DNA of 15,942 nucleotides from Leptospirales bacterium (GTDB lineage Bacteria > Spirochaetota > Leptospiria > Turneriellales > JAOUFE01). Below the pieces are notes generated by a model that searched no databases, had not been told where the DNA came from, and was given only the letters and a program-made list of their open reading frames with translations. Positions within the stretch are counted from its first letter, which is position 1, and the number at the start of each line of letters is the position of its first letter. The stretch lies in contig JBEQLE010000024.1 of NCBI GenBank assembly GCA_040326155.1, positions 4,860 through 20,801 of the forward strand, written 5' to 3'. Shown one piece after another: positions 1 to 15,942 of this stretch. Both the position numbers and the translations under genes were made by a program.

Positions 1-2
1 AT

Positions 3-107
3 AAATTGCTGGATAATGATAACAAATCTGATAATATTTATAAAAGTTTGGAAACCCCTGAAACCCCTGAAACCCCTGAAACCCCCGAAACCCCCGAAAC
101 TCCTTAA
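3..107 (+). CDS. 3' end of an unidentified protein entering from the left, ending ...KLLDNDNKSDNIYKSL(ETP)x6*
   Basis: The frame starting at base 3 is open to TAA at 105-107. The 9-bp repeat at 51-104 is in frame and its variants fall only at synonymous third positions (CCT/CCC, ACC/ACT). The stop overlaps the ruvX stop in TTAA (104-107). It is not in the ORF track because it is partial. Confidence 0.65.
   Translation, partial: KLLDNDNKSDNIYKSLETPETPETPETPETPETP
51..104 (+). repeat. 9-bp tandem repeat (VNTR), 6 copies of GAAAC(C/T)CC(T/C)
   Basis: GAAACCCCT x3 (51-77), GAAACCCCC x2 (78-95) and GAAACTCCT (96-104), read directly from the sequence. Confidence 0.95.
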
Positions 108-547
108 TCTTCCGTAGAATTCTTTTTTAAAAACGATTGTAATATAAACCCGGCGGCAACAGAATCTCGTTTTCCTTTTTTTTGAACGGTTTTTTTTTTC
201 GATCTTTTCGGAGTTAATTCATTTAAATGATCACTTGCTTGTTCTGATGAATACGATTCATCATGCAGTAAAACCGGAATAGTAAAGTTTTTTTCAATGC
301 GGTTTTTAAATTCAATAATTTGTCTTTGAATACGATTTAGAGTTTCGAGGTCGTGCTGTGGATAACCAAGAATAATTTTTTGAGGTTTATACTCGTTTAA
401 CAAGGCAGTAAAGCGATTCCAAAACTCAGGTTTCTGAAATTCCAAAACAGGTAACGGCGTAATTGTAATTTGCATCTCATCTGTAACCGCAAACCCGACG
501 CGCTGCAACCCGAAATCAATTGCCAAAAGCCTAGGGCTTAGTTTCAC
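104..547 (-). CDS. ruvX: YqgF/RuvX family RNase H-fold nuclease (pre-16S rRNA nuclease / putative Holliday junction resolvase)
   Basis: Motifs LLAIDFGxxRVGFAVTD, IILGYP, DESYSS and RDSVAAxxILQ. GTG start with an upstream AAGGA ribosome-binding site on the minus strand. Confidence 0.93.
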   Translation of the reverse strand: MKLSPRLLAIDFGLQRVGFAVTDEMQITITPLPVLEFQKPEFWNRFTALLNEYKPQKIILGYPQHDLETLNRIQRQIIEFKNRIEKNFTIPVLLHDESYSSEQASDHLNELTPKRSKKKTVQKKGKRDSVAAGFILQSFLKKNSTED

Positions 548-624
548 AAAAAATCCTTTTTATTTCCATAATGAATAAAATATAAAAGCATTTATAAAGA
601 AGGGATGAAAAGTTTTTTTATCCA

Positions 625-1674
625 TTATTCCTTATCTTCTTTATAAACTTCGGTTTCAATTGCTTTGACTCGTTTGGCCAATTCTGGTAATTTATCGATG
701 ATGCTGTTAATTCTGTGCATTTTTATTACTGGTCGAGCTGGAATTCCAAAATAGGTTTTTTTGGGTTCCGTGTTTTCATGCACTCCGGTAAAGGCCAGTA
801 TTATACACTTTTCGGCAATGGTCACATGATCTGCTACGCCGCAACCTCCGGCGAGTATGGCGCCGTCTTTGACTATGACGCTCCCTGAAAGTGAGGCTTT
901 ACCAGCGATGTATACGTATTTTCCGATGAGGCAATTGTGAGCGACTTGAACCTGGTTATCAATTTTAGTATGTTCATCGATTACGGTGTCTTCAATTGTG
1001 GCGCGGTCGATGGTTGTGCAGGCTCCGATATCTACATGGTCATGTATGCGAACAATTCCTATTTGAGGAATCTTATAGCGGACCCCGGCTTCATCGTGGT
1101 AACCAAACCCGTCCGAACCAATAACCGAGTTTTCAAACAAGGTGCAACCATTACCGACGATACAACGACGGCCCACCACAGCCCCGCTTCGAACAACGGT
1201 GTCGTTACCAATTTGCGCCATGTTTTCTACGACGGCGCCCGGATAAACAACACAATTATCACCGATTCTGGCGCCTTCCATAATTACCGCGCCCGGGTAT
1301 ATTCGTGTATTTGCACCGACTTCGGAATCAGGGTGTATATGAATACCTTCCATATCCGCAGGTTTATTATCCGGGTCAAAAAATTCGAGAGCTTTTATAA
1401 AGCTGATACGCAAGCTCTTTTCAGCATTTTTGGCAACAACAAGAGCATTTGTAAAATTATCTTGGAATTGCGAAAGGCATAGAGCGACACCCATAACCTG
1501 TTTTGAAACTGTCTCTGCCAATTTTTCATTTTCAATTGTATATAAACAGTTTTCTTTGAATTTTGCTCCAGGTACTAAACGGTTCGTATCGCAGATGGAT
1601 AAAACTTTATATGTTGGGTCGCCTGTAAAATCGCATTCACAAAGTTTGCTTAACTCTTCTAATGTAATTTCCAT
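625..1674 (-). CDS. lpxD: UDP-3-O-(3-hydroxyacyl)glucosamine N-acyltransferase (lipid A biosynthesis)
   Basis: Hexapeptide repeats, the VIGSDGFGY, KIPQIG and TIDRAT motifs, and KIDNQVQVAHN with the catalytic His. FGIPARP is followed by a C-terminal helix ending LPELAKRVKAIE. Confidence 0.95.
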   Translation of the reverse strand: MEITLEELSKLCECDFTGDPTYKVLSICDTNRLVPGAKFKENCLYTIENEKLAETVSKQVMGVALCLSQFQDNFTNALVVAKNAEKSLRISFIKALEFFDPDNKPADMEGIHIHPDSEVGANTRIYPGAVIMEGARIGDNCVVYPGAVVENMAQIGNDTVVRSGAVVGRRCIVGNGCTLFENSVIGSDGFGYHDEAGVRYKIPQIGIVRIHDHVDIGACTTIDRATIEDTVIDEHTKIDNQVQVAHNCLIGKYVYIAGKASLSGSVIVKDGAILAGGCGVADHVTIAEKCIILAFTGVHENTEPKKTYFGIPARPVIKMHRINSIIDKLPELAKRVKAIETEVYKEDKE

Positions 1675-1694
1675 GTTAAATGATTGAGTCTCGA

Positions 1695-2480
1695 CTAAAA
1701 TTTCATATGGAGTCTAATCAGGGTCTTTTTTGGACCTGGCAGAAAATCAATTTGATACTTGTTGCTTTTCGGGAATATAATACGTAAAATTGTTCCGGCA
1801 ACAAAACCGCCCATTGCGCCATAACCCAACCCATGCCATATGTCATTCACATCGTTTGATGTAATATATACCATAGAACCGGATATAGTGCCAAGTAAGA
1901 TACCGCCCAAAGCTCCGTACCAACCGTAATTAAAAAAACCTGGGCCAATGGAAAAAGGTTTGCCTTTAATTCTTTCGATAATTCCTATGGTTATCGCAGA
2001 TAATCCACCCACGCCTATTCCAACAAGCGCAAACATTTGTATATTTGATTTGGACGTAACCGTGTCGGTACTATCGTATAAAACGAGACCGCCCATAGCA
2101 CCGATGGAACCACCGGTAATAATACCATATGTCATATTGATCATAATATGTTCGAACACATTATAATTAGTGATCGAATGTGTGAACTTTTCGATCATTT
2201 CAGAACTTTTTGAGACAGGCGGAGTTTTTCGTTTTTCTGTTTTGTCTTTCTTATCTTTCGTGTTTTTCTTGTCTTCATCAGTAGTATTTGAACTGTTATC
2301 ATCTTCATTTGAATCTGACTGAGCGATCAGGGAAGAATTTGAAGGGAGTGGACTGGAATTCAATTGCGAAACTGGAAAAATAAGAAGGCACGCCAGTGCG
2401 ATTATTTGTTTGAGTCTTGTTTTTATTTTATTTTTTAACATTGCGTCTATTCTCATATAAAGAATGAATTTGAAAAGCAA
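1695..2480 (-). CDS. Hypothetical exported/membrane protein with a signal peptide, charged low-complexity linker and duplicated glycine-zipper helices; the true start is probably a downstream ATG (MRIDA or MLKNK)
   Basis: Basic N-terminus, then hydrophobic IIALACLLIFP and a D/E/K/S-rich linker. Four GxxxG-rich hydrophobic segments follow and the protein ends in Phe. It lies between pssA and lpxD with short gaps. Confidence 0.75.
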   Translation of the reverse strand: MLFKFILYMRIDAMLKNKIKTRLKQIIALACLLIFPVSQLNSSPLPSNSSLIAQSDSNEDDNSSNTTDEDKKNTKDKKDKTEKRKTPPVSKSSEMIEKFTHSITNYNVFEHIMINMTYGIITGGSIGAMGGLVLYDSTDTVTSKSNIQMFALVGIGVGGLSAITIGIIERIKGKPFSIGPGFFNYGWYGALGGILLGTISGSMVYITSNDVNDIWHGLGYGAMGGFVAGTILRIIFPKSNKYQIDFLPGPKKTLIRLHMKF

Positions 2481-2506
2481 ATTAATACTTTTTTGTGATA
2501 TTCTTT

Positions 2507-3271
2507 CTATTCTCGTCCATTCAATCGTCCAAAAACCAGTTTAACTTTTTGCAACAAGTGAAGCCCCAGCGCTATGAACCCTGAAAATATGTAGAAAGCC
2601 AGAACTGCCAGGGTTGTCCAGTACCACTTAAACCAGAAGGCCGAAAAAGTCAGAAGCAGCACCAGAGCTACAAACCGGTATTTATTGAAATATTTTCGTA
2701 AACTGATATGCGGTTTTGAATATTTGATGTTGCTGGACATTAAAAAAGCCAGACCGAGAAAAATAGCTATGGCTACAGTTGCGTTTACCATGTAGATGCG
2801 GTTGATTACCGCCATTATGGCTATAAAAGTACCTGCAATCGGTGAAGGTAGACCTAAAAAGGAGTCGCCATCGTGTTCAACATTAAACCTGGCAAGTCGA
2901 AAGGCAGCACTTAACGGATAAATTACAGTTATAATGGCCCCGAGAGGCAAAGAAAACGATCCAATGTCAAATTTTATACTGTTTAAAAACATGGCATAAA
3001 TTAAAATAGCAGGGGCAAGGCCAAAAGTTACTAAATCAGCAAGCGAGTCAAGTTGTTCGCCCATCTGGGTTTCTACATTCAACCATCTTGCAACGGTTCC
3101 GTCAAATCCGTCAAATATAGCGGCAACCAGGATGAGTAGCCCGGAGATAAAAAACAGGCGTGAGTTATCGTAATCCTGACCGTATACAGCGTTCATCGCC
3201 CAAAGTATAGATATAACGCCTAAAGCTAAATTGCCAAGAGAAAGGGAGTTTGGTATCCAGGATTTATTCAT
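2507..3271 (-). CDS. pssA: CDP-diacylglycerol--serine O-phosphatidyltransferase (CDP-alcohol phosphotransferase type)
   Basis: CDP-alcohol motif DGFDGTVAR...GEQLDSLADLVTFGLAPA, plus RLARFN and FLGLPSP. The start is reassigned from 3310 to the ATG at 3271 (MNKSWIPNSLSLGN, the typical PssA 'IPN.L..GN' start) with AAGGA upstream. Confidence 0.9.
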   Translation of the reverse strand: MNKSWIPNSLSLGNLALGVISILWAMNAVYGQDYDNSRLFFISGLLILVAAIFDGFDGTVARWLNVETQMGEQLDSLADLVTFGLAPAILIYAMFLNSIKFDIGSFSLPLGAIITVIYPLSAAFRLARFNVEHDGDSFLGLPSPIAGTFIAIMAVINRIYMVNATVAIAIFLGLAFLMSSNIKYSKPHISLRKYFNKYRFVALVLLLTFSAFWFKWYWTTLAVLAFYIFSGFIALGLHLLQKVKLVFGRLNGRE

Positions 3272-3395
3272 ATCGTTTACATTTCCTTTGTATTCACCAC
3301 ATACAACCATTTTTCTTGGAGGTTTGACCGGTAATTGTTTACCTTCAATATTAAATTAATTGAAGCCATGTTTCCTTTCTTGAGGATGTCGTTGT
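3272..3395. promoter_or_regulatory. Divergent promoter region pssA / thrC, with a possible -35 TTGACC (3324-3329), two inverted repeats and the thrC ribosome-binding site GAGGA (3382-3386)
   Basis: Position between divergent starts. Inverted repeats are GGTAA-N4-TTACC (3330-3343) and CTTCAAT-N9-ATTGAAG (3343-3365). The -10 element is not clear. Confidence 0.45.
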
Positions 3396-4742
3396 ATGAG
3401 ATATAATGCACATTTTCAATGTATCGGTGGCTGTGAAGATCGTCACAGCTTAAACGATGTTGTCTATCGTTGTCCGAACTGTGGTAATCTTCTTGAGGTC
3501 GTTCATGATGTCGACGCTTTAAAAGACCGTTCAGCAGAAAGTTGGATTCAACTTTTTCGTGAAAGATATGGAACATCTCAGTTTCCTTTTGGCTCCGGAG
3601 TCTGGGGAAAAAAAGAGTGGGTATTACCACAAATTGAAGACCAGCATATTGTTTCTATGTACGAAGGTTCGACCAACCTGTTTCGTGGAGAACGTCTTGG
3701 AAAACTGTTTGGTCAAAAAGAGTTGTGGGTTAAACTCTGTGGAAATAGTCACACTGGTTCATTTAAAGATTTAGGTATGACCGTACTTGTTAGTCAGGTA
3801 AAATCGATGATAGCAGCAGGAAAACCAATTAAAGCAGTCGCATGCGCCTCTACGGGGGATACCTCTGCTGCGCTTGCCGCGTACGCCGCGAATGCAGAAA
3901 TACCGGCCGTTATTTTATTACCAAAAGATAAAGTTTCTTTAGCTCAGTTGATTCAGCCTGTTTCCAATGGGGCGACCGTGCTTGCCTTAGATACAGATTT
4001 TGATGGTTGTATGAAAATTGTTCAAGAGTTAACTCATGATAAAGAAATTTATCTGGCGAACTCTATGAATAGTCTTCGCATTGAAGGGCAAAAAACTGTG
4101 GGTATTGAAGTTGTGCAACAGTTGGACTGGCGCGTACCGGACTGGTTTATTATTCCTGGTGGAAATCTTGGAAATGTCACCGCTTTGGGTAACGGTTTGA
4201 CCATGCTTCATGAGCTTGGATTAATACAAAAACTTCCGCGTATTGCTCTGGCTCAGGCGGAAAAAGCAAATCCTTTATATATCTCTTTTCAAAAAAAGTT
4301 TGAAGAGTTTGAAGCCGTAAAAGCGCAGGAAACTCTTGCTTCTGCTATTCAAATTGGAAATCCTGTATCGGTGAATAAAGCAATACGAACGTTAAGAAAA
4401 TTTAATGGTGTAGTAGAACAAGCGAGTGAAGACGAACTTGCCAACGCAGCAGCTTTGGCCGATTTCTCGGGATTAATGACAGACCCACATACTGGTGTAG
4501 CATTAGCCGCGTTACAAAAACTACAGAAGAAAAAAATAATCGATCGGGAAGAGACTGTTGTTGTAATTTCAACTGCTAACGGATTGAAATTTGTCGATTT
4601 TAAAGTGAAGTATCATGAAGGGACTCTGAGTGAAGCGACGGTGAAACACCAAAACCCTCCGATTGAATTAAAAGCGGATGTGGAAGCAGTAAAAAAAATT
4701 GTACATAAAAAAGTCGATGACTTAATGAAAAAAGGATATTAA
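3396..4742 (+). CDS. thrC: Threonine synthase, plant-like subfamily, with an N-terminal Cys4 zinc-ribbon motif
   Basis: PLP-lysine motif [10 protein letters not shown], plus [38 protein letters not shown] and PHTGVALAA. The N-terminal [13 protein letters not shown] block resembles plant threonine synthases as recalled. CIGGC...CPNC lies at the N-terminus. Confidence 0.95.
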
Positions 4743-4745
4743 TCA

Positions 4746-5933
4746 ATGGCAGATAATAACGAAAAGCATGGTTTTTCTACTCGAGCCGTTCATTCGGGCG
4801 AGTTTGACCACGAAAATACGCATTCACTAACAACGCCGATTTTCCAGACTTCAACTTATAAGTTTAAGAATACGGCGGAGGTAAATTCTTTTTTTGCAGG
4901 CGATACAACACGAGTTGCAGAATATGGCCGATACGGAAATCCAACTCAAATGGCTGCGGAAGAAAAGCTACGGTCTCTGGAAAATGCAGAAGCGGCTTTA
5001 CTCTTTTCGAGTGGTATGGCTGCCGTAACCACTGCAATTTTAGCGCTTTGCAAACAGGGAGATCATGTTGTTATAACATCTGACAGTTACCGGCGAACTC
5101 GCCAATTTATTTTAGGGTTTATGCCGAAGTTTGGGCTTGAGTTTTCGGTCGTGGAACCCGACGCTGCAACCATCGAAAATAGTGTTAAAGACAATACTAA
5201 ATTAATTATTTCGGAAGCTCCGACAAACCCGTATTTACGTGTTCTGGATCTTGCCGCCCTTGTAAGTGTTGCTAAAAAGCATAAGGTGAAAACTTTAATT
5301 GATTCAACGCTGGCTACGCCTATTAACCTTCGTCCGCTTGAATACGGTGTCGACCTGGTAACCCATTCGGCAACAAAATACTTTGGCGGACACAACGACT
5401 TATTGGCCGGTGTATTAATGGGTAAAGAGTCTTTAATAAATGCCATACAAGATTTACAGGGTATGTTAGGACCTATTACTGACCCGAATACCAGTTATTT
5501 GATTATTCGCGGTTTAAAGACGCTTTCTTTAAGAGTAGAACGGCAAAATAAAACGGCTTTAGCCGTTGCCCGGTTCCTCGAAACTCATCCGAAAGTGGAA
5601 AAGACATGGTATCCTGGAATTGAATCTCACCCTGATTACGAAGTCGCAAAAAAACAGATGACGGGTTTTGGCGGAGTCGTGTCTTTTCAGGTCAAAGGTG
5701 ATCTTGAGGTTGCGAGTAAAATGATTGATAATATGAAAATACCATTAATTGCTCCTTCGTTAGGCGGCGTAGAGTCATTAATTGAACAACCCTCGTTAAT
5801 GAGTTACTATGAGTTGTCCTCTGCAGAGCGTGAGGCGATTGGAATATTCGATAATTTAATTCGCTTTTCAATTGGTGTAGAAGATGAAGAAGATATAATA
5901 CAAGATTTACGCCAGGCTTTGGACTCCATCTGA
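4746..5933 (+). CDS. metB: Cystathionine gamma-synthase, plant-like (Cys/Met metabolism PLP family)
   Basis: Family motifs EYGRYGNPT, FSSGMAA, EAPTNP, HSATKYFGGHND (PLP Lys), RGLKTL and APSLGGVESLIEQP. It has DSYRRTR instead of the YGGT of most bacterial transsulfuration enzymes, and QPSLMSYY, both plant-CGS-like. Confidence 0.82.
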   Translation: MADNNEKHGFSTRAVHSGEFDHENTHSLTTPIFQTSTYKFKNTAEVNSFFAGDTTRVAEYGRYGNPTQMAAEEKLRSLENAEAALLFSSGMAAVTTAILALCKQGDHVVITSDSYRRTRQFILGFMPKFGLEFSVVEPDAATIENSVKDNTKLIISEAPTNPYLRVLDLAALVSVAKKHKVKTLIDSTLATPINLRPLEYGVDLVTHSATKYFGGHNDLLAGVLMGKESLINAIQDLQGMLGPITDPNTSYLIIRGLKTLSLRVERQNKTALAVARFLETHPKVEKTWYPGIESHPDYEVAKKQMTGFGGVVSFQVKGDLEVASKMIDNMKIPLIAPSLGGVESLIEQPSLMSYYELSSAEREAIGIFDNLIRFSIGVEDEEDIIQDLRQALDSI

Positions 5934-6880
5934 TGAAAACAAAAAACCAACCAATACTCGCTGTAAAAAATACTATTTTAGAAACCATAGGGAATACCCC
6001 CTTGGTGCGCCTGCGAAATATTGTAGCAAATTTACCTTCTACGATGGAAATATGGGTGAAAATAGAAGGGGCAAACCCCGGAGGTTCGGTGAAAGACAGG
6101 CCGGCCTACCAGATGGTCAGTGACGGTCTTGAAAACGGTGAGCTTACTCTGGACAAAATTATTCTCGATTCTACATCAGGCAATACAGGCATCGCCCTTG
6201 CGCTTATTGGCAGTATAATAAAAATGCCTGTGACACTTTGTTTACCGGAGAATGTTTCGATTGAACGAAAGGCAAAAATACTTGCTTATGGAGCAGAACC
6301 AGTGTACACTTCACCGATGGAAGGTTCCGACGGGGCGATTGTAAAAGCCCGTGAAATGTATGAAAATGAACCGGATAAATATTTTAAACCCGATCAATAT
6401 GCGAACCCATCCAACCCCAAAGCTCATTTTTTAACTACCGGACCCGAAATCTGGAAGCAAACAGAAGGGAGAGTAACTCATTTTATTTCAACGATCGGTA
6501 CCTCTGGAACTCTCATGGGTACGGGAAAGTATTTAAAAAATGAAAATTCACAAATAAAAGTATACGCCGCTGAACCTGACGACGCTTTTCATGGTTTAGA
6601 AGGGTTAAAACACATGGAGTCTTCGCTTGTACCCGGTATCTATGACCCATCCTGGCTGGATGGAATTATTTCGATACCAACTGACCCTTCTTATGATTTA
6701 GTTCGAAAAATGGCTATGGATGACGGTATATTTGCTGGTCAATCTTCAGGCGGAGCTGTCTGGGCAGCCATTGAAATGGCCCAGCGTTTAATTGAGGCGG
6801 GTCAAAAAGAAGCTGTCATAGTAACTGTGCTACCTGACTCTGGTGACAAATATTATTCAAAAGGTTTATGGGACTACTAA
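5933..6880 (+). CDS. cysM: Cysteine synthase family PLP enzyme (CysM-like, likely O-phosphoserine sulfhydrylase type)
   Basis: Motifs IGNTPLV, NPGGSVKDR (PLP Lys54), STSGNTGIA, DQYANP, GTSGTLMG, HGLEGLKHM and PDSGDKYYS. TGATG translational coupling to metB. Confidence 0.85.
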   Translation: MKTKNQPILAVKNTILETIGNTPLVRLRNIVANLPSTMEIWVKIEGANPGGSVKDRPAYQMVSDGLENGELTLDKIILDSTSGNTGIALALIGSIIKMPVTLCLPENVSIERKAKILAYGAEPVYTSPMEGSDGAIVKAREMYENEPDKYFKPDQYANPSNPKAHFLTTGPEIWKQTEGRVTHFISTIGTSGTLMGTGKYLKNENSQIKVYAAEPDDAFHGLEGLKHMESSLVPGIYDPSWLDGIISIPTDPSYDLVRKMAMDDGIFAGQSSGGAVWAAIEMAQRLIEAGQKEAVIVTVLPDSGDKYYSKGLWDY

Positions 6881-6894
6881 AATAAAAAAATAAA

Positions 6895-7959
6895 GTGAAT
6901 TTACACCGCCGAAAAAACATAAAAAAACGCCGGGGCTTTTTTATTTTTATGATCTCCGTAACATTGGTAACCATGGCGTTATCGATGACTATTAGTATTT
7001 ATTATAGCGCTTTTTCAGAAGTGAACAGGGTTAAACAAAATTCGGAACGAGTAAAATCCAGGTATTATGCGCAAAGTGGGCTTGCTTTAGCAGTTTTGTT
7101 TTTGCGTAGAGTTTCCTGGAAAGAGCTTTACAATTTTAATCTGTTTGGTGTTCCTATTACAAAAATTAAAGGTGATGTGCAATATACGTTTACAATTACC
7201 GAAGAAACAGGCAAGTTGAATTTGAACGCTCTGGTCAATTTTTTTAACGATGATGTAAATCTATCATCGCGGGAAATGTTCGATCGTCTTGGTGAGAATT
7301 TTGGTGTTCCAGTAGATTATTGGGACGCTGTAATCGACTGGATAGATGATAATAGTGTTCGAATGCCAGGTGGCGATGAAAGCGTTGACTATGCGGCGAT
7401 GACCCCTCCACGAAGGGCAAAAAATTCTCGTTTACATTCGGTGGAAGAGCTATTATTTATTGAGAAATTTAACCCTTATATTTTATTTGAGGACGGACGT
7501 ACAAAAGAAGAAAAAGAGATGTACTCGAAAGATTTTTTGAGCGATGCGGAACAATTTGCCATTGATGAAGATGTGGATTATATTTTAGCAAATAATCTTA
7601 CTGTTTATGTTCCAGAAAACCCGCCTGGGGATATCTGGAAAATAAACATTAACTCGGCTCCCTATCATGTTGTTTTATCGTTATCAGCATTTATGATGCC
7701 GAAAACAGCCAGAAAGATCTTAGCGGCCCGTTGGGAAAATGGCGGTTACTTTACAAAATTGGACGAATTAGCCACCATAAAAGAGTTACAAGAAGACACC
7801 GGGGGTGGTGTTACACTTTTTACCGAAATTAAAGAAAAGATTGTAATTCGGGAACGAATTTATAAAATAGTCGTTGAAGCTCAAGTGGGTTCGCAGAGGG
7901 CTCATGTTTTAGGGATTTACGATGTTGTTGCTAAAAAACTGATATTGTATTTGGAGTAG
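6895..7959 (+). CDS. gspK: Type II secretion minor pseudopilin GspK
   Basis: Class III signal KKRRG|F followed by a hydrophobic helix without Glu5, as is typical for GspK. It also has EETGKLNLN, DAVIDWIDD, SVEEL and KININSAP. Confidence 0.9.
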   Translation: MNLHRRKNIKKRRGFFIFMISVTLVTMALSMTISIYYSAFSEVNRVKQNSERVKSRYYAQSGLALAVLFLRRVSWKELYNFNLFGVPITKIKGDVQYTFTITEETGKLNLNALVNFFNDDVNLSSREMFDRLGENFGVPVDYWDAVIDWIDDNSVRMPGGDESVDYAAMTPPRRAKNSRLHSVEELLFIEKFNPYILFEDGRTKEEKEMYSKDFLSDAEQFAIDEDVDYILANNLTVYVPENPPGDIWKININSAPYHVVLSLSAFMMPKTARKILAARWENGGYFTKLDELATIKELQEDTGGGVTLFTEIKEKIVIRERIYKIVVEAQVGSQRAHVLGIYDVVAKKLILYLE

Positions 7960-7960
7960 A

Positions 7961-9547
7961 ATGAAAAAGCAGATTATCATCGACAGGGGTCATTACGGAT
8001 TAAGGGCTATTGCGTGTAACCGTAAAATAACCAGTTTTTCATTTGGGGAAGGTGTATATTACCAGTTCACCTCGCAAAATTTCGAAGAGCAAACTATTGA
8101 AATGTGTGATTATATTCATCATCGATTTGAAGATGCTGAAGTTCATATCAATTTACCACCCGAAAAATTATTGATTCGAGAGTTCGACGTTCCTTTTACC
8201 GATAGAAAAAAAATTAAAGAATTAGTTCCGCATGAAATTGAATCTTTACTTCCATATGAAATGGATGAAGTGGTGTATGAGTACCGCAGTTTCGCTGATT
8301 ACAAAACTGGAATATCTAAAATAGTTACAGTCGCCTCGCCAAAAGATTTTGTTGTGAGTTATACGCAAGCTTTGGTTGAGCAAAATATTTCCATCAAAAG
8401 TATTTATGTGCCTATGGAGGGGTTATACCACCTGACGGGCATGATTGAAGAACCAAATGCAATTTATCTTATGGTGTCGCCCAGGGCTTCGCGTATACTG
8501 GTAATTCAAGATGGTAAATGGCAAACGTCTCGAGTTTTCCCTCTGGGGTATGATGTACTTGTGCGAAGACTTGCTTCTAGTTGGAAGCGCTCCGAAGAAG
8601 AGAGTAAAAATCTTTTATTGACAATTCCTGGAGAAGGCGGCGTCGAAGAAAATTCTGAATATATTCGTAAAAACTTTCGGCTTTCGAAAGCTCAGGTAAC
8701 GAATGTTGCCGAGACTATACAACAATATGGCGCAGAATTGGTACGTGAAATTCATAGAACGGTAGACTCGTTTCAATCTGAGGATAGCGAGAAAGAAGAT
8801 CTCATTATCTATTTAGCGACGGATATGGGAAATCAAATATTCCTGGAAAATCTTTTATCTCATAAACTTGGCTCTCCCGTGTATACATTTCCATATGATA
8901 GAACTCCGGTACATGTTGCCGGCAGAGAGTATTTTTTAGCCGCTGCTTCTGGAGTGGCCATAAGTTCGTCAAATGCGATGAATTTGTATACCAAAGATTT
9001 ACGAAAAAGCGTATCTACGGGAAAATCGAATATGCCCATAGCTCCCGTAGTTACGTTAGCCGTTGGACTTGTTTTTTTTATAGCTTCTTTTGCAATTGAC
9101 TTTTTTGTACAAAAAAAAGCGGCGGATGCTTTAAAACTCAGACAAAAGCAGGTGTTTCAACAATATTTTGGAGCAGAACCAACAGAAGACACGTCTTATA
9201 TTTCCCAGGCAACAGATAAACTTACGAAAGAACAATCAAAATCTGAAATATATAGAAAGTTTTTAAGTAAAGCAAAACTTCTGGTTTTAATACAAGGTCT
9301 GCAAGAATCTATCGAGACAATTAATGATATTGAAATTCGTAAAATTATTTATGCAAAAGAAGAGTTGAAATTACACGCAGAAACAGACTCATATGAGCAA
9401 TTAAGCCAGATACAGGCTATGGTTCAAAAGAATCCTGTATTTTCAAAGGTTGAACGTCAAAAAGAGTATGCTGTGCCGGGCAAAGACGGAACAAGTACAA
9501 GGGTTCGTTTTATTCTTGTTATGAAGCCGGTCCAAAAAATAAATTAA
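7961..9547 (+). CDS. gspL: Type II secretion protein GspL (PilM/actin-like cytoplasmic domain, TM helix and periplasmic domain)
   Basis: N-terminal IIIDRG strand, VPFTDRKKI...EIESLLPY and FPLGYD. A TM helix (APVVTLAVGLVFFIASFAI) is followed by a coiled coil and a ferredoxin-like C-terminal domain. It lies immediately after gspK. Confidence 0.8.
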   Translation: MKKQIIIDRGHYGLRAIACNRKITSFSFGEGVYYQFTSQNFEEQTIEMCDYIHHRFEDAEVHINLPPEKLLIREFDVPFTDRKKIKELVPHEIESLLPYEMDEVVYEYRSFADYKTGISKIVTVASPKDFVVSYTQALVEQNISIKSIYVPMEGLYHLTGMIEEPNAIYLMVSPRASRILVIQDGKWQTSRVFPLGYDVLVRRLASSWKRSEEESKNLLLTIPGEGGVEENSEYIRKNFRLSKAQVTNVAETIQQYGAELVREIHRTVDSFQSEDSEKEDLIIYLATDMGNQIFLENLLSHKLGSPVYTFPYDRTPVHVAGREYFLAAASGVAISSSNAMNLYTKDLRKSVSTGKSNMPIAPVVTLAVGLVFFIASFAIDFFVQKKAADALKLRQKQVFQQYFGAEPTEDTSYISQATDKLTKEQSKSEIYRKFLSKAKLLVLIQGLQESIETINDIEIRKIIYAKEELKLHAETDSYEQLSQIQAMVQKNPVFSKVERQKEYAVPGKDGTSTRVRFILVMKPVQKIN

Positions 9548-9558
9548 GGAAATTGGTT

Positions 9559-10068
9559 TTGAATTTAACTGGTAGAGAAGTAAAAGTTTTAATTGGTGGG
9601 GCGCTGTTTTTTGTAGTAACAGGCCTGTGGTTTGGCGGCAGATACGTATTTAATGCCATATCTGAGAATACAATTGAGAAGAATCAATTGAAAAATCAGG
9701 AACATGAAATCGAAAAACTCGGAATAGAGTATCAACATTTGAAAGGTTTAAAGGCGGGTAATAAGATCGATCTCGACCGCATGAACGTAATTATTGAAAC
9801 TCTGCTTAAACAACATGGCTTTGCTGAAAGTGCAAAGACGAACCCGACAGACAACAGGATAGAACAAAGATACAAAAAACGTACTATGCGTATTCAAATT
9901 CCTGAAACAAATGCAATAGAGATATTAAGTTTTATAAATGATATTGAAAATTTTAGAGAAATACCTATGGTAATTGACAATTTTTCAATGAGTCCTATAT
10001 TGAAAAAAGTGGGAATGTACCGAGTGAATATGACTATTTCATCGTTTCAAGATGAATCAAAGAGCTAA
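9559..10068 (+). CDS. gspM: Type II secretion protein GspM-like
   Basis: The NLTGREVKVL start resembles the GspM 'L..RER' motif and is followed by one TM helix, a coiled coil and a C-terminal domain with 'ILSFINDIE'. TTG at 9559 is better spaced from AAGGA (9546-9550) than TTG at 9553. Synteny K-L-M. Confidence 0.68.
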   Translation: MNLTGREVKVLIGGALFFVVTGLWFGGRYVFNAISENTIEKNQLKNQEHEIEKLGIEYQHLKGLKAGNKIDLDRMNVIIETLLKQHGFAESAKTNPTDNRIEQRYKKRTMRIQIPETNAIEILSFINDIENFREIPMVIDNFSMSPILKKVGMYRVNMTISSFQDESKS

Positions 10069-10071
10069 ATT

Positions 10072-10998
10072 GTGGAACACGAAGAAGAACTATTAAACAA
10101 TGAAGATGACGGGTTTACCGTTGACGCAGAATTAACCGTATCGATTTTTGATCGGGTTCGAAAATACCTGGCGTTTTTTAGCGTCGGACTGATTTCTTTA
10201 ATAATAGGCGCAGTCCTTTTTTTCCCGACAAAAAAAATACCCGCTTATCTATTTTATCTGCTGCGAGATTCCGGCATTAATGTTAATACCGAGCAGGCCA
10301 CTTTTTCCATTCTAGGTGATTTTCAAGTTGATAAACTTCAATACCTGGCAAGTCGGTCCACTCGTCTCGAAGACTTATCCATTACTCAGATTGAAGGAAA
10401 TATATCGTTAAGCGATTATATCTTTTCGGAAAAAATTGTAGCTACATTTTCAGCCATTGGTGTGAGAGTTGATTTTGGTAAAAAAGGTTCTTTGGGTGGC
10501 GGGCAGTACTCGGGTTCTATTGATCTAAATAATATAAATAAACCGCTTAGTGAAAGAGTTGGGAATATCTCACTTCAAATAAAGAATACCGGTTTAATGG
10601 TTCATGCCATTGGAACAAATTTCAGTTTTTCAATCAATAACGGAGAAATTGCCGGTGAGTTAAAGTTGGGTACTTTTCATCTAACACAGGGCAAAGTGGA
10701 AACGAGATCAGGTACCATACTCATTCAAGGCACAGTTGGATTTTCGGGGCAACAAGCTCTGAATTTAAAACTGATTGTAACTCCCAATGAAAATTTTTAT
10801 ACCAAAAGTGAGATGCTTACGAAAGAATCATTAGAATTCATGAAGGCTTTGCAACCCGATGGAACCATCCATATAAAAATTACAGGCAATATGAACAACC
10901 CCATTGTTAACATTGAAAAAGCTGCCGTTATGGAAAACCAAGGCAACCCTCGCGCCAATACTCCTGGTGGAGCGCCCGTTTTAGGCTCCCAGCGTTAA
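10072..10998 (+). CDS. gspN: Type II secretion protein GspN-like (single TM plus beta-rich periplasmic domain)
   Basis: TM helix ending in FFP, a beta-rich body, and C-terminal IKITGNMNNP (the 'i.GT...P' ending of GspN/AsmA-like proteins). Position after gspM. Confidence 0.62.
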   Translation: MEHEEELLNNEDDGFTVDAELTVSIFDRVRKYLAFFSVGLISLIIGAVLFFPTKKIPAYLFYLLRDSGINVNTEQATFSILGDFQVDKLQYLASRSTRLEDLSITQIEGNISLSDYIFSEKIVATFSAIGVRVDFGKKGSLGGGQYSGSIDLNNINKPLSERVGNISLQIKNTGLMVHAIGTNFSFSINNGEIAGELKLGTFHLTQGKVETRSGTILIQGTVGFSGQQALNLKLIVTPNENFYTKSEMLTKESLEFMKALQPDGTIHIKITGNMNNPIVNIEKAAVMENQGNPRANTPGGAPVLGSQR

Positions 10999-11361
10999 AT
11001 TTACATTTTGTTGAAGTAGAAAATACAATACTACGATAAACACAAAGGCAAGCAGAGAATAGATCGCCCAGCGAAAAAGAGTGCGACCCATACGTAATAA
11101 GTAAAAAATTACAAAACTTTTGGCACGGCTACCTTTGTTGTTGTTTTTTATTTCGAATAAATAAATCAAACGGTTCTTTCGAAAAGCTCCGTAAAATATT
11201 AAAAAAATAAATGTAAGTAGTATTAACCAGCCAGCTGGCATGATAATCGATTCGTAATACAACAAGACTGGTAAAAGAACAAGATTACCGATTAGAAAAC
11301 TTGCAACAATCAGGTAAAGTGTAATTTGTAACAGGAAACGTATTTTACTGGTTCGGTTCAT
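10981..11361 (-). CDS. Hypothetical membrane protein, about 3 TM helices
   Basis: Three hydrophobic segments with a basic loop. ATGA overlap (11358-11361) with the upstream gene. Confidence 0.7.
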   Translation of the reverse strand: MNRTSKIRFLLQITLYLIVASFLIGNLVLLPVLLYYESIIMPAGWLILLTFIFLIFYGAFRKNRLIYLFEIKNNNKGSRAKSFVIFYLLRMGRTLFRWAIYSLLAFVFIVVLYFLLQQNVNLTLGA

Positions 11362-12401
11362 TGCATAAAGTAGAAATAAGCGAGGAACAAGCCGAGTACT
11401 AAAGCGATACCTAAAGAGCCAATCAGCTGCATGCTCATTCCGTCAGATTTTTTTTCTTTTTTTGCTTTTTTCTTAGATGACGATGAAAGAGGCATTTTGC
11501 CCAAATCTTCGTTGAACCCGGATTTTGACGAAGCTTCGGCGGTTTTTGTCGGCTTTTCGAGCAGTTTACCCATATCTTTATTTGGGTTGTAGAGTCGTAC
11601 CAGGACTTTTTCTTCTTCGAGAACCTGGCCATATATATCATCTTTAAAATGGACGGTTACCTGGATACCATTGTCTTTATCTTTTTTACTTACAATGGTA
11701 GCAACCACAGATTTATAACCACCTTCGGGTTTTTTCAGTTTCCATGCGTCAATGTAATAATTTTCACGAGATCCGCGAGCAGGTATTGTAACTAATATTT
11801 TATCGCCTTTGGAAAGTTCGGTAACCAATTTACCACCAACGGGAGCTAACACAAGTTTAACAGCAACAACCTGCATCTCTTTTTTTTCTTCTGCGGGTTT
11901 ATCCTCTGTTTCTGTTTCTGTTTCTGTTTCCCGAGCTCTACCAGATTCAATTTCTTGCGCATCAATATTCACAATCTTCATTTCCGTTTCGGCCAGTTCG
12001 TCGAGAAGTGACTTTCGAAAAAGTTCGGTCAAAGTGTTCTCCACTTGTTCCGTTTTATTTTTTACAAGGTCTTCTACGAAGTCACCAACAAATTCTTCCT
12101 TACGGGTTTCAAATCGAATGGCGCTTTGCATATCCATTGAAATCGTTTCAGCGTAGTTGCCGCCATATTTATAATCTTCAATTTTATGTTCGAATTCATA
12201 CCAGGCATCCTGCATGGTAATCTGGTGAATATCCGAATATATAGAGAAAGCAATGCTAGAGTTTTCAACAAAATTTTTATTTTTGTCTACTAACAATGTA
12301 AACAGTCCAAAATAATTATGCTTTTTTGAGGTGATCTTTCCGTAAATGGAGAACCATGGTTTTTGTTCATCATTTGGTAAAGAATTGTTATTATCAGTCA
12401 T
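11358..12401 (-). CDS. Hypothetical protein with a single C-terminal TM anchor
   Basis: 347-aa ORF with no signal peptide. An N-terminal domain is followed by an ET-repeat linker, a beta-rich domain (LVLAPVGGKLVTELSKGDKILV), a Lys-rich stretch and a terminal hydrophobic helix. Confidence 0.8.
   Translation of the reverse strand: MTDNNNSLPNDEQKPWFSIYGKITSKKHNYFGLFTLLVDKNKNFVENSSIAFSIYSDIHQITMQDAWYEFEHKIEDYKYGGNYAETISMDMQSAIRFETRKEEFVGDFVEDLVKNKTEQVENTLTELFRKSLLDELAETEMKIVNIDAQEIESGRARETETETETEDKPAEEKKEMQVVAVKLVLAPVGGKLVTELSKGDKILVTIPARGSRENYYIDAWKLKKPEGGYKSVVATIVSKKDKDNGIQVTVHFKDDIYGQVLEEEKVLVRLYNPNKDMGKLLEKPTKTAEASSKSGFNEDLGKMPLSSSSKKKAKKEKKSDGMSMQLIGSLGIALVLGLFLAYFYFMQ
11905..11930 (-). repeat. 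6-bp microsatellite (TCTGTT)x4.3 encoding ETETETETE
   Basis: TCTGTT at 11905, 11911, 11917 and 11923, then TC. It is in frame in the 347-aa ORF. Confidence 0.85.
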
Positions 12402-12507
12402 TTTGTTGACGGTTACCCTTGGTTACCCACTGTGTCAATAAAGAAAATAGTACACATATCAAGAATTTACACTTTTACTTATATCGTTTGAATTATCAGG
12501 AGTTTCA
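12402..12507. promoter_or_regulatory. Divergent promoter region with a GGTTACCC direct repeat, a minus-strand TTGACA and the mscS ribosome-binding site AGGAG (12498-12502)
   Basis: GGTTACCC at 12411-12418 and 12421-12428. TGTCAA at 12433-12438 reads TTGACA on the minus strand. AGGAG lies 5 nt before the ATG at 12508. Confidence 0.5.
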
Positions 12508-14229
12508 ATGAGACGAAATACATATTTATTAATAATTACCATAGTGGCATTTGCCATGACATCGAATCGGGCCTGGGCTGATTCTTGTGAGTCGCCGCGA
12601 GACTCTATGCGGACTTTAATTGTAAATATGAATTTACACTTGCAATTGGTGAAAGCTAAGAAAGTGGAGGAATCAGAAAAAGCGCTTCAAAAAGCGATGA
12701 CCTGCTTCGATCTGGAGGCTTTTCCTTTTTTCTGGCGGTCTAAAGCCGGAAAAGAGTCCGCTTATTTAATATTAGAGACTATGCATCGTTCGTGGGTTCT
12801 GGATTGGAAAAAAATTCCGGGCCGACAAGAGCTTTTGGAACTGACAAATTTGACTCAATGGTATATACCAAATACAAAAATCGATATGGTCCTTATACAA
12901 GAAGGGGAACGCAAAAAGCAGTTTTTAATATCGACGGATGCTCTTTTAAATATTCACAGTTATTACACCCTGGTGAAAGACCAGCCGTATCTTACTGATT
13001 TTGCAGGTACCGGTTACGTTGAGCCTGCATATCATAAATATATTTCAGGATGGGCCAAAGTAAGTGTGTTTGGAATTCTCAGTTGGCAGTGGATTATTTT
13101 ACTTTTAATTTTAGTTGTCGGTTATATGACAAAACCGATTTTGCGCAAAATAATTCTTTCTATTGAAGGTCGCATTTATCGTTTAATTGTAAAAGAAGAA
13201 ATAAAAGAAAAAACAGGGCTTGGCGCTCCGTTGACGAATATGGCTCTAGTTGGCATTTATTATATAAGCCTCTATGTTTTACGATTGGAGGGCGGTACGT
13301 TAAAGCTGTTTGGATTTATTTTGCAACTGTTTTTTAGTGGTCTTATTGTCTGGTTTGCTTTTCGGTTGTCAGGTTTCGTAAAATATTTTGCAGACAATCA
13401 TTTAGGAAAGAACACGGATTTAGACCCGCATATGTTTCGAATGCTGGTGAAAATAAGCAAAGCATTTGTAGTTGTAATTGGAATACTGGTGGCTATACAT
13501 AATGCAGGTATTAATGTTGTTTCTCTAATGGCTGGTCTTGGTCTGGGAGGTCTTGCTCTGGCTTTGGCGGCAAAAGATACCGCAGCGAATTTCTTTGGTT
13601 CGCTTATGATTATGATGGACCGTCCTTTTAAAGTCGGTGACTGGGTCGCGTTGCCCGGCGCAGAAGGAGATGTGGAAGATATAGGTATTCGTTCCACGAA
13701 AATTCGGACATTTTACAACTCAATTATTTCGGTTCCAAATTCGGTTATGGCGTATGAAAAAATTGATAATATGGGGCTTCGCGAATACCGAAGGGTTAAA
13801 GTTTATCTGGGTATAACTTACGACTCTTCACCTGAAAAAATTGAAATATTCCTGGAAGGGCTAAAGAAAATTATCCAGGCCAACCCGACGTCTAAAAAAG
13901 ACGGTTTTCATGTGGTGTTTAATGACTTTGGTCCGTCCAGCCTCGATATCTTGTTGTACTTTTTTTTAAAAGTGCCAGACTGGTCCGCAGAATTAATCGA
14001 GAGGCAAAATATATTCTTAGAGATTCTGAGACTGGCCAAAGAGGTCGGTGTTGATTTTGCATATCCGTCTCAATCTATATATATGGAAAAACCGGGTAAG
14101 AGTGATAAAAAAAAGAATGCGACTGAAATGAAAAAATGGAAAAAACAAGCCGAAGAGTTTGGTCCTGAAGGTAAAAACAGTCGGCCGAGCGGCTCTGGAA
14201 TTTATACCCCTGTTTACCTTGAAGATTGA
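12508..14229 (+). CDS. MscS-family mechanosensitive channel, long form with an N-terminal exported domain and extra TM helices
   Basis: Pore helix AGLGLGGLALALAAKDTAANFFG, then DRPFKVGDW, GDVEDIGIRSTKIRT, SVPNS and VDFAYPSQ. Signal peptide ending RAWA|D. Confidence 0.95.
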   Translation: MRRNTYLLIITIVAFAMTSNRAWADSCESPRDSMRTLIVNMNLHLQLVKAKKVEESEKALQKAMTCFDLEAFPFFWRSKAGKESAYLILETMHRSWVLDWKKIPGRQELLELTNLTQWYIPNTKIDMVLIQEGERKKQFLISTDALLNIHSYYTLVKDQPYLTDFAGTGYVEPAYHKYISGWAKVSVFGILSWQWIILLLILVVGYMTKPILRKIILSIEGRIYRLIVKEEIKEKTGLGAPLTNMALVGIYYISLYVLRLEGGTLKLFGFILQLFFSGLIVWFAFRLSGFVKYFADNHLGKNTDLDPHMFRMLVKISKAFVVVIGILVAIHNAGINVVSLMAGLGLGGLALALAAKDTAANFFGSLMIMMDRPFKVGDWVALPGAEGDVEDIGIRSTKIRTFYNSIISVPNSVMAYEKIDNMGLREYRRVKVYLGITYDSSPEKIEIFLEGLKKIIQANPTSKKDGFHVVFNDFGPSSLDILLYFFLKVPDWSAELIERQNIFLEILRLAKEVGVDFAYPSQSIYMEKPGKSDKKKNATEMKKWKKQAEEFGPEGKNSRPSGSGIYTPVYLED

Positions 14230-15941
14230 TCGTTGCCAAATATTTCGCGTGGTTTTGAACCAATCTGGGGACCAATATACCCTCGCGCTTCAAACGCCTC
14301 AATCAGCCTCGCTGCGCGATTATAACCGATTCTCAGGCGTCTTTGCAGGTAGCTGGCAGAAGCTTTGTTGCTTTCTATAATTATGTTCCAGGCATCTTCA
14401 AAAAGCTGCTCATCTTCCATTTCCAGCTCACCCAGGTTTGACCTTGGGTCTTCAAGGGTAATATAAGAAGGTTTTCCGCTTTTTTTTGTCAACTCTACAA
14501 CCTCTTCGACTTCATGGTCTTTCACAAGAGGGGCCTGGGCTCGAATAAGCTGACCTTTCGAAGGATGTTTAAACAACATGTCGCCTTGCCCTAATAACTG
14601 CTCTCCACCATTTCCATCTAAAATGGTGCGTGAGTCTGTTTTTTGCGCCACCTGCAATGCAATTCGGGCGGGGCAGTTTGCCTTAATTAAAGCTGTAATG
14701 ACATCTACAGAAGGACGCTGGGTGGCTAAAATAAGATGGATTCCTACAGCACGGGCTTTTTGGGAGAGACGTATGATCGAGTGTTCCACATCTTTTCCGG
14801 CAACCATCATTAAATCGCCCAGCTCATCAATTAAAATTACAATATAGGGCATCGGTGTAATTTGCATCTCTGCTTTTTTTCGTTTAGAGTTAAATTCTTT
14901 GGCTTTCTCGTTAAAAGAGCTAATGTCACGGGCGCGTAGTTCGGCCATATCTTCATATCGTCTTTCCATCTCTTCTACGGCCCAGTTTAAAGCCGCGACC
15001 GCTTTTTGTGAATCGACAATGACCGGGTGAAGCAGGTGGGGTATGTCATTATAATGCGAAAGTTCAACCAGTTTCGGATCGACGAGCAATAGTCGAACTT
15101 CTTCCGGTGTTTTATTGATAATCAAGCTGGTAATAAATGAATTTACACAAACTGATTTTCCAGAGCCCGTAGCTCCTGCAATTAGCAGGTGAGGCATTTT
15201 ACATAGATCTTCTATAATAAGTTTACCGGCAATGTCTTTACCTAAGGGCAGGGGCAGGCTGCCTGTAAAATTTTTATACTCATCGGTATTAAGGATATCT
15301 CCAAGTAAAACGGTCTGTCGTTTTTTGTTGGGTATTTCTATACCTATAGTGGATCGCCCAGGTATGGGAGCTTCAATGCGAACCCGAATGGCTTCCAATG
15401 CCATGGCAAGTTCATCGCTTAAATTCAAAATGCGGTTTACTTTAATTCCACCGGGAATTTTCAGCTCGTAACGAGTAATAATCGGTCCTCTTTGAATTCC
15501 AATTACACGCGCTTCAATACCAAATTCTTCCAGAGTGGATTCTAACAGATCGATAATTTTTGCGTCTTGTTCCGGATCTTCAAAGAGTTCTGACTTCGCA
15601 CTGGTTTCCAGCATGCGATAGGGAATCTGAATTTGGCGATGGATATTAACCTTTGGCGTTACGGAAGAACGGTGATGTACTAAATCGTGTGTATCATTCT
15701 TTTGTGTAAAAACCGATTTTTCGGGACTAACTTCACTGTCCGGTTGCGACACAATCGGTTCAAGCAGCTTCGACTCTTCTTCAGGAATTTCTATTTCGTA
15801 TTTTTCGGGTTGATCTTCGTCAGAAAATATTTCATCTATTTCGTTGGCAATTTCAGATTCTTCCCAGACGGAAGCCTTAACCGGCTCACTTGTTTGGTGA
15901 TGACCGAGAGTGGAATTATTTAATCGGTACTCCAGCGAGTC
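14214..15941 (-). CDS. ftsK: DNA translocase FtsK/SpoIIIE (5' truncated by the window edge)
   Basis: Walker A HLLIAGATGSGKS, Walker B IVILIDELGDLMM, ATQRPS, LLGQGDML and gamma domain ASASYLQRRLRIGYNRAARLIE. The frame stays open upstream of the 15752 GTG to the window end (acidic linker), so the real start lies outside. Confidence 0.96.
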   Translation of the reverse strand, partial: DSLEYRLNNSTLGHHQTSEPVKASVWEESEIANEIDEIFSDEDQPEKYEIEIPEEESKLLEPIVSQPDSEVSPEKSVFTQKNDTHDLVHHRSSVTPKVNIHRQIQIPYRMLETSAKSELFEDPEQDAKIIDLLESTLEEFGIEARVIGIQRGPIITRYELKIPGGIKVNRILNLSDELAMALEAIRVRIEAPIPGRSTIGIEIPNKKRQTVLLGDILNTDEYKNFTGSLPLPLGKDIAGKLIIEDLCKMPHLLIAGATGSGKSVCVNSFITSLIINKTPEEVRLLLVDPKLVELSHYNDIPHLLHPVIVDSQKAVAALNWAVEEMERRYEDMAELRARDISSFNEKAKEFNSKRKKAEMQITPMPYIVILIDELGDLMMVAGKDVEHSIIRLSQKARAVGIHLILATQRPSVDVITALIKANCPARIALQVAQKTDSRTILDGNGGEQLLGQGDMLFKHPSKGQLIRAQAPLVKDHEVEEVVELTKKSGKPSYITLEDPRSNLGELEMEDEQLFEDAWNIIIESNKASASYLQRRLRIGYNRAARLIEAFEARGYIGPQIGSKPREIFGNDQSSR

Positions 15942-15942
15942 T

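Follow-up and report, generated by a model that had tools for sequence, protein, structure and literature searches.

A conserved thrC-CGS-cysM operon in a Leptospirales bacterium and its possible phospho-ester route to threonine, cysteine and a methionine precursor

The window analysed here, a stretch of 15,942 nucleotides from the Leptospirales bacterium genome GCA_040326155.1, carries three open reading frames for PLP enzymes that lie head to tail on the + strand between positions 3396 and 6880. The features of the locus are as follows.

2507-3310, - strand: pssA-like gene, divergent neighbour of thrC
3311..3395, + strand: spacer of 85 bases between the divergent pssA-like gene and thrC, where the operon promoter presumably lies
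3396..4742, + strand: thrC, plant-type (long, N-terminal-domain-bearing) threonine synthase by sequence, 448 aa; PALP, TIGR00260
4746..5933, + strand: homologue of plant-type cystathionine gamma-synthase (CGS), 395 aa; Cys_Met_Meta_PP (PF01053)
5933..6880, + strand: CysM-type cysteine synthase, 315 aa; PALP, best NCBIfam model cysM (TIGR01138), under the cut-off

The thrC and CGS genes are separated by a 3-base gap (TAA-tca-ATG), and the stop codon of CGS and the start codon of cysM have one base in common (cTGATGaaa), which verified the tight packing described in an earlier, sequence-only reading of this DNA. The next gene 3' of cysM is gspK, 14 bases away, and a scan for promoters and terminators, in which counts were not above those of shuffled sequence, found no terminator 3' of cysM. 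The 85-base spacer is presumed to act as the operon promoter; promoter-like hexamers were located at 3324-3352 (9/12) and 3380-3407 (10/12), and such hexamers were not in excess of shuffles in the region (12 found against 8.1 +/- 3.1). A regulatory RNA upstream of the operon was considered and rejected: no Rfam family matched any part of the window at E <= 0.1, and therefore no SAM riboswitch or T-box precedes the operon. When the 15 open reading frames of the window were scanned with Pfam and NCBIfam, metA, metX and cysE were not among them, as had been noted from the sequence, and LpxD was the sole hexapeptide protein.

ThrC passed the threonine synthase model TIGR00260 (231.1 bits, cut-off 167.1) and scored 523 bits against Arabidopsis threonine synthase (1e5x), residues 7-436 aligning with chain residues 46-475 and the N-terminal domain being included. 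The runner-up among solved threonine synthases scored 200 bits. The plant-style character claimed earlier for ThrC was borne out, the Arabidopsis score lying far above that of any solved bacterial threonine synthase, and the protein is, as judged from its sequence, a plant-type (long) threonine synthase and an orthologue-level relative of the plant enzyme. Cysteines C9, C13, C26 and C29 of ThrC form a CxxxC...CxxC motif, at which the 1e5x alignment places A, S, S and S in Arabidopsis.

The second protein matched PF01053 with 450 bits, and reached no NCBIfam equivalog cut-off among the 25 families listed (best NF006097, 382 against 600). Its top solved match was tobacco CGS (1qgn/1i41; 401 bits), followed by methionine gamma-lyase (333 bits). 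The tobacco alignment starts at chain residue 60, the bacterial protein having nothing that corresponds to the N-terminal stretch of the plant enzyme. In a tree of 56 rows, 38 formed a clade (support 100/99) containing the window CGS, three plant CGS sequences, ThrC-CGS fusions and thrC-linked homologues; the plant sequences were nested within the bacterial members, and MetY-like proteins and second PF01053 paralogues of Planctomycetes fell outside. The grouping with plant CGS rather than with other paralogues, proposed as a check in the earlier reading, was thereby obtained, and on sequence and tree the window protein is related to plant CGS at orthologue level. ThrC-CGS fusions (PF00291 + PF01053), found in other bacteria, made up 45 of the 62 longer CGS homologues. 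We know of no enzyme activity for the bacterial members of these clades, and no description of a bacterial O-phosphohomoserine-dependent CGS, or of this operon, was found in the literature; older work in subscription journals, for instance on the substrates of bacterial CGS, may exist.

The source genome (94.66% complete, 171 contigs) was searched for the remainder of the pathway. It holds one true PF01053 member, the window CGS, and three PALP proteins only, namely the window ThrC, the window CysM and TrpB; the window thus supplies the single threonine synthase homologue and the single cysteine synthase homologue of the genome. Homoserine kinase (thrB; 197.9 bits, above the cut-off), metH (1058 bits) and a cysH-sir-cysD-cysN cluster (contig C162) were present. 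In the same genome metX was not found (best match 20 bits), metA and metE gave no match, and the best match to cysE (37.8 bits) was a WbbJ/WcaF-like sugar acetyltransferase.

The thrC-CGS-cysM triple recurred in the same gene order in 10 of the 34 genomes of the order, and the thrC-CGS pair without cysM in 16 further genomes, thrC lying directly 5' of a CGS homologue in 26/34. The arrangement is therefore not due to chance, and the synteny survey suggested by the earlier reading showed a conserved locus. PF01053 is represented by exactly one gene in each triple genome; metX, metA and cysE were found in none of the 10, and thrB in nine, the exception being an 80%-complete genome. The genome search proposed in the earlier reading was consequently favourable for the source genome and its nine relatives alike. 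Among the 24 other genomes of the order, metX was detected in all (in one it is split in two) and a cysE-like gene (161-178 bits) in 22; their cysteine synthases were of CysK type only (33-39% identical), some adjoining cysE. The 16 genomes with thrC-CGS and no cysM all belong to one family (f7), and in these the CGS homologue occurs alongside metX and a MetY-like gene. In the triple genomes the metY partner is gone along with metX.

Single gene absences are soft evidence, since every genome here is a draft or comes from a metagenome, and incompleteness of the 171-contig source assembly would suit a reading in which the enzymes are ordinary and acyl-dependent, their esters coming from unrecognised non-orthologous acyltransferases or from metX and cysE in unassembled regions. 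The other hexapeptide acyltransferases of the genome (the WbbJ-like protein and LpxD), the weak matches to the cysE model and the resemblance of CysM to the E. coli enzyme point the same way. This reading is nonetheless very unlikely, as the absences were repeated in all 10 triple genomes, which include assemblies of one, three and five contigs at 95-99% completeness, the same searches recovered metX from all 24 remaining genomes and a cysE-like gene from 22 of them, and metY was lost jointly with metX.

A search outside the order covered 50 genomes with the same CGS type, taken from 80 loci. A metX-like gene was present in 19/50, a metA-like gene in 2/50 and neither in 29/50, the last group including a complete 14-Mb Sorangium genome. 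As this CGS type coexists with metX in 19 of these genomes and in the 16 f7 relatives, membership of the clade alone is no proof of O-phosphohomoserine use. The gene context, comprising the presence of thrB, the absence of metA and metX, the synteny and the fusions, makes an O-phosphohomoserine branch point in this lineage well supported, by context and not by biochemistry.

The third enzyme carries a PALP domain (197.9 bits) and scored under the NCBIfam cut-offs for cysM (TIGR01138, 355.1 against 394.2) and cysKM (TIGR01136, 337.1 against 344.15). Its top solved matches were CysM of Salmonella (242 bits) and E. coli (238 bits), that is O-acetylserine sulfhydrylase B (2bht, 2jc3), with M. tuberculosis CysM at 195 bits. 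Alignment with the enterobacterial enzymes is near end to end, and the PLP-lysine and TSGNT stretches align; K226 of the window protein, however, stands at the position of R210 in E. coli CysM. The E. coli enzyme depends on O-acetylserine, whereas the source genome is without cysE. A phospho-substrate signature had been claimed for all three enzymes, and for CysM this claim found no support: no diagnostic residue was shown, and the best solved matches use O-acetylserine.

CysM proteins of the window type (60-75% identity) were confined, within the order, to the 10 triple genomes. Relatives in other phyla (45-58% identity) are followed by a Prok-JAB gene at seven of the eight loci examined, with ThiS at two and ThiF at one, and these JAB/ThiS-linked proteins formed a 100/100 clade with the window CysM, well separated from the CysK proteins that are cysE-linked in this order. 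Similarity to solved structures was rejected as a substrate discriminator; the JAB/ThiS-linked proteins reproduce the pattern of the window CysM (about 237-249 bits to E. coli/Salmonella CysM, 193-195 to M. tuberculosis CysM), and the score pattern is thus silent on substrate.

The CysM/CysO/Mec system of M. tuberculosis (3dki, 3dwg) is described in PMC12910592 as an O-phosphoserine- and protein-thiocarboxylate-dependent cysteine synthase. The present case resembles it in the CysM-type PALP enzyme (195 bits to 3dki), in the JAB (Mec-like), ThiS (CysO-like) and ThiF genes that adjoin the nearest outside-order relatives, and in a source genome with no recognisable CysE, a single Prok-JAB gene and a ThiS-family protein of 90 residues that ends in Gly-Gly. 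It differs in that these two genes are unlinked to cysM, no mec or cysO (JAB, ThiS) reading frame adjoining cysM in the window or in the eight relatives examined, and in that the window CysM is closer to the E. coli/Salmonella enzyme, a non-discriminating difference that the JAB-linked relatives share. Counted against O-phosphoserine is the failure to find a canonical serC (TIGR01364) in the source genome, where the best match, 27.6 bits, fell on a class-V aminotransferase. The absence of cysE and the gene context of the relatives make O-phosphoserine use by CysM plausible, though less secure than the O-phosphohomoserine branch point.

The pairing of a CysK-like with a MetB-like gene is also the layout of Bacillus mccAB and Helicobacter cysK-metB. 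Read in that manner, the operon would serve reverse transsulfuration, the CysM-like enzyme joining homocysteine to serine or activated serine and the CGS-like enzyme cleaving the resulting cystathionine to cysteine, with methionine taken up and thrC a mere neighbour. The absence of a homoserine acyltransferase fits this proposal, and so does the fact that, among solved structures, the CGS homologue matches methionine gamma-lyases and cystathionine gamma-lyases next best. It is opposed by the position of that homologue in the plant CGS clade together with ThrC-CGS fusions, by the adjacency to thrC in 26/34 genomes, by the full assimilatory sulfate-reduction cluster in a genome with no other sulfhydrylase candidate, and by the cysteine-synthase setting of the CysM clade, with its links to JAB and ThiS genes. 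MccA-type enzymes, moreover, use O-acetylserine supplied by CysE, for which the genome offered only the 37.8-bit match. Reverse transsulfuration therefore appears highly improbable.

These data suggest, with a probability of roughly 0.6, that the conserved operon uses phosphorylated hydroxy-amino acids, without any acyl-CoA step, to build threonine, cysteine and the precursor of methionine, all substrates being inferred; phosphorylated compounds, in place of acylated ones, are the probable precursors of methionine and cysteine in this organism. In the proposed pathway a homoserine kinase whose gene lies outside this locus would form O-phosphohomoserine, which the plant-type threonine synthase would convert to threonine and the plant-type CGS would direct towards homocysteine, the substrate of MetH for methionine. 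O-acetylserine would play no part in cysteine synthesis by the CysM-type enzyme, for which O-phosphoserine is the likeliest substrate, with sulfur arriving either as sulfide via cysH-sir-cysD-cysN or as the thiocarboxylate of a ThiS-like protein. Homocysteine could arise in two ways: O-phosphohomoserine may be sulfhydrylated directly, or cystathionine may be an intermediate, in which case a beta-lyase is required.

No beta-lyase was found: a metC-type paralogue is missing from the source genome, as it is from the other triple genomes with their one PF01053 gene each, and the source genome has no PatB/MalY orthologue, the best match to the PatB model (169 bits, cut-off 340) being a general class-I aminotransferase. 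The step from O-phosphohomoserine and cysteine to cystathionine, as put forward in the sequence-only reading, is weakened by this result and could be replaced by direct sulfhydrylation or by the action of a bifunctional enzyme. In such a scheme the CGS homologue would make homocysteine directly from O-phosphohomoserine and sulfide, or act as synthase and lyase together; cystathionine would not be a free intermediate, no separate beta-lyase would be needed, and CysM would run in parallel rather than feed CGS. It is the sole model without a missing enzyme, agrees with the single PF01053 gene in 10/10 triple genomes and with a genome able to make sulfide, and has a parallel in the single-enzyme MetB/MetC proposed for Xanthomonadales in PMC13759103 and its preprint. 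Conversely, plant CGS, to which the protein is related at orthologue level, is a cysteine user, and cysM directly 3' would fit a supply of cysteine to CGS. The same CGS type is, in addition, directly followed by a second PF01053 paralogue at 8/80 loci, all in Planctomycetota, a pair that looks like metB-metC. On balance this scheme is possible but rather unlikely.

The Thr/Met branch point of plant plastids consists of a SAM-activated threonine synthase (Arabidopsis TS1, 1e5x/2c2b/2c2g) and an O-phosphohomoserine-dependent CGS (tobacco, 1qgn/1i41). Both bacterial enzymes are related to these at orthologue level (ThrC over 430 residues), and the bacterium likewise has homoserine kinase and no homoserine acyltransferase. 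The bacterial genes differ in being adjacent and co-oriented in an operon, or fused in other bacteria; the four N-terminal-domain cysteines of ThrC are lacking in Arabidopsis, the N-terminal stretch of plant CGS is lacking in the bacterium, and no beta-lyase was found there. Plants make cysteine from O-acetylserine, and the likeness to the plastid pathway drawn in the sequence-only reading thus held for the Thr/Met half and not for the cysteine half. That reading as a whole stood in part: every computational check proposed with it was favourable, while the CysM signature, the full plastid likeness and the cystathionine step were not supported as put forward.

In Streptomyces, MetM/MetO convert O-phosphohomoserine to homocysteine by means of a ThrC homologue and a thiocarboxylate carrier, according to PMC13759103 (Appendix 4). 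Methionine synthesis from O-phosphohomoserine with a ThrC-family protein involved would be common to both. The window ThrC, however, is the only threonine synthase of its genome and plant-TS-like, and the candidate for homocysteine formation is here a PF01053 enzyme, not a ThrC homologue.

A more far-reaching joint reading is offered tentatively, as one that may well prove wrong. Four families of one order would have lost both acyl-CoA steps (MetX/MetA with MetY, and CysE with CysK) and would rely, with one operon, exclusively on phospho-esters for threonine, methionine and cysteine; the entire conversion of O-phosphohomoserine to homocysteine would fall to one PF01053 enzyme; and the plastid threonine synthase/CGS branch point would descend from a widespread bacterial thrC-CGS module already competing for O-phosphohomoserine.

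O-phosphohomoserine-dependent methionine synthesis is treated, in bioRxiv 10.64898/2026.09.15.751699 and PMC13759103, as a route of plants (CGS) and of some Streptomyces (MetM/MetO). If the operon works as proposed, the plant methionine route would be used by many bacterial phyla. Genomes of this kind, because metA, metX and cysE are missing, would be misjudged as methionine/cysteine auxotrophs, with consequences for reconstructing the metabolism of uncultured bacteria. For expression the window provides a compact unit of three genes, and the natural ThrC-CGS fusions of other bacteria are further test cases. Bacterial threonine synthase and CGS would, if the proposal is true, share one substrate, raising the question whether threonine synthase came under SAM control before plants arose.

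The open reading frames (ORFs) in and around the three-gene cluster, with their Pfam and NCBIfam assignments, were as follows.

1695-2480, minus strand: unnamed ORF, 261 residues; no Pfam/NCBIfam family at the thresholds used
Upstream of the cluster, minus strand: ruvX, lpxD, an unnamed ORF and a pssA-like gene (Pfam/NCBIfam)
3396-4742, plus strand: thrC, 448 aa; PALP, above the thrC cut-off (231.1 vs 167.1 bits; Pfam, NCBIfam)
4746-5933, plus strand: cystathionine gamma-synthase (CGS) homologue, 395 aa; Cys_Met_Meta_PP, 450 bits (Pfam)
5933-6880, plus strand: CysM-type gene, 315 aa; PALP (Pfam, NCBIfam)
6895-10998, plus strand: gspK, gspL-like gene, unnamed 171-aa ORF and gspN-like gene; type II secretion, downstream of cysM
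9553-10068, plus strand: the unnamed ORF of 171 residues; no Pfam/NCBIfam family at the thresholds used
11358-12401, minus strand: unnamed ORF, 347 residues; no Pfam/NCBIfam family at the thresholds used

The thrC and CGS genes are separated by 3 bases (TAA tca ATG), and CGS and cysM meet at TGATG, where one base is common to stop and start. The sequence-only reading had described three packed PLP-enzyme genes in a window lacking metA, metX and cysE, and the ORFs, junctions and family scans confirmed this. The CGS homologue reached no NCBIfam equivalog cut-off, and the CysM-type protein fell narrowly below the NCBIfam cut-offs for cysM (355.1 against 394.2) and cysKM (337.1 against 344.15). 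gspK starts 14 bases past cysM on the same strand and no terminator was found after cysM, so the transcript may run on into the type II secretion genes. Promoter-like and terminator-like sites in the window were not above chance, and no Rfam family matched anywhere in it. The gspN-like gene matches a Leptospira-type model; in three relatives of the same family, cysM is followed by same-strand ORFs of 359-382 aa.

Among all solved structures, ThrC matched Arabidopsis chloroplast threonine synthase best (523 bits over residues 7-436, a span that takes in the N-terminal domain), with the threonine synthases of Aquifex, M. tuberculosis, Thermus and Bacillus next at 180-200 bits. Residues 9-29 of its N-terminal domain (window 3420-3485) hold a zinc-ribbon-like pattern (C9, C13, C26, C29), to which A, S, S and S are aligned in the Arabidopsis enzyme. 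The best solved structure for the CGS homologue was tobacco CGS (401 bits), followed by methionine gamma-lyase (333 bits). The protein has a very large family of bacterial homologues, of which the best 120 listed show 56-69% identity and carry source names from several phyla. A search for longer proteins gave 62 matches, including three plant CGS entries (44-50% identity) and 45 proteins of ~848 residues that carry both PF00291 and PF01053 and are therefore natural ThrC-CGS fusions.

A maximum-likelihood CGS tree was built from 56 rows (53 distinct), hand-picked from the loci and proteins analysed and covering only a minority of the 80 loci sampled outside the order. The window's protein and the three plant CGS proteins share a 38-row clade (support 100/99) with orthologues from the order, thrC-linked homologues of one of its families (f7), ThrC-CGS fusions and members of many phyla. 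Plant CGS is nested within this clade, sister to a Spirochaetales sequence (98/98), and the metX-adjacent MetY-like proteins, second paralogues from Planctomycetota and other paralogues fall outside it. Because the tree was rooted at its midpoint, we do not read a donor or a transfer direction from it. In its Thr/Met half, the operon is the bacterial equivalent of the branch point of plants.

The operon is genuine and has been conserved. A synteny survey found the three genes, in the same order, in 10 of the 34 genomes of the order, spread over four families; thrC-CGS without cysM occurs in 16 further genomes, all f7. None of the 10 has metX, cysE or metA (best matches 22 bits for metX and 47 bits for cysE), each has exactly one PF01053 gene, and thrB is missing from one, which is 80% complete. 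Three of these assemblies consist of just 1, 3 and 5 contigs, so the absences are not assembly gaps. The 24 other genomes all carry metX (one split in two), often adjoining a MetY-like gene, and one to three PF01053 genes; 22 carry a cysE-like gene (161-178 bits). The window's CysM type (60-75% identity) is confined to the 10, the remaining genomes having only CysK-type genes (33-39% identity to it), several adjoining cysE. Related genomes are non-independent, and the 10 represent one or a few losses on the tree, not ten. In the metX-keeping families (genome:contig G013:C37, G018:C15, G014:C88, G017:C6) a MetY-like PF01053 gene of ~440 residues directly adjoins metX, in what looks like a direct-sulfhydrylation pair.

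Among the 80 outside loci with this CGS type, CGS is immediately preceded by a plant-like thrC (60-67% identity) in five, has a 39-44% identical thrC nearby in nine more, and adjoins a cysM-like gene in only one. A second PF01053 paralogue (37-41% identity) directly follows CGS in eight, all Planctomycetota (L060, L062, L068, L075, L090, L092, L094, L097); these may be metB-metC pairs. A metX-like gene was found in 19 of 50 genomes from this sample, a metA-like gene in two and neither in 29; the CGS type therefore goes often, not always, with acyltransferase loss. In f7 the metX/MetY-like pair coexists with thrC-CGS; that this CGS type occurs together with metX, in f7 as elsewhere, is the chief reason for not deducing the substrate from clade membership alone.

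The absences noted in the window extend to the organism's own genome (4.26 Mb, 171 contigs, 94.66% complete), where metA, metE, metX (best match 20 bits) and cysE (37.8 bits, a WbbJ/WcaF-like sugar acetyltransferase) were not found and thrB (197.9 bits) and metH (1058 bits) were. PF01053 has one real member, the CGS homologue. The PALP proteins are three only, ThrC, CysM and TrpB; there is consequently no IlvA-type threonine dehydratase, and isoleucine synthesis must begin another way. A cysH-sir-cysD-cysN cluster (locus L164) indicates assimilatory sulfate reduction, and two enzymes of this operon are the only candidates in the genome for fixing sulfide. Alongside this cluster, dsrA (509 bits) and dsrB (487 bits), both above cut-offs, encode a dissimilatory-type sulfite reductase (L165:1505-5621, contig C164) and precede a GltD-like NAD(P)-binding iron-sulfur oxidoreductase gene; three same-family relatives have similar 400-plus-360-residue pairs. 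An AsrC-like sulfite reductase subunit C gene (406 bits) adjoins a NirC/FNT-family channel gene (L166:1468-3258, contig C99).

Neither a metC-type paralogue nor a PatB/MalY orthologue was found in this genome. For the missing lyase step, an unrecognised lyase may split cystathionine, the CGS homologue may be bifunctional, or it may directly sulfhydrylate O-phosphohomoserine. Canonical serC was likewise not found. The only, weak, match to the serC model is a class-V aminotransferase, BhcA/AGXT-like (284 bits, below that family's cut-off), flanked by hisZ-like and glyS genes (L159:1174-2304, contig C6), a possible non-canonical phosphoserine aminotransferase.

Among solved structures, CysM matched those of Salmonella (242 bits) and E. 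coli (238 bits) CysM best, ahead of M. tuberculosis CysM (195 bits), an O-phosphoserine sulfhydrylase. Its Lys226 is aligned to an important arginine of E. coli CysM, Arg210. Relatives with 45-58% identity were found in other phyla; of the eight loci examined there, seven have a Prok-JAB gene after cysM, two a ThiS-family gene and one a ThiF gene. The mycobacterial CysM/CysO/Mec system has this gene context too (PMC12910592). As the JAB-linked relatives show the same pattern of structure matches as the window's CysM, its higher E. coli score does not count against O-phosphoserine. A tree of 22 rows included nine full-length CysMs from the 10 genomes (one partial copy was left out); these were monophyletic (100/100) and joined the relatives from other phyla in one 100/100 clade, distant from the cysE-linked CysK of family f6. 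Unlike the mycobacterial arrangement, the JAB and ThiS-family genes of this genome are unlinked to cysM. One encodes a SAMP1/MoaD-like ThiS-family protein of 90 residues with a Gly-Gly end (L156:1269-1770, contig C88), ~3.9 kb past the window's end; it adjoins genes for a NIL-domain protein (73 residues) and a TauE/SafE-like membrane protein, possibly a sulfur-carrier set distinct from thiS and moaD, which the genome also has. O-acetylserine-independent cysteine synthesis is well supported; the identities of the CysM acceptor (O-phosphoserine) and of its sulfur donor are inferences.

A full-text search, with most subscription journals and supplements outside its coverage, returned no account of this operon or of any bacterial CGS that depends on O-phosphohomoserine. 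A 2026 preprint names the O-phosphohomoserine route for plants (CGS) and some Streptomyces (MetM/MetO) only (bioRxiv 10.64898/2026.09.15.751699), and MetM/MetO is the only such route added in GapMind 2026 (PMC13759103). Judged from context, O-phosphohomoserine is probably used, the odds on O-phosphoserine appear evenly balanced, and the phospho-ester scheme for Thr, Met and Cys as a whole has a probability of roughly 0.6. Taken together, the added CysM-type gene and the combined loss of cysE, metX, metA and the metY-like genes across four families form a coherent, testable variant.
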